From: a virus
Taxonomy: Duplodnaviria > Caudoviricetes
Virus record (IMG/VR): IMGVR_UViG_3300001487_000106
Location: 29,193-93,192 of that record
Direction: 5' to 3' (one strand)
DNA length: 64,000 nt
Below are positions 1-64,000 of the stretch, piece after piece. Positions within the stretch are counted from its first letter, which is position 1; each line of letters starts with the position of its first letter. Both the position numbers and the translations under genes were made by a program. The notes below the pieces were generated by a model. It was not told the origin of the DNA. It made no database searches and saw nothing but the letters and a program-made list of their open reading frames with translations.

Positions 1-2
1 CT

Positions 3-3000
3 CCATATCTTAATTATTTAGGCTCCCATAGGATAAGTGTACAAACTGCAAGAAAAGCAAAAAATTTTTCTATATTATATCTTGATAAGAATATAGTTAG
101 ATCAAATGTGTATGATACATTTATTAATGTATATGAGCAATGTAGAGATTATATCATGACTGTAGTTTATCAGTATGAGTTTAAATCTTTTATGGCATAT
201 TATGATAATTTTATGGCTATGTGTATAATGCTTATGGCAGAGTTACAACTGATAACTAAACAGATACCGTTTGAAGTTAAAAGAAATTTCTTCGATACTT
301 ATGCGGTAAGAATGTTGTATGAAGCATACAATATGCCATATGACATCTATGCTGATATAGATACACAAAATCTGATAGCACAGAATTTAAACATGATTAT
401 TATTAATAAGGCCACAAATAAAGTTATATATAATATAGCTAATTTACTTGGCTTTAATAATATGACTGCGTATAAATATTATCTTGCAAAAAAACACAAA
501 ACTGATCAATATGGTTGTCCCATATTTAAAACGATTGAGAAATTTAATACTGATACGGGATATAAAGAAACCGTACCAGATTATCCTGCGATGTATGATA
601 TTTATTTCCAAAAAGAAGAACTTATGGAGAATGATTTCATACGTTCTTTTAATTCTCAAGTAAATAGAGTAGAATATAATAATATAACACTTGATGATGC
701 ATTTTGGTATGAAGATCAAAATCTTATAGACCGTAAGTATCAGACCGAATATAATTTTGTTGAAACAAAATATTTGAGTTTAGGTCTTGAATATAATATG
801 ACGGAAGTTTTATTTGAGAATATATTACTTCTTAAATCTATATTCCATTATAAGGAAGTTATTGATGGTGTTAGTGTTTCTATACCTAAAATTATCAATG
901 GTGCTACAGTATCTTTATTTGATACTGTTATACTTTTAATCTGTCTTGTATTACGGAAACATAATTTGAGTGGAGATATAATTTCTCTTCCCACATCCAT
1001 CATATCAGTATTAGATTATCTTAATTCTAGAAACCAATCAGAACTTGGTCTGGTTGATACATTTTCTTTTGATTTTGATTATCTTATGTCTGAAGATGGT
1101 ATACGAGATATTGAAAATGTTAAAAAATCTCTTGGTAAGATAGTTCAAGGTTTAATTGATGAAGATGGAAATTATTATGTTTTTGATAATTCTCCGTTTT
1201 ATACCTATTATTCTGGTAGTAAAACAGTAGATGATAAACCTGTTGTACTTGAAAAAAATGTAAATCATTATACCGTAGAAAATCTTATAAAAGAGGGAAA
1301 AGTTGTTGAAGGATCTATTGATATTCATGGAGATGATGTTGATAGATTTGAAAATTATATCAAAAATGTTTTAGCTCTTGAAGGTGGACAAAAATCGAGA
1401 GCTGAAAAACTTGAAGCATTAAATCTTGTATATAAAAATATAAAAGGATTATATAGATTCATAAATGAAAAACTTCTTGATGAAGATGATAAATATAGAT
1501 ATAATTCTCTCAGAACTTTTTATCAAGCGGCTTTTTATGCTAAGGAAATACAAGATATATTTACTATTTCTTATACAGATATAGATGGTTCTACTCAAAA
1601 AAGGATTGCTAAATCATTTTTTGAGTATTTATATTATATAAATCCGATGCTGTATAGGTCAATTTTTCATTTTGATATAGATGAAGAATATGATACATTT
1701 AAGAGAACTCGTAACTTTCCTACATTCATATATAGCACAGTTGATGACCCCGATTCTCTTTTAGTTGTAGATGATAGCGACCCTCTCGGAGAAAATCAGA
1801 TACATTACAGCGATGTAGCTTCACATATTAGTAATGTAAAAGTTGGAGATCGAGTAAAAATATTTAGTAATCCTGAGGATTATAATGGATTTAAGCAGGC
1901 AGTTAATGCTGGTTTAATTGATGTTAAATATGATAATATAAGCGGTATAACTGAGGGTGAAGCTAATAATGCAAGTTTCATCAGTTCAAAGATATATTAC
2001 TTTATAAACCATATCATATCAAGATTAAAGACATTGATTGATGATATTAATTTTTCTCATATGTTAAATGGCGTATCATCATTACTTGAAGAATTATTAA
2101 TGAAAATGATTAAATTTATAAAATCATTCACTGTTGATTTCATAGGTTTAGATATCATTTTTATATGTGATTTTAAAGAAGAAAATTTATTACGATTAAT
2201 TGATAAAGTGCATTATATTGATAAAACAATAGTCCCTAAAGAAACACTTAACTTTAGTTTCTGGGATAGTATTTCTTCATATGTAAATTACAATCTTAAT
2301 GATAACTGTAAATTTACTGATATAATCCCAAAACCATGGTTTACGGATCCTGATAATACTGGAAAAATGCCGTCAAAGCGTGGTATATTTGCATGGTATG
2401 ATTCTACATCAACTATAACAGCAGCAGCAACTTCTGTATTATTATCAAATTTAATGAGCGGAAGTAGCGGTAGTGAAGGAGAAATAGACACACCTATATC
2501 AATGCTCATATCATCACCTGCTGTTGAATTAATTGATGATTATTTTAATCTGATTTATGATGAGAGATATACAAATGATCCATTAAGTTATAATGGCGGT
2601 TTCTTTAATATTAGTCCCAATTATATTATACCAGATAGATATAAATATACCGCATATATAATCTGTAAATCAGAAGATATTGGTGATTTTACAGGTTTTC
2701 CTGATGCTGGTAAAGGTCCCAGTGTTAGATTTATAAGTACACCAATTGTTGATATACATTCTGGATTAGGAACCACGAATATAAATATACGAGAATATAT
2801 TCCAAAAACAAGTTCAATAGAACTCAAAAATGATTTTGTTGAAATAATCACAAATAAAGATGTTAGGGATTGGCATGTAATAGGTATATCTCAATCAAAT
2901 AATACAATTAAAATTTATATTGATGGTGAACGTTGTCTTGATCATACATTTTCAAATCTTGGAGATTTTGATGATGGCGATACAGCAGATTTCAATGTGA

Positions 3001-3179
3001 AAGTAATGCCAAATAATAATATTGGTAAAGGATTTAAAGATGTTCATAACGGATATTCACATTATATGTGTGGTATTCAAATGAAAGCATATCTGGTTGC
3101 TAATATTAATCACAATAGTTCAGAGTTACAAGAAAATACAAAATGGCTCTATAATAAATATATTGGTTCGCTTGATTAA
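3..3179 (+). CDS. Large virion structural protein (baseplate/tail-associated), 5'-truncated by the window; possible C-terminal LamG/ConA-like domain
   Basis: The frame is open from position 3 (PYLNYLGSHR...), so the listed start at 108 is not the true start. C-terminal WHVIGISQSNNTIKIYIDG resembles LamG-type lectin folds. Confidence 0.55.
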   Translation, partial: PYLNYLGSHRISVQTARKAKNFSILYLDKNIVRSNVYDTFINVYEQCRDYIMTVVYQYEFKSFMAYYDNFMAMCIMLMAELQLITKQIPFEVKRNFFDTYAVRMLYEAYNMPYDIYADIDTQNLIAQNLNMIIINKATNKVIYNIANLLGFNNMTAYKYYLAKKHKTDQYGCPIFKTIEKFNTDTGYKETVPDYPAMYDIYFQKEELMENDFIRSFNSQVNRVEYNNITLDDAFWYEDQNLIDRKYQTEYNFVETKYLSLGLEYNMTEVLFENILLLKSIFHYKEVIDGVSVSIPKIINGATVSLFDTVILLICLVLRKHNLSGDIISLPTSIISVLDYLNSRNQSELGLVDTFSFDFDYLMSEDGIRDIENVKKSLGKIVQGLIDEDGNYYVFDNSPFYTYYSGSKTVDDKPVVLEKNVNHYTVENLIKEGKVVEGSIDIHGDDVDRFENYIKNVLALEGGQKSRAEKLEALNLVYKNIKGLYRFINEKLLDEDDKYRYNSLRTFYQAAFYAKEIQDIFTISYTDIDGSTQKRIAKSFFEYLYYINPMLYRSIFHFDIDEEYDTFKRTRNFPTFIYSTVDDPDSLLVVDDSDPLGENQIHYSDVASHISNVKVGDRVKIFSNPEDYNGFKQAVNAGLIDVKYDNISGITEGEANNASFISSKIYYFINHIISRLKTLIDDINFSHMLNGVSSLLEELLMKMIKFIKSFTVDFIGLDIIFICDFKEENLLRLIDKVHYIDKTIVPKETLNFSFWDSISSYVNYNLNDNCKFTDIIPKPWFTDPDNTGKMPSKRGIFAWYDSTSTITAAATSVLLSNLMSGSSGSEGEIDTPISMLISSPAVELIDDYFNLIYDERYTNDPLSYNGGFFNISPNYIIPDRYKYTAYIICKSEDIGDFTGFPDAGKGPSVRFISTPIVDIHSGLGTTNINIREYIPKTSSIELKNDFVEIITNKDVRDWHVIGISQSNNTIKIYIDGERCLDHTFSNLGDFDDGDTADFNVKVMPNNNIGKGFKDVHNGYSHYMCGIQMKAYLVANINHNSSELQENTKWLYNKYIGSLD

Positions 3180-3192
3180 AATATCAACCGAA

Positions 3193-3205
3193 AACATCAT
3201 AATAA
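3193..3205 (+). promoter_or_regulatory. Late promoter AACA-N6-TAA
   Basis: aaca tcataa taa upstream of the RBS of 3239. Confidence 0.7.
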
Positions 3206-3238
3206 CATAAAAATATTCAAGAAAGGAATGATTTATAA

Positions 3239-4276
3239 ATGCCTATAATTGCATCAGATAAATTATCTATTCAGGATCAGCGTCATGTTGCTATACCTGA
3301 TTTCCCTGAAATATTGAAGAAGTCCCCTACATTATGGAGAAAGACAGAAATTCTCTGTAGTAATGGAGAAATAGTCAATAATCCAAATGGTAAGTCATCT
3401 TTTGCACCAGGTTCACCATTTTCAATATCATCCAATATGGTTCCTCTTGGAGGAGTTCAATATGTCATGGAACAACTTTTTGGTGTTAAAGGAGAAATCG
3501 AGATTCCTACCCTTTACGACATAACTAATACAAATGATAGCAGCCTTGCTCATTTTGCTAGTTATGAGCATCCAGTAGGACCCCCTAATTCAGTTCCTCC
3601 CGATGAAACATATACAACACCTGATGGTGAAAAAACTATTATTTATAGACATGGACATTTAGTACAGCTTTTTGGTATTGGTATCACTGGTACTGCTGAA
3701 AATGATATAACTAAATTTCCTGTGAACTACAGAGAAAATTCACTGGATATAAGTATTGCATCTGAAGATGGACAGACTATTCAGGGTGCAATGGTACCTT
3801 TCAGGTACACCAATGCACAGCTTCAAGCTGAAAGTGAACGTAAAAAGTATTTTGGTAAAGTTAAAAATGATGAAGGTATTATATCATACTATCTTAAACG
3901 ATTTGAAGCCGAACCCACTATCAAACACGTGTGGAAAATTGGTGAAGATGAGGAAATAGATGATGCAGAAAATGTAGTATCTGAAGAAGATGTACGTAAA
4001 AATACCAATTCATTAAATGATGTTGAATCATTTACCGAAATTTTCTTAAAGATTTCTAAAAAGGATGTAAAAGAGTGGTTTGCTGCTCTTGGTCAAGAAG
4101 ATAGGGCACGTGTTAATACGATTGCTTTATTTAGTGGAAGATTTATTACCGAAGGAACCCTCGATACTGATGGAGATTATCAGGATGTAAGACTATTTTC
4201 TAAACTTACAATTCCTACAGAGTATCTTACATTATCTAGAGACCTTAATATCATTTACAGAGTATATGGTGCTTAA
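3239..4276 (+). CDS. Putative virion structural protein
   Basis: 345 aa ORF, RBS gaaaggaa, late promoter, structural-gene context. Confidence 0.5.
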   Translation: MPIIASDKLSIQDQRHVAIPDFPEILKKSPTLWRKTEILCSNGEIVNNPNGKSSFAPGSPFSISSNMVPLGGVQYVMEQLFGVKGEIEIPTLYDITNTNDSSLAHFASYEHPVGPPNSVPPDETYTTPDGEKTIIYRHGHLVQLFGIGITGTAENDITKFPVNYRENSLDISIASEDGQTIQGAMVPFRYTNAQLQAESERKKYFGKVKNDEGIISYYLKRFEAEPTIKHVWKIGEDEEIDDAENVVSEEDVRKNTNSLNDVESFTEIFLKISKKDVKEWFAALGQEDRARVNTIALFSGRFITEGTLDTDGDYQDVRLFSKLTIPTEYLTLSRDLNIIYRVYGA

Positions 4277-4341
4277 TAATACATTTTATTTAGTACAATA
4301 TTTTATTGAAGTAATTCATTAAAATATTTAGTAAAGGAGCG

Positions 4342-5502
4342 ATGAATACTATGCTAAAAGTAGGTATAGTAGGAATAGGAAATACAGGAAATCAGGTTGC
4401 TGCTTTAGCTCAGGATAAACTAAAGATACCGGTGCTTGCTATAAATAGTAGTGAAAAAGACCTTGAAACAGTTCCTGCATCTATTCCTAGAAAATTAATA
4501 TCTAGTGCAGATGGTTTATCACAAGGTGCTGGTAAAAATCGTGCACTTGCAAAGAGTTATTTAAAAGATAGTATTATGGCATTTTTATCAGCCAATGATG
4601 TACAATCTTTTATAGACGAACTCGATGTGCTATTTATTGTTAGTTCTACTGGTGGTGGAACTGGTAGTGGAACAGCACCTCTTATGGCTAACATCATTCA
4701 GGCTACATATGTAGATCTTAAGGTCATACTCATAGGTGTATTACCAGTTAATAATGAAGCTCTGAGTGCTCATGTTAATACGCTTGAATATCTCAATGAG
4801 CTTTATACACAATTATCAAATCAGACATATATGCTGTATGATAATGACAAGCTTGCTTCATTACCATCATATCAGATGATGGAAAAAGTTAATGAAGAAA
4901 TAGTAAACGACATTGATGTACTTAGATGTACATATAATATGACTACCAGATTTGATTCTATAGACGAACAGGATATGATGAGACTTATTTCATTCCCTGG
5001 ACGTATTGTAGTAGCAAGACTTCAAAAGATTGCTGAGAAAGATCTGGATAATAAGAGTATTGAAGATATGCTGATAGATGTGATTAAGAAAAATTGTCAT
5101 GTTGAAGCACAGCGTGATAAGAAGATAACTGCATCTGGCATTATTACAAATTTATCAACTACAATATCGGAAACATTTGATAATCATGTGCCTAAGGTAC
5201 GTGATTTTATTGGAGACCCGATTCATGATTTTAACCATATCTATATTAATGAGGAACGTAAACTTCCTAATAATGTATTTCTTATTCTGTCAGGTCTCAC
5301 ACCTGTAAATGATAAGATACATAAGATATCAGATAGAGTTGATGAAATAAAAGAGAAACAAAGAGCTCTTGAAGAAGATAATGCTTTAAATGAAATAGAA
5401 CTTTCTAAGCTTAGTGGCGAAGTTGCATCAAAAGACTCCAAATCATCTAGCAATGTAAAGGAAGTTGATTTAAAGGATATCTTTGATAAATTCATGATTT
5501 AA
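4342..5502 (+). CDS. phuZ: Tubulin/FtsZ-family GTPase (PhuZ/TubZ-like)
   Basis: N-terminal GIGNTGNQ, GAGKN, tubulin signature GGGTGSG, and a C-terminal coiled/acidic tail. Confidence 0.88.
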   Translation: MNTMLKVGIVGIGNTGNQVAALAQDKLKIPVLAINSSEKDLETVPASIPRKLISSADGLSQGAGKNRALAKSYLKDSIMAFLSANDVQSFIDELDVLFIVSSTGGGTGSGTAPLMANIIQATYVDLKVILIGVLPVNNEALSAHVNTLEYLNELYTQLSNQTYMLYDNDKLASLPSYQMMEKVNEEIVNDIDVLRCTYNMTTRFDSIDEQDMMRLISFPGRIVVARLQKIAEKDLDNKSIEDMLIDVIKKNCHVEAQRDKKITASGIITNLSTTISETFDNHVPKVRDFIGDPIHDFNHIYINEERKLPNNVFLILSGLTPVNDKIHKISDRVDEIKEKQRALEEDNALNEIELSKLSGEVASKDSKSSSNVKEVDLKDIFDKFMI

Positions 5503-5512
5503 GTTGAAATCA

Positions 5513-5520
5513 TATATTAT
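5513..5520 (+). promoter_or_regulatory. Early-type promoter core TATATTAT
   Basis: The same octamer recurs upstream of non-structural genes (7774, 51153, 53249). It is followed by a long leader hairpin at 5532-5576. Confidence 0.55.
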
Positions 5521-5630
5521 ATATACGATATATTGTGAGTAATGTGATAATAATATTTTATCACTTTACTCACAATTATCTAACCACAAACCGGTTTAAA
5601 AAATTTATATTTTGAAAGGAGTTTTCCGAC

Positions 5631-6578
5631 ATGTCTGAAAACAAAAACAAGTTTAAAGTACCTAGTGAGGTAAAAGAATTTGCCAAAGCTTCTTATAAGA
5701 AGTATAAGAAGCATAATGACTTCGATAGTAAAAAAGAGGCTATGAAGTCATTTAACCTCTACCTTATGGATATGCTTCCTGAGGTAATAGAACCGATGGT
5801 AAAATACGGTTACCTTATTAAGCGTGAGGAGCCTGAAATTTACAATGCTGTTCTTAATAAGTTCTGTAATGAAGACTTCATAAAGTCTGTGAAGAAAGAA
5901 CTTAAGCGAGGTAATAAGATAAAAAATATCAAGTTGTTCCCGATTATAATTGGCGAGATGATCGAGACAATCAACTCTCAGAATGCACAGATTCTTGCCG
6001 AGAATCCAAACGCTACAGTATACACTGGTAGTGACTTAATCGAACTTGGTCAGATGATTCTGAGCAAGAAAATTAAGAAGTTCACAAAAGCTGGAATTGA
6101 TGAAAATATCGCTTTTGATATTCTGTCGATAATACCGACAGACAGCTGTCTCGAAAAGTCTTACAACTTCAGGATAGCAAGCTTTGAGAAGGTTCTGTAC
6201 GAACATTCGAAGGCAAAGGCTATACCTTTTGCTGAAATCATGAGCCTTCTGGTTGACAAGGAGTGGTATGCTCCATTTATAAAATTCTTCCTTTGTGAGA
6301 GAAAGGAAGTATTTGGTCATCTGACTGATAATCAGAAGGCATTTTATCTCAGTGTATCAAATTGGTGTTTCGATACATTAGAGTCTCTCGATAGAGATTC
6401 TATTGAGAGAGTTCTGGATACTATTATTCAGGCTCGAAAGATAGATGAGTCTAAGGGTAAAGACTCGCCCAGAAGATATTCTCTGACAAGTCTGTCTGAA
6501 ACAGATTACCCGAGGATCTTCAAAATGGTTCAGAAAAAGGTATCTGAATCAGAGGTAAATAAAAAGTACCTCAGTTAA
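5631..6578 (+). CDS. Hypothetical helical protein
   Basis: 315 aa ORF with strong RBS gaaaggag; no recognisable motif. Confidence 0.8.
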   Translation: MSENKNKFKVPSEVKEFAKASYKKYKKHNDFDSKKEAMKSFNLYLMDMLPEVIEPMVKYGYLIKREEPEIYNAVLNKFCNEDFIKSVKKELKRGNKIKNIKLFPIIIGEMIETINSQNAQILAENPNATVYTGSDLIELGQMILSKKIKKFTKAGIDENIAFDILSIIPTDSCLEKSYNFRIASFEKVLYEHSKAKAIPFAEIMSLLVDKEWYAPFIKFFLCERKEVFGHLTDNQKAFYLSVSNWCFDTLESLDRDSIERVLDTIIQARKIDESKGKDSPRRYSLTSLSETDYPRIFKMVQKKVSESEVNKKYLS

Positions 6579-6608
6579 AAAGCTATTTTAGTAGTAACTT
6601 TAAAATAA

Positions 6609-6649
6609 AAACTAGCCCCGGATTAAGTTTCGGGGTTAGTTTATTTTTT
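6609..6649 (+). terminator. Intrinsic terminator
   Basis: aaactagccccgga / ttcggggttagttt stem followed by a T run. Confidence 0.8.
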
Positions 6650-6675
6650 CAAAAAAATAAAGGAGAGAATTTACG

Positions 6676-7746
6676 ATGATTTACAAATTTACAATCGGAA
6701 CTACATCCGAAGATAGGAACCTTGATGTAACATATGATAAATATGGAAACAAATTTTTTGAGTTTCCTGATATAAGACAGAAGCTGCAGATAAAGAGTAA
6801 TGTAAACTCACTGCAAATGCTTAGAAAACCTGATATTAAGTCATTTATCAAGGATTTCGAAGTAAGCGAAAGGAATGATGTTTCTATTCCTTTTTCAGTT
6901 GAACAGTATAAACTTTATAAGAATGCTGACAAGGCATATAAGTTTGTAAATAACAGAAAAAATCTTAAGCCAATGCTGTTTACAAACTTTGTTCCCAAGG
7001 ATGCTGAAGCATCTGAGTATCACATTGTATATATTGCTGTAGAACAGCCCAGATATAAGATTCTTACTTATGCTACAGATTATCCGATACTTTCAAGTTT
7101 TGGTAAAACAGACAAGTATACTGGATGTGTTGCTGTAGTAGATAGTATGGCTCATATGTTTGCTGAAACCGATACAGTATTTAAGATTAGTTTCTTTGAT
7201 AATGAATCAAAGGTTTATAAAACTGCATCAATTATTATTGACGGAAATGGCAATCCTGATTTCAGAATTGATGACGCTGATAGTAATGCAGTTGCAAAAC
7301 TTAAGTCTCTTAATAACAAGTATAAGGGAAGTCTCAAGATAAGAATAAGACCCGATGAAAATTCAATGCTGACTCAAGTGTTTATCTGTAAGGCAGATGA
7401 AAATGGTATGGTAGAAGCAAAGGGTCATCAGATACCTGCAAATACAGTAACTATCGACCCCACTGATAATGATAGACCATCATCATATAATAGCGCGGTT
7501 GATGATTATCTCTTTGAAAGATTCAAGGATACAAAACTTAAATATGAGATTACTTCTCTTACTGGTGAAACTGATGAAGAAAATGAACGTATTCTTGATA
7601 GTTATCTTGCAAGTCTTGAAAAAGATCATATAACAGCAATAACAACTATCGACGTTGATATCCCTATTGAGCTTCTTAAGAAGTATTCTATAAGAAATGT
7701 TATAGCTCTTGATATTAGTACAGGTAAGAGCTATTCAAGAAGATAA
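6676..7746 (+). CDS. Hypothetical protein
   Basis: 356 aa ORF, RBS aaggag. Confidence 0.8.
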   Translation: MIYKFTIGTTSEDRNLDVTYDKYGNKFFEFPDIRQKLQIKSNVNSLQMLRKPDIKSFIKDFEVSERNDVSIPFSVEQYKLYKNADKAYKFVNNRKNLKPMLFTNFVPKDAEASEYHIVYIAVEQPRYKILTYATDYPILSSFGKTDKYTGCVAVVDSMAHMFAETDTVFKISFFDNESKVYKTASIIIDGNGNPDFRIDDADSNAVAKLKSLNNKYKGSLKIRIRPDENSMLTQVFICKADENGMVEAKGHQIPANTVTIDPTDNDRPSSYNSAVDDYLFERFKDTKLKYEITSLTGETDEENERILDSYLASLEKDHITAITTIDVDIPIELLKKYSIRNVIALDISTGKSYSRR

Positions 7747-7773
7747 TCAAAACTTAAATTAGTGATTTGATTA

Positions 7774-7781
7774 TATATTAT
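7774..7781 (+). promoter_or_regulatory. Early-type promoter core TATATTAT
   Basis: Recurrent motif upstream of 7848. Confidence 0.55.
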
Positions 7782-7847
7782 ATTTAAGTATAAGAAGTCA
7801 TAAATGACTTGAAAATACAATAAAAAAAATGAAAGGATGATTTAATC

Positions 7848-8324
7848 ATGGCAAAGAAAGAAAGCACTTTAAGGCTGATATCAGCCAATGTGACAAAAAA
7901 GGGCAAGATCAAGGGCAAGAACAAGAAGGAAACCAAAGAGTTGAAAGCGAAGTGCGAACACTGGCGCTTCAACAAAAAGGGTAAGAAGAAACCCACAATC
8001 TATAATGCTGGCGATGGAACTTGTACCTGCACAATGTGTGGTGCTAAGTTTAGCGCATCACCGTATAAAGACGATGAACTTACGAAAATATTTGATGATA
8101 TAAATAAGGTCATCAATCAAGCAAAGTTCATGTCGGTTGCAATCGGAGCTGATGATGCAGCAGAGCTGTTCTCTGGAACATCAGTTGCTTTAAAGAACAG
8201 CAAAAAAGCGTATAAGAAAGTACGTAATGTTGCCGTCAAGTCAAGCAAGCTTGGTGGTAAAAAGAAAAAGAACCATGAAAACGGCGGTGGTTCATCGCAG
8301 TTCGGTTCATGGGGAACTGTTTAA
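7848..8324 (+). CDS. Basic protein with probable zinc ribbon
   Basis: CEH...CTCTMC ligands, Lys-rich, RBS gaaagga. Confidence 0.65.
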   Translation: MAKKESTLRLISANVTKKGKIKGKNKKETKELKAKCEHWRFNKKGKKKPTIYNAGDGTCTCTMCGAKFSASPYKDDELTKIFDDINKVINQAKFMSVAIGADDAAELFSGTSVALKNSKKAYKKVRNVAVKSSKLGGKKKKNHENGGGSSQFGSWGTV

Positions 8325-8359
8325 TGCCCCTCTAAGAGGGAATCACTCTCTTTTGCATA

Positions 8360-8403
8360 AAGATGACGTTAGGAAGAAATTCCTAACGTCATCTTAATTT
8401 TTT
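8360..8403 (+). terminator. Intrinsic terminator
   Basis: Perfect stem aagatgacgttaggaa / ttcctaacgtcatctt plus T run. Confidence 0.85.
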
Positions 8404-8449
8404 GTTTATTATTCGTATACCTCTACGGATAAATTATAATTAAATAATA

Positions 8450-8462
8450 AACAAAAAATTAA
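8450..8462 (+). promoter_or_regulatory. Late-type promoter AACA-N6-TAA
   Basis: aaca aaaaat taa upstream of gyrB. Confidence 0.6.
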
Positions 8463-8513
8463 GTATCTAATGCCAATAAAAAGGATAGTTAAGATGAAAG
8501 GTTGTGAATAAAA

Positions 8514-10991
8514 ATGGCAAAAGACGTACAAATGTTTTATATCGAATCTGATATAAAGAAGATTCAAACTAAAACAAATCTGTATATTCAAAAGTATGGT
8601 CCCGCTGGTGCTTTTCATTTAGCACGTGAGATTATACAAAATAATATCGATGAATGTATAGACCCAGAATCAAATGGTTCAAATATCTATATATCTTATG
8701 ATAAAGAATCTGACATGCTTATTTGTGAAGATGATGGTAGGGGATTTCCTGAAAAGGATTATCCTCTTGATATTTTTTGTACTAAGAACCAGAGTGGCTC
8801 TAAGTTCTTTAGAGACCAGGGTGGTGAAAGTGCAGGAGAGTTCGGCGTTGGTTTAACGGTCGTCAACGCACTTTCTGATAAATTTATTATCACTTCATTC
8901 AGAGAAGATGAAGGATATAAGCATACAATAACATTTGCTGATGGTGAGAAAATTAGTGATGAAAAAGTACCGTTAAAGAAGTCTGATCCTCGTCATGGTT
9001 CGAGGATTTCATTTATTCCAGCAAGAAAATATCTTGGTGCGAATACAGTTATTCCATATAAAGATATGATTGAATGGATAGAGAAAATGACTTTCTTTAT
9101 TCGTAAAAAGAAATTAAAGATAAAGGTGGATATTTTCAAAGGAATGAAGCTTAAGGAAACATACACCTTTAAACCAAGGAAGTTTGATGAACTCCTTGAT
9201 AAAATCGCAACTGATACTAAATACTCTCCCAAGTGTAACTTTAGTGGCGATACTGTTATAAAAGAAAAAGTTATGAAATCTGTCATAGACCCTGAAACAG
9301 GAAAAGTTAATACAAAGAGTGAAATAGTTAAGAAAAATATTCATATTGACGTCGCTCTTAGATATGTCCCCGATTCAGTAACTTACTATGACACATATTG
9401 TAACTACACTAATACAATAGACGGTGGTATTCATCAGGATACTTTTGAAAGATGCTTCTGTAATTATATGCAGAATAAAGTCAAAGCAACAATGACTGAT
9501 AACCAGAAAGAAAAAACTCCTATACTTTGGGATGATATTCGTTCTGGTCTCTGTTGTGTTATTAATCTCTCAACCAATGCACAGGTAGGATTCGTTGGTA
9601 ATGCTAAAACAAAAATCGGATCAGATACACTGATACCATATTTAGCTGAAATTCTTAATAGAGAAATTGATAAGTTCTTTGGTGAGAACCAGAATTGTCT
9701 TAATGAATTTATTAAGATCATTAAGCTTAATGCTAAAGCAAGGGTTGAAGCTAGTAAAGTCAAATCTGCTGTCAAGAAAGAACGTATAAATTCATTCAGT
9801 GAACACCAGATGTCCAATTTCATACGCTGTAATAACACTGGTAAAAAGTTTAAAGAGATATTTCTTGTTGAGGGAAACTCAGCTTCAGGTTCTGCTCGTA
9901 ATGGATGTGACCCGGATACTCAGGCATTTTTCTTGTTCAGAGGTGTTGTTGCCAATAGCTTTAAATGCTCTCTTTCAGAGATTATGCAAAATAAAGAACT
10001 GCATGACTTGGTAACAGTAATGAGATGCGGAATTGGACCAACATTTGATCCTAACAAGCTTTACTATGATAGAATTAATATCTTTACAGATGCTGATATT
10101 GATGGTGCTTATATCAGTAGTGGTATGTTAGCATTCTTCTATAAGTATTATAGACCTCTTATTGAAGCTGGTAAGATATACAAGGTATTTTCACCTTTAT
10201 ATGCTCTTGACGATAAAGAGCACCCATATGTAGCAAATAAAGCAGAGATGGTTGAATTATATCATAAGAAAGTTGCCAAAAACTATAAGATTCGTCTTAA
10301 AGGTGAAAGTAAATTCATGGATAAACATGAACTATACGATTTTCTGATGGATACGTATGACTATAGAGAAAATCTTATGCGAGTTGCAAAAGATATGGGC
10401 AATGTTAATAAGTTTCTTGTTGAATCAATAATTGCTTATTTAGTCTTAATGGGTGTTGTACGAAGTTCAGATGATTACGACGACTTAAAGTCAACATTTG
10501 ATAATCAAAAGTTCATCAAAACATTCATGAGTAATATTCAGAAAAAATTCCCTGAGATCATCATTGATGATAAAACTGTATTAAGCGGTGTTGTTGAAGG
10601 CAAGTTCTGCAGTGTCAATGTATCAAATCGTTTTATTCGTAAGAATAACGGTATTATACCAGCAATAAGCGAATATGGATATATTCTTGAGGTTCAGGAA
10701 AAGGGTAAAGATATTCGAGAAATGACAATTGGAGAATTTCTTGATGATGCAATGAAGTATTCTCTCAAGATAAAAACACGTTTCAAGGGGTTAGGTGAGT
10801 TGGATGGCAAACAGTTGAGAAGTACAACCCTTGACATGAATAACCGTGTTTCAGTACAATTTACAGTTGAAGATTTTGAGAGAGAACTCTCAATTATGAA
10901 TATGATTCATGGTCCTGGAAAACAGGATCTTGAACGTCGTAAACAGCTTATGAAAAAATATCAAATAAAACGTGATGATCTTGACAACTAA
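8514..10991 (+). CDS. gyrB: Type IIA topoisomerase (gyrase-like) subunit B
   Basis: GHKL motifs EIIQNNIDE, DDGRG, GEFGVGLTVVNALS; TOPRIM motifs LVEGNSA and TDADIDG; C-terminal RFKGLGE. Confidence 0.93.
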   Translation: MAKDVQMFYIESDIKKIQTKTNLYIQKYGPAGAFHLAREIIQNNIDECIDPESNGSNIYISYDKESDMLICEDDGRGFPEKDYPLDIFCTKNQSGSKFFRDQGGESAGEFGVGLTVVNALSDKFIITSFREDEGYKHTITFADGEKISDEKVPLKKSDPRHGSRISFIPARKYLGANTVIPYKDMIEWIEKMTFFIRKKKLKIKVDIFKGMKLKETYTFKPRKFDELLDKIATDTKYSPKCNFSGDTVIKEKVMKSVIDPETGKVNTKSEIVKKNIHIDVALRYVPDSVTYYDTYCNYTNTIDGGIHQDTFERCFCNYMQNKVKATMTDNQKEKTPILWDDIRSGLCCVINLSTNAQVGFVGNAKTKIGSDTLIPYLAEILNREIDKFFGENQNCLNEFIKIIKLNAKARVEASKVKSAVKKERINSFSEHQMSNFIRCNNTGKKFKEIFLVEGNSASGSARNGCDPDTQAFFLFRGVVANSFKCSLSEIMQNKELHDLVTVMRCGIGPTFDPNKLYYDRINIFTDADIDGAYISSGMLAFFYKYYRPLIEAGKIYKVFSPLYALDDKEHPYVANKAEMVELYHKKVAKNYKIRLKGESKFMDKHELYDFLMDTYDYRENLMRVAKDMGNVNKFLVESIIAYLVLMGVVRSSDDYDDLKSTFDNQKFIKTFMSNIQKKFPEIIIDDKTVLSGVVEGKFCSVNVSNRFIRKNNGIIPAISEYGYILEVQEKGKDIREMTIGEFLDDAMKYSLKIKTRFKGLGELDGKQLRSTTLDMNNRVSVQFTVEDFERELSIMNMIHGPGKQDLERRKQLMKKYQIKRDDLDN

Positions 10992-11013
10992 ATAGAGAGG
11001 AGAGTGAATACTG

Positions 11014-13404
11014 ATGTCTGAAAAAATATCTAGACAAAATGTAGCAGATGCTACATTAGAATATTCTTGTTTATTCGGTGCAAATAAGAACGTTTATCGT
11101 ATCGCACCAAGTTTACAAGATGGAAAAAAACCCGGTGCTAGACGCTTGTATTGGTCATGGTGGTTAACTGAAAAGAAACCAAAGGACACATCTAAGGAAA
11201 CTTTAAAGAAACTTAGGTTTATTAAAGCTGGTACCATATCTTCAAATGCTATGGCGTATCATCCTCATGGTGATGCTGCTATGTCTGAATTGATTGTTCG
11301 TGAAGGACAATACTGGAATAATAATGTGCTCTCTATAGTACCACAGGGCTCTTATGGAAATATCAGAGGAGATCAAGCTGCCGCTGGTCGTTATGCTGAA
11401 GCTAAAATAAGCGAATACATGATTGACTGTTTCTTCGATGATTTTGATAAGTATTGTGTGCCTATGAAAATGGCATATGATGGAGTATCACCTGAGCCCG
11501 AATATCTTCCTGCTAAGTATCCTCATATACTATTCAATCCTCAGATTTCAGGAATAGGTTTTGCACTCGCATCAAATATTCCACCTTTTAATGTGACTGA
11601 AGTTTTGAATGCAACGATAAAGTTGATGAAAGATCCTGAAGCAAAAATTCTTCTTATACCCGATTCACCGACTGGAGCGGATATTATTGATGAGGGTAAT
11701 TTTAAGGAGATAAATAAGACTGGTAAGAGTAAGTTGACAATGAGAGCAACATCTAATATTGATTATCAGAATAATATTATTACTTTTACCAGTCTCCCTC
11801 TTCAGATGACTTCAATGCAGGTTATTGATAAAATAATCGCATTAAAACTTCCTGAAATATATGATATTAAGGATTATACTAAGGAAGGTGAAGTTAAATT
11901 CCAGATACTCCTTAAGTCTGATGCTAATCCTGATAAGATTCTCAATACTCTTTATAAGAAGAACACTGGTCTTAAAATGACATATCCAGTTGGAATTACA
12001 GTCATCGATGATTATGTGGCATATGAGTATGGAGTTAAGGATTTACTTCTTGAATGGATTGAATATCGTAGAGATATAGTTCGTTCAATGTTTTTAAATA
12101 ATCTTCAGATTACAATGGAGAAACTTCATATGAATAAGGTTCTTTTAATGGTATTCAATAAGGATAATATTGAAACTACTGTTAAGATTGCTAAGAACTC
12201 ATCTTCACGTAAAGATACTATTGATAAACTTATGAAGAGATATAAGATAACATCTCTTCAGGCTGCTACTATAGCAGATATGCATGTCTATAATTTTAAT
12301 GCGGATTCTTATAATCGTTATAAAGAGGAAAAGCAGAAGCTTGAAGCTGAATTAAAAGATATTAAAGATAGGCTTAAGCATAGTAGTAAGATTGATGAGT
12401 TCATCATTGGACAGTTACAAGAGGGTATAAAGAAATGGGGTCGCCCTCGTATGTCTAAGGTAGTTAAGGAAAATGATGATGATAAAAAAGAAATACCAAA
12501 TACTGAACACCTTATCGGTATCAGTGAAAGTGGATATATAAAGAAGCTTTCTATTAAAGATAATAGTAGTATTGGTTTAGTTGGTAAAGAGAACGGAAAT
12601 CTGTCAGTGATGCAAATTAATAATAGGGAGAATATTCTCGTTATTGATAGTTCTGGCAGGGTATCTAAAATATCAGTATCAGCTATTCCTGATATGAAAT
12701 ATGAGGATATTGGTGTTGAGATAAACAGATACTTTACGTCAGATGGAAAGATAATATCTCTGATGAAGTTACCAAACATGGATATACTGAAATCAAAAGA
12801 TGATGATTTATGTATTATCTTTGTTACAAAGAATGGTTTGGCAAAGAAAGTACCGATAAACGAGTTTAATAAAATCACTGACTACAAAATGGGTATTACT
12901 CTTAATCCCGATGATGAAGTTGCCGCAGCAATGTTTTCATTTGATAAGAGTAGTAAAGATTGCATAATTTGTACGAACCTAGGTGATGGAATTCGTATAT
13001 CAATTAATGACATTAAAACACTGGGAAAACAGGCTAAAGGCGTTAAACAGATAAATCTTAAAGAAGATGAATATGTTGTGAACGCTTGTAAAATCAATCC
13101 TAGTAAAAAACTCTTATTCTATGTAACATCAAGCGGTCGTGTAAAATTAACTGAAACAAAATATTTCCCTGTTATGCAGAGAAAAGATGAAGCTTTATCA
13201 CTTATATCGCTTGATAAAAATGAAACACTTATAGGAATATCATCTGTAAGTAAGAATGATGTTGTTATGGTATACAGAAAGAACTCTGAACCAGTAGAGA
13301 TTAATTTAAATGATATTAAAGTAAGTACAAGAATTGCAAAAGGAGAAAAAATGATAAAGACTCCTAAAGGCGATAAGGTTGTTGCTTATAAAATATTCGG
13401 ATAA
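11014..13404 (+). CDS. gyrA: Type IIA topoisomerase (gyrase-like) subunit A with C-terminal beta-pinwheel
   Basis: DGKKPGARR, YHPHGD, active-site AAAGRYAE, SNIPPFN; repeated blade-like segments in the C-terminal 300 aa. Confidence 0.93.
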   Translation: MSEKISRQNVADATLEYSCLFGANKNVYRIAPSLQDGKKPGARRLYWSWWLTEKKPKDTSKETLKKLRFIKAGTISSNAMAYHPHGDAAMSELIVREGQYWNNNVLSIVPQGSYGNIRGDQAAAGRYAEAKISEYMIDCFFDDFDKYCVPMKMAYDGVSPEPEYLPAKYPHILFNPQISGIGFALASNIPPFNVTEVLNATIKLMKDPEAKILLIPDSPTGADIIDEGNFKEINKTGKSKLTMRATSNIDYQNNIITFTSLPLQMTSMQVIDKIIALKLPEIYDIKDYTKEGEVKFQILLKSDANPDKILNTLYKKNTGLKMTYPVGITVIDDYVAYEYGVKDLLLEWIEYRRDIVRSMFLNNLQITMEKLHMNKVLLMVFNKDNIETTVKIAKNSSSRKDTIDKLMKRYKITSLQAATIADMHVYNFNADSYNRYKEEKQKLEAELKDIKDRLKHSSKIDEFIIGQLQEGIKKWGRPRMSKVVKENDDDKKEIPNTEHLIGISESGYIKKLSIKDNSSIGLVGKENGNLSVMQINNRENILVIDSSGRVSKISVSAIPDMKYEDIGVEINRYFTSDGKIISLMKLPNMDILKSKDDDLCIIFVTKNGLAKKVPINEFNKITDYKMGITLNPDDEVAAAMFSFDKSSKDCIICTNLGDGIRISINDIKTLGKQAKGVKQINLKEDEYVVNACKINPSKKLLFYVTSSGRVKLTETKYFPVMQRKDEALSLISLDKNETLIGISSVSKNDVVMVYRKNSEPVEINLNDIKVSTRIAKGEKMIKTPKGDKVVAYKIFG

Positions 13405-13418
13405 ATTTCAATGATAAA

Positions 13419-13466
13419 TAAAAAAAGAGAGTAGTGATATAATAAAATTCACTACTCTCTTTTTTT
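13419..13466. terminator. Bidirectional intrinsic terminator
   Basis: aaaaaagagagtagtga / tcactactctctttttt. Confidence 0.8.
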
Positions 13467-13498
13467 ATTTCAATAAAGTTAGTTTACGGATATGATAA

Positions 13499-13511
13499 AA
13501 CATAACAATAA
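13499..13511 (+). promoter_or_regulatory. Late promoter AACA-N6-TAA
   Basis: aaca taacaa taa. Confidence 0.7.
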
Positions 13512-13545
13512 TATCATATCTTCAAGTAAGTGAGGTGAATATTTA

Positions 13546-14985
13546 TTGTATATAAATGAAGAGGCTGATTATAATGATGAAAATAGATATCCTGTATTTA
13601 TTGTACTAACATATGGTAATAACCCATTAGGTATGGCAATAAAACATTTCACTGGTGATGAATGGACTCACTCACTTATATCATTTAATCCAGAACTATC
13701 ACCTATGTATAGTTTTGCAGCTCGAACACAAAAAATAAAAGGTCCACACTCATTATTTGGATATACATATCAAGGAACTACTGATAACTGGTATAAGCAT
13801 AAACAAACTAAGTATTTAGTATATGTGATGTATGTAAATAAATTTGCGATAAAAAAAATGAAAGATCATGTTAATTATTTTACATCGCATGAAAAAGACT
13901 TTAAATATGATTTTGTAGGTTTAGCTAATATTGCTCGCAATAAAGATAGTGAAACACATCGAAAATATTTTTGTTCACGTTTTGTTGCTGAAGTAATAGG
14001 TCAGGGAGTACCATTAGGAAAACTTCCATCTTTATATAGACCTCAGGAATTAAAAGATTTAAATAATATATCATTAGTTAATGCCGGTACAGATATGTAC
14101 ATGTATAATCCAAAAGTGACTATTTCTAATTTAAAAAAAGTAAAAAATAAAATATATAATAAATTTAATTATCAAGAAAAATATATTGAGAAAGAGGATG
14201 AAAATATGTATGATTATTTAGATTTATATCTTGATTATATTGTTGAAGAGAGTCGAAATGACAGTATTTCCAATACAAGAAAACAGCATATAGATGAAGC
14301 AAAAAAAACAATTGATGATAGTAAAAAAACACAAAAAATGATTAAAAAAGCCATTGTTTTATGTTTAGCATGCATTGGTTTAGGTATATGGTTAGCTAAT
14401 AACCATGCTAATAAAAAAATGTATAAACAAGAAGTAAGTAATCTCAAAGAAAAATTAAATGAACTTCAAAATGACAACAACGATTTAAAAAGAAACGTTG
14501 GTAAATTAACAAGAGCTGTGAATAAATTAAACACTCAACTAAATGATACTAACTCTCGTGTTGACGATCTGGAGTCTAAAACTAAAAGAGCATATAGTAG
14601 ATTAAATAAGATAGATGGCCCAGAGGGACAACTTGCTGAGTTGCGTGCTGAAAATAAAAGTACAAGAGAAGTCTTAAAAAAAACAGGAAAACGTGTTGGA
14701 CAAATTGTTGGAGAATTGGAAAAACAAAAGAAAGAATATGAAAAAGATAAAGATAGGTATAATAAACAAATAGGTAACATAACTGAACATATTAAAAAAC
14801 AGGATAATGCTATTAAAGCAACAGGTCAGAAAGTTAGTAAAGCACAGAAAGATAGTCTTGGTGCAGCTGCAATGAACTTGTTAGCTGCAAAAATAAATTC
14901 AGATTCAAAAGACAAATCTGACAGAAGGGCTCTTACAACTAGTAAGAATCGACAGAAAAAACCATTAATAATAGATGTAAATTAA
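13546..14985 (+). CDS. Permuted papain-like (NlpC/P60, YiiX/C92-type) peptidase domain fused to a TM plus coiled-coil region
   Basis: His precedes Cys (WTHSLIS ... KYFCSRFVA); hydrophobic AIVLCLACIGLGIWLA; long heptad region. Confidence 0.65.
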   Translation: MYINEEADYNDENRYPVFIVLTYGNNPLGMAIKHFTGDEWTHSLISFNPELSPMYSFAARTQKIKGPHSLFGYTYQGTTDNWYKHKQTKYLVYVMYVNKFAIKKMKDHVNYFTSHEKDFKYDFVGLANIARNKDSETHRKYFCSRFVAEVIGQGVPLGKLPSLYRPQELKDLNNISLVNAGTDMYMYNPKVTISNLKKVKNKIYNKFNYQEKYIEKEDENMYDYLDLYLDYIVEESRNDSISNTRKQHIDEAKKTIDDSKKTQKMIKKAIVLCLACIGLGIWLANNHANKKMYKQEVSNLKEKLNELQNDNNDLKRNVGKLTRAVNKLNTQLNDTNSRVDDLESKTKRAYSRLNKIDGPEGQLAELRAENKSTREVLKKTGKRVGQIVGELEKQKKEYEKDKDRYNKQIGNITEHIKKQDNAIKATGQKVSKAQKDSLGAAAMNLLAAKINSDSKDKSDRRALTTSKNRQKKPLIIDVN

Positions 14986-14995
14986 AAAAGAATAT

Positions 14996-15034
14996 GAAGA
15001 CAAGGTGCTAAGGTTCCTTGTCTTCTTCTTTTTT
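14996..15034 (+). terminator. Intrinsic terminator
   Basis: gaagacaagg / ccttgtcttc plus T run. Confidence 0.75.
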
Positions 15035-15110
15035 ATGTACTTCTCAGACGCATATCTTACAATATTTAATAGAATATAGCATGTGGTTTTCATGAAAAAC
15101 ATATACTGAA

Positions 15111-15123
15111 AACAAATATTTAA
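15111..15123 (+). promoter_or_regulatory. Late promoter AACA-N6-TAA
   Basis: aaca aatatt taa. Confidence 0.7.
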
Positions 15124-15165
15124 GTTGATTTCATAATAAAATCTTTGAAGAAAGGAATGAACTTT

Positions 15166-17010
15166 ATGGCATATTTAGATACTGATAAGATTCTCAACGG
15201 TTCTCCTAAAAAGAGACTTATTATCGGTTATAATGAATTAAAGAAAGATTTTAATGAATCTACAGCACAAAAATATTCTGAATTATATATGAATCAACCT
15301 TTATCTTTCATATTAGAAAATTCAAGAATGATATTTGCTGAACCTTTTTATGGTTATGAATTTTATTCGGATATTATTACTGGAGATGAAGAACTTTGTA
15401 TGTTCCCAAAGTACGAAGTTGAACTTGAAAAAATTAATAGATATATTGACGAAAATCGGGACAATATGGATCCGGCACAACTCAAAATGTATACAGATTT
15501 ACGAGATAAGCTTGTAAATAAAATGAACGAGTGTAAGAATACTACTATTATTGCACAAAGAGTTGATGATAAAACTCCCGAAATAGAAGATAAAGTATCA
15601 AATAAGATTTCTAATGCGTTATTTGATTATAAGATGGGTCTTAAAGAAAATAACAATAATAAATGTAAGGAAGCTAAAGAAGAACTTGATACTGTATTCA
15701 GAAATTCAGATAAAGAAACTAATCTAACTTATGCTCCTTTTGTTAATAAAGCAATTCCGAATTCTTCAGCTTCCGGAATAGCTATATCTAAAATTGAAGG
15801 TAATGCTACTAATGATCCTGCTACAAGGATAAATGAGTCAGTCATTGTTTCCAAGTTATTTGCTGATAAAGCATATCAAGAAGCAGTATCAAATATTCCC
15901 AAAGCAATGGATAGAATAGTATTCACAGAATTAGCAAATGAAAACATAATTGAACAGCTTGATGAAATTATAACTGAAAGAGTTAATTCAGTTGAAACAT
16001 ATTATGCAAGTCCTAATTCAGCAGTTAATAATATCTTTGATGATGAAATTGATGAGGAGTTATTCAGAGAAGATAATAATAATTATAAGCGTGAAAGATA
16101 TGGAATCCGTCTGGAAGTATTAGAATATGTCAGAGACATAATAACATCTGAATATCAGATATGTGATGACATTAATGCACCCATTACAGGATTTTCATTC
16201 TTTAATGAAAATACAAGCATCGAAGATGCATTTAGAATTATAAATGAAATGTGTAATGATACTGCTGAATTTGCTGGTATTGTTACTGAAAAACCTGTTG
16301 GTGATGACGAAGATGTCACTGATGATGATATTGATAGTATGGATAAAGAAATAAATGATGATGATGGTGATGAATCAAAAAAATCTAATGCCTCTGAGCA
16401 CGAGTCTGAAAAAAATAACGTGAACGATAAATCTGATGATACTAGCAGTAGTCCTATAAGATCTTTATCTGGTAAGTCTGAAGCACCTGAGACTAAGAAT
16501 CTTGCTAATAAAGTTCAGTTTAAAGCTATGGACGCTGAAGTAAAGCAGAATAAAGCACGTGCTGTCGCAAAGCAAAAGGGGCAAGAAGTTAAAAATGCGG
16601 CTAAGGCAGTTACTCAACTTCCTAAAAATGTAATGAATGATGTAAAAGACCAAATTGCTAAAATAGATAAGGCAGATGATGATCGACGTATGAAATATAT
16701 GTCAGAACCGGGCTTTAGGAAAAAAGCTTTACGTAACTTACGTTTGGCAACGCTATATGGTGGTGCTGCAAGAGTTAACTTAGCATTAATACCAGTTATT
16801 CAGATTTGCCGTCATTTTAGTAAAAAGAAAGATGCCCGTATACGTAATCAACTCGTAAGAGATATTGATACTGAAATCAAAATTACTGACGAAAAGATTA
16901 ATGATGCAAGTTCTAATGGAGATAATGCTGAAAAGTATAAGCTCATGAGAATTAAATCAGCTCTTGAAGCTGAAAGAGTTCGTGTAAGAATGAATAGTAA
17001 ATATGTATAA
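15166..17010 (+). CDS. Putative virion head/internal protein
   Basis: RBS gaaaggaa favours ATG 15166 (MAYLDT); late promoter; lies in the operon upstream of the capsid gene. Confidence 0.55.
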   Translation: MAYLDTDKILNGSPKKRLIIGYNELKKDFNESTAQKYSELYMNQPLSFILENSRMIFAEPFYGYEFYSDIITGDEELCMFPKYEVELEKINRYIDENRDNMDPAQLKMYTDLRDKLVNKMNECKNTTIIAQRVDDKTPEIEDKVSNKISNALFDYKMGLKENNNNKCKEAKEELDTVFRNSDKETNLTYAPFVNKAIPNSSASGIAISKIEGNATNDPATRINESVIVSKLFADKAYQEAVSNIPKAMDRIVFTELANENIIEQLDEIITERVNSVETYYASPNSAVNNIFDDEIDEELFREDNNNYKRERYGIRLEVLEYVRDIITSEYQICDDINAPITGFSFFNENTSIEDAFRIINEMCNDTAEFAGIVTEKPVGDDEDVTDDDIDSMDKEINDDDGDESKKSNASEHESEKNNVNDKSDDTSSSPIRSLSGKSEAPETKNLANKVQFKAMDAEVKQNKARAVAKQKGQEVKNAAKAVTQLPKNVMNDVKDQIAKIDKADDDRRMKYMSEPGFRKKALRNLRLATLYGGAARVNLALIPVIQICRHFSKKKDARIRNQLVRDIDTEIKITDEKINDASSNGDNAEKYKLMRIKSALEAERVRVRMNSKYV

Positions 17011-17024
17011 AGGGGTGATGAAAG

Positions 17025-18722
17025 TTGTTGCTCAAAACTCCTAAAAGGATAAATAACAAATATGGTAAATATTTTCTAGCTGATGAAAGTGTCGATACAA
17101 TACCAGATACACAGGAAATATTTATTGAAACGAAGAAAAGACAAGATGATATAGACTTACTATCATCAATAGATATTACCGATGATGAAATAGATGATTT
17201 AGAAATTAACGTGGATTTATCTGATATGGATTTGGAAGATGATGAGCTTCCTGCAGATCTGGATATTGCGGAATTAGACGAAGATGATTATGATGTTGAT
17301 ATCCAAGATATCCCAAAAATTCCTAAACCTAAAAAGAAAAAGACTAATAAAAAGAAACCACAAAAAAAATCCAATAAAAATGATGATAAACATATCAATG
17401 ATATCGAACCATTAGATGATGAAAATGAAGATAATTTGGAAGATATCGATTCAATGGATATAGCTGACATCGAACCTATTAGTGATGATGATATATCAGA
17501 CATTGAACCTCTGGAAGATTATACATCCGATGATGATATTGAACCAATAGAGGATGATAGCACTAATAATGATATCAAACCTATTGATGACTCATCTGAT
17601 GTTGAAATTGAACCTATTGATGTTGCGACTGATTCTGATGACATTGAACCTTTGGAAGATGATACACCCGATGATGATATTGAACCAATAGAAGACGATG
17701 TCTCTGATGACGATGGTAATATCCAACCAATAGAGGATGATAGCACTAATAATGATATCAAACCTATTGATGACTCATCTGATGTTGAAATTGAACCTAT
17801 TGATGATGGGACTGATTCTAATGGCATTGAACCAATAGAAGACGATGTCTCTGATGACGATGGTGATATCCAACCAATAGAGGATGATAGCACTAATAAT
17901 GATATTAAACCTATTGATGATAAAACCGATTCTAATGACATTGAACCATTAGAAGATGATGCCTCCGATGACGATGGTGATATCCAACCAATAGAAGATG
18001 ATACCACATCAGAAGAAGACACAACAAATGATGATTCCAGCGGTTCTGATGACTCATCTGATGCATCTGGTGATATCCAACCAATGGATGATAATGATCA
18101 GAATGATAATGAGAATCAAGACGATCAAGCCACCGATAATAATGCAAGTGGTGATATAGAACCTATGAGCGATGACCAAGATGCAAATAATGAAAATCAA
18201 TCACAAAACAATGACCAAACAGATACAAATGGTGAAAATCAAAATACTCAAGATACAAATTTTAATGATAATAGCGATAATGCATCTGGTGATATCCAAC
18301 CGATGAGTGATGATAATCAAAATAATGATGCTGACCAAACAGATACAAATTTTAATGGAACAGGAACAAATCCAAATAATACAGTTCAAGCTGCTCAAAA
18401 TAATGAAAAGAAAAAACCTGGTTTGGAATATGATACAACTAGAAAGTACAATCTTTTCAGAGAATATATGTCACTTTACAATGCAATAGATAACTACATA
18501 TCAAAACTTGATACAAATATCAAAGATGACTTAGCAGTTAATCAGCTTGTAAAAACAGCAGTTTCTAAATTAAGAGAAGTTAAGGATTTAACATACGATT
18601 ATATGATGATTAAATTTGAAACCAACTCGTATATTCAGTCATTACTCTTTTATCAAAATTTAGTAGTTTCTGTTCAGTTAATATTTAAACTTCTTACCAA
18701 AACAAAGAAAATCAATAAATAA
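17025..18722 (+). CDS. Highly acidic repeat protein, candidate head scaffold
   Basis: Asp-rich D(I/V)(E/Q/K)P(I/L/M) repeats; helical C-terminus; directly upstream of the major capsid gene. Confidence 0.55.
   Translation: MLLKTPKRINNKYGKYFLADESVDTIPDTQEIFIETKKRQDDIDLLSSIDITDDEIDDLEINVDLSDMDLEDDELPADLDIAELDEDDYDVDIQDIPKIPKPKKKKTNKKKPQKKSNKNDDKHINDIEPLDDENEDNLEDIDSMDIADIEPISDDDISDIEPLEDYTSDDDIEPIEDDSTNNDIKPIDDSSDVEIEPIDVATDSDDIEPLEDDTPDDDIEPIEDDVSDDDGNIQPIEDDSTNNDIKPIDDSSDVEIEPIDDGTDSNGIEPIEDDVSDDDGDIQPIEDDSTNNDIKPIDDKTDSNDIEPLEDDASDDDGDIQPIEDDTTSEEDTTNDDSSGSDDSSDASGDIQPMDDNDQNDNENQDDQATDNNASGDIEPMSDDQDANNENQSQNNDQTDTNGENQNTQDTNFNDNSDNASGDIQPMSDDNQNNDADQTDTNFNGTGTNPNNTVQAAQNNEKKKPGLEYDTTRKYNLFREYMSLYNAIDNYISKLDTNIKDDLAVNQLVKTAVSKLREVKDLTYDYMMIKFETNSYIQSLLFYQNLVVSVQLIFKLLTKTKKINK
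17390..18360 (+). repeat. Intragenic tandem repeats of about 11-13 codons with higher-order duplications
   Basis: caatagaggatgatagcactaataatgat recurs near 17546, 17728 and 17876; about 20 DIEP/DIQP/DIKP units. Confidence 0.9.
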
Positions 18723-18738
18723 TGATATCCATTATTTA

Positions 18739-18751
18739 AACATATAAATAA
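18739..18751 (+). promoter_or_regulatory. Late promoter AACA-N6-TAA of the major capsid gene
   Basis: aaca tataaa taa. Confidence 0.7.
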
Positions 18752-18870
18752 TTATAGTTAATCCGAATGGATTAATTTCTGTTAATACTTGAATTACATA
18801 TTCTTATTAACAGGTAATAATTACAAAAAAGTTTAATCCATTAAATTTAGAAAAGGAGTTGAAATTTTAA

Positions 18871-20682
18871 ATGGCATTAACATTCATTTCTGAATCCGCT
18901 AAGGATTTCCAGGAGACCGCAACCGTTGGTGGTTTCGGCGCTGGTGTAAAGAACACATTTGATGACATTTTTACTGAGGCTTATAACTCTATGCTTAATA
19001 ACGGTGTCGATATGATGATTGATATCAATCCTATTATTAAGAATAAGGCTAAGCTGAACGCTGTTAAGGAGGCTCTTCTGGGCGAACTTAAGACTGAGTG
19101 CGCTAATATGGATGATCCTGATGGCAGCTATGGTACACACGCTCATCTGTATGAGCAGGTTTCGCAGATGTTTGATAACTGCTGTGAGGATTTCGTCAAG
19201 GAGTCTACCAGAGTTCCTCAGCTTCTGCCTATCAAGGCTATTGATTTCCCCATTCTGATTAAGCAGCAGCTGAAGCTTGCTACTAAGGATATTATTCAGA
19301 CCGAGGTTACAAAGAGCCCTATAATTAAGAAGCATATTGAGCAGACTTATATTGTTGATAACAATGATAAGACTAAGAGATGGAAGTATCCTCAGTGCTT
19401 CTTCACTGACGAATTCAAGGAAGTATATGCAGCAGGTAAGGGTCTTCCTATCAAGAACACTGTTGTCAATCTTCCTGCTGTTGACTTTGATGTAGTTGCT
19501 AATCTGACTGATGCTAATGCTGAGGGTTCAAAGACAAACGCTGCAAGAGAAGAGTTTACTATGGACCTGAAGATCATCAAGTTTGTTGTAGCAGATCCTG
19601 ATGATGATACTAAGACTATTGAAGTACCTCTGAACAGACCTATGAGAATTAACCTCTCTGATAATATGTGGCTCGGTGGTAAGATTGATACCACTGTTAC
19701 TGGTTCTGAAGGTACTGAACTGCACGTTGATGATATCGTTACCGGTGTTGTTGACTTTGTTACTAAGAGGACATCTGTAAACAGCCTGAAGGGTGTTGTT
19801 AAGGGTGTTGTATTTGACGGTTATCTGTCAAATGAAAAGAACGAGAGACACGTAACATTTGATTACGCTCGTGAAGAGATTGAGTGGAAGATTGAAGACG
19901 GTACCAGAGTAAACGTTCCTTATTCTCTCGAGGAGCTTGAGGACGCTAAGGCACTGATGGATATTGACCTCTATAAGAAGACATATAATAACCTCGCAGA
20001 CTATATGACTCAGATGGAAGATTCAACTATTCTTTCATGGCTGGATGAGCAGTTTAATCTGTATGATGGTGTTGAGATTTCTCAGGATGATATCCTTGGT
20101 TGGGGTTCATTTATCACCAAGAGAGTATTTGACTGTGATTCTACTTCACTGACAACTGCTCTGCCTAATGAGTACATTGAGAAGATGCTCAAGTTTAAGA
20201 TTGACAGACTTATCATTGATATCTGTGATAAAGCTAAGCTTGAGGATATGACCTTCGTTATCTACGGTAACCCCAGATTTATTTCTCTGCTGAATCCTGT
20301 AGTAAACTGGATTACAAGACCTGGTTCCACTGCTAACGGCGTAAAGCTTGACTATAGCTATGGTATCATGACATCTGGTGATGTTAAGGTTCAGGTAGTT
20401 TCTACTAAGAAGGTTAATGCTTCGTATGATGAAGAGAAGAAGGAATTTAGCGGTATTCGTATTATTCCTTTCCCGCTCTCTAACGAACAGTTTACATTCA
20501 AGCACTATAAGTATACGACTCATATTCTGACCGCTCAGAACTCTGCTTATCGAGCACCTGATCTGCCTGGTGGTTCAATGACTAACCTGATGGGTGTATC
20601 TAGATATACTAATGCATCTATTCAGGGTATTCAGGCACAGCTTAAGTTTGCTAATGCGGAAGATTATATTAATCTGGATTAA
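18871..20682 (+). CDS. Major capsid protein precursor
   Basis: 603 aa, strongly biased high-expression codon usage, own promoter and terminator, N-terminal propeptide with xxE|S sites, head-gene context of phiKZ/AR9-like phages. Confidence 0.8.
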   Translation: MALTFISESAKDFQETATVGGFGAGVKNTFDDIFTEAYNSMLNNGVDMMIDINPIIKNKAKLNAVKEALLGELKTECANMDDPDGSYGTHAHLYEQVSQMFDNCCEDFVKESTRVPQLLPIKAIDFPILIKQQLKLATKDIIQTEVTKSPIIKKHIEQTYIVDNNDKTKRWKYPQCFFTDEFKEVYAAGKGLPIKNTVVNLPAVDFDVVANLTDANAEGSKTNAAREEFTMDLKIIKFVVADPDDDTKTIEVPLNRPMRINLSDNMWLGGKIDTTVTGSEGTELHVDDIVTGVVDFVTKRTSVNSLKGVVKGVVFDGYLSNEKNERHVTFDYAREEIEWKIEDGTRVNVPYSLEELEDAKALMDIDLYKKTYNNLADYMTQMEDSTILSWLDEQFNLYDGVEISQDDILGWGSFITKRVFDCDSTSLTTALPNEYIEKMLKFKIDRLIIDICDKAKLEDMTFVIYGNPRFISLLNPVVNWITRPGSTANGVKLDYSYGIMTSGDVKVQVVSTKKVNASYDEEKKEFSGIRIIPFPLSNEQFTFKHYKYTTHILTAQNSAYRAPDLPGGSMTNLMGVSRYTNASIQGIQAQLKFANAEDYINLD

Positions 20683-20710
20683 TGCAGTTGTAAAAAATGA
20701 TTTATAAGTA

Positions 20711-20746
20711 AAATAGAGAGTACAGTTTCTGTACTCTCTATTTTTT
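20711..20746 (+). terminator. Intrinsic terminator of the capsid gene
   Basis: aaatagagagtacag / ctgtactctctattt. Confidence 0.85.
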
Positions 20747-20767
20747 ATCAAATTTCTATCAAAAACC

Positions 20768-20855
20768 AATAACCTCATGGGTACTAACGCTGCTGTTCAA
20801 GGGTATTCAGGCACAGCTTAAGTTCGCTAACGTTGAGACTTATATTGAGATATAA
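20768..20855 (+). pseudogene. Degenerate second copy of the 3' end of the major capsid gene
   Basis: Aligns to 20581-20682 (shared gggtattcaggcacagcttaagtt) with a 12-nt deletion, a 1-nt insertion and several synonymous changes. Confidence 0.85.
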
Positions 20856-20896
20856 TTGTGCGTTAATAATTTACTCCGAATTTTTATAAAAAAAAT

Positions 20897-20925
20897 AAGC
20901 CCGACACATATCAAGTGTCGGGCTT
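20897..20925 (-). terminator. Intrinsic terminator for 20930-21286
   Basis: aagcccgacac / gtgtcgggctt, preceded by an A run on the + strand. Confidence 0.8.
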
Positions 20926-20929
20926 CATC

Positions 20930-21286
20930 TCATTCAGACTGACATCTCTTATGCCAGTCTGGTATAAGAGATGTCATTTCGGTAACTGAGAATCCTTTTC
21001 TCTTTATTTTTGTGTATCTTCTATACACAAAAATAAATTTCTCATAATCAGGGTCTTTGAAACCTGCCCCGCAGGTTCTACCTATATCTTCTGCGAGGTC
21101 TAAAATACGCCCAGTTACCACCCCAGGCATGTCATTCTTCAGCCCTGAATAGAAAAGCCTTATCGCTACCTCTAAATTCTCATACTCAGGTGGATCTACA
21201 AATGCCTGGATAGCCATGGATAACCAGTAGCTTCTCCAGTATTTCTCTGTTTTTCTATTAGCTTTTTTTATTTGTCTTTTATTCAT
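20930..21286 (-). CDS. Hypothetical early protein
   Basis: 118 aa, RBS gaggagg, own promoter and terminator. Confidence 0.8.
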   Translation of the reverse strand: MNKRQIKKANRKTEKYWRSYWLSMAIQAFVDPPEYENLEVAIRLFYSGLKNDMPGVVTGRILDLAEDIGRTCGAGFKDPDYEKFIFVYRRYTKIKRKGFSVTEMTSLIPDWHKRCQSE

Positions 21287-21384
21287 AATAAATCCTCCTC
21301 AGGATTATTTCGTTTTTCTGACAAGGGATAACGAAACAGACTTGACATGTCTGAAAGAACCCTTTTATTTATTTTCACTAAGAT

Positions 21385-21443
21385 ATTATATAAACAAAAA
21401 AAAACGATTTACGGGGAACGTACTAAAAAATGGAATATACAAT
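21385..21443 (-). repeat. Promoter-containing direct repeat, copy 1 (CCGTAAA-N15-TATATAAT on the minus strand)
   Basis: tatataaacaaaaaaaa...tttacggggaacgtactaaaaaatggaatatacaat is nearly identical to 21992-22050. Confidence 0.85.
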
Positions 21444-21471
21444 TTCTTGAGATAAAAACAAGTATATATAA

Positions 21472-21516
21472 AAAAAAGAACGCTGTGTAAGATTGAATCT
21501 TACACAGCGTTCTTTT
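21472..21516. terminator. Bidirectional intrinsic terminator
   Basis: aaaaagaacgctgtgtaagatt / aatcttacacagcgttcttttt. Confidence 0.85.
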
Positions 21517-21569
21517 TACCAGAAGCACCACATGTAACGCGGTTGAAACCCATGCAGCGCTTCTAAACA

Positions 21570-21824
21570 TTAGAGAAGCTCTCTGAGCTTCTCTATTCCC
21601 TTTATGAATCCTATATCAGGCACCTCCTCAAGGTTTGAAATCAGAGCGTTAATGACCGATTCAAAACTTTCTTCAGTCAGCTGATCTCCTATGGGATCAG
21701 CGATTGAATTTGCGGCTGCTAAGATAGCGCAATCAGTATTAGATTGAAGTGATAACAAATCATAATAGAAGAGGTCCATGATGATGTCGTGAGCTCTGTT
21801 TGCTCTACCAACTATATTTTTCAT
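21570..21824 (-). CDS. Hypothetical early protein (84 aa)
   Basis: RBS aggagg favours ATG at 21824 (MKNIVGRAN) over 21884. Confidence 0.75.
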   Translation of the reverse strand: MKNIVGRANRAHDIIMDLFYYDLLSLQSNTDCAILAAANSIADPIGDQLTEESFESVINALISNLEEVPDIGFIKGIEKLRELL

Positions 21825-21991
21825 ATTATTAGTGCCTCCTAGCACAATACTTTGTTTTTGTGACAAGAGTAAACAAAGGAACATAGAAAGTTCGAAAAAC
21901 TCTTTTAAATAATTTTTATGTAATCTTCTTATAATAACTAACTCAACGCCTTCGATATGAAGTTGATGCTATTATTTGATTACACTGAGAT

Positions 21992-22050
21992 AGTATATAA
22001 ACAAAAAAAATCACTTTACGGGGAACGTACTAAAAAATGGAATATACAAT
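21992..22050 (-). repeat. Promoter-containing direct repeat, copy 2 (CCGTAAA-N15-TATATACT)
   Basis: Near-identical to 21385-21443. Confidence 0.85.
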
Positions 22051-22069
22051 AATATAAAGAAATCCTTAT

Positions 22070-23335
22070 ATGAAAGGAGTGTCATACACTTTGAAAATAA
22101 ATCTCAACAAAGACAAATTCAAAGAAATAGATAATGCATTTTCAGTCTTAATAGAAGACCCGCATAATAAAGCAGCTCTTGAAATTATAGAGAAATCTCT
22201 TACTGAATGTTTTAAAGGAAAATTTACTATCAATGTAGTTAGCCCTACCAATGGTAAAATGTCTCCATTTTTTATTATGTCAGTATTTCCTGAGATGGAT
22301 ACTGTTAGTAAAATAATAAATGTAGTATCATCAGATGGTAATAAAAAAGATGATATTATAAGAAAGATATGGGAAAAGAATACAAACTGGGTTATAGAAA
22401 TTGACGAACGTATTTTTAATAAAACTGTGATAGAATTTACTCCCACAGAACTAACAGCTTTATTAATGCATGAGATTGGTCATGTAGTATTCTCTAATTC
22501 TGTACCATACAGAGTAACGACTGTTCTTCAATATGAGATTGCCCAGTCACATATGGAAAATAAAATATTACTTAAAGATCAATTCTTTAGGAAAATTTTA
22601 TCTCTTCCTATTCTTAATGCTTGTGTAGCTGACGGTAAATCAAAGGATTCAATTAAATTTGAATTAAAAGCTGATAAGTTTGCTAAGAAAATGGGATATA
22701 GCAAAGAATTATTTAGTGTATTGAATAAATTACTCAAATCTAATATGTATCCCAAGGGTAATCCTGATAAAGATATGGCAGCTATTACAAAATTTTCTAT
22801 GGAAACTATTGATCAGCTCAGAACACGTCAAGATCAACTAATGAAAAGAAATCTTATATCACTTAAGAAAGAATGTGCTAGTCCGTATATTGAAAGTGTT
22901 ATAACTGATTTCTATAATACATTTTTTCAGGAGCATGAAGATAGTTCAATGAGCAGTGAAAAGAAACTTCGCTGCATGAATGAAAGAGTTGAATATCTTA
23001 TATATACAACAGAGAGTCTTTTAACGCGAAAACTGGAAAAAATTGATCCTGCGACTTTTGATTATATAGATATAAAGATTCAAGAAATTAAATCTGAGTC
23101 TGATAAGATGATGATAGTAAGTTATATTCATAGTAAGTTAGATATAGTTGAATATTATATATCTATACTTAATGACCCAAAACTTTCGAAGAAATACATC
23201 ATACCATATTCTATTGAACAACTTGAAATGATTAAAAAGAAGCTACTTCAGTCTAGAGCTAATGCAATGGCATTTAGAATTCCCGAAAGACAGAGAGGAC
23301 TATTAATTGCATGGCCCGAAAACTATGATGGGTAA
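22070..23335 (+). CDS. Zincin-motif (HExxH) protein, probably virion-associated
   Basis: ELTALLMHEIGH and downstream ELKADKFA, typical of M48-like zincins; the start may be slightly downstream, after gaaaggag. Confidence 0.65.
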   Translation: MKGVSYTLKINLNKDKFKEIDNAFSVLIEDPHNKAALEIIEKSLTECFKGKFTINVVSPTNGKMSPFFIMSVFPEMDTVSKIINVVSSDGNKKDDIIRKIWEKNTNWVIEIDERIFNKTVIEFTPTELTALLMHEIGHVVFSNSVPYRVTTVLQYEIAQSHMENKILLKDQFFRKILSLPILNACVADGKSKDSIKFELKADKFAKKMGYSKELFSVLNKLLKSNMYPKGNPDKDMAAITKFSMETIDQLRTRQDQLMKRNLISLKKECASPYIESVITDFYNTFFQEHEDSSMSSEKKLRCMNERVEYLIYTTESLLTRKLEKIDPATFDYIDIKIQEIKSESDKMMIVSYIHSKLDIVEYYISILNDPKLSKKYIIPYSIEQLEMIKKKLLQSRANAMAFRIPERQRGLLIAWPENYDG

Positions 23336-23399
23336 AAAATATTATTGAAAAAAAAATGACAATAATATAAATATTTTTTAATAAGGAGTGTTTATAACC

Positions 23400-24251
23400 A
23401 TGAAAGAATTATCTATTTATGAAAAAGAATTCGATATTAACCTCGGTAAGATTAATACATTCTTTGAATATGCTTTCGGTGTTTATGCTGCCGAGTCTGC
23501 TATATATTCAGAAAGTGTCATATATGAAGGTACCGCTGAGGTTAAAGAAAAGATTAAGAAAACATTTGATGCTATAATTAAGGCTATTCGTGAATTTATC
23601 AATAAGTGTATTGCATCTATTCGAGAAAAGATGGCTGAAGCAAAACTGAAAAAAGGTTTTAAAGAATTTAATAAGATTAAAAAAGAACAGCTCAAGAATA
23701 TGGTTACAAGAGGAACAATGAGCAAGACTGCAGCCAAAAATGTAATAAAAATGATAAAAAATGCTGAAGATGCTTATGTTAAAATATCACGATTAACCGA
23801 AAAGTGTTCAGCTGCTATTTTAAATAGTTCATCCGTTTCTGAAGCTGGTGAAATATTTAATAAGTATGAAAAAGAGTGTGATTCTATTCTTAAATCAGAA
23901 CAAATTGGTGCTGATGTTGCAGCATTTATCAACTGGAAATCTAGTGATTGGGAGTCTATTGGAATATACTGCGATATGTCAATCATTGAAGAGAATAATA
24001 AACGTTTATCAGCTATTATGGAAGATGCAGATAAACATATTTCTAATTTACGAAAACAAGCAGAATCTAAAGTTGATGATGCTGAGATTGATGAATCCGG
24101 TACAGCTAATGAAAAGATAAGTGTAATACAAAAGATTACTGCTAAATTTTCTGAATTTGTAAAGAAAATTTCAAGCTTTTTAACACGTATAACAATAAAT
24201 ATCATGAATGGAATTAATAAGGTTTTAACTGAAAGAAAAACTAGATCATAA
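23400..24251 (+). CDS. Putative internal head protein
   Basis: RBS aaggag favours ATG 23400; N-terminal cluster of xxE|S/G sites (AAES, YSES, IYEG); helical. Confidence 0.55.
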   Translation: MKELSIYEKEFDINLGKINTFFEYAFGVYAAESAIYSESVIYEGTAEVKEKIKKTFDAIIKAIREFINKCIASIREKMAEAKLKKGFKEFNKIKKEQLKNMVTRGTMSKTAAKNVIKMIKNAEDAYVKISRLTEKCSAAILNSSSVSEAGEIFNKYEKECDSILKSEQIGADVAAFINWKSSDWESIGIYCDMSIIEENNKRLSAIMEDADKHISNLRKQAESKVDDAEIDESGTANEKISVIQKITAKFSEFVKKISSFLTRITINIMNGINKVLTERKTRS

Positions 24252-24261
24252 TTGTATAAAA

Positions 24262-24300
24262 GAATAAGCTAAGAGAATTTAATTCTCTTAGCTTATTTTT
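24262..24300. terminator. Terminator between convergent genes
   Basis: aataagctaagagaat / attctcttagcttatt. Confidence 0.8.
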
Positions 24301-24364
24301 ATTTAGTAACCACAAGTTATATAAATTAATTAAAAAAGTTTTTATTACTTATTTAATCAATTTT

Positions 24365-25093
24365 TTATAAATTAAATTTCTCCAACTTCTTTTCACGTTT
24401 ATCTATTTCATATCTATATTTTTCTAAGTCATCTTTAGTTTCTCTGTAAATTTTATACAGTCTTTCTCTTGATTGTTTTAAACGGGTTATCGTAGTATTA
24501 TATACGTCATTTACTAATTCAAATTCATCAGGACCTATCTTATTCCTCGTGTTATTAATTTCTTTCTCATTTTCATCAAGCTCTTTTTTGACTTTTTCAA
24601 GTAATTCTCTAGCAACAGTATAATTCTTACTATACATCTCTAATTCTTTCTGAAGTTGTTTAATCAAATCTGCGTCATCATTTCTAGATTTTTCAAGTTC
24701 ATCTTGTTTTCTTTTTTTCTCTTTCTCTCGTTCTAATCTTTCTTTTTCACGCTCATTTCTTTCTTTTTCATCGTGCTCATGCCACCATTTAATTTGATTT
24801 TCATTTTTTCTATCTTCTGCTTTTAACTGGTCTAGACGATGCTTTACAGCTATACCAGCAGCAACACCAATACCAACACCTATACCTATCTTTTCATTTC
24901 TTGACTTTTTATACATTTCATATTTCTTTTTCTCGGCTTCAGTAAGTTTCTCCTTCTTCTTTATCTTTTCTTTTATTCTTTTTATTTCCTCTTTATTCGT
25001 ATTACTTGCTTCTAATAAAAGTAGCATCTTATCTTCACTTAATTTACCTTCATTGTATTTTTCAAATATGATATCATCAATAATATTAAACAT
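24365..25093 (-). CDS. Coiled-coil protein with a short hydrophobic segment, probably virion-associated
   Basis: IGIGVGIGVAAGIAV segment, LLEAS site, late promoter at 25125-25137 (minus). Confidence 0.6.
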   Translation of the reverse strand: MFNIIDDIIFEKYNEGKLSEDKMLLLLEASNTNKEEIKRIKEKIKKKEKLTEAEKKKYEMYKKSRNEKIGIGVGIGVAAGIAVKHRLDQLKAEDRKNENQIKWWHEHDEKERNEREKERLEREKEKKRKQDELEKSRNDDADLIKQLQKELEMYSKNYTVARELLEKVKKELDENEKEINNTRNKIGPDEFELVNDVYNTTITRLKQSRERLYKIYRETKDDLEKYRYEIDKREKKLEKFNL

Positions 25094-25124
25094 TAAGTAA
25101 TCAGTCCTTTCAAGTATAATAACT

Positions 25125-25137
25125 TTATCAATTTGTT
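25125..25137 (-). promoter_or_regulatory. Late promoter AACA-N6-TAA
   Basis: Minus strand aaca aattga taa. Confidence 0.7.
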
Positions 25138-25200
25138 TTTTTTTTGTGTATAAATATGAAAATTATCTAATACACTTCTTTAAAATTTTTTAAATAGGAA

Positions 25201-26139
25201 GTGTATAATATGTATATTGATAAAAATACTAAAAATAAAACATTTCAGAATATGTTTTATGAACTACAGGATAAAGGAGTAAACTATGTTGGTTCATCAG
25301 AAATACTCAAAACTGAGAATAAATCGTTACTAAATTTTGATTATCAAAATATGCCAGAATCAGACCCAATATCTGGACGAAGTTATTATGATATGATTCT
25401 ATCAGAATGTAAAAAAAATATATGGTTTTTCTTTAGAGAGATTGTACGTATACCAATTATAGGGCAAGATAGTACGTATGATCATTCAATGCAGTTTCCT
25501 CTAAATAAAACGTCATTACTCATGATTTGGTGTTACGAAAATAAGATACCTTTTTTTGTAGTTGGTGATACAAAGAAATCAGAAATGCGAATCGTAACGC
25601 TACAGTTACTTTGTCTTTATGATTTTTTGTTTCATTATAACAGTACACCATATATGCACATCATAACCGATGAAAATGATGTTGTAAATCATCTTAGTGA
25701 TCTACAGGATGATTTTGAAACATATTCAAGCATTAATAGCGCTGTAATACCAAGACTACTTACTATGAATTTCTATCACGCTGTTACTGCAGGAAATATA
25801 AATAAATCTTTATCTTGTGGGATTGACAATATCAATTTTAAAAATGATGATGAGACAAAATATTTTGGAAACTATTTTGGATTCTCTGTGGGTAAAAACA
25901 AACATCTTTGTAAGATTTTAAGTACACTTAAGAAAACTATGCCAAATGATACTCATATAGCATTTGAAGCTAATATTCATGATATATGCGATAGTGATAT
26001 TGGATATTATATTCTTGATTTGATGCCTAAGATTACAACTGAATATATATCAAAAGAAGACGATGGTGAAAAGTTTACACATCAGCATTTTATTCAGAAT
26101 CATTTGAGAAATAGTATATGTGTGATAATTGATGAATAG
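25201..26139 (+). CDS. Degenerate paralog of the terminase large-subunit N-terminal region
   Basis: ILSECKKNIWFFFREIVRIP vs terminase IMTECMRNPWYYLREISRIP; no intact Walker A or B. Confidence 0.6.
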   Translation: MYNMYIDKNTKNKTFQNMFYELQDKGVNYVGSSEILKTENKSLLNFDYQNMPESDPISGRSYYDMILSECKKNIWFFFREIVRIPIIGQDSTYDHSMQFPLNKTSLLMIWCYENKIPFFVVGDTKKSEMRIVTLQLLCLYDFLFHYNSTPYMHIITDENDVVNHLSDLQDDFETYSSINSAVIPRLLTMNFYHAVTAGNINKSLSCGIDNINFKNDDETKYFGNYFGFSVGKNKHLCKILSTLKKTMPNDTHIAFEANIHDICDSDIGYYILDLMPKITTEYISKEDDGEKFTHQHFIQNHLRNSICVIIDE

Positions 26140-26182
26140 AACAAAATTATAAAAAGTACCTCCGAAGTTTTATCTTCATATT

Positions 26183-26229
26183 TAAACGATACGAATGGAC
26201 TGACATACCATTCGTATCGTTTATTTTTT
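26183..26229 (+). terminator. Intrinsic terminator
   Basis: taaacgatacgaatgg / ccattcgtatcgttta plus T run. Confidence 0.8.
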
Positions 26230-26279
26230 AAGCATGAATACTTTATTATAATCAATATTTTTTGAAAGGAGAAAAAAAT

Positions 26280-28011
26280 ATGGCTAAATCTCGTATTGCA
26301 AGAATAGGTGATAAGTTATATGACTTAGGAACACAGAATAGGTCATTTTTACAGGTTGCAAAAGATTTACAAACAGTTGGAATCAAAAATTGCTATTTTA
26401 TGCTTGAAATATATGATTATAGTTTGGTAAATATTGACCCGTTTTCTGTTGGACCCGATGGCCATACTAATTTAACACAAGATCAAATAACTAGAATTAT
26501 GACAGAATGTATGAGAAATCCTTGGTATTATCTTCGTGAAATATCTAGAATTCCTGATCCAGGTGGTACTGCTGTGCCATATAAGGCAAATAGGGGTAAT
26601 ATTGCACAGGCATGGTGTATTTTACATGGTTTAGACTCATGGTTAAATTTAACACGTCAACAAGGTAAAACACAGTCAGCAATTGCTATGGAAACATGGA
26701 TGTACTCATTTGGTACTTCGCAATCTCAATTTATATATATAAATAAATCGGGTGAAGATAGTAAAACAAATCTTAAGAGAACTGGTGACCAAATAAGATT
26801 TTTACCTGAATATTTAAGATTTGAATCATTTACTGATGATGATGGCAAGGTTACAAAAGCAACTAATAATGCTACAAAAATGGGACATCCTATAAATGGT
26901 AATACTATTATTACTAAAGCTAAAGCAACATCATATGATACTGCATTATCATTGGCTAGAGGTCTTACATCGCCAATACAACATTTTGATGAGGCTGAGT
27001 TTACACCTCATATAAAAACTATAGTAGCAAACTCGGTATCTACATATGAAACTGCAGCAGCTAGAGCTAAAGCGAATGGTGCTATGTATGCTCGTATATT
27101 TACTAGCACACCTGGAGATCTTGATTCACCTGCTGGTCAAGAGGCACAGGAAATTTTAGATAAGACTGCTAAATGGACCGAACGTCTTTATGATATGACT
27201 GAAGAAGAAATACAGGAATACATAGATTCACAAGGTAAAGATTGTAACAAGATTCTTTATATAGAATATCAGTATTATCAAATAGGATTAACTGAAGATT
27301 GGTTAAAAAATATATCTGCTAAAATTGGAGATCCCTTAACAGTAAGACGTGAAATACTACTTCAAAGATTACACGGTTCATCACTTTCTCCATTTAATCA
27401 AGAAGATATTCAATATCTTATTGAGATTGCTCATAAACCAATAGATGAAATGTGGTTACTTGAATATTATAGATTTGATATATACAAAAAACTTAATCCA
27501 CGTATAACTTATCTTATCGGCGTCGACTGTTCAACGGGAACTAACGGAGATAATAATGCTATTACAATATTGAATCCATATACGTTAGAAGTGGAAGCTG
27601 AATTTGAATGTTCATATATTGGTGAAACAAAATTTGAAGCATTACTTATAGAACTAATAGGTATTTTACCTAGAGCAGTATTATGTATCGAAAGAAATAG
27701 TGTTGGTGATTCCATTATAGACCATCTTCTTAATAGTAAAATACGTGCAAATCTTTATTATGATAGAGCTAAAGATTTAGTTGAAGATAATGCTATAGCA
27801 TCTGGTACTATTGAATCTATGCTTAAAAAACAAGCATCAATGAAATCATATTATGGAGTCTATACAGGTACTAAATCTCGTGAAGATATGATGGCTATTC
27901 TAGTAAGACATGTCCAAGAATATAAAGAAAAATTTATTACTCAAAACATAACAAGAGATATATCAAGATTGATAAGAACATCATCTGGTAAAATTGAGGC
28001 AGGACCCGGTT
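26280..28011 (+). CDS. terL: Terminase large subunit, exon 1
   Basis: Walker A TRQQGKT, Walker B HFDEAEF, FTST, nuclease IGVD and CIERN; ends ...EAGPG plus one T. Confidence 0.9.
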
Positions 28012-28380
28012 CAAAAAATCAAAAATTAAAAAGCATTCATCATGAGGACCGGGATAAACTCCTTTAATTGCGGGGAACTCTCGTTAGGTCTTAACTACTA
28101 AACTAATATTTATATTAGTGGCGAAGGGTAACTCCTTAGGTATAGTAAAAAGGTTAAGAATAGAGACAATCCGCAGCCAAGGCTCTTATTAAGAGCAAGG
28201 TTCAACGACTATCGAAAGCATAGCTTAAGAGAAATACTTAAGTAAAGAAGTGAGTAGAGTAGTGCCTATTTATAGGTTAGTTTTATGGTGATATTAGCCA
28301 TAAGTAATTCTATTAAAACGAAATGGGGAGCTCTTCATATTTGGTAATAGAATATGAAGATGATGATATAGTCTATATTG
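28012..28380 (+). mobile_element. Group I intron, ORF-less, 369 nt
   Basis: P1 CCCGGUU/GACCGGG(28047-53) with U-G at the splice site; P10 CATCATGAG with 3' exon TTCATGATG; P7 GACTA...TAGTC; terminal G; splicing restores GPG-F-HDD. Confidence 0.92.
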
Positions 28381-28778
28381 TTCATGATGACTCTGTAATG
28401 AGCTATCTAATGTGCCTTTATGTTTATTATCATGGTAATAATCTCCCTGTATTTGGAATTATTAAAGGTAAATTAAACGAAGATGAACAAAATAAAGGAT
28501 TGAAACATGCCTCTGAAATCGATCCATCATTAGTTGATCCTAGGTTGATAGAGTCTGTAAAAAAACAAGAGCAACAGATAGCTCAACAGGAACAATGGAA
28601 ACAGTTAATGAAAGAGGCTGCTATTAAAGCACAGAAAGATACGTATAAACTGGTAAAAGCTGGTGAAATTCAAAACACGGTTTATAATAACACACCTGGA
28701 GAAATAATCGAACAGATGGACGATGATACAAATGGTTCTATAGATTTGAGCTTTTTCAATAGTATAAACGGATTTTAA
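28381..28778 (+). CDS. terL: Terminase large subunit, exon 2
   Basis: Supplies the catalytic HDD motif (F-HDDSVMSYL), in frame after splicing. Confidence 0.88.
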
Positions 28779-28781
28779 CAA

Positions 28782-28829
28782 AAAAAAGATACAATATAAT
28801 CTTTACTCTCGATTATATTGTATCTTTTT
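28782..28829. terminator. Bidirectional intrinsic terminator
   Basis: aaaaagatacaatataatc / gattatattgtatcttttt. Confidence 0.85.
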
Positions 28830-29015
28830 ACATATCTATTTACGGTTTCATGTTGTGATTGAAATTAATCAATCACAATATCGCAATCATTAAAATCGGG
28901 ATACATTTTATTCACCTCCTTATTTTTTTAAGTATCCCGTAAATAGATAATAATACAAATAACGGTTTGTATCCTTTAAAAACCGTTATTTTTTATTTGT
29001 ATTATTTTTTATGCA
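28785..29015 (-). ncRNA. Candidate structured small RNA carrying a 13-aa sORF
   Basis: Promoter-like CCGCATA...TATATTAT at 29052-29021, several long stems, terminator at 28782-28829. Confidence 0.5.
28865..28906 (-). CDS. Small peptide MYPDFNDCDIVID
   Basis: Perfect SD AAGGAGGTG 6 nt before ATG. Confidence 0.45.
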   Translation of the reverse strand: MYPDFNDCDIVID

Positions 29016-29105
29016 AAAAAATAATATATATGTATTTATTCTGAATATGCGGTTTTATTATCATTATAACGTTACTATAATTTTTTATTGAAAGGAGACA
29101 TGATT

Positions 29106-30356
29106 ATGTCTATTGAAGAAAATACTATTAACTCGGAAATTATCAATTCAGAGGAAAATGAATCCAATCCTATGAATTATAAGGTTATAGTTGATCTTAT
29201 TAATGAAATGGAAGATCAGTATAAAACATTGAAGTCTTTAGGTGAAGAGACAATTCATACTGCATATGATCTTAAGCCGGAAACGCTTATAGATATAATT
29301 CCAATAACTAAAAATGATATAAAGGAAATGAGTAAAGAAGATGCTACAAAGTTTCTTAAAGCTCATAAATATAATATTAATATCAACGATGAACATGATC
29401 CATTAGAAGTTATGGATGCTGTTAAAGAGACTTCATTAAATATTCTTTCAGCTAAGATTGAGGCTGATAATATTCGTAAAGATTCGAAAGAAGTGCTTGA
29501 AGAATATTTTAATTATGCATCATCATCTAAAGCAAAAGAGGTCAGAATTCAGCGTCTTAATACATTAAAAGAAGCTGTTGAAAAGGAATCTGATGAGGGT
29601 AAGAAAAGAAAGATGATGCGAGAAATAAATGCAATGGAAGCATCACAAACTCTTTCATTTATTTTCGAAAGATTTAATTCAATAGGTTCTAAAGAAATTA
29701 AATCAATTAAGAATGCATTTTTTGATGCAAAACTTGGAAAAGAAATTGTTGATAGATATAAAAAGAAAATTATTAAGTTTGGTTTTGACCATAAACTTTA
29801 TAGATATTTCTTAAATCTTGAGGAGAATTTCCTTGAGGAAGAATACCATTGTTTTAATAATCTTTTCCTGTTTATATTTATGAGAGCAGTTGTTCATTAT
29901 GACCCATATAATAAGACAGACAAGCTCTATGTACAGGCTATGGTAACATCTATGACAAATCTTATTTATCATAGATTTGATTCAACTACATCAGAGGATA
30001 ATTTTGTTTCTATAATCAGAAAGGTTGTATCTTACTTTGATGAATATAGAGAATATTTTAAGGAAAATAATGAAACAGCACCCGATCATCCAACGAGAAT
30101 TGAATCAGATAATCGTTACAATAAGGAGAGGCGTGAACTCCTTATTAATAAAATGAATGAAATGAAGATAACTGATTATGATCCCAATGCATCTGCGGAT
30201 GAACTTCAGCAGTACTTAAATGACTCACTTGAGAAAATGATAAAGGAACAGCTTCCTGAGAAGAAAGAAGAAAATAATGAAAATGATATTGATGATAGTG
30301 ATACTGATGAGGTTTTTGATGAGCCTGAGAATCCAGTAATCAATGATGTAGAATAA
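29106..30356 (+). CDS. Hypothetical helical protein
   Basis: RBS gaaaggag favours ATG at 29100 or 29106; AACG-N6-TAA variant upstream. Confidence 0.75.
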   Translation: MSIEENTINSEIINSEENESNPMNYKVIVDLINEMEDQYKTLKSLGEETIHTAYDLKPETLIDIIPITKNDIKEMSKEDATKFLKAHKYNININDEHDPLEVMDAVKETSLNILSAKIEADNIRKDSKEVLEEYFNYASSSKAKEVRIQRLNTLKEAVEKESDEGKKRKMMREINAMEASQTLSFIFERFNSIGSKEIKSIKNAFFDAKLGKEIVDRYKKKIIKFGFDHKLYRYFLNLEENFLEEEYHCFNNLFLFIFMRAVVHYDPYNKTDKLYVQAMVTSMTNLIYHRFDSTTSEDNFVSIIRKVVSYFDEYREYFKENNETAPDHPTRIESDNRYNKERRELLINKMNEMKITDYDPNASADELQQYLNDSLEKMIKEQLPEKKEENNENDIDDSDTDEVFDEPENPVINDVE

Positions 30357-30374
30357 TAGATACGTAGTATTTTT

Positions 30375-30410
30375 AGAGAGATGAAGATTTTATCTTCATC
30401 TCTCTTTTTT
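30375..30410 (+). terminator. Intrinsic terminator
   Basis: agagagatgaagat / atcttcatctctct plus T run. Confidence 0.8.
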
Positions 30411-30430
30411 GTATTATCATTGATAAATAA

Positions 30431-30443
30431 AACAGAATCTTAA
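30431..30443 (+). promoter_or_regulatory. Late promoter AACA-N6-TAA
   Basis: aaca gaatct taa. Confidence 0.7.
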
Positions 30444-30473
30444 GAACTCTTCTTGTGAAAGGAGGTATAAAAA

Positions 30474-31208
30474 ATGAGTAGTTATTTTAGATCAGACCAA
30501 AAATTTATTTATCTTGAAAGACCATACTGTGAGTTTTATATACCAATGGATTATTTTGATACATCTGGTAAATTTGCAGAAGATGCTGGTCAAGTTATTA
30601 AAGTTCTTGGAATATTTAATATAGGTTTTTATGAGAATGGACAATTAGAAGAAATGAAGATATTAAATCTTCCTTCATGGATAAACGTTTATGTCTATGA
30701 TTATGAAATACGAAGAGTTGAATTACCCGGAGAACCTGTTCCAGTATCATGTAAGGTTTTAAAATTCTTCCATGGTAATAAAGTTATGGAAAGTTCAGTT
30801 ATTGAAGATAGTACAAACGCTGAAACTTATCTAGACTTTATTCTTAAAGGTAAAATACCTGCATCGGTTCCATATGATAAGTCTATTACTTTATGGAGAA
30901 AAAATCAACAAATGAATGGTGTAAATCTCGGTGTTCCTTCAGTTATTGAAGAACTGATATTATCAGCATCATATCGTGATAAAAATAATCCAACAAGTAA
31001 ATTTGCTCATGTGATTGGTAAAGACCCTAAAGGTGTATCATTATATGACTATAAAATGGCATCGGTACGACAGATATGCCAATACACGTCAACTTTCACT
31101 GCAGTAACATTTGAAGATATTGATAGTATGATTACTTCATCTCTAAATAGATCTAGAGATAAGATCCCAGAAGCTCAGTCCCCAATTGAACAAATCATTA
31201 AAATGTGA
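30474..31208 (+). CDS. Probable RNA polymerase beta' C-terminal fragment (virion RNAP)
   Basis: NGVNLGVPSVIEELILSASYRD and TSTFTAVTFEDIDSMITSS resemble bacterial RpoC GVKINDKHIEVIVRQM and [20 protein letters not shown]; late promoter. Confidence 0.55.
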   Translation: MSSYFRSDQKFIYLERPYCEFYIPMDYFDTSGKFAEDAGQVIKVLGIFNIGFYENGQLEEMKILNLPSWINVYVYDYEIRRVELPGEPVPVSCKVLKFFHGNKVMESSVIEDSTNAETYLDFILKGKIPASVPYDKSITLWRKNQQMNGVNLGVPSVIEELILSASYRDKNNPTSKFAHVIGKDPKGVSLYDYKMASVRQICQYTSTFTAVTFEDIDSMITSSLNRSRDKIPEAQSPIEQIIKM

Positions 31209-31246
31209 TGAGTATTTTTTATAGTAAAACCTATATAAATCCTCAA

Positions 31247-31259
31247 AACAAATATATAA
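31247..31259 (+). promoter_or_regulatory. Late promoter AACA-N6-TAA of the sheath-tube operon
   Basis: aaca aatata taa. Confidence 0.7.
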
Positions 31260-31327
31260 AATCTATAATTTATAGACTTTATAAAATCTATAACTAATAA
31301 AAAAATTTAAAAGGAGGTTTATAGATT

Positions 31328-34318
31328 ATGCCGCAATCTATACAGATAGTACCTAAGTACTCATATCCGTACGTTGAAACTGTAATCAATGATAATACAA
31401 AGGTTACTGAGACAAATACTGATACTAGGATTGATCCTTCAGTAACTTATGCATTTCCGTTCGTTTCATCTAAGGGTGTGGACAATGTATTTGTAAGAAA
31501 GACGTCGTACGATAGTTTTGTATCGACATATGGCACTTCTAATTATAAGAAATATGGTCAGCCTCTGATGATGCCTCTGGCACTTCTGAGAAAGCCTAAT
31601 ACTTATGTATGGGGTATGCGTGTAATGCCTGAGAATGCTACATATTCTAATGCAGTTATTTCTCTGTATTATAAGGCTGACAAAACTAATGATACCGTTA
31701 AGGCTAGCGAAAGACGCTTCCGTATGAAGTTCATAGTTAAGTTCCTTGAAGGTATCAGTGATATTGAAACATTCAATAAAAAGTATGTTGAACTTGATGG
31801 CGCAGAGTTAGTTAATGATAAGTATGTTGATGACGAGGGCTACACTCAGGCTCCTGTTATGGGTATCCGTGTTGCTGGTAGAGGCAAGTACGGCGATAAC
31901 TACTCTGTTCATATTGACACAAATAAGTCATATGAAAAAGAATACGGTATCAAAATGTATGATTTTGTCATCATGAATAATGAGGGTGGTCTTAACAAGA
32001 TTGCAACCTATACTGGTTCAATTGTTTCATCGTCTAAGTATGATGCATCAACTCTTGTTAATGATATCCTTGAAAATAGCAACATTGGCGATGTTCCGGT
32101 TTATATTTCCATGAACGAAGCTGGTGTTGAAGATGTATACGATGCATATGTATCATTCCTTACTGAACTCTATCCTTCACTTGAGGCAGAGTATGATGAG
32201 ACATTTGCTAAGTATGCTGAAATTTTTGCAAACGTATCTATTAGCAGAGAATCACTCACTAACATGGTTAATGGCAATGAGAGAGTTCCTACCGGTATTA
32301 TTGCAAAAGATGCAGACGGTAATGATGTGAAGCTCTCTGATGCTGTTTCAGAACTTCAGAAAATAATGTCGATGATAAAGGATTCTAATCCTGATAATAT
32401 TATTGACATTGACGAGTTTGACCCGTTCTTTGCAAAGAAAGTTGCAAGCACTGAATTACTTCCTTGTATCATGTATCCTTCAGAGGTTCCGAAGGGTGGT
32501 ATTCCTGCCGGTGCAAATCCTGCAGATTATACTACATCAAAGCTTATGCCTTCATTCGGCTCTGTAAAGGGTGTTGGAGTAAACTATGGTACAAATGGTT
32601 ACTTCGATAATCCCAGAATTCTTGATACTGATGGATTCATTGTAACTTCAAAGACTGTTGCAGTTGATGCTGAGGGTGAAACAGTATTCCCCAAGGAAGT
32701 TGAAGTTCCCGCAACAATCGTTAAATTCGTAGATTCAACTGATAATAGCTATTATATCAATAGTGGTACAGCTACTATTCCCGTTTATACACATTACAAT
32801 GCTGATGGCACAACTGTTCAAGTTGATGTTGTTACATTCGCAGCGGCTACATCCACTACCGAAGGTGCTCTTGAAGTTGTAGCTAATGATTATACTGGTA
32901 AAACAGTATATGCCGTAGCAACTTCTGGTGATGCTGGCGCTCTTGAAGTTGTAGCAGATGATGCTGATCCTTTTGATTCTGAAACACAGATTAAGATTAG
33001 CGATGTTACAGGCATCACTGTAAATGTTGGTGATTATGTAACCAAGACAGAGATTCCTTTTGACCCTGAAACACAGATTAAGATTGGTGAAGTTACTGGC
33101 ATCTCTGTTGTTGTTGGTGATTATGTAACCAAGACTGTGACAAAGGAAGACGAAGTTGTTAACACAGATGAAGTTACAGCTAAGATTGAAGCTGGTGAAC
33201 TTACTCGTGTTGAAGATGCTGATCCTGAAAAGACTGTTACCGTAACAAAGTATTATCGTGAAGATGGTGTTACAGAAGGTGTTGAACCTATAAATACTAA
33301 TGCTTCCAAGTATTACTATGAAGATGGTAAGGAATGCACTACTGATGTTACACAGTGGACAGTAGCACAGGAAATTGATGAATGCTATAAGAATGCATTT
33401 AACGGTACTTTTGATAGAAAGGTTCTTTCTTCAAGAAGAATTCCTGTTACTGCATGGTTTGATGCAAACTATAGTTATGAGGTTAAGCAGGTTCTTGCAG
33501 AACTTGTAGTTGTAAGAAATGATGCTCCTCTGTATCTTGACTGTGGTATTGAAATGGAGTCATTCTCTAAGTCTAATATCAATAGTCTCATTCGTGATTA
33601 TGCTATATTCAGTACTATAGGTTCTGATAAGACTGGTATTGAGAATCATTGCCTGATCTCGAAGAATACACAGCACTTCATGGTAAGAGAAACTCCTTCT
33701 CAGAAGAGAGTTAAGGTTTCCATCACTTATTTCCTTGCTCAGCAGTTTGCTGATCATGTTATTGACTATGGAACTCATATTCCTATGGTTAAAGCAAAGG
33801 CACAGCTCACTGGTCATATTAGAGATACTCTCGAGCCCTCTATTGAAGACTATGAGGCTGATCTCAAGGAAGAGCTGTATCAGAATAACTTTAACTATTT
33901 CGAGACTCTTGATGATAATGTATTCCAGAGAGCTACTCAGACAACAGCACAAACTGATCTGACTGATCTTTCTGAAGAGAATAATGTATTTACTCTTTAT
34001 GCAATCAAGAGAATAATAGAAACCGATATTCATAGTAGACTCTATGACTTTGCTGATGCAAGTGAAAGAGAGCACTTCTCTGCATTTGAAAAAGCTAAGT
34101 TCTCCGATTGGACTGGTTCCAAGGTTCTTTCAATTGATATAGAGTTTAGAGTTAATAAGTGGGAGTTTGATCGTTCTATTTTACACTGCTATGTTGCAGT
34201 TGTATTTAGAGGTCTTCAGAAGCGTGCTATTCTCGAAATTGATATCAATAAGAGAACATATGAAGATAGCACTAACACTGATGACAATGGTTCTACCACT
34301 GGAACTATTATGCTGTAA
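31328..34318 (+). CDS. Contractile tail sheath protein with a large internal insertion
   Basis: N-terminal YPYVETVIND / FVSTYG / VWGMRV, GRGKYGDN, C-terminal sheath domain (DANY..EVKQ, LSEENN, VAVVFRG); high-expression codons; followed by the tube gene. Confidence 0.82.
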   Translation: MPQSIQIVPKYSYPYVETVINDNTKVTETNTDTRIDPSVTYAFPFVSSKGVDNVFVRKTSYDSFVSTYGTSNYKKYGQPLMMPLALLRKPNTYVWGMRVMPENATYSNAVISLYYKADKTNDTVKASERRFRMKFIVKFLEGISDIETFNKKYVELDGAELVNDKYVDDEGYTQAPVMGIRVAGRGKYGDNYSVHIDTNKSYEKEYGIKMYDFVIMNNEGGLNKIATYTGSIVSSSKYDASTLVNDILENSNIGDVPVYISMNEAGVEDVYDAYVSFLTELYPSLEAEYDETFAKYAEIFANVSISRESLTNMVNGNERVPTGIIAKDADGNDVKLSDAVSELQKIMSMIKDSNPDNIIDIDEFDPFFAKKVASTELLPCIMYPSEVPKGGIPAGANPADYTTSKLMPSFGSVKGVGVNYGTNGYFDNPRILDTDGFIVTSKTVAVDAEGETVFPKEVEVPATIVKFVDSTDNSYYINSGTATIPVYTHYNADGTTVQVDVVTFAAATSTTEGALEVVANDYTGKTVYAVATSGDAGALEVVADDADPFDSETQIKISDVTGITVNVGDYVTKTEIPFDPETQIKIGEVTGISVVVGDYVTKTVTKEDEVVNTDEVTAKIEAGELTRVEDADPEKTVTVTKYYREDGVTEGVEPINTNASKYYYEDGKECTTDVTQWTVAQEIDECYKNAFNGTFDRKVLSSRRIPVTAWFDANYSYEVKQVLAELVVVRNDAPLYLDCGIEMESFSKSNINSLIRDYAIFSTIGSDKTGIENHCLISKNTQHFMVRETPSQKRVKVSITYFLAQQFADHVIDYGTHIPMVKAKAQLTGHIRDTLEPSIEDYEADLKEELYQNNFNYFETLDDNVFQRATQTTAQTDLTDLSEENNVFTLYAIKRIIETDIHSRLYDFADASEREHFSAFEKAKFSDWTGSKVLSIDIEFRVNKWEFDRSILHCYVAVVFRGLQKRAILEIDINKRTYEDSTNTDDNGSTTGTIML
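32835..33138 (+). repeat. Nested duplicated module within the sheath gene
   Basis: gctcttgaagttgtagc occurs twice and ctgaaacacagattaagatt...gttggtgattatgtaaccaagac occurs twice, in order A-A-B-B. Confidence 0.85.
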
Positions 34319-34338
34319 GAAGGATGGTGAAATGAAAT

Positions 34339-35256
34339 ATGGCACAATATGCACAGAAAGATACCGCTAAAAGTAATAGTATTACTCACAACAATTCTAT
34401 TCAGGCTGGCGGTAGCTCAATGAAAAACTTTCAGGATGCATCACTGACTGATTATGCACTGTTTTTAGGCGGTACTAATGTCACTCATGATGTGCTTGAA
34501 AAGTATGATCCTCTTAAGACTGGTTATGGTCGTTTATTTATGGTTAGAACACCTTTATTTGTCAGAGAGCTCATGCCTCCTCAGATGGGTATATTTAAGC
34601 ATATACTTGAATATGGTAATACAGCAGTTTCTGGTATAGGTGACGTTTCTGTTAACTTTGAACCTCTCAAAGGTGGTTATGTAGGTAAACAGTTTGAAAT
34701 ACCTATGACAGCTGAAGATAGTACCAATGAATTTACCGTTAAGGTTTACGAATTTTCAGGTTCACCTATTCGTGAAGTTCTTCATACATGGATTAATGGT
34801 ACAACTGACCTATTAACAGGTTTAGCAACTTACCATGGAGTTGACCCTTCAATTAAGAGAAAACAGTCTAATCAGACAGCAGAGTTTGTCTATGTTGCTA
34901 CTGATAACACTGGTGAAAAGGTTGAATATGCTTGCTTACTTGCTAACTGCTTCCCTAAGGGTTTAAACACTGACGTATTCAACTATGAGTCAGGTACACA
35001 TGGTCTTGTAGAAACTGATATCGCATTTACATGTACAAAATATGAATCGATTCAGATTAACGTCGTAGCTTGTAAGTTACTTGAAAAATATAAAATGCTT
35101 GCTAACTCACTTAACTTCTATAGTGGTTTCGAGGTTAATGTTAAAGATGGTAATGCTACACATCTTAATGTTAAGAATGGTAAGATTGAAACCGGCTTAG
35201 AAGAGGGCTCATCGAATGCAGTATTACCTGCAAGTACATGGGAATCCAAAACTTAA
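34339..35256 (+). CDS. Tail tube protein
   Basis: 305 aa directly after the sheath; YEFSGSPIREVLHTWI and ANCFP..L resemble tube-fold motifs. Confidence 0.75.
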   Translation: MAQYAQKDTAKSNSITHNNSIQAGGSSMKNFQDASLTDYALFLGGTNVTHDVLEKYDPLKTGYGRLFMVRTPLFVRELMPPQMGIFKHILEYGNTAVSGIGDVSVNFEPLKGGYVGKQFEIPMTAEDSTNEFTVKVYEFSGSPIREVLHTWINGTTDLLTGLATYHGVDPSIKRKQSNQTAEFVYVATDNTGEKVEYACLLANCFPKGLNTDVFNYESGTHGLVETDIAFTCTKYESIQINVVACKLLEKYKMLANSLNFYSGFEVNVKDGNATHLNVKNGKIETGLEEGSSNAVLPASTWESKT

Positions 35257-35264
35257 AAAAATAA

Positions 35265-35303
35265 TAATGATGGTGAAAGTAATACTTTCACCATCATTTT
35301 TTT
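35265..35303 (+). terminator. Intrinsic terminator of the sheath-tube operon
   Basis: atgatggtgaaagta / tactttcaccatcat plus T run. Confidence 0.85.
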
Positions 35304-35304
35304 A

Positions 35305-35560
35305 TAAAAAAAAGACTGCACGTATTAATATCGTTCTTTATGAATCAATACTAATACGTGCAGCCTAATTAGGGAATTTTGATTATAGTAAACATGTTAC
35401 TTTTCCTTTCCTTTCTTGGATAATTAACTAAGCGAACTAAGTTGGCACCGCAACCACGTCAAGCTCCTAACTCAATTTCTACATCACTGCAGTTGATGTT
35501 GAACTTAGCTTGTCCTTATGTGAAGACTATACGTGGCTTATAATCTTCATTATTACACTA
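35305..35560 (-). ncRNA. Candidate pseudoknotted structured RNA with an 8-aa sORF and its own terminator
   Basis: CCGTAAA...TATATCAT promoter-like site at 35594-35563; stems whose mismatches are G-U only on the minus strand; loop AGCCACGU pairs with ACGUGGUU; terminator at 35306-35365. Confidence 0.6.
35369..35395 (-). CDS. Small peptide MFTIIKIP
   Basis: Purine-rich SD gaaaggaaagga before ATG. Confidence 0.3.
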   Translation of the reverse strand: MFTIIKIP

Positions 35561-35596
35561 ATATGATATATTATTATAATTCGTTACTTTACGGAT

Positions 35597-38059
35597 TTAG
35601 TCTTCTCCTTCTTCACTATCACTATCTAAGTCAAGACCATCTATACCATCGTCTTCACCATTGTCACCATTGTTAGGATTAGGTCTAAGAGTTTCTTCTT
35701 TAACATCAATAGCAGCCTGCTCACATATTTTATTAATCCTATCCATATTAAGAAGAGGAAGTTGCTCTGCCGCATACAATTCTTTGAATCTTCTTATTTC
35801 TTTATTTATGTTAGGATTATCAGCTTCAGCCTGACCAGGGTCACCATATTTAATACCAACAACAAATTCAACCAACTGATTAAATGCATTAATAGCTTCA
35901 CCTTTAGCAGTAGATGCAACTGTTTTAGGAGGTTGTAATGCGAATTCAAAATTGTCTACCATTTGATCTGGTATATTTGTTGACCATCTCATTATCTTTT
36001 GATATAATTCAGTTATACTAGGATTAAAATCGAGTTGATAGTTAACTACTCTACCATTAAACTTAGTATTGTTTTGTTCGATGACTTTAGCGAAATCTGC
36101 TTCATTTAAATAGTTAATAATAGCCGCAGGAACACCTGTTCCCAGTATATACGAGTTCTTTAACATTTCAAGAAGTTCACTATTTAACTGTATGTCTTGA
36201 CCTGATAAAATCTCTGTTTCAATAGGCCTTTCACCAGATCTGCCAGTAGGTATGTATACTTCCGTTCCGTTACCCACTTTATTGATTAATGTGGTATAAT
36301 TAAATAAATCATACATGTTAATTTGGCGTGATTGTTTTATACGTGCAATCTCTTGTACTTTATTAGCTACGTTTTTATCAATACCAGATGTTTTTAAATA
36401 GTTTACCTTTTGATCATTACTATTTAATATAATAGACATAATTTTGAATAAAAGAAGCATTAAATAAAGTTTAGCATAGAATAATGATTTCTTTATCATT
36501 GATTGTCCGTTGCCATACTCGTCTTGGTCAATCTTGAAAGGAACTATGTACTCTACAGGAATGAACTGGAATTTAAGTCTTTTTTCATTTAAATTATAAT
36601 AGTTAATGGCTTCAACTATTGTTTCCTTAAATTTTATATTATCTTTAAGAAAATCCTTATCGAAACAATCTACTATTCTTTTTGCAATAGAATCAATTAT
36701 AGATTGCTGTTGATTTGCTTCATCAAATTTATTATAGTATAGGGTTGATGAAATCATTCCAGCAAGAGGTGTGATATCCTCTTCTTGTACATAATAATAC
36801 CCAATAGTCTGATTCATTATTTTTACAGGAATAATTTTAGTAGGTTCTATAAGTTTAAGATAGCAATCTTTAATATCTGAAAAGTCATCTTTAGCCTTTC
36901 CTCTTGATTTGGTATCATCAACAAAAGTGATACCATTTTTTGTATCATCATTGATTATCTTGTTAAATAAAGAATCAACTGATTTTTTATCTTTCCTTAC
37001 GGTTTTTGCTTCTGTGAATGTATCACCACTTTCATTAACATATTCATCCATATATGTTTTTATTGAAGCAAATCCTTCTTCCATTACAGGAAGTGGAACC
37101 GAATCATTACATATTATTACATTTTTAAGAATATTAGATACATCTTCTTTAAATTCTTTTTCTTTAGATTTTATTTCACTTTGTTTATTCTCAGGAAAAT
37201 TATTAACATATTCGGTGAAAATATCATCAATAAATTTATTATTTTTATTACCATTTTTATTACCATTTCGGGTAACAGTGCTATCTGAAACACTTTCATA
37301 TAAAGATGTTTCTTTATACATATTTCCAGTCTTTGTATTATTTTTATTTTTCATAAAATCATTAAAAATCTTTGAATATGGAATACAATATGCATAGTAC
37401 TCTCCATATTCAAGAGTTTTTGGTATAACAAAGTTTTTTATTTTTTCAAGAAGTGAAAATCGTTTCTCAAGAGACTCCACTATTGGTAAAGTATTCTCAG
37501 CATCTTCCTGATCAATTTTATCAAATTTAAGAGTTCTAGACATACGTCCTTCAACTACATCAGCTGAAACTATTGCATCACGAGTTATCAATATTGCTTC
37601 ACTTAATTCAATAAGTTGAGAAGCAACTTCGTGAAGGTCATTCTGCTCAAGAAGTCTATTTCTATATACATCATATAAAAATCCTTGTACTGCTTGCACT
37701 TCTTCTCCAGTCATAGATACAAATTGATTATCTAAAAGATTTGAAGCAGCAGTACTTTTCTTATCTGCCGAATATAATTTATTAATAAATGACGTTACAT
37801 CTTCGTCATCTTTTTGAGTCAAAACACCTATTTCTTCATGAAGAAGAGATTGAAATTTAGAATTCAATGTATCCACTTCAGAAGTTCTGTCTGTACCGTA
37901 TAAGTTTAAATTTGCTTGACCTAACATATTTTCAATTTGAGATAGATTTCTTCTAATACTCTTATCTTTTAATACAGAAGATGCTCTTTCTAATTCAGAA
38001 ATTTCAGTATTAGATTTTTTACTACCTGCTTTTTTATTATTAGTCGGCAAATTGATCAC
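35597..38059 (-). CDS. Portal protein
   Basis: 820 aa; LEYGEYYAY, GQSM, ILGTGVPAA, FALQPP motifs typical of T4-gp20/phiKZ-type portals; late promoter at 38079-38091. Confidence 0.75.
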   Translation of the reverse strand: MINLPTNNKKAGSKKSNTEISELERASSVLKDKSIRRNLSQIENMLGQANLNLYGTDRTSEVDTLNSKFQSLLHEEIGVLTQKDDEDVTSFINKLYSADKKSTAASNLLDNQFVSMTGEEVQAVQGFLYDVYRNRLLEQNDLHEVASQLIELSEAILITRDAIVSADVVEGRMSRTLKFDKIDQEDAENTLPIVESLEKRFSLLEKIKNFVIPKTLEYGEYYAYCIPYSKIFNDFMKNKNNTKTGNMYKETSLYESVSDSTVTRNGNKNGNKNNKFIDDIFTEYVNNFPENKQSEIKSKEKEFKEDVSNILKNVIICNDSVPLPVMEEGFASIKTYMDEYVNESGDTFTEAKTVRKDKKSVDSLFNKIINDDTKNGITFVDDTKSRGKAKDDFSDIKDCYLKLIEPTKIIPVKIMNQTIGYYYVQEEDITPLAGMISSTLYYNKFDEANQQQSIIDSIAKRIVDCFDKDFLKDNIKFKETIVEAINYYNLNEKRLKFQFIPVEYIVPFKIDQDEYGNGQSMIKKSLFYAKLYLMLLLFKIMSIILNSNDQKVNYLKTSGIDKNVANKVQEIARIKQSRQINMYDLFNYTTLINKVGNGTEVYIPTGRSGERPIETEILSGQDIQLNSELLEMLKNSYILGTGVPAAIINYLNEADFAKVIEQNNTKFNGRVVNYQLDFNPSITELYQKIMRWSTNIPDQMVDNFEFALQPPKTVASTAKGEAINAFNQLVEFVVGIKYGDPGQAEADNPNINKEIRRFKELYAAEQLPLLNMDRINKICEQAAIDVKEETLRPNPNNGDNGEDDGIDGLDLDSDSEEGED

Positions 38060-38078
38060 TCCTTTCAGTATTTAAATG

Positions 38079-38091
38079 TTAATTCAATGTT
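38079..38091 (-). promoter_or_regulatory. Late promoter AACA-N6-TAA
   Basis: Minus strand aaca ttgaat taa. Confidence 0.7.
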
Positions 38092-38122
38092 TTCTGATAG
38101 GAAAAATATGTAGTAAAGAATA

Positions 38123-38158
38123 ATAGAGATGTAGTGTATTCATACACTACATCTCTAT
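38123..38158 (-). terminator. Hairpin/terminator after 38161-38754
   Basis: atagagatgtagtgtat / atacactacatctctat. Confidence 0.7.
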
Positions 38159-38160
38159 GA

Positions 38161-38754
38161 TTAATCAACATCAATATACCTATATAGCATATAAAGCTGA
38201 AACATTGAGTAATCTAATGATAATATCAAATTATTAAAATCTTCATGTTTATCTACAGTATAATATAAGTTGGATATATTTTTTTCGTTTATTAAAGGGA
38301 ATAAAGTTTTACTAACTGTTACTGTAGATATCTCAGTACTATCTGCAAATAAATCTATAGTGCAGTTTTCATCAAACAACGCATCTATTTCTTTATCAGT
38401 AAAATTAAACTTATTCCATGTTTCTATATTATCTACAATATCCATGACAGTAGAAAGCATCTTTTTAGACCATGTAATTTGGGATGGCTTAGTAAGCTTA
38501 CAGCAGTTATTTTCAAGGTCATCTTTTGCAGCCTTAGCATCAGCAAAATAATATGACTCAGATGCATCAAGAATATTGGTTTCATTACATACATCAATAA
38601 TATCAGGATTTAATTTAAATACAAAATACCCTATATTATTATCATTTGATTTCGGACCACCTATTATATACTGATTGTTTATCAGATATAAATCTGATGA
38701 GAGAATAGTTGTTATTTTAACAAGCAAATCTCTAAATGTTATTTTTTTAGCCAT
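38161..38754 (-). CDS. Hypothetical protein co-transcribed with the DNA polymerase gene
   Basis: 197 aa ORF, RBS gaggt. Confidence 0.75.
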   Translation of the reverse strand: MAKKITFRDLLVKITTILSSDLYLINNQYIIGGPKSNDNNIGYFVFKLNPDIIDVCNETNILDASESYYFADAKAAKDDLENNCCKLTKPSQITWSKKMLSTVMDIVDNIETWNKFNFTDKEIDALFDENCTIDLFADSTEISTVTVSKTLFPLINEKNISNLYYTVDKHEDFNNLILSLDYSMFQLYMLYRYIDVD

Positions 38755-38768
38755 TATTTTTTACCTCA

Positions 38769-40634
38769 TTAATCAAGTTCATCTTTCAATCGTTCATATA
38801 CATCATTAACTGATGGAAAATTTAACCACTTATGGGCAACCGACAAATAATTTCTTGTCTGAAAATTATCAAATATTTCTTTTGCTATATCTGTTTCAAA
38901 CGAATCATTATTGTGTTTATTTATTTGGACATCAGTTATTCCGTTAAATGGTATATCACCATCACGTACATCATACTCACTAGGGTCTACCGATGCTTTA
39001 AAAATAAGACAACTCGGTTCAATATTCATTGCGGCTATACATGATGGATAAAATCTTGACATATCCATGTCAATACTATATTTAAATATACAATTTGTTT
39101 TTTCACCAAACAATCGTTCTCCGAATTTATCTATTAATGATGGGTCGCCTACCAAAGCACCCTCAAACTTGGTTTTCTTCTCTTCTTCTTCATCGTCATA
39201 GTCATCTGCTTCTCTTTCTTGAGAATTATAAATAAATTTATTAATATTCTCACCAGGTACTAATCCCTGTTTGGCAAACGACTTATACTGTACGTTTCTA
39301 AGTTTTACCGTTTGTTTAAACTCAGACTCATATGGTGTCATATTTTTATATGATGTAAGATAATAGGTATCTACATCAGATGTCTTTTCTTCAATACCCT
39401 TCTGAAGAAGAACGTCCTTTATATTATAAAGAAAATACAATAACCAATTGTTATATGATAACGTTTTAATATCGCCATCTTCACTATAATCAAGCTTTTC
39501 ATCATTAAGTTCTTTTTGTGCAACATACGTAAGTTTATTAGAACGAAGTTCCTGACCACCTTTACGTATTGCCGCATAATTAATCATCTGATCAAAGAAA
39601 ACTGTATAAGATGAAATATGAAAAAAATCTGATTTATTTTTAACTTGAAAGTTTATAGTATCTTTCTTAAAATAACATTGTTTGATAGGAAAATCATGAT
39701 GACACATCACTTGAGCTGGGTCTAAATCCATATTTTTTAACCTATCAATTATAAATGGAATATCGAATGATATATTCCAAATTCCAATAAAATCAAGTTT
39801 TAATTTATTGATTAACTGAAAAAGATGAACAAGCATCTTTTTCTCATCCTTATAGAAATATACATTATATTCCATTCCTGGATATGACTCATCAAACATC
39901 TTATGTGCTTCTTTAATAAGTTCATCTTCATGTGTTGACCAGTATTCTTGCTGTTCCATTCGCTTACTATACATCGAACGTCTATATAGCTCATGTTCTT
40001 TTTGTTTTACAGTCATTGTAGACATATCACGTTCAACACAATCAACACCAATCAATGCAAACGTATAAGATTGATTAGCAGACATATCAATGACTGTAAC
40101 CATGTCTATTGGACAATATGTTGCATCAGCCATGCCTGGAGCTTCAAATGAATCAACTTCTATATCCATAAATCCCTTACTAATTGTTTTTGGTTTATCA
40201 TTATCCATTTGCTGAAGCCACTTGTATCTATACCAAGCTCTAACATCATAATCAGCACCATAAACATAAGGATATGTGTAAAATTCTTGAAGACCTCGGT
40301 AATTTCCTGTCGTAAAACATTCTCTGAGTCTATTCTTTCCAACATCTCCCATATCATTAGCTATTTCAAATATAATATCTTTATATTTAACAGTCTTTTT
40401 ATTGAGATGCTCAACTCTTTCATATGTTTTAGAAAAAGTATGATTTCTAAATTCAGGTTTTTCAAAATAAATATCAATCATTGGTTCTGGTATAACCTGT
40501 AAATGTTTTTCACCAGTTTTTAAATCTTTCCATATTAAATATAAATAGTCGGGATGATCTTCACGTCTGTTTGCTTTGATATACTGGATATCTATAAGCA
40601 TCGCGTTGTCCTTATCTATTTTCATAACAATCAC
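38769..40634 (-). CDS. Family B DNA polymerase, N-terminal subunit of a split enzyme (3'-5' exonuclease plus motif A)
   Basis: ExoI MDIEVD, ExoII WNISFDIPF, ExoIII YNIKDV, FEGALV, motif A DMDMSRFYPS..AMNI; ends without motifs B and C. Confidence 0.88.
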   Translation of the reverse strand: MIVMKIDKDNAMLIDIQYIKANRREDHPDYLYLIWKDLKTGEKHLQVIPEPMIDIYFEKPEFRNHTFSKTYERVEHLNKKTVKYKDIIFEIANDMGDVGKNRLRECFTTGNYRGLQEFYTYPYVYGADYDVRAWYRYKWLQQMDNDKPKTISKGFMDIEVDSFEAPGMADATYCPIDMVTVIDMSANQSYTFALIGVDCVERDMSTMTVKQKEHELYRRSMYSKRMEQQEYWSTHEDELIKEAHKMFDESYPGMEYNVYFYKDEKKMLVHLFQLINKLKLDFIGIWNISFDIPFIIDRLKNMDLDPAQVMCHHDFPIKQCYFKKDTINFQVKNKSDFFHISSYTVFFDQMINYAAIRKGGQELRSNKLTYVAQKELNDEKLDYSEDGDIKTLSYNNWLLYFLYNIKDVLLQKGIEEKTSDVDTYYLTSYKNMTPYESEFKQTVKLRNVQYKSFAKQGLVPGENINKFIYNSQEREADDYDDEEEEKKTKFEGALVGDPSLIDKFGERLFGEKTNCIFKYSIDMDMSRFYPSCIAAMNIEPSCLIFKASVDPSEYDVRDGDIPFNGITDVQINKHNNDSFETDIAKEIFDNFQTRNYLSVAHKWLNFPSVNDVYERLKDELD

Positions 40635-40653
40635 TTCCTATATTTTTTTTAGT

Positions 40654-40666
40654 TTATTTCTGTGTT
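40654..40666 (-). promoter_or_regulatory. AACA-N6-TAA promoter of the polymerase gene (divergent partner at 40694-40706, + strand)
   Basis: Minus aaca cagaaa taa; plus aaca caacta taa. Confidence 0.65.
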
Positions 40667-40732
40667 TTTTTCCGAATAGAAAATCGTTCTGATAACACAA
40701 CTATAAATCTATTTAGAAGGAGGTTACATAAT

Positions 40733-41725
40733 ATGTCGAAACATGATGAAGAGGATATCCTTAATCCTAATTATAAAAAATCAAAACATCAAAAAATCCT
40801 TGATCAAATAAGAGAAGTTGAAGATATGACAGATTATGATATAGCATCTACCGGAACATTTTTACCATCTTCTATAATAAAGAGTAATGAATCTGATGCT
40901 AAAAAAGAAAATGACGATATAGATAACTATTCTGAAACTGATGACGAATGGTTTAATACATTATCTGATATTAAAATTAAAAAATCTAAATATACAAGTG
41001 GTTCAATTTTTGATATTGATTTTGGTAAAAAGAAAAAGAAGAAGAAAAAGAAAAAAAGTGAATTGATTGATTATGCGAAAGAATTTGAACCTGAACTTAA
41101 TTTATATAGAAATCTGTTAGCAGACCAAAATAGATTCACAGATACATTACAAAAAGAATATGATAATATGAAATCTTCTAAATCATCAGCTCGTGGTGTA
41201 AACAAGACGATGACTGATTTAGTTGAAAATATAACTGGTGCACGAGCATTAGCAATGCAACTTATTGAAAAGAATGTAAATGCAAAAAAACTTATTGCTG
41301 AACTTACCATGAAACAGAAAAAAGAATTTGGTAATGGTGGCGAAGGAGAAAATATGAGCGATTTCGCAGGTTCACTCCTTAATAAGATGATTAACGAAAG
41401 AAGTCAAATCGTGGGAACCGGTTCTCCTGCCGAGATTAGTGATTTTACAGAAGATGAACTTTTTGATAGTTTGTCAGAAAGTCTTGCTGATAGTGATCGT
41501 TCTGAAGAAGTTGAAAAGTATCTTAAGTATGAAAATCGCAATATAACAATTTATGTATCTATTAATAGTAATGATGTTGAAGATTACTTCTATTATGCGC
41601 TTGATGAAGAAGGAAATGAAATAGCAGATTACCCTCTTCCATTAAGAACATCATTAAGTATTAATAGATCAACTGGTATAGCTACAGATAGCTATGGTAA
41701 AAAATATCAAATAACATGGAGATAA
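40733..41725 (+). CDS. Hypothetical protein with poly-Lys tract and coiled coil
   Basis: 330 aa, RBS aggagg. Confidence 0.8.
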   Translation: MSKHDEEDILNPNYKKSKHQKILDQIREVEDMTDYDIASTGTFLPSSIIKSNESDAKKENDDIDNYSETDDEWFNTLSDIKIKKSKYTSGSIFDIDFGKKKKKKKKKKSELIDYAKEFEPELNLYRNLLADQNRFTDTLQKEYDNMKSSKSSARGVNKTMTDLVENITGARALAMQLIEKNVNAKKLIAELTMKQKKEFGNGGEGENMSDFAGSLLNKMINERSQIVGTGSPAEISDFTEDELFDSLSESLADSDRSEEVEKYLKYENRNITIYVSINSNDVEDYFYYALDEEGNEIADYPLPLRTSLSINRSTGIATDSYGKKYQITWR

Positions 41726-41727
41726 AA

Positions 41728-41768
41728 AATAATAGAGAATGAGCTATAAGCTCATTCTCTATTATTTT
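41728..41768. terminator. Bidirectional terminator between convergent genes
   Basis: aataatagagaatgagct / agctcattctctattatt. Confidence 0.85.
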
Positions 41769-42409
41769 TATATTGAAATAGTACCTTCCATATAAATAGA
41801 AACAACTACTCCTTCCCCTGTTTCAATCATAGTATCAATAGCTTGTGCATTAAAATCAGAAACAACTTCCAAGTCATATGTACATCTTATTGATATATCG
41901 ACAGTATCAATAATTTTACCTATTGAATATGATTTATGGCGTGCTCCCTTAAAATAAGTATAACATGAACCAATAGGATCCATATTACCTATAATCATAG
42001 TATCTGATTTTACAGATGCTAAAGGTAGGTCTATTCTTAAGTTAGCACCAGCGGTAACATCTCTATCTAACGATACTGGTGTTTTGATAATTGAATAATC
42101 ACTCGTGCTAGGAATACCAATATACTTTGCTCTGAATTGTCCATTAGGTTTGATATAATATGTCCAATTACCAACATTTACAACCATTTCGGCTGATGGA
42201 TTTTGAATATCTACATTATATGTATAACCAAAATTACGCAGATTTCGCTCAATAGATGAATAATATCTGTCTATTGCTTTTGTCGTCCACATTATATCTT
42301 CTGAGCGAACACGTACGAAGAAAGGTACATATCCCCCAGCTTCATCCATAGTTATTATCCATCCTCGTTTACAATTATAATTAGGATTTTTTGAAGGATC
42401 TATAGACAT
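41768..42409 (-). CDS. Hypothetical protein (possible tail-associated)
   Basis: 213 aa, RBS aaggagg. Confidence 0.7.
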   Translation of the reverse strand: MSIDPSKNPNYNCKRGWIITMDEAGGYVPFFVRVRSEDIMWTTKAIDRYYSSIERNLRNFGYTYNVDIQNPSAEMVVNVGNWTYYIKPNGQFRAKYIGIPSTSDYSIIKTPVSLDRDVTAGANLRIDLPLASVKSDTMIIGNMDPIGSCYTYFKGARHKSYSIGKIIDTVDISIRCTYDLEVVSDFNAQAIDTMIETGEGVVVSIYMEGTISI

Positions 42410-42423
42410 TATATATCCCTCCT

Positions 42424-43389
42424 TTATACAGTTTTAGTTAGTTCAAGATAGAATGTATTCATTCCCTTGATATTTTTATACATATCTGATAAAATTGGTT
42501 GATTAATTATAAAGCTACCTATTAATGCAGCTTCTGTTGTAAATAAGAAGTATGGTAAGCATTCCATACTAAATAATGCAGGTGACTTATATGTATTAAG
42601 CCAACATTGAGTAAAATAACGCATATTGAGTTTTTCAACTCTCATTGTTATAGTTTTCATAAATGCTATCAATTCTTCTATATTTGTTATAGCAGCTTCA
42701 TTATACATTTCAGAAATAAGAATTAAATCTGATTTATTTGGAGTAAGAATATTATTTATTGCATATGATGTGTTAATATCTTTATTTACACTTTCCCATA
42801 CATTATCTAAGAAAAACCTAGATATAACAAATGACATTCTATCTGCTATTTCTTTTTCCATACTTATTGCATATTCTTTATTAAGAATTCGCATAAACAT
42901 CTGAGTATATATTGAATTTGATAATTTCATTAAACCCAGATTCTTAGTTATACCTATAGGATATATAGCATACTGTAATGCGACATATGCACCTTCCATT
43001 AAAGTATAAAGGTCTTTCATTGGGGTATTTAAATAAACAGCATTACCAACCTTATGATTTTCAATAAGTGAACCATAATTATTGATAAAGATAACGGCCT
43101 TCATAGTTCCTTGAAGTTTAAGGATTATAAATGGAATTGGCTGAGGTATCTTTATAGTTTTTGAGTGTACTATGAGTATATCTTTTTTTTCATATGCTTT
43201 CATGACTTTATCAGCCAATGGTGAGATACGTGTTTTCTGTATCTGAATAAGTTGTTCTTCGATATAAGATGAATCTATTACAGTACCGCTCTTCATATAT
43301 TCACCAATCATTGTTATAACCTTTGATGATTTATTTATAGTATTAAAAAGAACTGTATCATGTAACGATCCTTCGGTAAAATAAGCCAT
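42424..43389 (-). CDS. Putative virion protein
   Basis: RBS gaaaggtg favours ATG 43389 (MAYFTEGS, a cleavage-like site); late promoter at 43432-43444 (minus). Confidence 0.6.
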   Translation of the reverse strand: MAYFTEGSLHDTVLFNTINKSSKVITMIGEYMKSGTVIDSSYIEEQLIQIQKTRISPLADKVMKAYEKKDILIVHSKTIKIPQPIPFIILKLQGTMKAVIFINNYGSLIENHKVGNAVYLNTPMKDLYTLMEGAYVALQYAIYPIGITKNLGLMKLSNSIYTQMFMRILNKEYAISMEKEIADRMSFVISRFFLDNVWESVNKDINTSYAINNILTPNKSDLILISEMYNEAAITNIEELIAFMKTITMRVEKLNMRYFTQCWLNTYKSPALFSMECLPYFLFTTEAALIGSFIINQPILSDMYKNIKGMNTFYLELTKTV

Positions 43390-43431
43390 ATTTTTTATCC
43401 ACCTTTCGTTTATTTTCAATGGATTTTTTTA

Positions 43432-43492
43432 TTAAAACATTGTTTTTATCAACATTTTCTATGTGAAAGGTAATGTGGAAACATTTCCTTAA
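43432..43492. promoter_or_regulatory. Divergent pair of late promoters
   Basis: Minus aaca atgttt taa (43432-44); plus aaca tttcct taa (43480-92). Confidence 0.7.
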
Positions 43493-43524
43493 TAGTCAAG
43501 AATATGATGAGAGGAGGAAAAATA

Positions 43525-46500
43525 ATGTCAATTGACTCACCCGAGCTCTTATATAAATATATACGAAGAGCTTTTGTCAATAATTCATTTGGTGAATTAT
43601 CCACTCATTTAGCATTGAAAAAGACATGGGATAATTCATTTTCTTATTTAGCTCATACACAGCATGAACTAGTAGGAAATAAGGAATATTCTATAGATTT
43701 GATAAAAAGTGATGAAAACACTAAAGGTCTACATAGGCTTTATTTTGATAAATCATATAAACCGTGTTTTGACATTGGTCGAGAAATGATAAATATATGT
43801 GATGAAAATGAATATCGTAAAAGTAAATTTTATAAAACAAAAATTTCATATATTGATATTATAAATCATCCAGAATTATTTAAAAAAATTCCGATAATAA
43901 TAATTGATAATCATACTATATGGGATTATAATATATTCATAACTGATGAATATGCAACGGTTTATTTACCTATGTCAAGTAATTTTATTTTTCAATATGA
44001 AAGAAATATTGAAAATGATAAAAGAATATATAATCCACATAAATTAAAAATTCTGATAGTTGATAATGTGTATTATCAGAGAATCAATGTTAAGAAATCT
44101 ATAATAGAATATAGTGATAAGTCATTTATCATCACCGATGAAATGACTAAAACATATACTATTAAATCACCTACTGCAACGACTGAGTCTACAACTTATA
44201 AACCATTCCCCACGGATGATGGAATAATGTTTTGTAGTATTCATATACCCGATAAAAAGAAGAAAAATTATGAAACAGGAACAATGCTTATCGAACTTGA
44301 AAAAACTAATGATGGTTATAGAGGTACAGTAACAGATGACATAGCTGAAATACTTGATAACGTTGATTCCGCCTTTTATATCTCAATCTTCTTCTTAAAA
44401 GATTTGCATAAGCATATATATTATACAGGCAACGATTATGCAACATCTGTTAATGGTGAGGTTAATATAGCTTGTATTTTAAAAGATAAGGAAACGGCTA
44501 AGCCGTTTAATATGCCCATACCAATTGAAAACTGTATTCTCCTAAAAAAGCCTGCATCATCACAGGGATATGAAATTTTACATAATGTCGATAATATAGA
44601 TTTATATTACCCAACATTTTATCACATTAATGATGAAACGCAAGAAGATGGAGATATATATAAATTATATTATTTTTATCATCATGGCTATAAACTTCAT
44701 TATACATGTATTCATGATTTCTTCTTTTATTTTTTATCATTAAAATGTGATAATTTAATTTCAAATCTTGAAGAGAATATAGATAAATTATATAGAGGAG
44801 AAATAATTCTCTATCCTGATAGTGAAGATCAAGAAGATTTCTATGATATGTTACTTCATATTTTAACATACTATAGTTATATTCATAGATATAAAGATTT
44901 GGATTTAATCCATAATTTTAATGACCATAAGGTTAATATATGGAATGGTAAATCCGTTGAATATAAAAGTGAAGTATTAATTGACTTTATAAAACACGAA
45001 CCATTTATACTTAGGGATTACGTCATGGAACAAAAGAAGAAGGGCGTCTCAGCATATATCTTTACTAATACGATAGATCTTGAGTCTAGAATAAGAGAAG
45101 ATACTACTGAGGAATTTCCTGATGATATTAATCCTATAATATTTGATGAACCTTGTTATGTATTCAGTTTACTTAACAATGAAGAAGATGACCATCATGT
45201 TAATATTCGTGTTTTTATTGATGGCTTATTTGTTATGAAAGACCTTATTCAAAAACGTAATGAATTTGCTGAATATCTATATATTCCACAATCATTTATT
45301 ACTGAGAATAGTTTTATTGAAATTGAATATGTAAATAGATTTTACTTTGATAAAGAAATTGAATTTGAGTCACTTGATGATGAAAAAACAATAACAATCG
45401 CATCTAATGACCCAAACACAATACCAACTAATGCAGACTTTGTTATGTACGATGATATTGATACTGGTATTATTCATAGATATAATCCATCATTTTTCGA
45501 TATTAAAGTTATCAATAATTATGGAGAGTTTAAAACATCAAATGGTAGTGCTGAAAAAAGGTTACAGTTTGTCAATCTTAATAAATTTAAGATTAAGACT
45601 AATGATGAAATGCTAGTTGGTAAACCATTGAAAATAAGATTATCAAAATCAGCTGAGGGTATTCGCTATGTTGTTCCTCGTGATGGTGAAGTCTATCTGG
45701 AATTTGTAGATAATACTTTTGGTTACCATAAAGATTTTATCAGAGTATATGTTAATGGACGTATCATGCCAAGAGAAAAATATGTGTTCTATCCAATGTA
45801 TCATTATCCTAGAATACGTTTCATATATGAAATGCATAAAGATGATGTTATATATATTGATGTAAGTCCGTATAGATATACTCAAATATATTATCAAGAA
45901 GATATATCACCGACTAATGAACTTTTTGACTTAAGAACTATAATCAATAAGCCGTTTGATATACGGTATTATGACGTATATTTAAATGGTAGAAAATTAA
46001 GTTTGAACAATGTTATTACAATCGACCCATGGACTGTTAAATTTGTCAATATTAAGTCATCATATAATTTATTAATCTTTGAAAAAGAACGAGATTATGA
46101 ATATTATGGTGTTGATTATACCGAAAAACAATTCTTTTTCAGTATAGATGAACTGATTAAAAAAAGATATGTTACAGAAGAAGAGAAGCGAAAGCTTTTA
46201 GATTTTGTAATTGAAAATAATAAAGAAGACGATATGATAATTGGTGAAAATACTAACGACGAAGAAAAAGAAGAATATCCCGGAATTACAGATAGATATA
46301 TTTACTATATCTTTGATATGTTCTATTATGAAGAATTAATACCAAAAACATTTGTTAATCCCGATATAACACAATTTTCGTTATTAGTATTATTAGATTG
46401 GTATACTGATATATATAACCAATATATTACATCACCAACTAATGCAACATGTAGCGATGAACCAAACGCATATGCAAGACGTTCAGCATATATTGATGCA

Positions 46501-46698
46501 TTATGCCTTAATCCAGATTTAACGTTTTATGGTCCAGAAGACGGTGATGATAATGCACAATTAGTTTATGCGGTTGGACATCTTAATGAACTTACGCACG
46601 AAATACTCAGTATGGATATTGAGATTGCAACAGAAAAGACAATTGATAAATATGTCAAAGATGACTTAGAAAAAGATGAGTTGGAGGTGTATATGTAA
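43525..46698 (+). CDS. Large virion structural protein (baseplate/tail)
   Basis: RBS gaggagg favours ATG 43525; repeated beta motifs RVFIDG, RVYVNGR, DVYLNGRKL; late promoter. Confidence 0.6.
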   Translation: MSIDSPELLYKYIRRAFVNNSFGELSTHLALKKTWDNSFSYLAHTQHELVGNKEYSIDLIKSDENTKGLHRLYFDKSYKPCFDIGREMINICDENEYRKSKFYKTKISYIDIINHPELFKKIPIIIIDNHTIWDYNIFITDEYATVYLPMSSNFIFQYERNIENDKRIYNPHKLKILIVDNVYYQRINVKKSIIEYSDKSFIITDEMTKTYTIKSPTATTESTTYKPFPTDDGIMFCSIHIPDKKKKNYETGTMLIELEKTNDGYRGTVTDDIAEILDNVDSAFYISIFFLKDLHKHIYYTGNDYATSVNGEVNIACILKDKETAKPFNMPIPIENCILLKKPASSQGYEILHNVDNIDLYYPTFYHINDETQEDGDIYKLYYFYHHGYKLHYTCIHDFFFYFLSLKCDNLISNLEENIDKLYRGEIILYPDSEDQEDFYDMLLHILTYYSYIHRYKDLDLIHNFNDHKVNIWNGKSVEYKSEVLIDFIKHEPFILRDYVMEQKKKGVSAYIFTNTIDLESRIREDTTEEFPDDINPIIFDEPCYVFSLLNNEEDDHHVNIRVFIDGLFVMKDLIQKRNEFAEYLYIPQSFITENSFIEIEYVNRFYFDKEIEFESLDDEKTITIASNDPNTIPTNADFVMYDDIDTGIIHRYNPSFFDIKVINNYGEFKTSNGSAEKRLQFVNLNKFKIKTNDEMLVGKPLKIRLSKSAEGIRYVVPRDGEVYLEFVDNTFGYHKDFIRVYVNGRIMPREKYVFYPMYHYPRIRFIYEMHKDDVIYIDVSPYRYTQIYYQEDISPTNELFDLRTIINKPFDIRYYDVYLNGRKLSLNNVITIDPWTVKFVNIKSSYNLLIFEKERDYEYYGVDYTEKQFFFSIDELIKKRYVTEEEKRKLLDFVIENNKEDDMIIGENTNDEEKEEYPGITDRYIYYIFDMFYYEELIPKTFVNPDITQFSLLVLLDWYTDIYNQYITSPTNATCSDEPNAYARRSAYIDALCLNPDLTFYGPEDGDDNAQLVYAVGHLNELTHEILSMDIEIATEKTIDKYVKDDLEKDELEVYM

Positions 46699-48041
46699 TG
46701 CCGGTAAGATTAATTGATCACACTGATAGACCAACATATATCTCAAAACCGGATATACGATTTGCAACAACGTTTCTTAGTCATGAATATCGTGATTATT
46801 CAGTAGAGGGCGAAGCTCTCATGGATAAGATGACAGGTGAACTTTTTATAAAGAGACCTGTTGATGGTCGTGTACTTAGCTTTGAACAAAATAAGAAATA
46901 TGCTTATGACCAGGTATTGGAATTACGAATCCTTTTAACAAACAATGAGGATTTTACATACCCTGGAAAAAATAATAATGCGTATTATGTTTCAACTAAT
47001 TATGACCTCGTGACTATAAATAAGGACGTACCAAATGATATATTAGTATCAAAAAATACTGAAATAGCATCAGAAGGTGCAAGTGGAGTAGACTTAAGAA
47101 ATACGTTATCATTCAATATTTCAGGTGAATGTAATGGATTCTTCATAACGCCCACAACACGAGATGCCGATAAAACTATTGTTCGTATACTTTCTAATTT
47201 ATATGATGAATATATATGTAATTATGAGGGTAGCGACCCAGCCATTAAAGCTGAACAAAGAAAGTTTCAAACTATTGAAAAATGGAAAGACTCTGATATA
47301 ATACTTAGTTATAAAATTTCGATTACACTCGATGGTTCTACTACAACATACGATGCAACTGATTATATCAGATTTAATGAGGGATGCTGTGTTTTATTCC
47401 CAAAGAATATTACTGAAAGATATCCATACGGATACGATTCTGCTAAAGTTATAATAACAAAACTTGATTATTATAAAATGCATTTTGTACAAACATTGTC
47501 TTCAGATATTACTGGTCTTGACGATGACACTACAGTTCTTGAATCTGTAAGCGAATATCTTTGTCCAGATGGCAAAGTATATTGTCAATGGGCAAATATA
47601 GTTAGTTTCGTTGATACTTATAAAGATTTAAGACTTTTAGGTAATGAAGTTACTGTTGGGTTTTTAGATATACCGTATATTAGACGGTATATGACAAAAA
47701 TGGCGAAACTTAAGAGAGCTTCTGAATTTATTCAATCGTCAGCTAGACCAAATGATGAAGAATGGGGAGCTAATGCAGTTTGGGCTGAAATGGTTAGAAC
47801 CATTGGTCTAAAAGGAGAAGTTATTAATCATAATTCAGAATCTGATCTTAAGGAACTTGAGATGATTATTTCTAAAAATAACTTTGGTTATGTTGATATT
47901 AATACTGATATTACAGTCAAGAAAGATATCTATCTTGAAGAGGGTGAAATTATAGATGTACCAGATGATACATCAGAAGACCCTAATGACACCGAACAGA
48001 GTCCGTCTAGTGAAACTAGCACTAATGATGGAGGTGAATAA
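46698..48041 (+). CDS. Putative virion structural protein
   Basis: TAATG overlap with the upstream gene, RBS ggaggtg. Confidence 0.6.
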   Translation: MPVRLIDHTDRPTYISKPDIRFATTFLSHEYRDYSVEGEALMDKMTGELFIKRPVDGRVLSFEQNKKYAYDQVLELRILLTNNEDFTYPGKNNNAYYVSTNYDLVTINKDVPNDILVSKNTEIASEGASGVDLRNTLSFNISGECNGFFITPTTRDADKTIVRILSNLYDEYICNYEGSDPAIKAEQRKFQTIEKWKDSDIILSYKISITLDGSTTTYDATDYIRFNEGCCVLFPKNITERYPYGYDSAKVIITKLDYYKMHFVQTLSSDITGLDDDTTVLESVSEYLCPDGKVYCQWANIVSFVDTYKDLRLLGNEVTVGFLDIPYIRRYMTKMAKLKRASEFIQSSARPNDEEWGANAVWAEMVRTIGLKGEVINHNSESDLKELEMIISKNNFGYVDINTDITVKKDIYLEEGEIIDVPDDTSEDPNDTEQSPSSETSTNDGGE

Positions 48042-48044
48042 AAT

Positions 48045-48518
48045 ATGATTGTACTTGAAGTTAATAACTTAACCATGGAAGAAGATAGATTAAATGACTA
48101 TCTAATAGTACCTGATTATTCTTCAAAACGTACATGTAAATACCCATTATCTATGGGAAGACTTGATTTATTATGGATAGTAAAAATCAAGCAATATTAT
48201 ACTGTAACAGTTTTACCGTTTATTGATATGACACAAGAAGAATATGATGCACTTATAGAATGGATACCTGGAACCATTTATCGAATAATTGAAGATGGAA
48301 AAATCGTTACAATTTATTTTAATGGTATTGATTATCCTCATGATGGCGGAGAATCAAAACAGATATCATTAATAAATGACGCTACATTATATATGGATGA
48401 ATCTGGAGTTATCTATGATTCTATAATGACATCCGATGCATCTCTTAGAGTATATGATATCAAAGAGGGTGCAATTGTTACGGCTGAAATTGTTGAAGAA
48501 GATCCTTCAGGCAATTGA
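48045..48518 (+). CDS. Putative tail/fibre-associated protein
   Basis: MTQEEYDAL...PGTIYRI motif common in phage tail accessory proteins. Confidence 0.5.
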   Translation: MIVLEVNNLTMEEDRLNDYLIVPDYSSKRTCKYPLSMGRLDLLWIVKIKQYYTVTVLPFIDMTQEEYDALIEWIPGTIYRIIEDGKIVTIYFNGIDYPHDGGESKQISLINDATLYMDESGVIYDSIMTSDASLRVYDIKEGAIVTAEIVEEDPSGN

Positions 48519-48539
48519 TTTTTATTGGAGGGATAAAAA

Positions 48540-48782
48540 ATGGCTAATAAACGAATAAGATATATACCAGATAAAGTTACGGATATTTTAATGCATGGAC
48601 ATGACTCAGATAGAACTGAACGTGTTCTTATGCCAATAACACGTTACGGTGCTATATTAAATGCACCATCGGTTGTTCAGGAAGATATAACTACGTATGG
48701 TGCTCCATTTCATTTATTAGAAACAGACACTGTTGTTTTAAATGAAGAGGAAATTCGCAATCTGTGTGGAAGAATAGTATAA
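48540..48782 (+). CDS. Small hypothetical protein (tail operon)
   Basis: 80 aa, RBS ggagg. Confidence 0.7.
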   Translation: MANKRIRYIPDKVTDILMHGHDSDRTERVLMPITRYGAILNAPSVVQEDITTYGAPFHLLETDTVVLNEEEIRNLCGRIV

Positions 48783-48798
48783 AGAGGTGAAATAAAAT

Positions 48799-49266
48799 AT
48801 GGCACAAAAAATGCGTGGCAGGATGCAAACACCTGCAGATGATCAAGGCAATCGAATAGATATAGCTGTAGTTACAGATGTTGATGCTGTTGTCTATGAT
48901 GATGAACAAACGTTACATGAATATCTTGATAATTTACAATCAAATGTTGATAATAACACATCTCGTCTTAACAATAATGGACAAGTAATTTTATCAACGA
49001 TGGAACCATCAGAAGCAGAACCAGGTTTTTACTTCTTTGCTGAAATTAATAAACCTAAAAAAGATGATGTTGATTATAAATATAATAAATACTCATCACT
49101 TCCTGATGATTTAATTAAATCATTAGGTGCAAGAAAGATCGTTGCAAATGGTGAAGAAAATTTTGATCCTGTATCAATGATTAAAATCGGTGATCTTGCA
49201 GCATATGATCCTAATGATGAATGGGAAATAAATACATATGTTGTAAAGGTTCCTAAAACAACATAA
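48799..49266 (+). CDS. Putative tail fibre-associated protein
   Basis: TDVDAVVYDDEQTLHEYL fibre-like motif; C-terminal module shared with the sheath insertion. Confidence 0.5.
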   Translation: MAQKMRGRMQTPADDQGNRIDIAVVTDVDAVVYDDEQTLHEYLDNLQSNVDNNTSRLNNNGQVILSTMEPSEAEPGFYFFAEINKPKKDDVDYKYNKYSSLPDDLIKSLGARKIVANGEENFDPVSMIKIGDLAAYDPNDEWEINTYVVKVPKTT

Positions 49267-49281
49267 AAAAATAATTAATAA

Positions 49282-49319
49282 TGAAGTTACGCTGGATTTT
49301 TCTAGCGTAACTTCTTTTT
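49282..49319 (+). terminator. Intrinsic terminator
   Basis: gaagttacgctgga / tctagcgtaacttc plus T run. Confidence 0.8.
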
Positions 49320-49330
49320 ATTGTTGGTCT

Positions 49331-49343
49331 AACAAAAAATTAA
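49331..49343 (+). promoter_or_regulatory. AACA-N6-TAA promoter of the helicase gene
   Basis: aaca aaaaat taa. Confidence 0.65.
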
Positions 49344-49373
49344 ACTTTCTTGAAAGGAGAGTTATTTGAAATT

Positions 49374-51095
49374 ATGGAATTTGAAAAACCAACAATGAAA
49401 AAATATCTTTCAATAAAGGATATTAAGTTAAAACCTTTAAAAATTAAATTTGATATTACAACTCTTAATATGGTAATATCATTTATATATAAAGATAGTG
49501 TTTTACGAACACGAAAAACACTGACAAATATTTATAAGTTATTTAATAACTTAGATATGTCTGTTTATGAAAATGAACCATCATTAGAGGCAAGAATATG
49601 GATAATAAGAAAGACTCTTTATGGTAAGTTAGTTGATGGGTTTGAAGACAATGATAATTTAAAACAGTATTGTCTTGATGATATAGAATGCGATTCATAT
49701 AAATCAGAGATATTAAATACAACTTTAGCAACTAAAAAAATATCTCATGATGAATCAAAATATTTAATAAAAAAGATTGATGATACATTAGAGTTTGGAT
49801 ATACTATTACAGTAAAAGATGTTATGAAACAAATTCTCAATTCTATTGATGAAGGAGATTTTAAATCATATAAAGCAGTAAGTGAAGATTTATATAACAT
49901 TGCAACTGCTGTAATAAATATAAAGAGAGGTAATTCAAGTCTTGGTTCAGATCAGACATTCTCTCTTGCAGATGAACAATTCGAAGCAGTCATTGATGAT
50001 GCTGTTCAAAAACTTAAGGATAGAAATAGAATATTTGTAACTGGAATAAAACGGTGGAATACTATTCTTGCACCAGGATACTTGAGTAAAAGATTGTATA
50101 CATATCTTGCTTTTCCAGGTAAAGGTAAATCTACCATTCTTCTTAAGTCAGCAATGGATATTCGTAAGTATAATAAGGGAATTAAAACGAAAGACCCTGA
50201 TAAGAGACCTGCTGTTCTTTTCTTAACGCTTGAGAATGATATACCAGAGACTATTGAACGTATATACAACATGTGTGTTGATAGTGACGATATTAGAAAT
50301 TATTCAGCTAAACAAATAAAGAAGAAAATGCGTGATAAAGGTGGTCTTAAATTATCAGATGATGATAATATAGATATTATCATTAAAGAATTTAAGAATC
50401 GAGAACTCGATACAAATGATTTGTATACAATTATAAACGATTTGTCTGATGAGGGTGTTGAAGTTATAGCATTGGTTCTTGACTATATGAAACGTATAAG
50501 ACCAGCTGAAAGAGCATCAGATGAAAAGACGGAACTTAAAAATATTACAAATGAATTAAAGGAACTTGCAAAGTTTTTTGATATAGTAGTAATATCTGCT
50601 CAACAGCTTAACAGAGTCGGTGCATCAGTAGTTGATGCAGCATTACAAGCTAAAAAAGAAGATGTTACAAGACTTGTTGGACGAGATGCAATAGCTGGTT
50701 CGTGGGAGATTATAGAAAACAGCGACGTTGTTATTATAGTAAATCCTGAAGTTAAATCTGATACTAATGAATTATATTTGACATTTAAGTTACTCAAACG
50801 TCGATACAGGTCTTCTGAGGAGAATGAAAAACTGAGAAGACTTGAATATTTTAATCATCCGTTTGAACCAGGAAATGAAATACGACTTATAGATGATATT
50901 GATAAACCTAAAGCATTGTCACTCGAATCTCTCAGCACTCAGTTTGAAGCAGTCGATGATAAGAGAGGACGTACTAATGCTATCAATAGAGAAACAAAAG
51001 AACCTGAAAAAAATAATAAAAAGAAAAAACAGTATGTAAGTAATTACGATGATGACTTCGAGCCTTTTGATTTTGATAAAAGCTCTAATTATTAA
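49374..51095 (+). CDS. dnaB: DnaB-like replicative helicase
   Basis: Walker A AFPGKGKST, FLTLEN, LVLDYM, SAQQLNR, IENSD; RBS gaaaggag favours ATG 49374. Confidence 0.9.
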   Translation: MEFEKPTMKKYLSIKDIKLKPLKIKFDITTLNMVISFIYKDSVLRTRKTLTNIYKLFNNLDMSVYENEPSLEARIWIIRKTLYGKLVDGFEDNDNLKQYCLDDIECDSYKSEILNTTLATKKISHDESKYLIKKIDDTLEFGYTITVKDVMKQILNSIDEGDFKSYKAVSEDLYNIATAVINIKRGNSSLGSDQTFSLADEQFEAVIDDAVQKLKDRNRIFVTGIKRWNTILAPGYLSKRLYTYLAFPGKGKSTILLKSAMDIRKYNKGIKTKDPDKRPAVLFLTLENDIPETIERIYNMCVDSDDIRNYSAKQIKKKMRDKGGLKLSDDDNIDIIIKEFKNRELDTNDLYTIINDLSDEGVEVIALVLDYMKRIRPAERASDEKTELKNITNELKELAKFFDIVVISAQQLNRVGASVVDAALQAKKEDVTRLVGRDAIAGSWEIIENSDVVIIVNPEVKSDTNELYLTFKLLKRRYRSSEENEKLRRLEYFNHPFEPGNEIRLIDDIDKPKALSLESLSTQFEAVDDKRGRTNAINRETKEPEKNNKKKKQYVSNYDDDFEPFDFDKSSNY

Positions 51096-51100
51096 ATATA

Positions 51101-51141
51101 AAAAGCTAAGTGAAAGATATATCTTTCACTTAGCTTTTTTT
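51101..51141. terminator. Intrinsic terminator
   Basis: aaagctaagtgaaagat / atctttcacttagcttt. Confidence 0.85.
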
Positions 51142-51152
51142 ATGATTACTTA

Positions 51153-51160
51153 TATATTAT
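51153..51160 (+). promoter_or_regulatory. Early-type promoter core TATATTAT
   Basis: Recurrent motif directly after the terminator. Confidence 0.55.
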
Positions 51161-51221
51161 TTTATTGGTAATCATTATTGGCAAATTGTCAAAATTTAAT
51201 ATGAAAAGAGAGTGATTAAAA

Positions 51222-51698
51222 ATGATTATCAAAAAATACAACCCTGAAATGTTGGATAACCACGGTGTTTTGAGGTTTCCATCAACGACAACCGAGATTA
51301 CTGATATGGCTTTCTTCGGACGAGACTATATCAAAGAACTCGATTTATCAAGAATCGAGTCTAAAAAGCTGGTAATAGGAAAACGAGCTTTTTTCGGTTG
51401 TAAAAAGCTCACAAAAATAATATTACCGACTGAATGTGAACTTATAGTTCGTGCTGGCAGAAGATGTTTTGCTAACACAAACTTAAAAGTCGTTATAAAA
51501 GGTCGAATAGCACGAACCGTGATAGAGTCAAATCGTGAACTGATTTCGGATATTTATTCACGAGATGGATTTGTAATGGTTTGTACGGATCCGTCATATA
51601 GTAATGATAAATACTATAATCGTAATATTATGAAAAACATTGATGAATATGAGGACGAAACATTTTGCGATGATATCTTTGCTGTCGGTTGCAAATAA
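51222..51698 (+). CDS. BspA-type leucine-rich repeat protein
   Basis: EITDMAFFG, IGKRAFFGCKKLTKIILP. Confidence 0.75.
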   Translation: MIIKKYNPEMLDNHGVLRFPSTTTEITDMAFFGRDYIKELDLSRIESKKLVIGKRAFFGCKKLTKIILPTECELIVRAGRRCFANTNLKVVIKGRIARTVIESNRELISDIYSRDGFVMVCTDPSYSNDKYYNRNIMKNIDEYEDETFCDDIFAVGCK

Positions 51699-51797
51699 GT
51701 TTATCATTACATATGTATTTTTATAAATAAAAATACATTTCATTAAACCTGTTTTATGAGCAAGTTTAATGAAATAAAAATGAAAGGAAGAAAAAAA

Positions 51798-52772
51798 ATG
51801 TCGATAGAAAATTCAAAAAATAATGATGTAATGTTATTTACAGCATTAATAGAGGCTTTACAAAAACTCAATATGAAAATTGAGTCTCGTCCGAAGAAAG
51901 AATCAAACACAACGGATGAGTCAATAGTTTTAAATTTGGTTCACATTTCAGGAGAATCAGATACTGATAACAATATCGAAAGTATCATCAATGCTTTCTT
52001 TAATAATGATGAAGATGATAATGATGTTTCTTATCCTTCAGAAGTTATCAACACTATTTACGTTGAAATACGTAACGAAATTTATAAACTGATAAAAGCA
52101 ATAAAAAAACCATATCCTACGGAAGTAATGGTTAAAATGAATCAGGAATATCGAAATGATATTTCGTCAATCATATGTAAGATTGATGAAGTATGTAGAA
52201 AGGCACATATTTCTGAAAGTATCTCGAATTTTAGAGATACCTATTTAAATCCGCATGAGCGAGAATACTTTGATATGGTTTACAACGAAGTTGTATTAAA
52301 CCAATCAAATAAATTTCTTAATATAAGTATTTATACGATAAGAAATGAACTTGCTCGTAGATTAGAAAAAATCGACGAATATCTCGACTCTACATGGAAC
52401 GAGATAATAAAATTATCATTTAGTACATCGATGAATACAGGTACAGTCATCGATTATTTAATTGATGACTGGTTATCAATCATTGATAATAACGAAATCA
52501 ATGAGACTGAGATGTATTTTGACATGCCTTGCTGCTCATATAATATCTGGTTCTTGAGATATATATTAGAGCATCTTAATGATAGATATGTTTCTGATAT
52601 ATTACGTGATGCGGTTAAAGCATCTGTTATAATATTAAGAAAATACAGCGAACAGCAGATGACTAAAACATCTACAAGAAAAATGCTCGAAGATATACGA
52701 GCTTGTCATGATAGATATCAGCAAAAAGCTATTATTTCTTCTTTATATGGCATATGTGGAGGAGAGGGATAA
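51798..52772 (+). CDS. Hypothetical helical protein
   Basis: RBS gaaaggaa favours ATG 51798 (MSIENS). Confidence 0.7.
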   Translation: MSIENSKNNDVMLFTALIEALQKLNMKIESRPKKESNTTDESIVLNLVHISGESDTDNNIESIINAFFNNDEDDNDVSYPSEVINTIYVEIRNEIYKLIKAIKKPYPTEVMVKMNQEYRNDISSIICKIDEVCRKAHISESISNFRDTYLNPHEREYFDMVYNEVVLNQSNKFLNISIYTIRNELARRLEKIDEYLDSTWNEIIKLSFSTSMNTGTVIDYLIDDWLSIIDNNEINETEMYFDMPCCSYNIWFLRYILEHLNDRYVSDILRDAVKASVIILRKYSEQQMTKTSTRKMLEDIRACHDRYQQKAIISSLYGICGGEG

Positions 52773-52778
52773 AAAGAG

Positions 52779-53240
52779 ATGGATAGTAAGAGAGAAGGAA
52801 ACATCTTTACTCTCTACATGCAAACCATCAACAGAAGACGAGGACAAATCCCAGAGGACAATCTGGAAAAGTTAATAGAAGAAATCGGGGAGATATGTAT
52901 TCACTATCTCCCCGATAATATTAAAAGAGATTATCTTGATACTGATGAATATCCTAGAGAGTATATTGTTAAATATACTTATACGGTAATCACGATAATT
53001 TCCGCAATATATAGTCTTCGTTGTACGTTAAGATATTCTAATGATAAGGTTAACGATTCTATATTTTTTAGGAACGTAGCAAATCAGCTATTAGGATACA
53101 ATGATGAGTCTAATATGTATGTAGAGATATATAATAAGATAAAAGAATTTAGAGATAAATATCATAGCAATTATTACTTAAATGAAGTATTTATTGAATT
53201 AGAAAATACTTTAAAAAAATTGACAACTTACAATTTTTAA
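52779..53240 (+). CDS. Hypothetical protein
   Basis: 153 aa ORF in the same operon. Confidence 0.7.
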   Translation: MDSKREGNIFTLYMQTINRRRGQIPEDNLEKLIEEIGEICIHYLPDNIKRDYLDTDEYPREYIVKYTYTVITIISAIYSLRCTLRYSNDKVNDSIFFRNVANQLLGYNDESNMYVEIYNKIKEFRDKYHSNYYLNEVFIELENTLKKLTTYNF

Positions 53241-53248
53241 TTACGTTA

Positions 53249-53256
53249 TATATTAT
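53249..53256 (+). promoter_or_regulatory. Early-type promoter core TATATTAT
   Basis: Upstream of the RNAP beta' gene. Confidence 0.55.
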
Positions 53257-53309
53257 ATTTTTGTGATTATATTTCTATCACAAAATAAAATAGGAAAGGA
53301 CGATATATT

Positions 53310-54523
53310 GTGAGTAAAAAACGCAAGCAAGCTGTTAAACTTAGTAGGATGAACTGGGATAGCGAATATTTCTATGATATTATTTATGGAAATGGTTTCA
53401 CTATCACTGAACCTGCTGAAGTAGCTATTGATGAAACTAAAGAGAAAGCACTTTATGGTGCGCAATCTCCTCTATACGGAACATCTTATTCAGATGAGCA
53501 TGCATTCATCGAAAGATATAGATGTAAGTGTGGAGAATTTCAGGGCAGGCAGTTTGATGGGGAAGAATGTCCTATCTGCCATACAAAGGTAGAATTCAAG
53601 GATTCTGACATCAATGTAACAGGATGGATTGATTTAGCACCAAACAGAATAATCAATCCATATTATTTCAATCTGCTTTCTCAGACATTAGGTAAAAACG
53701 TTTTCCCAGATATTGTATCTGCAAAATACAGAATAACTAAAGACGGTAAACGAGAGAAACCTAATAATAATGATGCAGAATCACCTGCATCATCACCATA
53801 TGCTGGAATTGGTGTTGATGAGTTCTTCAAAAACTATGAGAATATCCTCATTTACTTTAAAAGTAAAAAGAAGAATAAAATCTCTACAATTGATAGACTT
53901 ATTGATGAAAAGGCTAAGGTCTTTACTTCACACATTCCGGTATATTCAACTTTTCTCAGACCGCAGAGTGTCACATCTGATACATTCTATTATGGTACTA
54001 TCGATAAAATCATCAATACACTTTTCACTCTTTCCGAAAGTCTTAAAGAGTGCATAGATGTTGAAAGAGATTTCATTCTGCAGCGTATGCAGAATAAAGT
54101 GAATGCAATGTGGGATATAACTTTCAACCAGCTTAACGGTAAAGAGGGTTTTATTCGTGGACAGTTACTTGGTGGTAGTTTAAACTATACTGCCCGCAAT
54201 GTAATAATTCCTGAACCAGGACTTAAAGATAATATGGTTGATTTATCTTATCATACCGCACTGGAACTCTTTAAGTCTAAAATAATTTATTATCTCATGA
54301 AACTCGATGGTATCTCAATGGGCAAAGCTGCAATGATATGGCAGAATGCTTTTAAGTTTGATGAAAAAGTATATGACATTATGATGTTTATGGTAGAGCA
54401 TAACGATGCCCAACTTCTGATAAACAGAAATCCGACCTTGAATTTTTATAGCATGTTGCTTATGAAAATAAGAAAGATAAAACATGATAAGAATGATTAC
54501 TGTTTATCAGTTCCACTGTCGAT
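53310..54523 (+). CDS. Multisubunit RNA polymerase beta' N-terminal subunit (probably non-virion RNAP), exon 1
   Basis: Zinc ribbon YRCKCG...CPIC, GWIDL, GKEGFIRGQLLG, TARNVIIP, LINRNPTL. Confidence 0.9.
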
Positions 54524-56380
54524 TGACCATACGGGCGAGGTCGACATTAAACTGTTCTAATTGCGGGGACGAATTCTATAAATAAATACTACTAAATTAT
54601 CTTAGTAATAATGATAATGGCAATGGGTAATTCCAAAGGTATAGTAAAAAGGTATTTATTTGAATCAATCGACGCAACGAAGTATCCCTTTAAAAAAGGA
54701 TTTATAAAGGAGATATGAGTTCAACGACTATCGAAAGCATAGCTTAAGAGAAATACTTAGGTGAAGAAGTGAGTAGAGTAGTGCCTATTAAGGTTAGTAT
54801 TATAGTGAGATTAGCTATAAGTAAATCTATTAAAACGAAACGGACAGCTATGTATATTTGTTATTAAGAATATACATTGAAGATATAGTCTAGAATATTG
54901 TATTTGAATTTATTATATTGCTAATAATAACTTAAGGAGGGAAAATCAAATTAAGCATAAAATAATTAAACTACCAGATATAGATTTTCTTTATGAATAT
55001 GAAATATATGAAGATGGTACGGTTTATAATAAATCTACAGGAAATCATATAAATCCATATAATGATAAAAGAAGACCGAATGAATGCCCTGCAATCTTTT
55101 TCAATATAATAGCTGATAATGGCAAAATCAAACGAAAATTCTTTTATCATGATGAATTAATGGCGTTAATGTTTTTCCCAGATTATAAAGCCGGTATGTA
55201 TATTCATCATATTGATGGGAATATTTACAACTGTAAACTATCCAACCTTTCTATTGATAAAGGAATAACAGCTTTAATTAATATCCATCATGAAACCAAA
55301 GAATGGGAGAAAGTGGATATAGGTACAAAGTTATACTATGAGTATTATATTTGTGAAGATGGTAGACTTTACAATAGTAATACCGATTCGTTCATTAAAC
55401 CATTTAAAGACCCTAGAAATAAGGATTATTTAAGATATAACTTATACTACGATAAAAGTTCATCTGATGTAATGCATGCTTCTGTGAGTAGATTAGTGGC
55501 TTTTCATTTTATACCTAAACCCGAAGGAAAAGATATAGTTATTTTCCGTGATGGTAACCCTACTAATTGTGATAAAAGTAACTTATATTGGGGAGATAAT
55601 TGGGATGTAAATAACAAAGTTCACCAACAAGAACGTGAGTGGACGACTTTATATATTCCAATTTTAGGTAAAGAAAAATGGAAGAAACTAGAAATACCAG
55701 GCACTAATTTTATTGATGACTATCGTATCAGTAATTTTGGTAGAATATGGAATAACACAAAGGGCTTCTATACAAACATTCATAAATCACACAATATCAA
55801 TCGATGCAATCAAAGTCATTTATCGGTATCTTTAAATACCGATAATGGGTTCGATGAGTTTTCAATTCATAGATTAGTTGCATTTATGTTTGTAAAAAAT
55901 AAAAATCCGAAAAGATATAATTGTGTTAATCATATAAATGGTAATCCTGAATGTAATTATGCTATAAATCTAGAATGGTGTGATATATATGAAAATGTCC
56001 ATCATGCTATTGATACCAATCTTATATTTACTAATAAATTTCAGGATAAAGTGGATAGTGAAAACTGGAGACTTAATACGATACTTGCATGGATATTCTC
56101 AATACCAAATATAGAAAATGATTTGGCATATAAATTTTATCAAATTTATATTGATAAATATGATGATAATATACCAGAGTTAACTTTAAATGAATTTATT
56201 AATGAATTTAATGAGCGAAAAGAAAATAATGAAGATTTTATTAAAGTTTTCAATTATTATAAAGAGACATATAGTCAAGTAACTAACTAAAAGCAATATA
56301 ATAATTCAAATACAATTTAATTAGCATTCAGATTTTATAAACAATAAATTAAAAAAAGAATACGGTCTGAATGCCGATTG
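54524..56380 (+). mobile_element. Group I intron (1857 nt) with a homing endonuclease ORF in the P9 region
   Basis: P1 UGUCGAU/GUCGACA(54540-46) with U-G; P10 CGGGCGAG with exon CTTGCCCG; P7 GACTA/TAGTC; terminal G; splicing gives PLS-I-LPGLNADFDGD. Confidence 0.92.
54950..56290 (+). CDS. Intron-encoded HNH homing endonuclease with three tandem NUMOD4-HNH-like modules
   Basis: YEIYEDG / YYICEDGR / YRISNFGR; HHIDGN..NCKLSNL, FRDGNPTNCDKSNLYW, VNHINGNPECNYAINLEW; the frame extends 70 codons upstream of 55160 to an ATT after SD AAGGAGG. Confidence 0.85.
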   Translation: MKHKIIKLPDIDFLYEYEIYEDGTVYNKSTGNHINPYNDKRRPNECPAIFFNIIADNGKIKRKFFYHDELMALMFFPDYKAGMYIHHIDGNIYNCKLSNLSIDKGITALINIHHETKEWEKVDIGTKLYYEYYICEDGRLYNSNTDSFIKPFKDPRNKDYLRYNLYYDKSSSDVMHASVSRLVAFHFIPKPEGKDIVIFRDGNPTNCDKSNLYWGDNWDVNNKVHQQEREWTTLYIPILGKEKWKKLEIPGTNFIDDYRISNFGRIWNNTKGFYTNIHKSHNINRCNQSHLSVSLNTDNGFDEFSIHRLVAFMFVKNKNPKRYNCVNHINGNPECNYAINLEWCDIYENVHHAIDTNLIFTNKFQDKVDSENWRLNTILAWIFSIPNIENDLAYKFYQIYIDKYDDNIPELTLNEFINEFNERKENNEDFIKVFNYYKETYSQVTN

Positions 56381-56624
56381 CTTGCCCGGCCTTAATGCTG
56401 ATTTTGATGGAGATATTCTTAATATTATCGGTATTATGGATAAATCATTCGTTTATATGTTTAGGAAATTTAATCCTATCGAACGTATGATTGTAGACCG
56501 TGATAGTGGTATGTTAAATGATTACTTCACTATCACGAAAGGTCAGCTGATTGATCTTCATTACTTCTGTACTATAGGTAAAACAGAGAACGATCAGCCT
56601 GAAACAGAAATAGTTAACAAATAA
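56381..56624 (+). CDS. RNA polymerase beta' subunit, exon 2 (catalytic NADFDGD)
   Basis: LPGLNADFDGDILN, in frame after splicing. Confidence 0.92.
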
Positions 56625-56628
56625 AAAA

Positions 56629-56672
56629 TAAATATGTGACGATGAATGATTATATTCATCGTCACATATTTA
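56629..56672 (+). terminator. Intrinsic terminator
   Basis: aaatatgtgacgatgaat / attcatcgtcacatattt. Confidence 0.8.
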
Positions 56673-56700
56673 TAAATTTTTGGAAAGGAATGGTTAAACT

Positions 56701-57288
56701 ATGAGTACTGAAAAAAGTGTTCTTAACCCAAATTTTAAAAAGAAAGAAATAGATTTTAGTTTCATGAGGGTAAGAGTAGACCATGGATATAATTTTTGGA
56801 AATCAATTTTAGTAAATTATTATCCGTGTAACGATACCTCGAGGAAGACATTTGAAAAATTCCTTCAAATTTTTGATGGTGAATTTTTGGTGATTCCAAA
56901 AAATGTTGAAAATATTAAAATTAAAACAGATGCAATATACGGCTATAATGTTAATAATAATGAAAATAACAGGGATGATAAATTTACTGGATATAATGAA
57001 TCTGGTAAATTATCATTGTATGAAATAATAGGATACGTGTTTGTAACTAAAGATAAATCCAAACGGATTCAACCTATATACGTTGAGGAAGATTATCGTG
57101 GATATGGAATAGGTCATATATTAATGAATGATGCGATAAATTTATATGGTGCTAAATCATTAAATTTATTTACTGATAATGAAATAGCTCGTCATCTATA
57201 TATGAAGCACGGTTTCTGTGTTTCATATATTTGTAAAGCAAATGAAATAATGACAATGAAAAAAAGACATGAAAAGGAATGTGAATGA
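56701..57288 (+). CDS. GNAT-family acetyltransferase
   Basis: IYVEEDYRGYGIGHILM and NEIARHLYMKHGF. Confidence 0.85.
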   Translation: MSTEKSVLNPNFKKKEIDFSFMRVRVDHGYNFWKSILVNYYPCNDTSRKTFEKFLQIFDGEFLVIPKNVENIKIKTDAIYGYNVNNNENNRDDKFTGYNESGKLSLYEIIGYVFVTKDKSKRIQPIYVEEDYRGYGIGHILMNDAINLYGAKSLNLFTDNEIARHLYMKHGFCVSYICKANEIMTMKKRHEKECE

Positions 57289-57848
57289 TAATGAAAAAAT
57301 CTAATGTAAAAAATGACAGAGAACCTGTTAAAGTAGAACCTGAAAATCATATATTTGATATATGTAAAGGTCATCTTAGGGGTATAACATACAATCCAAA
57401 ACTCGATTCTTCAAATGTTATAATTCCTGAAGAAATTGAGGAAATAGATACCGGATGTTTTAAAGATGACCAATATGTAACATCAGTAATACTGCCTAAG
57501 AATTTAAAAATCATAAATTCTGGTGCATTCGCAAACTGCCATAAACTTATAGCAGTAAAATTCAACGATAAAATTGAACGTATTGGAGAATATGCATTTT
57601 CAAGAACTATGATATTAGGCATTGAATTACCTGATTCAGTTATAGATATAGGGAGAAACGCTTTTGTTGGCAATATGTGGATGAAAAGTGTAACTATGTC
57701 TAATAACTTATATAATAAAATAAAAGGTAAATTCTTTAACTACTTCCCTGATACAATTACCGAAGTTATAATTCATAACATAAAAAATGTGGATAGTCAT
57801 GAAGATGAACCAGAATATAAAAGATTATCTATAAGAGATATACGATAA
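57285..57848 (+). CDS. BspA-type leucine-rich repeat protein
   Basis: LPKNLKIINSGAFANCHKL, IERIGEYAF, LPDSVIDIGRNAF. Confidence 0.85.
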   Translation: MIMKKSNVKNDREPVKVEPENHIFDICKGHLRGITYNPKLDSSNVIIPEEIEEIDTGCFKDDQYVTSVILPKNLKIINSGAFANCHKLIAVKFNDKIERIGEYAFSRTMILGIELPDSVIDIGRNAFVGNMWMKSVTMSNNLYNKIKGKFFNYFPDTITEVIIHNIKNVDSHEDEPEYKRLSIRDIR

Positions 57849-57861
57849 GGAGGAAATAAAA

Positions 57862-58371
57862 ATGAAATTAAAGTTAAGTGCTAGAAATGTAGCATTAGAA
57901 ACAATAGAACATGGGCTTCCTATTGAAGCTGTTAAAAATATTTTGATACCCAAAGGAATTGATATACTGGGTTCTAATTGCTTTAATAATTACAAAGATG
58001 AGATAGAATCTATCGATTTATCTAAGTCTGAAGTTACTGTTATTGAGGAAGGTACTTTTTCAAATATGAAAAACTTGAAAAGTATTAAACTTCCTCATGC
58101 ATATATAGAAATACCTGATGAAGCATTTTTAGGTTGTACAAACTTGAAAACTGTTAATTTTTCTCATAGTGTTAAATCAATAGGAACTCGTGCTTTCTAT
58201 AAATGTGAGAGTCTTGAGGCTATTAGTATACCGAATGGGTGTATTGAAATTAATAAAGAGGCGTTTGCTTATTGTACATCATTAAAATATATACATTTAC
58301 CTGTTGGTGAATGTTGGTTATCAGAGAATATATTTTTAGGATGCAATCCTATTGAAATAAATATAACCTAG
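57862..58371 (+). CDS. BspA-type leucine-rich repeat protein
   Basis: AFLGCTNLKTV, SVKSIGTRAFYKCESLEAISIP, AFAYCTSLKYI. Confidence 0.88.
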   Translation: MKLKLSARNVALETIEHGLPIEAVKNILIPKGIDILGSNCFNNYKDEIESIDLSKSEVTVIEEGTFSNMKNLKSIKLPHAYIEIPDEAFLGCTNLKTVNFSHSVKSIGTRAFYKCESLEAISIPNGCIEINKEAFAYCTSLKYIHLPVGECWLSENIFLGCNPIEINIT

Positions 58372-58387
58372 TAGGAGGGAATTTGAT

Positions 58388-58579
58388 ATGAATGAAAGAG
58401 ACTATACAGAGTATTTATCAATGTTAAATGAATCGTCAAGTATTAATGATTTCTTGAATAAACCTGATGATAACGCATTAATAAACATTGATAGAAGTAA
58501 AAACTCTATTAAATTTAAAAATAAAAAAAAGAGAAAAAAGATTGCTAAAAAATCTCGTAAAGCAAATAGAAAGAAGTGA
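58388..58579 (+). CDS. Small protein with basic C-terminus
   Basis: 63 aa, RBS aggagg. Confidence 0.7.
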   Translation: MNERDYTEYLSMLNESSSINDFLNKPDDNALINIDRSKNSIKFKNKKKRKKIAKKSRKANRKK

Positions 58580-58748
58580 GATACGAGTGAGAATTATAGT
58601 TAAAAATTTCATTAATCTTCTAAGAAAACTTCGTGAACAGAAATTTCAAAAATATTTTAATTTTGATAAACCATCAGATGATATAGTCCTTAACAGTTTA
58701 TATCTTTAAGAAACAATACTATAAATTCTGTGAAAGGAGAATTGTCTG

Positions 58749-59168
58749 ATGACAACTAATTTATACGAGACTATTCAAGATATTATTGAACTTAGAGTTA
58801 GATATTATGATTTAATTATGCTTTCACATCTTGTTCATAATGATAAGAAAGCGTTTGATGATATCATTCGTGAAAAGGCTGAAATAACCAAGAAACTTAA
58901 TGAATATAATTTTAGCGAGAGTATCAGTGAAAATACTAGTATGGTAAATATATTAGTTTTTGCATATGAACATCCTGGCGTAGGTATTACTCATAACCTT
59001 TTTGACGATAATGAGTTCATTTATTATGACATTAATGATGATGTTGTAAAAGATGAAAATGGTAATGTTTTCGAGACTTGGGTTCCAGGTAAAGGATATA
59101 ATGGGTTGATAACAAGGTATCAGGATGAGCGCTGGCAAAATGGCTGGCGAGTTTATAATAATCAGTAA
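58749..59168 (+). CDS. Hypothetical protein
   Basis: 139 aa, RBS gaaaggag. Confidence 0.75.
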   Translation: MTTNLYETIQDIIELRVRYYDLIMLSHLVHNDKKAFDDIIREKAEITKKLNEYNFSESISENTSMVNILVFAYEHPGVGITHNLFDDNEFIYYDINDDVVKDENGNVFETWVPGKGYNGLITRYQDERWQNGWRVYNNQ

Positions 59169-59185
59169 TAAAAGAAGCAAGGAGA

Positions 59186-59479
59186 TTAACTTCTCCTTGC
59201 TTCTTTTTTAGCTATAATCTCACGTTTTAACTCATACATAGATTCGATATATTCTTTATCAGTTGATAGCCGTATAACTGATTCAATAAGATATAACGAT
59301 AGTCTACGTTTTTGTGGTATCTTTTTATATAGTGCTAAGTATGATATATACTTAGCACTATTAAAATTATCTATATGAGTATGCCCTTCTGAAAATTTTT
59401 TTCTGGTGTTATGAACTATAAAATGATTATGACCATCAGAGTAAATATTAAAATATTTCATATTCATTATCAGGTTCAT
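59186..59479 (-). CDS. Hypothetical protein
   Basis: RBS gggagg favours ATG 59479; HTHIDNFNSAKY motif. Confidence 0.7.
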   Translation of the reverse strand: MNLIMNMKYFNIYSDGHNHFIVHNTRKKFSEGHTHIDNFNSAKYISYLALYKKIPQKRRLSLYLIESVIRLSTDKEYIESMYELKREIIAKKEARRS

Positions 59480-59533
59480 TATATAATCAATCCTCCCTTT
59501 TTCAGATGGTATTATTTGAATGTATATAGAAAA

Positions 59534-59563
59534 GCGCATAATCAAATATTATATTTATATAAT
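59534..59563 (+). promoter_or_regulatory. Bipartite early-type promoter GCGCATA-N15-TATATAAT
   Basis: Same architecture as the sites at 21385, 21992, 29021 and 35563. Confidence 0.5.
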
Positions 59564-59669
59564 ATTTTGGTGTAAGTAAAGGAATATTACATAAAGTAGT
59601 GGTCGCAATAGTGACTGCAAAACATGTATGTTCCTAATAGCCATTAAAAATCTAAAGGAGGAATATAAA

Positions 59670-60050
59670 ATGGCAAAGAATAACAAAAAAGATACGAACA
59701 AGAAAACCAACCCCGTAGTAGACGCTAAGATCGTTGCAAACGAGCAGAAGCAGAAGCAGTCTAAGATCAAAAAGGCTGCTAGAACAGCATGGACAGTAAC
59801 AAAGGTAACGGTCTCGACTGTGGTTCTCGGCACTGCAACTGCGGTCGGCGCTTTAGTGATATACGGAGTGGCAGATGAGTTGGATAGACATGCCGAATTT
59901 GAGAAGAACGAGCATATCTATTACAGAGAGAAAGTCGGGTTTCGAACCCGTTATTTCAACAAGAACGGCAGAGACGTTACATCAGACGTCAAAGCCGCTC
60001 TTAAGAGTGGCACACTGAAAAAAGAAGACATATGCGGAAAGGAGGTGTAA
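59670..60050 (+). CDS. Hypothetical single-pass membrane protein
   Basis: RBS aaggagg favours ATG 59670; hydrophobic VVLGTATAVGALVIYGV. Confidence 0.7.
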   Translation: MAKNNKKDTNKKTNPVVDAKIVANEQKQKQSKIKKAARTAWTVTKVTVSTVVLGTATAVGALVIYGVADELDRHAEFEKNEHIYYREKVGFRTRYFNKNGRDVTSDVKAALKSGTLKKEDICGKEV

Positions 60051-60052
60051 AA

Positions 60053-60229
60053 ATGTTTACAACAGTTGCAGTGCCAATAATCGCATTATATTCACTTATT
60101 GCTGCTAAGGCAGCATATAATAATGCTGAACACATAATAAGATGTGACAATATGCACCGTGCATTAAAAGCTGAACAGAAAAAAAATGAGGAGGATATAT
60201 CTCCAGAGGATATCAGCACAGCAGAGTAA
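60053..60229 (+). CDS. Small hypothetical membrane/secreted peptide
   Basis: RBS aaggaggtg, MFTTVAVPIIALYSLIAA. Confidence 0.65.
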   Translation: MFTTVAVPIIALYSLIAAKAAYNNAEHIIRCDNMHRALKAEQKKNEEDISPEDISTAE

Positions 60230-60238
60230 TTATTGTTA

Positions 60239-60273
60239 AGGGGTGTGATGAATAATCACACCCCTCTTTTTTT
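60239..60273 (+). terminator. Intrinsic terminator
   Basis: aggggtgtgat / atcacacccct plus T run. Confidence 0.85.
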
Positions 60274-60286
60274 ATATTTGAAACGT

Positions 60287-60321
<35 letters not shown>

Positions 60322-60339
60322 TGAAAGGAGTTTTCTTTT

Positions 60340-60612
60340 ATGTCATATTTTTTTTGTTTGTTAAGTACTGAAGAATGTAAGGATCCTACACATTTCGGTT
60401 TTAATTATGCTAAAAAGAAAGAATCAGAATGGATTTCTGCTCCTGTTGAAATTAAGGAGTTTGCATCTGTAGGTGCTAAAGGTCAATATTACGTATATAA
60501 AGATGAAAAAGCATATATGTTATTTAAATACTATTATGACAGTGATAATGCAAGAATTGTCATTATATGTAAAGAATCTAAAGACGGTTGTGACACTCGT
60601 GATAATTTCTAG
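60340..60612 (+). CDS. Hypothetical protein
   Basis: 90 aa, RBS gaaaggag. Confidence 0.75.
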   Translation: MSYFFCLLSTEECKDPTHFGFNYAKKKESEWISAPVEIKEFASVGAKGQYYVYKDEKAYMLFKYYYDSDNARIVIICKESKDGCDTRDNF

Positions 60613-60712
60613 TTTTATATCTATACAACATAGATATAAGCTTATTGATTGGATGGAAACAACTTTAAGTTATGCTTATTTTCATTACATTTTTACTTCC
60701 TTTAATGTTATA

Positions 60713-60759
60713 AAAAGATTGAGTAAGGGTTTTACCCCCTTACTCAATCTTTATTTTTT
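60713..60759. terminator. Bidirectional terminator between convergent genes
   Basis: aaagattgagtaaggg / cccttactcaatcttt. Confidence 0.8.
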
Positions 60760-62036
60760 TAGTTATTATACGCTTGTATACAGAAAATAAAATAAAAGAA
60801 TATCGCTTTTTTATAATTTACACGAGAAGCTTCTCTCCTATATTTTTCATGTACACCCACTTCTTCTGCCCATTTATCAAGGGTTTCTTTTATTCTACGT
60901 ATATTATCATTATTTGAATTAGTCTTCCTAAACAAGTCCTCAGACCAATGTAGAAAGTAACGAGAATTGATATCTTCAGCTTTTTTATTTTCATCGTATA
61001 GATATAAGAATAAAATTGCTTCAATAAATTTTTGAATGTCATCAGTGTATTTGTCTGAAATTATCTTAGCTAAATAAAATCTAGTTTCAGAAATTGACAC
61101 ACCGCTTATTTTTGCTACCATACTAATTAATCTTAAATTTATATCTTGTGTTAATATTTTAAGAGTAATCTTTCGACCTACTGCTTCAACAGATGATGTC
61201 TTATTTTGTTCATCAACGTCTATTCTCATTTCATCACTATACGTGTCTTTCGTCAACGTTACACGTAATCCAGCTGCATGATTTTTCATATACTGATCAC
61301 ATATTTTCTTTATCATTGACTTCTGGTCATTACGAATACGCTGTATCCATCGTATCATTTCTTTATCTGATGCATCATTCATGAAAGCTTTTAAAAAGTT
61401 ATATGAATTTTGTATTGACACAAAAAGTGCACCAAATATATGACCCTGCTGCTTGATGATGAACTTTTCTGTAAGATTATCAATAGTATATTGCATTACT
61501 GCTTCATCTGCACCATATTTAAAAAATAAACTAAAGACTGCAGGATAATCTGCCAATGCATAAATAGCAAGAGCAGAATTTAAACCTTTTTGATCTTTCT
61601 TAATATGATAGTATCTTATACAACAATAAAATATCCAAAATATCTGATTACCTTTTAATAGTTTAAAGTCTGACTTAGAACCTAGTGAATTAACTACATC
61701 ATCAATTAATTTATCAACTTCAGGTATATGTATTTTCTGTTCTTTACTACTTCCTGAAAGTTTATATTCTAAACCAAATAAATCACAATACTGCGCTTTT
61801 TCAACCGATGTGAATGGAATTAAATAAACAGGTCCTGATGTATGAAGTTTTTCACTGTTTCTATCCATATATTGACCAATCAACTGTTTAAATTTTTTAT
61901 CACCTTGAGGAGTACTGAGTACTGCTGCTATTTTTGGATAAAGCTTTTCTAACATTATATGTGAATCAGTAGCTGCTTCAAGAATAATTTCAGCTTCCTG
62001 CTCTTTATTATAAATCATTTCAGATAAAGTTGTCAC
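60759..62036 (-). CDS. Putative virion protein
   Basis: GTG start with RBS aggagg, late promoter at 62064-62076, ILEAA site near the N-terminus. Confidence 0.6.
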   Translation of the reverse strand: MTTLSEMIYNKEQEAEIILEAATDSHIMLEKLYPKIAAVLSTPQGDKKFKQLIGQYMDRNSEKLHTSGPVYLIPFTSVEKAQYCDLFGLEYKLSGSSKEQKIHIPEVDKLIDDVVNSLGSKSDFKLLKGNQIFWIFYCCIRYYHIKKDQKGLNSALAIYALADYPAVFSLFFKYGADEAVMQYTIDNLTEKFIIKQQGHIFGALFVSIQNSYNFLKAFMNDASDKEMIRWIQRIRNDQKSMIKKICDQYMKNHAAGLRVTLTKDTYSDEMRIDVDEQNKTSSVEAVGRKITLKILTQDINLRLISMVAKISGVSISETRFYLAKIISDKYTDDIQKFIEAILFLYLYDENKKAEDINSRYFLHWSEDLFRKTNSNNDNIRRIKETLDKWAEEVGVHEKYRREASRVNYKKAIFFYFIFCIQAYNN

Positions 62037-62063
62037 GTTTACCCCTCCTAAAAAAAGTCTTAG

Positions 62064-62076
62064 TTAAGTATTTGTT
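62064..62076 (-). promoter_or_regulatory. Late promoter AACA-N6-TAA
   Basis: Minus strand aaca aatact taa. Confidence 0.7.
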
Positions 62077-62132
62077 TTTCATTCATTTTTTTACAGTATT
62101 ATAATATTTTCAGTTATAAGGAGAAATAAATA

Positions 62133-62474
62133 ATGAGAAAAATATTGTCAAAAATTTTAGATTATACGATGATAATGACATTTCTATCATCATTAGGAAT
62201 AACTATATATAATATAGCACACAAAATAAATCCTTTTAAAAATTTTATTTCATATATTATTCTTCCGGTGTTATTGTTTATATTCTCAATAATAATTGGA
62301 TTGTTTAATTCAAGAATAATACAAAATAAAAAGTCGGTAAAGACTATAAATGAAAATTGGAATTTCTATAAAAAATGTATGGAAGAATTTAAACATACTA
62401 AAGCATACGATGATAAACCGTTTAAAATTCATGAAAAAATTTTTGAGGATGAGGAGACAGATAAAAATGAATAA
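62133..62474 (+). CDS. Two-TM membrane protein
   Basis: Two hydrophobic segments, RBS aaggag. Confidence 0.7.
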   Translation: MRKILSKILDYTMIMTFLSSLGITIYNIAHKINPFKNFISYIILPVLLFIFSIIIGLFNSRIIQNKKSVKTINENWNFYKKCMEEFKHTKAYDDKPFKIHEKIFEDEETDKNE

Positions 62475-63087
62475 ATTAGAATTATCTATTGGTGTTGATA
62501 TAGACTCTACTATCAACAGAGCACATTTTTATGATATAATACATGGTAGGGAATTATGTAAGGAATTTAATCATAAATGTGAAGAACATCTTGATGAGTC
62601 TGATGTCAAAAAAATGTTTAATTTTTCAGATGAATTGTATAAAATTTATATGATTAGATATTTTCCATGGAATTGTAAATTTAATGAAGTTGAAATAGGA
62701 GCATCAGAAGCTCTGCGAATTTTATCACGTAAAGGATATAGAATAGTTATCATTACGGCTAGAGATGATAAATATAATAAACCCGGAATACCTTATACTG
62801 GGGATAGAATGGTACGTGATACATTAGATTGGTTAGAAGAAAATAAAATACCATATAATGATATAATTTTTGGAGCAAAAGATAAACGAAAAGTTTGTGA
62901 AGAAAATTCAATAGACGTTATGGTTGATGATGACCCAAAACATATTTTAAATGTATCTCAATCTATTCCAGTTATAATAGCAGCACAACCTTATAATGAG
63001 TATTTGATAGATACACCAAATACATATTTCAGTCGTAATTGGATTGAGACATGCGATATCCTTCAAAATTTATGGAAAATAATGTGA
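62467..63087 (+). CDS. HAD-superfamily 5'(3')-deoxyribonucleotidase (NT5C-like)
   Basis: IGVDIDSTI, IITAR, K, VMVDDD, QPYN; RBS gaggag favours ATG 62467. Confidence 0.85.
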   Translation: MNKLELSIGVDIDSTINRAHFYDIIHGRELCKEFNHKCEEHLDESDVKKMFNFSDELYKIYMIRYFPWNCKFNEVEIGASEALRILSRKGYRIVIITARDDKYNKPGIPYTGDRMVRDTLDWLEENKIPYNDIIFGAKDKRKVCEENSIDVMVDDDPKHILNVSQSIPVIIAAQPYNEYLIDTPNTYFSRNWIETCDILQNLWKIM

Positions 63088-63117
63088 TATTAATTTATAA
63101 ATAAGGGGAATAGTTAT

Positions 63118-64000
63118 ATGAAAATAAACTTTGAATATATTGGATATAGCCAAGGAGTAATTTTGTCACAAAATATAAAAACGATAACAAATCAGATGAA
63201 TGAACTTCTTGCTACCTATGACAAATTTATTAAAGACACATCATTAATGGAAATTGATGATAAAGATTTAAATTATATAGACAGTATGATTGATGATTGC
63301 ATAGAAACAGTTCCAATAATTATTGATACTCTCAGTAATACTGTAATAGCACTGGTTGAATCAGATTTTAAAACAATGATTGATGAAACAGAATTTCAGA
63401 ATATGCATTCATCGATAAAAAAATCTATTAATGAAATAAAACACCGAAAAGATATGATTAACTTTATATATGATGCGTATTCAAAAGGTGTAAAATATGA
63501 AGAATTTGCTAATGGTAATAAGCGAAGATATTTTGTGAATCCAGAGCATAGCAGATATATTGATGTATACTTTACACCAAATGCATTTGTTTTTACAGAT
63601 ATTTATTCGGAAGATAAAATATTAAAAAATATACACATAAAACTCGATATAAAAGATATAAAAAAGAAAATGAAAGAAAAAAATAAATTAAAGAATTATG
63701 CTATGTTTGAACTCCCCCACGCTTTAAAGTATACATCTGATAAAATATTTAGTTCACTTAGAAAAGAAGGTGTATGCTTTTCATCTCCATTTGAGTTTGC
63801 ATTACGTATGTTTATAATGTCATGGTTCTTTAATACGCTAGTTGAATATGATAATAAATATTATAAATCATTAGTAAAAACATATTCAGATATTTTTATT
63901 AATAATATTAAAGAAAGAGATATTATTCATTTTAAAATGAATAATATATTTTTAATACGATTGGTTAATATTTCTAAATATTCTAAACTATATAATGATA
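63118..64000 (+). CDS. Hypothetical protein, 3'-truncated by the window
   Basis: RBS aagggg, ATG 63118 (MKINFEYIG...); the frame appears open to the window end. Confidence 0.65.
   Translation, partial: MKINFEYIGYSQGVILSQNIKTITNQMNELLATYDKFIKDTSLMEIDDKDLNYIDSMIDDCIETVPIIIDTLSNTVIALVESDFKTMIDETEFQNMHSSIKKSINEIKHRKDMINFIYDAYSKGVKYEEFANGNKRRYFVNPEHSRYIDVYFTPNAFVFTDIYSEDKILKNIHIKLDIKDIKKKMKEKNKLKNYAMFELPHALKYTSDKIFSSLRKEGVCFSSPFEFALRMFIMSWFFNTLVEYDNKYYKSLVKTYSDIFINNIKERDIIHFKMNNIFLIRLVNISKYSKLYND

Follow-up and report, generated by a model that had tools for sequence, protein, structure and literature searches.

A putative early micro-protein gene in the spacer behind terL of an AR9-like giant phage

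The window analysed here (i.e., the whole 64,000-nucleotide stretch of DNA, in which positions are counted unless a relative is named) covers the right-hand 64 kb of a viral record of 93 kb whose completeness CheckV puts at 39%, and the spacer behind its terminase large-subunit gene (terL) holds, on the minus strand, a promoter-to-terminator unit with an open reading frame (ORF) of 13 codons. Based on comparison with relatives, we consider it probable that this unit is an early micro-protein gene of an AR9-like giant phage and that its product acts as a peptide. The same slot is occupied in 12 diverged lineages by an ORF of 12-56 aa driven by an early-type promoter and sharing a common motif (i.e., an aromatic residue, any residue, two acidic residues, T/S/C, three aliphatic residues of the V-L-V kind, and an acidic end). 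Phages of the AR9-like group have their own RNA polymerases and possibly uracil DNA, and their early biology is poorly known. Every element that the preliminary description of this locus had listed, from the promoter-like segment to the terminator, was found in its place, and these elements exceed chance, as judged by the fold z-score and by shuffles of the Shine-Dalgarno (SD) arrangement presented below.

Positions 28779-29105 are a true intergenic spacer between terL exon 2 and the next gene (ATG at 29106, with its own SD), because the terL intron occupies 28012-28380 and exon 2 occupies 28381-28778. The terL open frame at 26262-28067 matches PHROG 32359 (E 7e-45), and its nearest relatives are found in AR9/PBS1-type Bacillus and Staphylococcus jumbo phages at 34-32% identity. 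The record also carries a match to a beta-like protein of multisubunit RNA polymerases (PF00562, 25.2 bits, just above the cut-off of 23.4), and no match to PF00623 (beta') was found in this record, itself estimated to be 39% complete. Just upstream of terL, a 312-aa ORF (25201-26139, plus strand) matched the N-terminal part of terminase large-subunit PHROGs (E 8e-10) and has a counterpart upstream of terL in the relative L014 (27% identity); it may be a diverged terL-like paralogue. On the other side of the spacer, the end of a 416-aa gene (30286-30407, plus strand) gave a sub-threshold Rfam match to HrrF (33 bits vs. 77, E 0.003), which is probably a mere terminator-like hairpin.

The intron that splits terL is a 369-nt, ORF-less group I intron (28012-28380, plus strand), with the 5' splice site after U28011 and G28380 as its last base. 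Rfam Intron_gpI matched 28063-28219 (E 4e-8; 37 bits, under the gathering score of 50), blastn matched the polA intron of a Staphylococcus Kayvirus, and the two matches together cover 28054-28219. A candidate P1 pairing, CCCGGUU/GGACCGGG, was read by hand. Exon 2 (28381..28778, plus strand) was placed by three lines of evidence: the HDD C-terminal segment of the vB_StaM_SA1 and BpSp terminases falls on 28383-28466 by tblastn; terL residue 583, one codon, and HDD are joined in six intron-less relatives (L013, L014, L017, L024, L026, and L031); and one contig of run X1 joins 28009 to 28381. The spliced junction reads GPG-F-HDD and the terL stop lies at 28776-78, which corrects the annotation of the window, i.e., the listed 151-aa ORF is exon 2 of an intron-split terL. 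The idea that 28782-29052 is the 3' part of the group I intron was also ruled out, since exon 2 separates the two. As for the relatives, L008 (96% identical) has ~816 extra bases (2097-2912) just inside the 5' end of the intron, with a 268-aa ORF (2158-2964) that carries an HNH-type motif by our own reading (...IDHLDGNKMNY...NLEWCTYSENN...); the window's intron is without this ORF but has the same last residues, HHEDRDKLL. In L015-L029, the terL match is broken at residues ~133, 240, and 284 by gaps of hundreds of bases, and the HDD site is occupied in L012, L015, L049, and L052. In this clade, terL seems to be a hot spot of insertion, whether by introns or by other elements.

The minus-strand unit opens with an early (virion RNA polymerase type) promoter core, ACATATATATTAT (29021..29033, with TATATTAT at 29028-21), followed by TTTTTT and a G at 29014, the predicted transcription start according to the AR9 spacing rule (6 nt behind the core). 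In AR9, the early (virion polymerase) consensus is AAATATATATTAT-(6N)-G+1 and the late one is AACA-(6N)-TA/G, as given in the available part of PMC5312081; the minus strand matches 12 of the 13 positions of the former, plus the 6-nt spacer and the G at +1. The neighbouring gene (ATG 29106) has a late-type promoter, AACG-N6-TAA, at 29068..29080 on the plus strand, outside the unit, which was the only promoter-like site read on that strand, and the resulting back-to-back early/late arrangement at 29014-29080 is the same as that described for AR9 in the part of the source cited. By eye, a late form xAC[AGT]-N6-TA[AG] could also be read in L013, L015, L016, and L023, with N7 in L014. A CG-containing motif, CCGCATA (29046..29052; AAAnCG[CT]A in relatives), sits midway between the two promoters, with 15-17 nt to the early core and ~15 nt to the late AAC[GT]; by eye, relatives keep both the motif and these near-constant distances, and it cannot be assigned to one promoter. 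Allowing one mismatch, the 10-nt core occurs 14 times in the window vs. 10.8 expected, which is not above chance, and the promoter case therefore rests on conservation in relatives: in 11 of the 13 rows compared, the homologous ORF or its operon is preceded by strict TATA[TC]ATTAT-N6-G (relaxed in L015, none in L036). The proposal of a self-contained minus-strand unit with an early-type promoter, set opposite late structural genes, is thus upheld by the AR9 match (within the part of PMC5312081 cited) and by its retention in relatives, and we infer that the unit is transcribed early. On the other hand, its suggested membership in one set with a unit at 35.4 kb was not borne out: the promoter region there is without the TATATTAT core, and the 8-codon peptide encoded there, MFTIIKIP, is unrelated.

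The predicted minus-strand transcript would run from 29014 to ~28782 (~233 nt). Its minimum-energy fold includes a 5' hairpin (28947..29006) and a 13-bp closing stem with the 5' arm at 28937..28949 and the 3' arm at 28833..28845 (pair probabilities 0.34-1.0; >=0.96 for 11 of the 13 pairs). Within the domain so closed lie the SD, AAGGAGGTG (28913..28921), 6 nt ahead of the ATG at 28906, and the ORF (28865..28906), which encodes MYPDFNDCDIVID and ends in TAA (28867-65). The combination AAGGAGGTG-N6-ATG occurs once in the 64-kb window and in none of 100 shuffles, while AAGGAGGTG itself has 2 sites in the 64 kb vs. 0.16 expected. The stop codon lies in the loop of a hairpin (28853..28878; TTGTGATTGA at 28878-69 with TCAATCACAA at 28862-53; pair probability ~1), and the unit ends in a bidirectional intrinsic terminator shared with terL (28780..28829), which starts 2 nt after the terL stop. 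On the minus strand, the terminator consists of a stem (28824-11 with 28801-28788) and then 8 U at 28787-80, vs. a U-run of 5 on the plus strand; strong termination at predicted intrinsic terminators that end operons is reported for AR9 in the available part of PMC5312081. Assembled contigs of the RNA runs X2-X4 consisted of pieces inside neighbouring genes alone, none across 28782-29014, and run X1 (probably DNA) has an L008-type allele across 28850-29027.

To the viral and metagenome loci already in hand, a profile search with the neighbouring 416-aa protein added 21 and 23 loci, respectively. A minus-strand small ORF with the motif and a strong SD was found in the terL/next-gene spacer of 13 out of 16 syntenic viral loci and of 10 out of 12 syntenic metagenome loci examined; a hairpin and U-run 3' of the ORF are clear in 11 of 13 rows, weak in L036, and absent in L052. 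The micro-ORFs encode MGPILFEDTVVLD in L013, MDTNDTVIIEWDD in L014, MFFGEDSVVLVD in L015, MFFGEDEVVLID in L035, and MDEKEVIIDLSDTCIG (16 codons) in L016, so that forms of 12-16 aa occur in at least six diverged lineages (these five and window/L008) and persist where the identity of the neighbouring protein is only 43-53%. The other forms are longer: a 27-mer with DENTVLIEWDE in L020, 50-mers ending in CWCDDTVLGD in the L023 type, 53-55-mers ending in DWLDDTVLVED in the L028 and L049 types, 56 aa in L036, and 50 aa in L052, where the motif is internal rather than terminal. The gene is absent from L017, L021, L031, L040, and L053, and is therefore dispensable. MAFFT placed DFNDCDIVID of the window on DWLDDTVLVE, and the 13-mer appears to correspond to the C-terminal tail of the 50-56-aa proteins, a correspondence that rests on ~10 low-complexity residues and synteny, with no significant alignment score.

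Two further arrangements were seen in relatives. In L016, the early unit has a ~170-aa ORF (~2790-3300, minus strand) ahead of the 16-codon ORF, and this longer ORF ends in ...YLIYDDNSVLEE (YDDNSVLEE), a tail of the same kind. In the 53-aa lineages (L028 at 3236-3328, minus strand; L029; L046-L049), the early operon opens with a hydrophobic ORF of 28-30 aa, MILSIGMKILIGLISVSYLAYCGYERAVAE, before the protein with the acidic tail. Two other readings of the tail were rejected. A portable C-terminal tag does not fit, as this ORF is the only one with the tail when all open frames of >=10 aa in the 93-kb record are scanned by regular expression. Nor does it fit that the peptides mimic HDDS[VI]M, the terL segment at the intron site, as that segment is invariant while the peptides vary, and therefore the two do not co-vary.

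Whether the ORF is coding can be judged from its closest counterparts. Contigs L007 and L008 are ~96% identical to the window in DNA and keep the unit, and the differences within 350 nt are mainly in the 5' hairpin and the ORF. The L008 peptide is MYPDFNDTDIVIE vs. MYPDFNDCDIVID in the window; 9 of 39 ORF bases differ, and all six single-base codon changes are at third positions. When two independent pairs (window/L008 and L015/L035) are pooled, third positions account for 13 of the 14 codon changes that involve one base (binomial P=6e-6), and 12 differing codons are synonymous vs. 4 non-synonymous. On these comparative grounds, the third-position pattern is that of an ORF whose amino-acid sequence is under selection; in combination with the perfect SD, it leaves translation as the most parsimonious reading. 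The suggestion that this is a real micro-ORF is hence supported, its peptide being conserved through third-position changes. The peptide is acidic, with 4 Asp among 13 aa and no hydrophobic span, and the likeness to type I toxins that had been drawn does not hold for this reason.

The same comparisons bear on the alternative that the ORF is a decaying remnant, that is, an N-terminally truncated early gene of ~50 aa that has lost its function, whether transcribed or not. The more distant relatives do hold forms of 50-56 aa in this slot, five lineages are without the gene, and the window version has just 13 codons. Nevertheless, a synonymous to non-synonymous ratio of 12:4 and a bias to third positions are not expected of a dead ORF, the promoter, perfect SD, and terminator are all intact, and the 12-16-aa forms have been kept in at least six diverged lineages; we regard a remnant as quite unlikely. 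It is important to note that third positions of the micro-ORF (28865-28906 vs. L008 3762-3803) differ at 7 of 13, compared to 7.5-9% in the two flanking genes. For this excess (6 times the flanking genes; Poisson 7e-5 to 2e-4), simple purifying selection is no explanation, and the extra synonymous change could have come in as a patch, by recombination with a more distant allele, or have been selected at the level of the RNA sequence.

The RNA itself is strongly folded. The minus-strand RNA (29014-28782) has a predicted energy of -70.4 kcal/mol vs. -31.4 +/- 4.0 for 200 shuffles (z = -9.75, 0 as good), and the plus strand of the same stretch reaches -71.9 kcal/mol (z = -12.4); the plus strand folds equally well or better, and therefore folding does not choose the strand. 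The preliminary description had proposed a translational switch, in which the 13-bp stem and an overlapping 8-bp stem (28897..28939, 28939-32 with 28904-28897, leaving the SD and AUG in a 27-nt loop) compete. The two stems do share 3 nt, but they are not mutually exclusive, since a 10+8-bp form holds both: when the 8-bp stem is imposed, 10 bp of the long stem still pair, and the energy is -65.5 vs. -70.4 kcal/mol (4.9 costlier). In the ensemble of the full RNA, the 13-bp stem has a probability of ~1 and the 8-bp stem one of 0.07, and the 8-bp hairpin is predicted to form in a co-transcriptional intermediate. A switch is contradicted by this coexistence as well as by the SD being unpaired either way (0.75-0.92 for its core, GGAGGUG; 0.91 for the A and U of AUG), by a terminator hairpin that persists in the minimum-energy, centroid, and all constrained folds and is never touched by the competing stems, and by the region behind the terminator, which holds nothing but terL antisense (minus-strand ORFs of <=68 aa alone below 28782, inside terL). 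Leader-peptide control, which had also been suggested, fails because no regulated gene follows the terminator and no antiterminator/terminator alternative exists.

Both arms of the 13-bp stem are identical in L007/L008, the 8-bp stem is retained in L008 as G-U after a CCC to CCT change, and the 5' hairpin is preserved in L007/L008 by one C-G to U-A double change, with two further one-sided changes that leave, whichever strand is read, one G-U and one mismatch. SD-in-loop hairpins like the 8-bp one of the window are predicted in L014, L020, and L035. Of the 8 units folded, all but L016 place the SD and start in a domain that is closed by stems peculiar to the lineage, and a stop-codon hairpin recurs in 7 of the 13 rows compared; this recurring topology is more easily reconciled with tuned initiation, or with a message that is compact and resists nucleases, than with an on/off device.

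Such a fold raises the alternative that the RNA is the effector, i.e., a small regulatory or structural early RNA that its mini-ORF serves through protection by ribosome loading or through nascent-chain arrest in cis. Consistent with this alternative, in addition to the very strong fold, the stop-codon hairpin, and the closed SD/start domain reached from different sequences, are two further points: L007/L008 differ from the window in the ORF but not in the closing stem, the SD region, or the terminator, and intergenic RNAs of <250 nt without assigned function are reported in giant phage 201phi2-1 (available part of PMC11512511). However, it is amino acids and not bases that are conserved in the ORF, the motif also ends 50-56-aa proteins, which cannot be mere leaders, and no gene follows the terminator. 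Further, an Rfam scan of 27500-30500 (E up to 5) gave no family at the gathering threshold, the sole match on the stretch at issue being MIR8008 on the plus strand (21.2 bits vs. 66, E 0.53), and, apart from the unit's own inverted repeats, the 93-kb record yielded neither another copy of the unit nor a site complementary to it. An RNA effector therefore seems unlikely to us.

The folding of the plus strand, slightly better than that of the minus strand, leads to another alternative, namely a function of the plus strand or of the DNA (a structured terL 3' UTR, a 3' intron part, or a mobile palindromic, MITE-like insert). The group I intron just upstream and two of the one-sided stem changes of L008, which remain G-U on the plus strand only, are in line with it. 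On the contrary, the intron ends at G28380 with exon 2 intervening, the terL terminator precedes the structured part, the promoter, SD, and codon periodicity are features of the minus strand, and one syntenic slot is kept across lineages. No other copy exists in the record, and the MITE-like element that had been raised as a possibility is countered by the unit matching only itself and its own inverted repeats within the 93-kb record and nothing in 50,697 phage records. We hold this alternative to be very improbable.

None of the searches linked the product to a known family, a known fold, or a cultured phage. PHROGs and Pfam searches with the 50-53-, 27-, and 30-aa ORFs gave best E values of 0.028 and 0.051, below the cut-off. 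A homologue search with the small ORFs found 10 close relatives, all unnamed, and the best ESM Atlas score (0.88) was to unnamed viral clusters. GenBank phages gave no match to the 53-aa relative, and the unit's DNA had no match in the 50,697 phage records. AlphaFold2 on the 53-aa relative (18 sequences) gave a mean pLDDT of 50.1 and a pTM of 0.21, which is unusable. A PDB profile search gave eight weak matches, the best being the MPP8 chromodomain (E 0.4); the likeness of the 50-53-aa forms to this domain spans alignment positions 23-45 (GK..Y.V.W.GY..DDDTWE) and is a lead only. The uracil-DNA-glycosylase inhibitors Ugi and p56 were considered for their acidic and aliphatic strands, and were not among the PDB profile matches.

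Returning to the reading of the unit as a micro-protein gene, events could proceed as follows. Transcription by the virion RNA polymerase would begin 6 nt behind ACATATATATTAT, at G29014, and would run up to the bidirectional terminator that lies right after the terL stop, giving the RNA of ~233 nt, which the 5' hairpin, 13-bp closing stem, and terminator hairpin would render compact and probably long-lived. Inside the closed domain, the unpaired perfect SD would drive translation of the acidic 13-residue MYPDFNDCDIVID, which may be a free-standing version of the motif that ends the 50-56-aa early proteins and, once, a 170-aa protein. Because the motif both ends these longer proteins (including the 170-aa one of L016) and stands alone in at least six lineages, we take it to be the working part. 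The peptide would most likely act early in infection by binding, as a short strand of acidic and aliphatic residues, to a protein of the host or the phage. Put more specifically, we tentatively propose that the 13-residue peptide is a stand-alone early effector, i.e., the motif cut loose from a 50-aa protein and translated from a dedicated, structured early RNA, which would bind by strand addition or acidic tail mimicry, with the fast synonymous change reflecting a second layer of selection on the RNA; this is a plausible conjecture rather than the expected outcome.

Should the proposal of a stand-alone effector be true, then of all viral peptides known to be cytosolic, translated directly, and under selection, this would be one of the smallest. 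Because ORFs of 12-13 codons are dropped by gene callers, a layer of early micro-proteins may be hidden in giant-phage genomes. Comparative evidence alone (conserved slot, early promoter, and third-position substitutions) singled out such a gene here, and tying the micro-gene to longer proteins with the same end motif suggests which part does the work.

Several known systems resemble the unit in part. Phage morons and small early host-takeover proteins are encoded by autonomous promoter-gene-terminator cassettes between conserved genes and are patchily present; likewise, the unit is an autonomous cassette between two conserved genes and is present or absent among relatives. Unlike morons, its product of 12-13 aa is far below the usual size, and the slot is kept over deep divergence rather than gained sporadically. 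RNAIII/hld, SgrS/SgrT, ErmCL, and TnaC all carry a very short ORF for a conserved peptide within a highly structured RNA, as dual-function RNAs or leader or arrest peptides, and the unit shares this design; it differs in that no regulated gene lies downstream, no antiterminator is present, and the motif also ends ordinary small proteins. The unit is also similar to the small RNAs of giant phages, as far as these are covered in the available part of PMC11512511, in being a short promoter-to-terminator unit of <250 nt at a conserved position. That source describes 11 such RNAs in 201phi2-1, three of them intergenic, and one in phiKZ upstream of gp182; they are presented there as non-coding and mostly 5'-UTR derived, whereas the ORF here shows coding-type selection, and the term "small protein" does not appear in the part of the text available. 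Among the literature matches listed, no jumbo-phage paper dealt with early small ORFs or micropeptides, and the supplementary tables of PMC5312081 and PMC11512511 may list comparable units. A further likeness is to the early transcription units of AR9, which, according to the available part of PMC5312081, have the same promoter core, spacer, and +1 G, a late neighbour of the AACA-N6-TA type, and an intrinsic terminator, and are set among or inside late genes (e.g., g190 within the intron of late g189). The difference from these units is that the one described here has a 13-codon ORF only and belongs to an uncultured relative whose terL is 34% identical to that of the nearest cultured jumbo phage. 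As a conserved gene of 12-13 codons derived from a protein tail, the unit belongs among the small early phage genes and is not a new kind of system.

Follow-up and report, generated by a model that had tools for sequence, protein, structure and literature searches.

Organization of the intergenic region

The window examined here is a 64,000-nt stretch (positions 29,193 to 93,192) of the uncultured phage record IMGVR_UViG_3300001487_000106. On its minus strand, an insert of 290 nt (35594-35305) lies between the stop codon of a portal-like gene and an older two-way terminator, which a terminator scan detected on both strands. An earlier, sequence-only reading of this DNA had placed the region between tail tube and portal genes, and database matches agree with this (Table 1); the identity of the portal-like product with annotated portal vertex proteins is 25-32% across 43-51% of the length. 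Inspection of the sequence recovered every feature which that reading had listed, each at its place. In order, the insert carries a motif of the AR9 early promoter type, a folded core, an exposed Shine-Dalgarno (SD) tract, an ORF of eight codons and a terminator of its own. Judged from its sequence, the element appears to encode, as a self-contained and optional gene, a folded RNA of ~250 nt, and it occurs in few uncultured giant phages of the cattle rumen.

Table 1. Coordinates of the RNA element, its parts and the neighboring genes in the window
Feature	Position	Strand	Description
Tail tube gene	34339-35256	+	matches Pfam Phage_TTP_14
Older two-way terminator	35266-35298	both	common to portal-like and tail tube genes; outside the insert
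Element's own intrinsic terminator	35305-35366	-	20-bp-class stem 35366-35313; U8 35313-35306
Mini-ORF MFTIIKIP*	35369-35395	-	ATG 35395-35393, TAA 35371-35369; 8 codons + stop
SD tract	35400-35417	-	purine-rich, AAGAAAGGAAAGGAAAAG; read directly from sequence
P2, 3' arm	35426-35433	-	GCUUAGUU; a single C (35434) between arm and P4 in all copies
P4 hairpin	35435-35477	-	AAUUGAGUU-A-GG with CC-AACUUAGUU; 11 bp, one bulge, 20-nt loop
P1-loop partner in P4 loop	35458-35452	-	CGUGGUU in the window
P3 hairpin	35481-35499	-	ACAUCA 35499-35494 with UGAUGU 35486-35481
P2, 5' arm	35503-35510	-	AGCUAAGU; helix closing the three-way junction
P1 hairpin	35522-35548	-	10 bp; GAAGAUUAUA 35548-35539 with UAUAGUCUUC 35531-35522
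P1 loop	35538-35532	-	AGCCACG, 7 nt
Candidate promoter region	35563-35594	-	TATATCAT 35570-35563, 6-nt spacer, predicted +1 G35556
Upstream CCGTAAA	35594-35588	-	part of the promoter-like site
Portal-like gene	35597-38059	-	similar to portal vertex proteins annotated in AR9/PBS1-like and Staphylococcus jumbo phages

As minus-strand RNA, the 290 nt fold to -74.8 kcal/mol (z -5.7), an energy equaled by none of 200 shuffled sequences, vs -58.3 kcal/mol (z -3.0) for the plus strand. The discrete minus-strand RNA unit that had been proposed is supported, and it matches no known family: Rfam 15 gave no match at gathering score over the whole window, and the best hit around the element at E values up to 10 reached 25 bits against thresholds of 64-85, with all hits on terminator hairpins. 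The copy in the sister contig L004 (see below), searched at E up to 1, gave nothing near threshold. No tRNA or tmRNA was found within the window. Two short ORFs on the plus strand (35216-35368 and 35533-35676) coincide with indels that distinguish the window from L004 and were taken as spurious.

Distribution and conservation

Homologues of the element turned up in no contigs other than the two sisters L004 and L007, which have a 97-98% identical portal. Locus searches based on the portal gene yielded five loci in IMG/VR, six in JGI metagenomes and none in prokaryote genomes, and repeating the IMG/VR search with protein P0003 (83% identical) as query brought up no further contig. The portal cluster comprises 13 members of at least 90% identity, with further relatives at 78-83%. 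Relatives with a 69-74% identical portal are without the element, which is missing downstream of the portal gene in L005, L006, L008, L017, L019, L020 and L022. In L005, only a hairpin homologous to the older two-way terminator stands directly 3' of the portal stop codon, and it is followed by the convergent tail tube gene.

We built a covariance model, R1, from L004 and L007 only, leaving out the window copy. It matched the window at 35552-35420(-) with 68.3 bits (E 3.7e-13), and nothing else fell below E 0.04 in 14 sources. Among five related records, R1 found the element in one, the 100%-complete G001, where it occurs once; the 85%-complete record G002 lacks it in the same search. A blastn search of GenBank phages with the intergenic region gave no match. 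When IMG/VR was scanned for exact patterns taken from three conserved stretches, only the two sister contigs came up, apart from 13 hits of the P3 pattern that were rejected as chance matches inside coding DNA. Among 185,579 prokaryote genomes, none contained an exact copy of a 20-mer of P1, and at that stringency nothing points to a host-derived or CRISPR-repeat-like origin.

The element is a hot spot of divergence (42-78% identity vs 90-100% across most of the flanks) in which the stems are kept. We used an R1-based alignment because MAFFT had aligned the 3' half of the core wrongly. In this alignment, which was fitted to the structure, 98.6% of the cells pair and five P4 pairs are changed on both sides, vs 29-37% paired in slid controls. 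The known sequences amount to two distinct full ones and two near-identical variants, and since only two are distinct, the covariation depends largely on a single helix, P4.

Natural variants were also seen in the DNA runs X2 and X3. Three stem changes turn G.U into Watson-Crick pairs: G.U to G-C at 35439 in P4 (X2/X3), G to A at 35527 in P1 (X2 and X3), the same change as in L004/L007, and G.U to A-U at 35351 in the terminator stem (X3). The G.U pairs of the element are compatible with the minus strand only, as had been argued from the single sequence. A change at 35548 breaks the terminal P1 pair. The remaining changes among those listed, which leave out 31 differences of the 1.2-kb stretch, fall in loops, linkers or the leader.

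RNA libraries cover parts of the region. A Logan contig from an RNA library of the probable source sample spans 35361-35527 with no differences; it is strandless, and carried-over DNA is a possible source. Library X15 gave no contig over 35208-35360 or 35528-35910, and in library X16 contig coverage is confined to 34900-35196; with contig depths of 3-14, these gaps carry no information on where transcripts end or whether they are missing.

A candidate early promoter

The early promoter consensus described for phage AR9 is AAATATATATTAT-(6N)-G (PMC5312081). The window carries AATAATATATCAT-ATTAGT-G, with one mismatch inside TATATTAT, and L004 and L007 carry TGATATATTAT-ATATGT-G, a perfect TATATTAT-N6-G core, at the same place. 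In the genome, TATATTAT-N6-G occurs at 13 sites, of which seven are intergenic, vs 12.4% intergenic DNA, and six of these seven sit 26-104 nt upstream of an ORF. The virion polymerase of AR9 is reportedly sensitive to single deviations in the motif (PMC5312081). We regard the window site as a candidate AR9-type early promoter on the basis of a motif match with one mismatch and a predicted start site. A scan for sigma-70 promoters gave counts not above those of shuffled sequence. As for the polymerases, the complete relative G001 has two beta-like RNA polymerase genes (PF00562) and G000 has one; PF00623 (beta') went undetected.

Structure of the 5' domain

The fold was revised. In our model, the P1 hairpin is followed by a three-way junction of P2, P3 and P4, and the loop of P1 pairs with that of P4. 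This architecture lies 0.1 kcal/mol above the minimum-energy fold of the window copy and dominates its ensemble, in which pair probabilities are 0.88-1.00 for P1, 0.63-0.79 for P2, 0.54-0.76 for P3 and 0.43-0.64 for P4. The energy of the window core alone is unexceptional (z -1.5; 21 of 300 shuffles equal), and the support for its predicted fold is comparative. The L004 core alone folds into P1, P2, P3 and P4 (z -5.6; 0/300 shuffles equal).

In L004 and L007, P1 is the same as in the window apart from a U.G pair that has become U-A. All eight P2 pairs are kept; in two of these, one side has changed (G.U/A-U and U.G/U-A). P3 has one additional G-C pair, gained by an insertion on each side, and its loop, ACUGCAG, which contains the palindrome CUGCAG, is invariant. 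The position of P4 is taken by a different sequence that forms a 14-bp helix and holds the five two-sided changes. The ACAUCA/UGAUGU hairpin with its self-complementary tip had been recognized before and is retained here as P3. The CAAGCU/AGCUUG helix that was to enclose it found no support: the complementarity exists, but its pair probability in the ensemble is 0.00, and the helix is missing from L004/L007 and interrupted by a 2-nt deletion in the X2/X3 variants. A pairing that the sequence-only reading had offered as an alternative proved to be near the conserved helix P2. Of the two CUUAGUU copies, the second (35433-35426) serves as the conserved 3' partner in P2, and the first provides the 3' arm of P4, a helix missed at that stage. 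Two copies of the P2 3' partner are present in the window and in L004, and not in L007. A hammerhead-like CUGAUGU-AGAAA in L004 was discarded, as it consists of the P3 3' arm and the junction and has neither a fitting stem II nor an Rfam ribozyme match.

The P1 loop finds its downstream complement in ACGUGGUU (35459-35452), of which CGUGGYU (35458-35452) is conserved in the relatives. In L004, the partner CGUGGCU forms seven Watson-Crick pairs with AGCCACG, so that the pairing, put forward earlier as a pseudoknot, is kept in both lineages. A 7-nt complement of the P1 loop arose anywhere 3' of P1 in 2.3% of shuffles of the window sequence (G.U allowed) and in 0.19% of those of L004 (Watson-Crick only). 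Neither 7-mer is altered among the listed X2/X3 changes. The linker of 9-11 nt is, by rough geometry not computed with a tool, short for fully coaxial intramolecular pairing.

The SD tract, mini-ORF and terminator

The SD tract lies 6-8 nt from the AUG, and its region has a mean unpaired probability of 0.39-0.60. An SD-like GGAG at similar spacing is retained in L004/L007 despite 42-62% identity of the stretch. The mini-ORF is conserved as well, reading MINRIKIP with the stop codon UGA in L004/L007 and carrying the change F2I in the X2/X3 variant. The purine-rich SD and mini-ORF noted from the single sequence thus hold up in the relatives, and all three haplotypes seen retain the SD, the AUG and a stop in frame at codon 9. 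Codon by codon, the window ORF reads AUG UUU ACU AUA AUC AAA AUU CCC, with a single rare CCC and no consecutive pair. CCC is the rarest proline codon in the phage genes (73 of 809 proline codons, 9%), and none of the 74 long ORFs ends in proline. All three mini-ORF differences between the lineages are non-synonymous and none is synonymous; in this sequence comparison, the putative peptide has no coding signature. The genome also has a sister cassette, whose 13-codon ORF shows five synonymous and two non-synonymous changes, which indicates that such mini-genes can be real here.

The last 13 nt of the mini-ORF, AUCAAAAUUCCCU, are invariant, while the adjoining upstream stretch is 42% identical (window vs L004/L007), and the 13-mer segment is predicted to be mostly unpaired. 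The stem of the element's own terminator begins 3 nt past the stop codon, and both this spacing and the stop are kept in L004/L007. Compared with L004, the stem shows a compensatory change from U-A to C-G in addition to a change from G.U to A-U. This agrees with the claim of a dedicated terminator, of which both stem and U-tract are present.

Proposed function

We consider it quite probable that the element is a real, conserved early RNA gene. With less assurance, yet on balance in preference to other explanations, we propose that it is an accessory, 'moron'-type early RNA gene of an AR9-like rumen jumbo phage, and its RNA may act in trans via the 3' module. Phage morons are independent promoter-gene-terminator units inserted between two genes. 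The element appears to belong with them, as it has its own terminator and a predicted promoter, is inserted between genes that are adjacent in L005, and is optional in its presence. It differs from them in its cargo, a folded RNA with an 8-codon ORF instead of a protein gene, and in its phage, which is not temperate but a jumbo phage of the virulent type that has RNA polymerases of its own. That it is single-copy and missing from relatives with related portals argues for such an accessory gene and against a packaging RNA.

According to this proposal, the phage virion RNA polymerase would transcribe the element early, giving a stable minus-strand RNA of ~250 nt whose ends would lie near G35556 and in the U-tract at 35306. 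The 5' fold would be locked by the seven pairs that the loops of P1 and P4 form with each other, and the folded 5' domain together with the 3' hairpin may protect the ends of the RNA. The 3' half would be largely unpaired and would present the SD and the 8-codon ORF, with its rare CCC-stop 3 nt before the terminator hairpin. The RNA could then work in trans, through ribosomes loaded on the mini-cistron and/or through pairing of the invariant CU-rich 13-mer with ribosome-binding sites, and might in this manner affect the host or the phage. That the 3' module engages ribosomes, with translation of the mini-ORF, is a possibility which we put forward tentatively.

Dual-function sRNAs such as B. 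subtilis SR1/SR1P and S. aureus RNAIII/hld are structured RNAs with a small SD-bearing ORF. The element resembles them in this layout, but its ORF has only 8 codons and is without a synonymous-change signature. Giant-phage sRNAs, both intergenic and derived from 5' UTRs, have been reported as well, with 11 in 201phi2-1, three of them intergenic; sRNA005 and an sRNA upstream of phiKZ gp182 are among the cases described (PMC11512511). Like the element, these are short jumbo-phage units that extend from a start site to a nearby terminator and have conserved predicted structure. Unlike it, they are transcript-mapped, whereas the element is sequence-predicted, and we found no relation in sequence or structure to those described there (PMC11512511). 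The element further differs in its loop-loop pairing and mini-ORF and in its restriction to a single small clade.

The small RNAs of virulent and jumbo phages have hardly been surveyed, few having been mapped and none having a known function in the accounts of PMC8244752 and PMC11512511. The element provides a seed for a new RNA family and a compact fold with a tertiary contact that is testable by compensatory mutations. It is optional and fast-evolving, the type of accessory element often involved in phage-host conflict, and the design of the mini-cistron recalls RNA toxins; if the mini-cistron engages ribosomes, a virus would thereby be shown to exploit the CreT principle. Of less weight is the practical benefit, namely that 'empty' intergenic stretches of rumen jumbo phages can be annotated better.

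Alternative explanations

The two modes of action named for the 3' module can each be taken further. With CreT the element shares an SD, an AUG, a few-codon mini-ORF and a stable hairpin just downstream (PMC8501985; bioRxiv 10.64898/2026.06.02.729485), and its mini-ORF ends in proline-stop, as in the P. aeruginosa 'proline-codon toxin' (bioRxiv 10.64898/2026.06.02.729485). In a CreT-like translation trap, the 3' module, made early and in bulk, would tie up ribosomes or the rare CCC-decoding tRNA(Pro); CCC decoding, termination after proline and melting of the terminator stem would coincide, and the 5' fold would stabilize or gate the RNA. The rarity of CCC and of proline-terminated ORFs in this phage and the kept stop codon and hairpin spacing fit such a trap, as do the final four codons, which are invariant at the nucleotide level. 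We nevertheless consider it unlikely, because the defining feature reported for CreT is two consecutive rare (AGA-AGA, AUA-AUA) or proline codons (PMC8501985; bioRxiv 10.64898/2026.06.02.729485) and the element has a single CCC. Hairpin spacing is described as immaterial in the P. aeruginosa toxin (bioRxiv 10.64898/2026.06.02.729485). Moreover, there is no known creA or CRISPR partner here, the element is phage-borne with a large folded 5' domain that CreT lacks, and a global translation block would harm the phage too, whose own genes use CCC 73 times. A base-pairing sRNA would make the mini-ORF incidental and the CU-rich 13-mer upstream of the terminator an anti-Shine-Dalgarno seed, directed at the ribosome-binding sites of mRNAs from host or phage, much as Gram-positive sRNAs use their UCCC motifs. 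Invariance of the 13-mer next to a poorly conserved stretch, its predicted accessibility and an ORF without synonymous changes all suit this explanation, and the best-scoring site in the phage, which belongs to the start region of an ORF at window 58388, reaches -13.7 kcal/mol. The target scan, which covered the start regions of the phage itself, was however not significant, as 36 of 200 shuffled seeds matched the best energy and 38 of 200 the mean. Since the joint retention of SD, AUG and in-frame stop would also be left unexplained, we judge an sRNA of this kind quite unlikely.

Other explanations center on the 5' fold or on the neighboring portal gene. No terminator separates the portal stop codon (35597) from the element, and late portal transcripts therefore probably include it as a 3' UTR. 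It might then act in cis as a folded end of the portal mRNA that slows 3' exonucleases, with an inactive promoter-like motif, which in the window is one position off TATATTAT. This is distinctly improbable, given that a terminator hairpin alone suffices in relatives, that L004/L007 have a perfect early motif with G at +1, and that the element retains a second terminator ahead of the older one; the SD and mini-ORF would be left without a role. The sequence-only reading had thought of a riboswitch-like leader or ribozyme, whose core would sense a ligand or self-cleave and thereby control the mini-ORF. A compact junction with a tertiary loop-loop contact is indeed found in many aptamers. Against this, Rfam gave no family at E up to 10 (window) or 1 (L004), folds of the three full-length copies revealed no conserved alternative pairing of the core with the SD or terminator, and only 8 codons lie downstream, with no gene to regulate. 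As the junction strands are also short and P4 varies freely, we regard this explanation as highly improbable. The phi29 pRNA has a three-way junction and two mutually complementary loops that form a 4-bp loop pairing. A three-way junction and two complementary loops also occur in the element, which adjoins the portal gene, and a packaging-RNA-like oligomer, raised in the same reading, would form if the loops paired between molecules and the P3 palindrome self-paired to give a ring or chain at the portal. The conserved CUGCAG loop and the short linker would be in line with this. However, one of the loops lies outside the junction and the pairing comprises 7 bp, not 4; the phage packages with a terminase, for which a large-subunit gene is present (PHROG E 7e-45); and the element is dispensable in relatives, including those with 69-74% identical portals and the 85%-complete genome. 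Rfam listed no packaging-RNA family, whether for the window (E up to 10) or for L004 (E up to 1). We reject packaging as an essential function and find the oligomer at the portal scarcely credible. An oligomerising ribosome trap, in which the P1 and P4 loops pair between molecules, the P3 loops kiss and the mini-cistrons hold ribosomes or tRNA(Pro), is very improbable; if true, it would combine a CreT-like principle for viral attack on host translation with pRNA-like assembly.

A probable optional RNA gene between the portal-like and tail tube genes

The parent IMG/VR virus record of the window comprises 93 kb with a completeness estimate of 39%, while the closest complete relative of the window phage, G001, has 250,395 bp and carries two beta-like RNA polymerase genes, as do AR9/phiKZ-type phages. 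Window DNA was present in runs from gut and bovine gut metagenomes. The portal-like ORF has 20-32% identity with portal vertex proteins annotated in jumbo phages, including Staphylococcus phages and AR9/PBS1-like Bacillus phages. It converges with the tail tube gene, and between the two lies a 290-nt minus-strand element. On this strand a promoter-like site is followed by about 250 nt in which no long ORF is present, then by a purine tract, a mini-ORF and a long hairpin with U8; every motif listed in the sequence-only reading was found in its place. The best-supported reading takes the element for an optional early gene, found in one small clade, for an RNA that combines a conserved kissing-loop fold with a ribosome-binding mini-cistron and would represent a new RNA family.

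Coordinates of genes, RNA features and natural variants (X2 and X3 are DNA runs from other studies; only their best-supported differences are given, with 31 more across a 1.2-kb stretch; variant bases are those of the minus strand)
Feature	Position	Strand	Description
Large terminase	26262-28067	+	Matches end at 28067
Second early cassette	28782-29052 (window); L038 1501-1809; L039 1501-1809	- (window)	Self-contained
Tail sheath	31328-34318	+	
Tail tube protein	34339-35256	+	Pfam PF23806
Older two-way terminator hairpin	35298-35266	both	Terminator scan
Mini-ORF	35395-35369	-	ATG-TTT-ACT-ATA-ATC-AAA-ATT-CCC-TAA
Portal-like ORF, 820 aa	35597-38059	-	Matches portal vertex proteins and a PHROG virion protein
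X3, terminator	35351	-	G>A, G.U to A-U
X2/X3, P4	35439	-	U>C, G.U to G-C
X2/X3, P1	35527	-	G>A, U.G to U-A
X2/X3, P1	35548	-	G>A, terminal pair lost
X2/X3, P4 loop beyond 7-mer	35449, 35451, 35465, 35459		Changes; 2-nt deletion at 35459
X2/X3, linker	35418, 35421		Change; +1 at 35421
X2/X3, SD-AUG spacer	35397		-2
X2/X3, codon 2			F to I
X2/X3, leader and promoter region			Further changes

In the related contig L005, whose portal is 70% identical, a homologue of the two-way hairpin stands directly behind the portal stop, and next comes the tail tube gene in convergent orientation; in L006 and L008 the portal gene likewise runs directly into a terminator. The sister contigs L004 and L007 (portal 97-98% and tail tube 88% identical to the window) share with the window an extra ~290-340 nt with its own terminator, 5' of the older hairpin. 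By this comparison, the element is an insert. At the 3' end of the tail tube gene (35159-35215), a 60-column block next to the insert reaches only 65% identity to L004 and has 6 gap columns, against 82-98% identity in the rest of the gene, a pattern suggesting either a boundary of recombination or variability of the C-terminus.

The sequence-only reading had considered a packaging-RNA-like role. A packaging RNA of the phi29 type is rejected, as a terminase is present and relatives live without the element. A 151-aa ORF (28323-28778, plus strand) is separate from the large terminase, with a 255-nt gap between them. The search against Rfam that had been proposed returned no known family for the window and L004 copies, nor anything in the whole window at gathering score, and no tRNA or tmRNA was found at the element or elsewhere in the window. 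Small RNAs of jumbo phages are already described as a kind (PMC11512511). Morons and mini-ORF RNAs are likewise known kinds; the novelty of the element is its particular fold and combination of parts.

A kissing-loop fold retained in a divergent region

The 290 nt folded much better as the minus strand (-74.8 kcal/mol, z -5.7) than as the plus strand (-58.3, z -3.0), in line with the earlier argument from imperfect pairs, which are G.U when read on the minus strand. The L004 core alone folds (z -5.6) into a 5' hairpin, P1, an 8-bp P2 closing a three-way junction, and P3 and P4 within it. The window core adopts the same four-helix architecture, which lies 0.1 kcal/mol above the minimum-energy fold and dominates the ensemble, with pair probabilities of 0.88-1.00 (P1), 0.63-0.79 (P2), 0.54-0.76 (P3) and 0.43-0.64 (P4). 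The helices of the junction are connected by U(C/U)A, AGA and one C in either lineage. The most informative helix, P4, is formed by AAUUGAGUU-A-GG and CC-AACUUAGUU in the window and, in the same place, by AAUCUUAAAUUAUG and CAUAAUUUGAGAUU in L004/L007, and P3 of L004 gains one G-C pair through a single inserted base per side. The pseudoknot proposed between the first loop and a downstream segment is kept: the complement of P1 loop AGCCACG sits in the P4 apical loop as CGUGGUU in the window (one G.U) and as CGUGGCU in L004 (all Watson-Crick), a complementarity arising in 2.3% and 0.19% of shuffles, respectively. The X2/X3 copies differ by a few per cent, and neither 7-mer is changed among the differences listed. 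The proposed CAAGCU/AGCUUG helix fell away, having a pair probability of 0.00, and the X2/X3 2-nt deletion takes out part of its AGCUUG arm.

A covariance model, R1, built from L004 and L007 with the window excluded, recovered the copy in the window with 68.3 bits (E 3.7e-13), aligning all four helices in register. Searches of 14 sources gave nothing besides this copy below E 0.04, and among five related records one copy was found, in one of them. Of 73 cells in the model-fitted alignment, 98.6% were paired, against 29-37% when partners were slid by 1-3 columns; two-sided changes affected five pairs, in P4 only. The element is 42-78% identical to L004 per 60-column block, most flanking blocks being 90-100% identical. 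It is thus a divergence hot spot, and retention of the stems does not merely reflect too little divergence time.

Predicted promoter and transcript

The AR9 early promoter consensus is given as AAATATATATTAT-(6N)-G with the G as start (PMC5312081). The window's record holds 13 TATATTAT-N6-G sites, seven of them intergenic (intergenic DNA, 12.4%); six of the seven lie 26-104 nt 5' of a same-strand ORF and the seventh heads the second mini-ORF cassette (29014). At the element the motif is TATATCAT-ATTAGT-G in the window, with one mismatch, and a perfect TATATTAT-ATATGT-G in L004/L007. The RNA is predicted to start at G35556, 8 nt 5' of P1. The mismatch may matter because an AR9 site with a single deviation is reported there as silent (PMC5312081). 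In an RNA library of the possible source sample, one contig spans 35361-35527 without a difference and further contigs overlap the tail tube and portal genes in part; lacking strand and ends, and with DNA carry-over possible, this contig is a weak hint of expression. CCGTAAA also precedes two other minus-strand units (22021-21990 and 21414-21383) spaced similarly from a TATATA(A/C)TAT box; together with the copy at 35594 and CCGCATA at 29052, it may mark a promoter sub-class or a common upstream element.

The 3' module and a second cassette

The window, X2/X3 and L004/L007 all retain the Shine-Dalgarno (SD)-like tract, the AUG and an in-frame stop as codon 9. The predicted peptide is MFTIIKIP in the window, carries F2I behind a spacer 2 nt shorter in X2/X3, and is MINRIKIP with a UGA stop in L004/L007. 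L004 (~5625-5695) and L007 (~5625-5696) each have a tandem duplication of a ~33-nt block containing the SD along with the 3' strand of P2; as the junctions differ, the block was duplicated twice or reworked later. All three codon differences are non-synonymous and the final 13 nt are invariant, so that the peptide bears no coding signature; what is conserved is either the identity of the codons or the RNA sequence as such. As a rival reading, this CU-rich 13-mer would be an anti-SD seed. Its best phage site, around the start of the ORF at 58388 (…GGAGGGAAUUUGAUAUG; ~58353-58405, plus strand), is near-complementary at -13.7 kcal/mol, but the match is not significant, as 36 of 200 shuffled seeds equalled this energy.

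The terminator stem starts 3 nt past the stop codon in all copies. Given the general footprint of ribosomes, one terminating here would be expected to have to open this stem. Among the proline codons of the phage's long ORFs CCC is the least used (73 of 809), and not one of 74 ORFs has proline as its last residue. CreT RNA toxins (CRISPR-regulated) resemble the element in having a mini-ORF with an SD or AUG and a hairpin; however, they are defined as also having two consecutive rare or proline codons (PMC8501985; bioRxiv 10.64898/2026.06.02.729485), a pair that the element lacks.

The second early cassette consists of a perfect TATATTAT-N6-G, a long hairpin, a AAGGAGGTG SD, a 13-codon ORF and a terminator, and is 93-94% identical in G001/G006. 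By hand count on the alignment, its ORF differs by five synonymous and two non-synonymous changes (MYPDFNDCDIVID vs MYPDFNDTDIVIE), the remainder being almost invariant, and on this pattern the 13-codon mini-protein looks truly coding.
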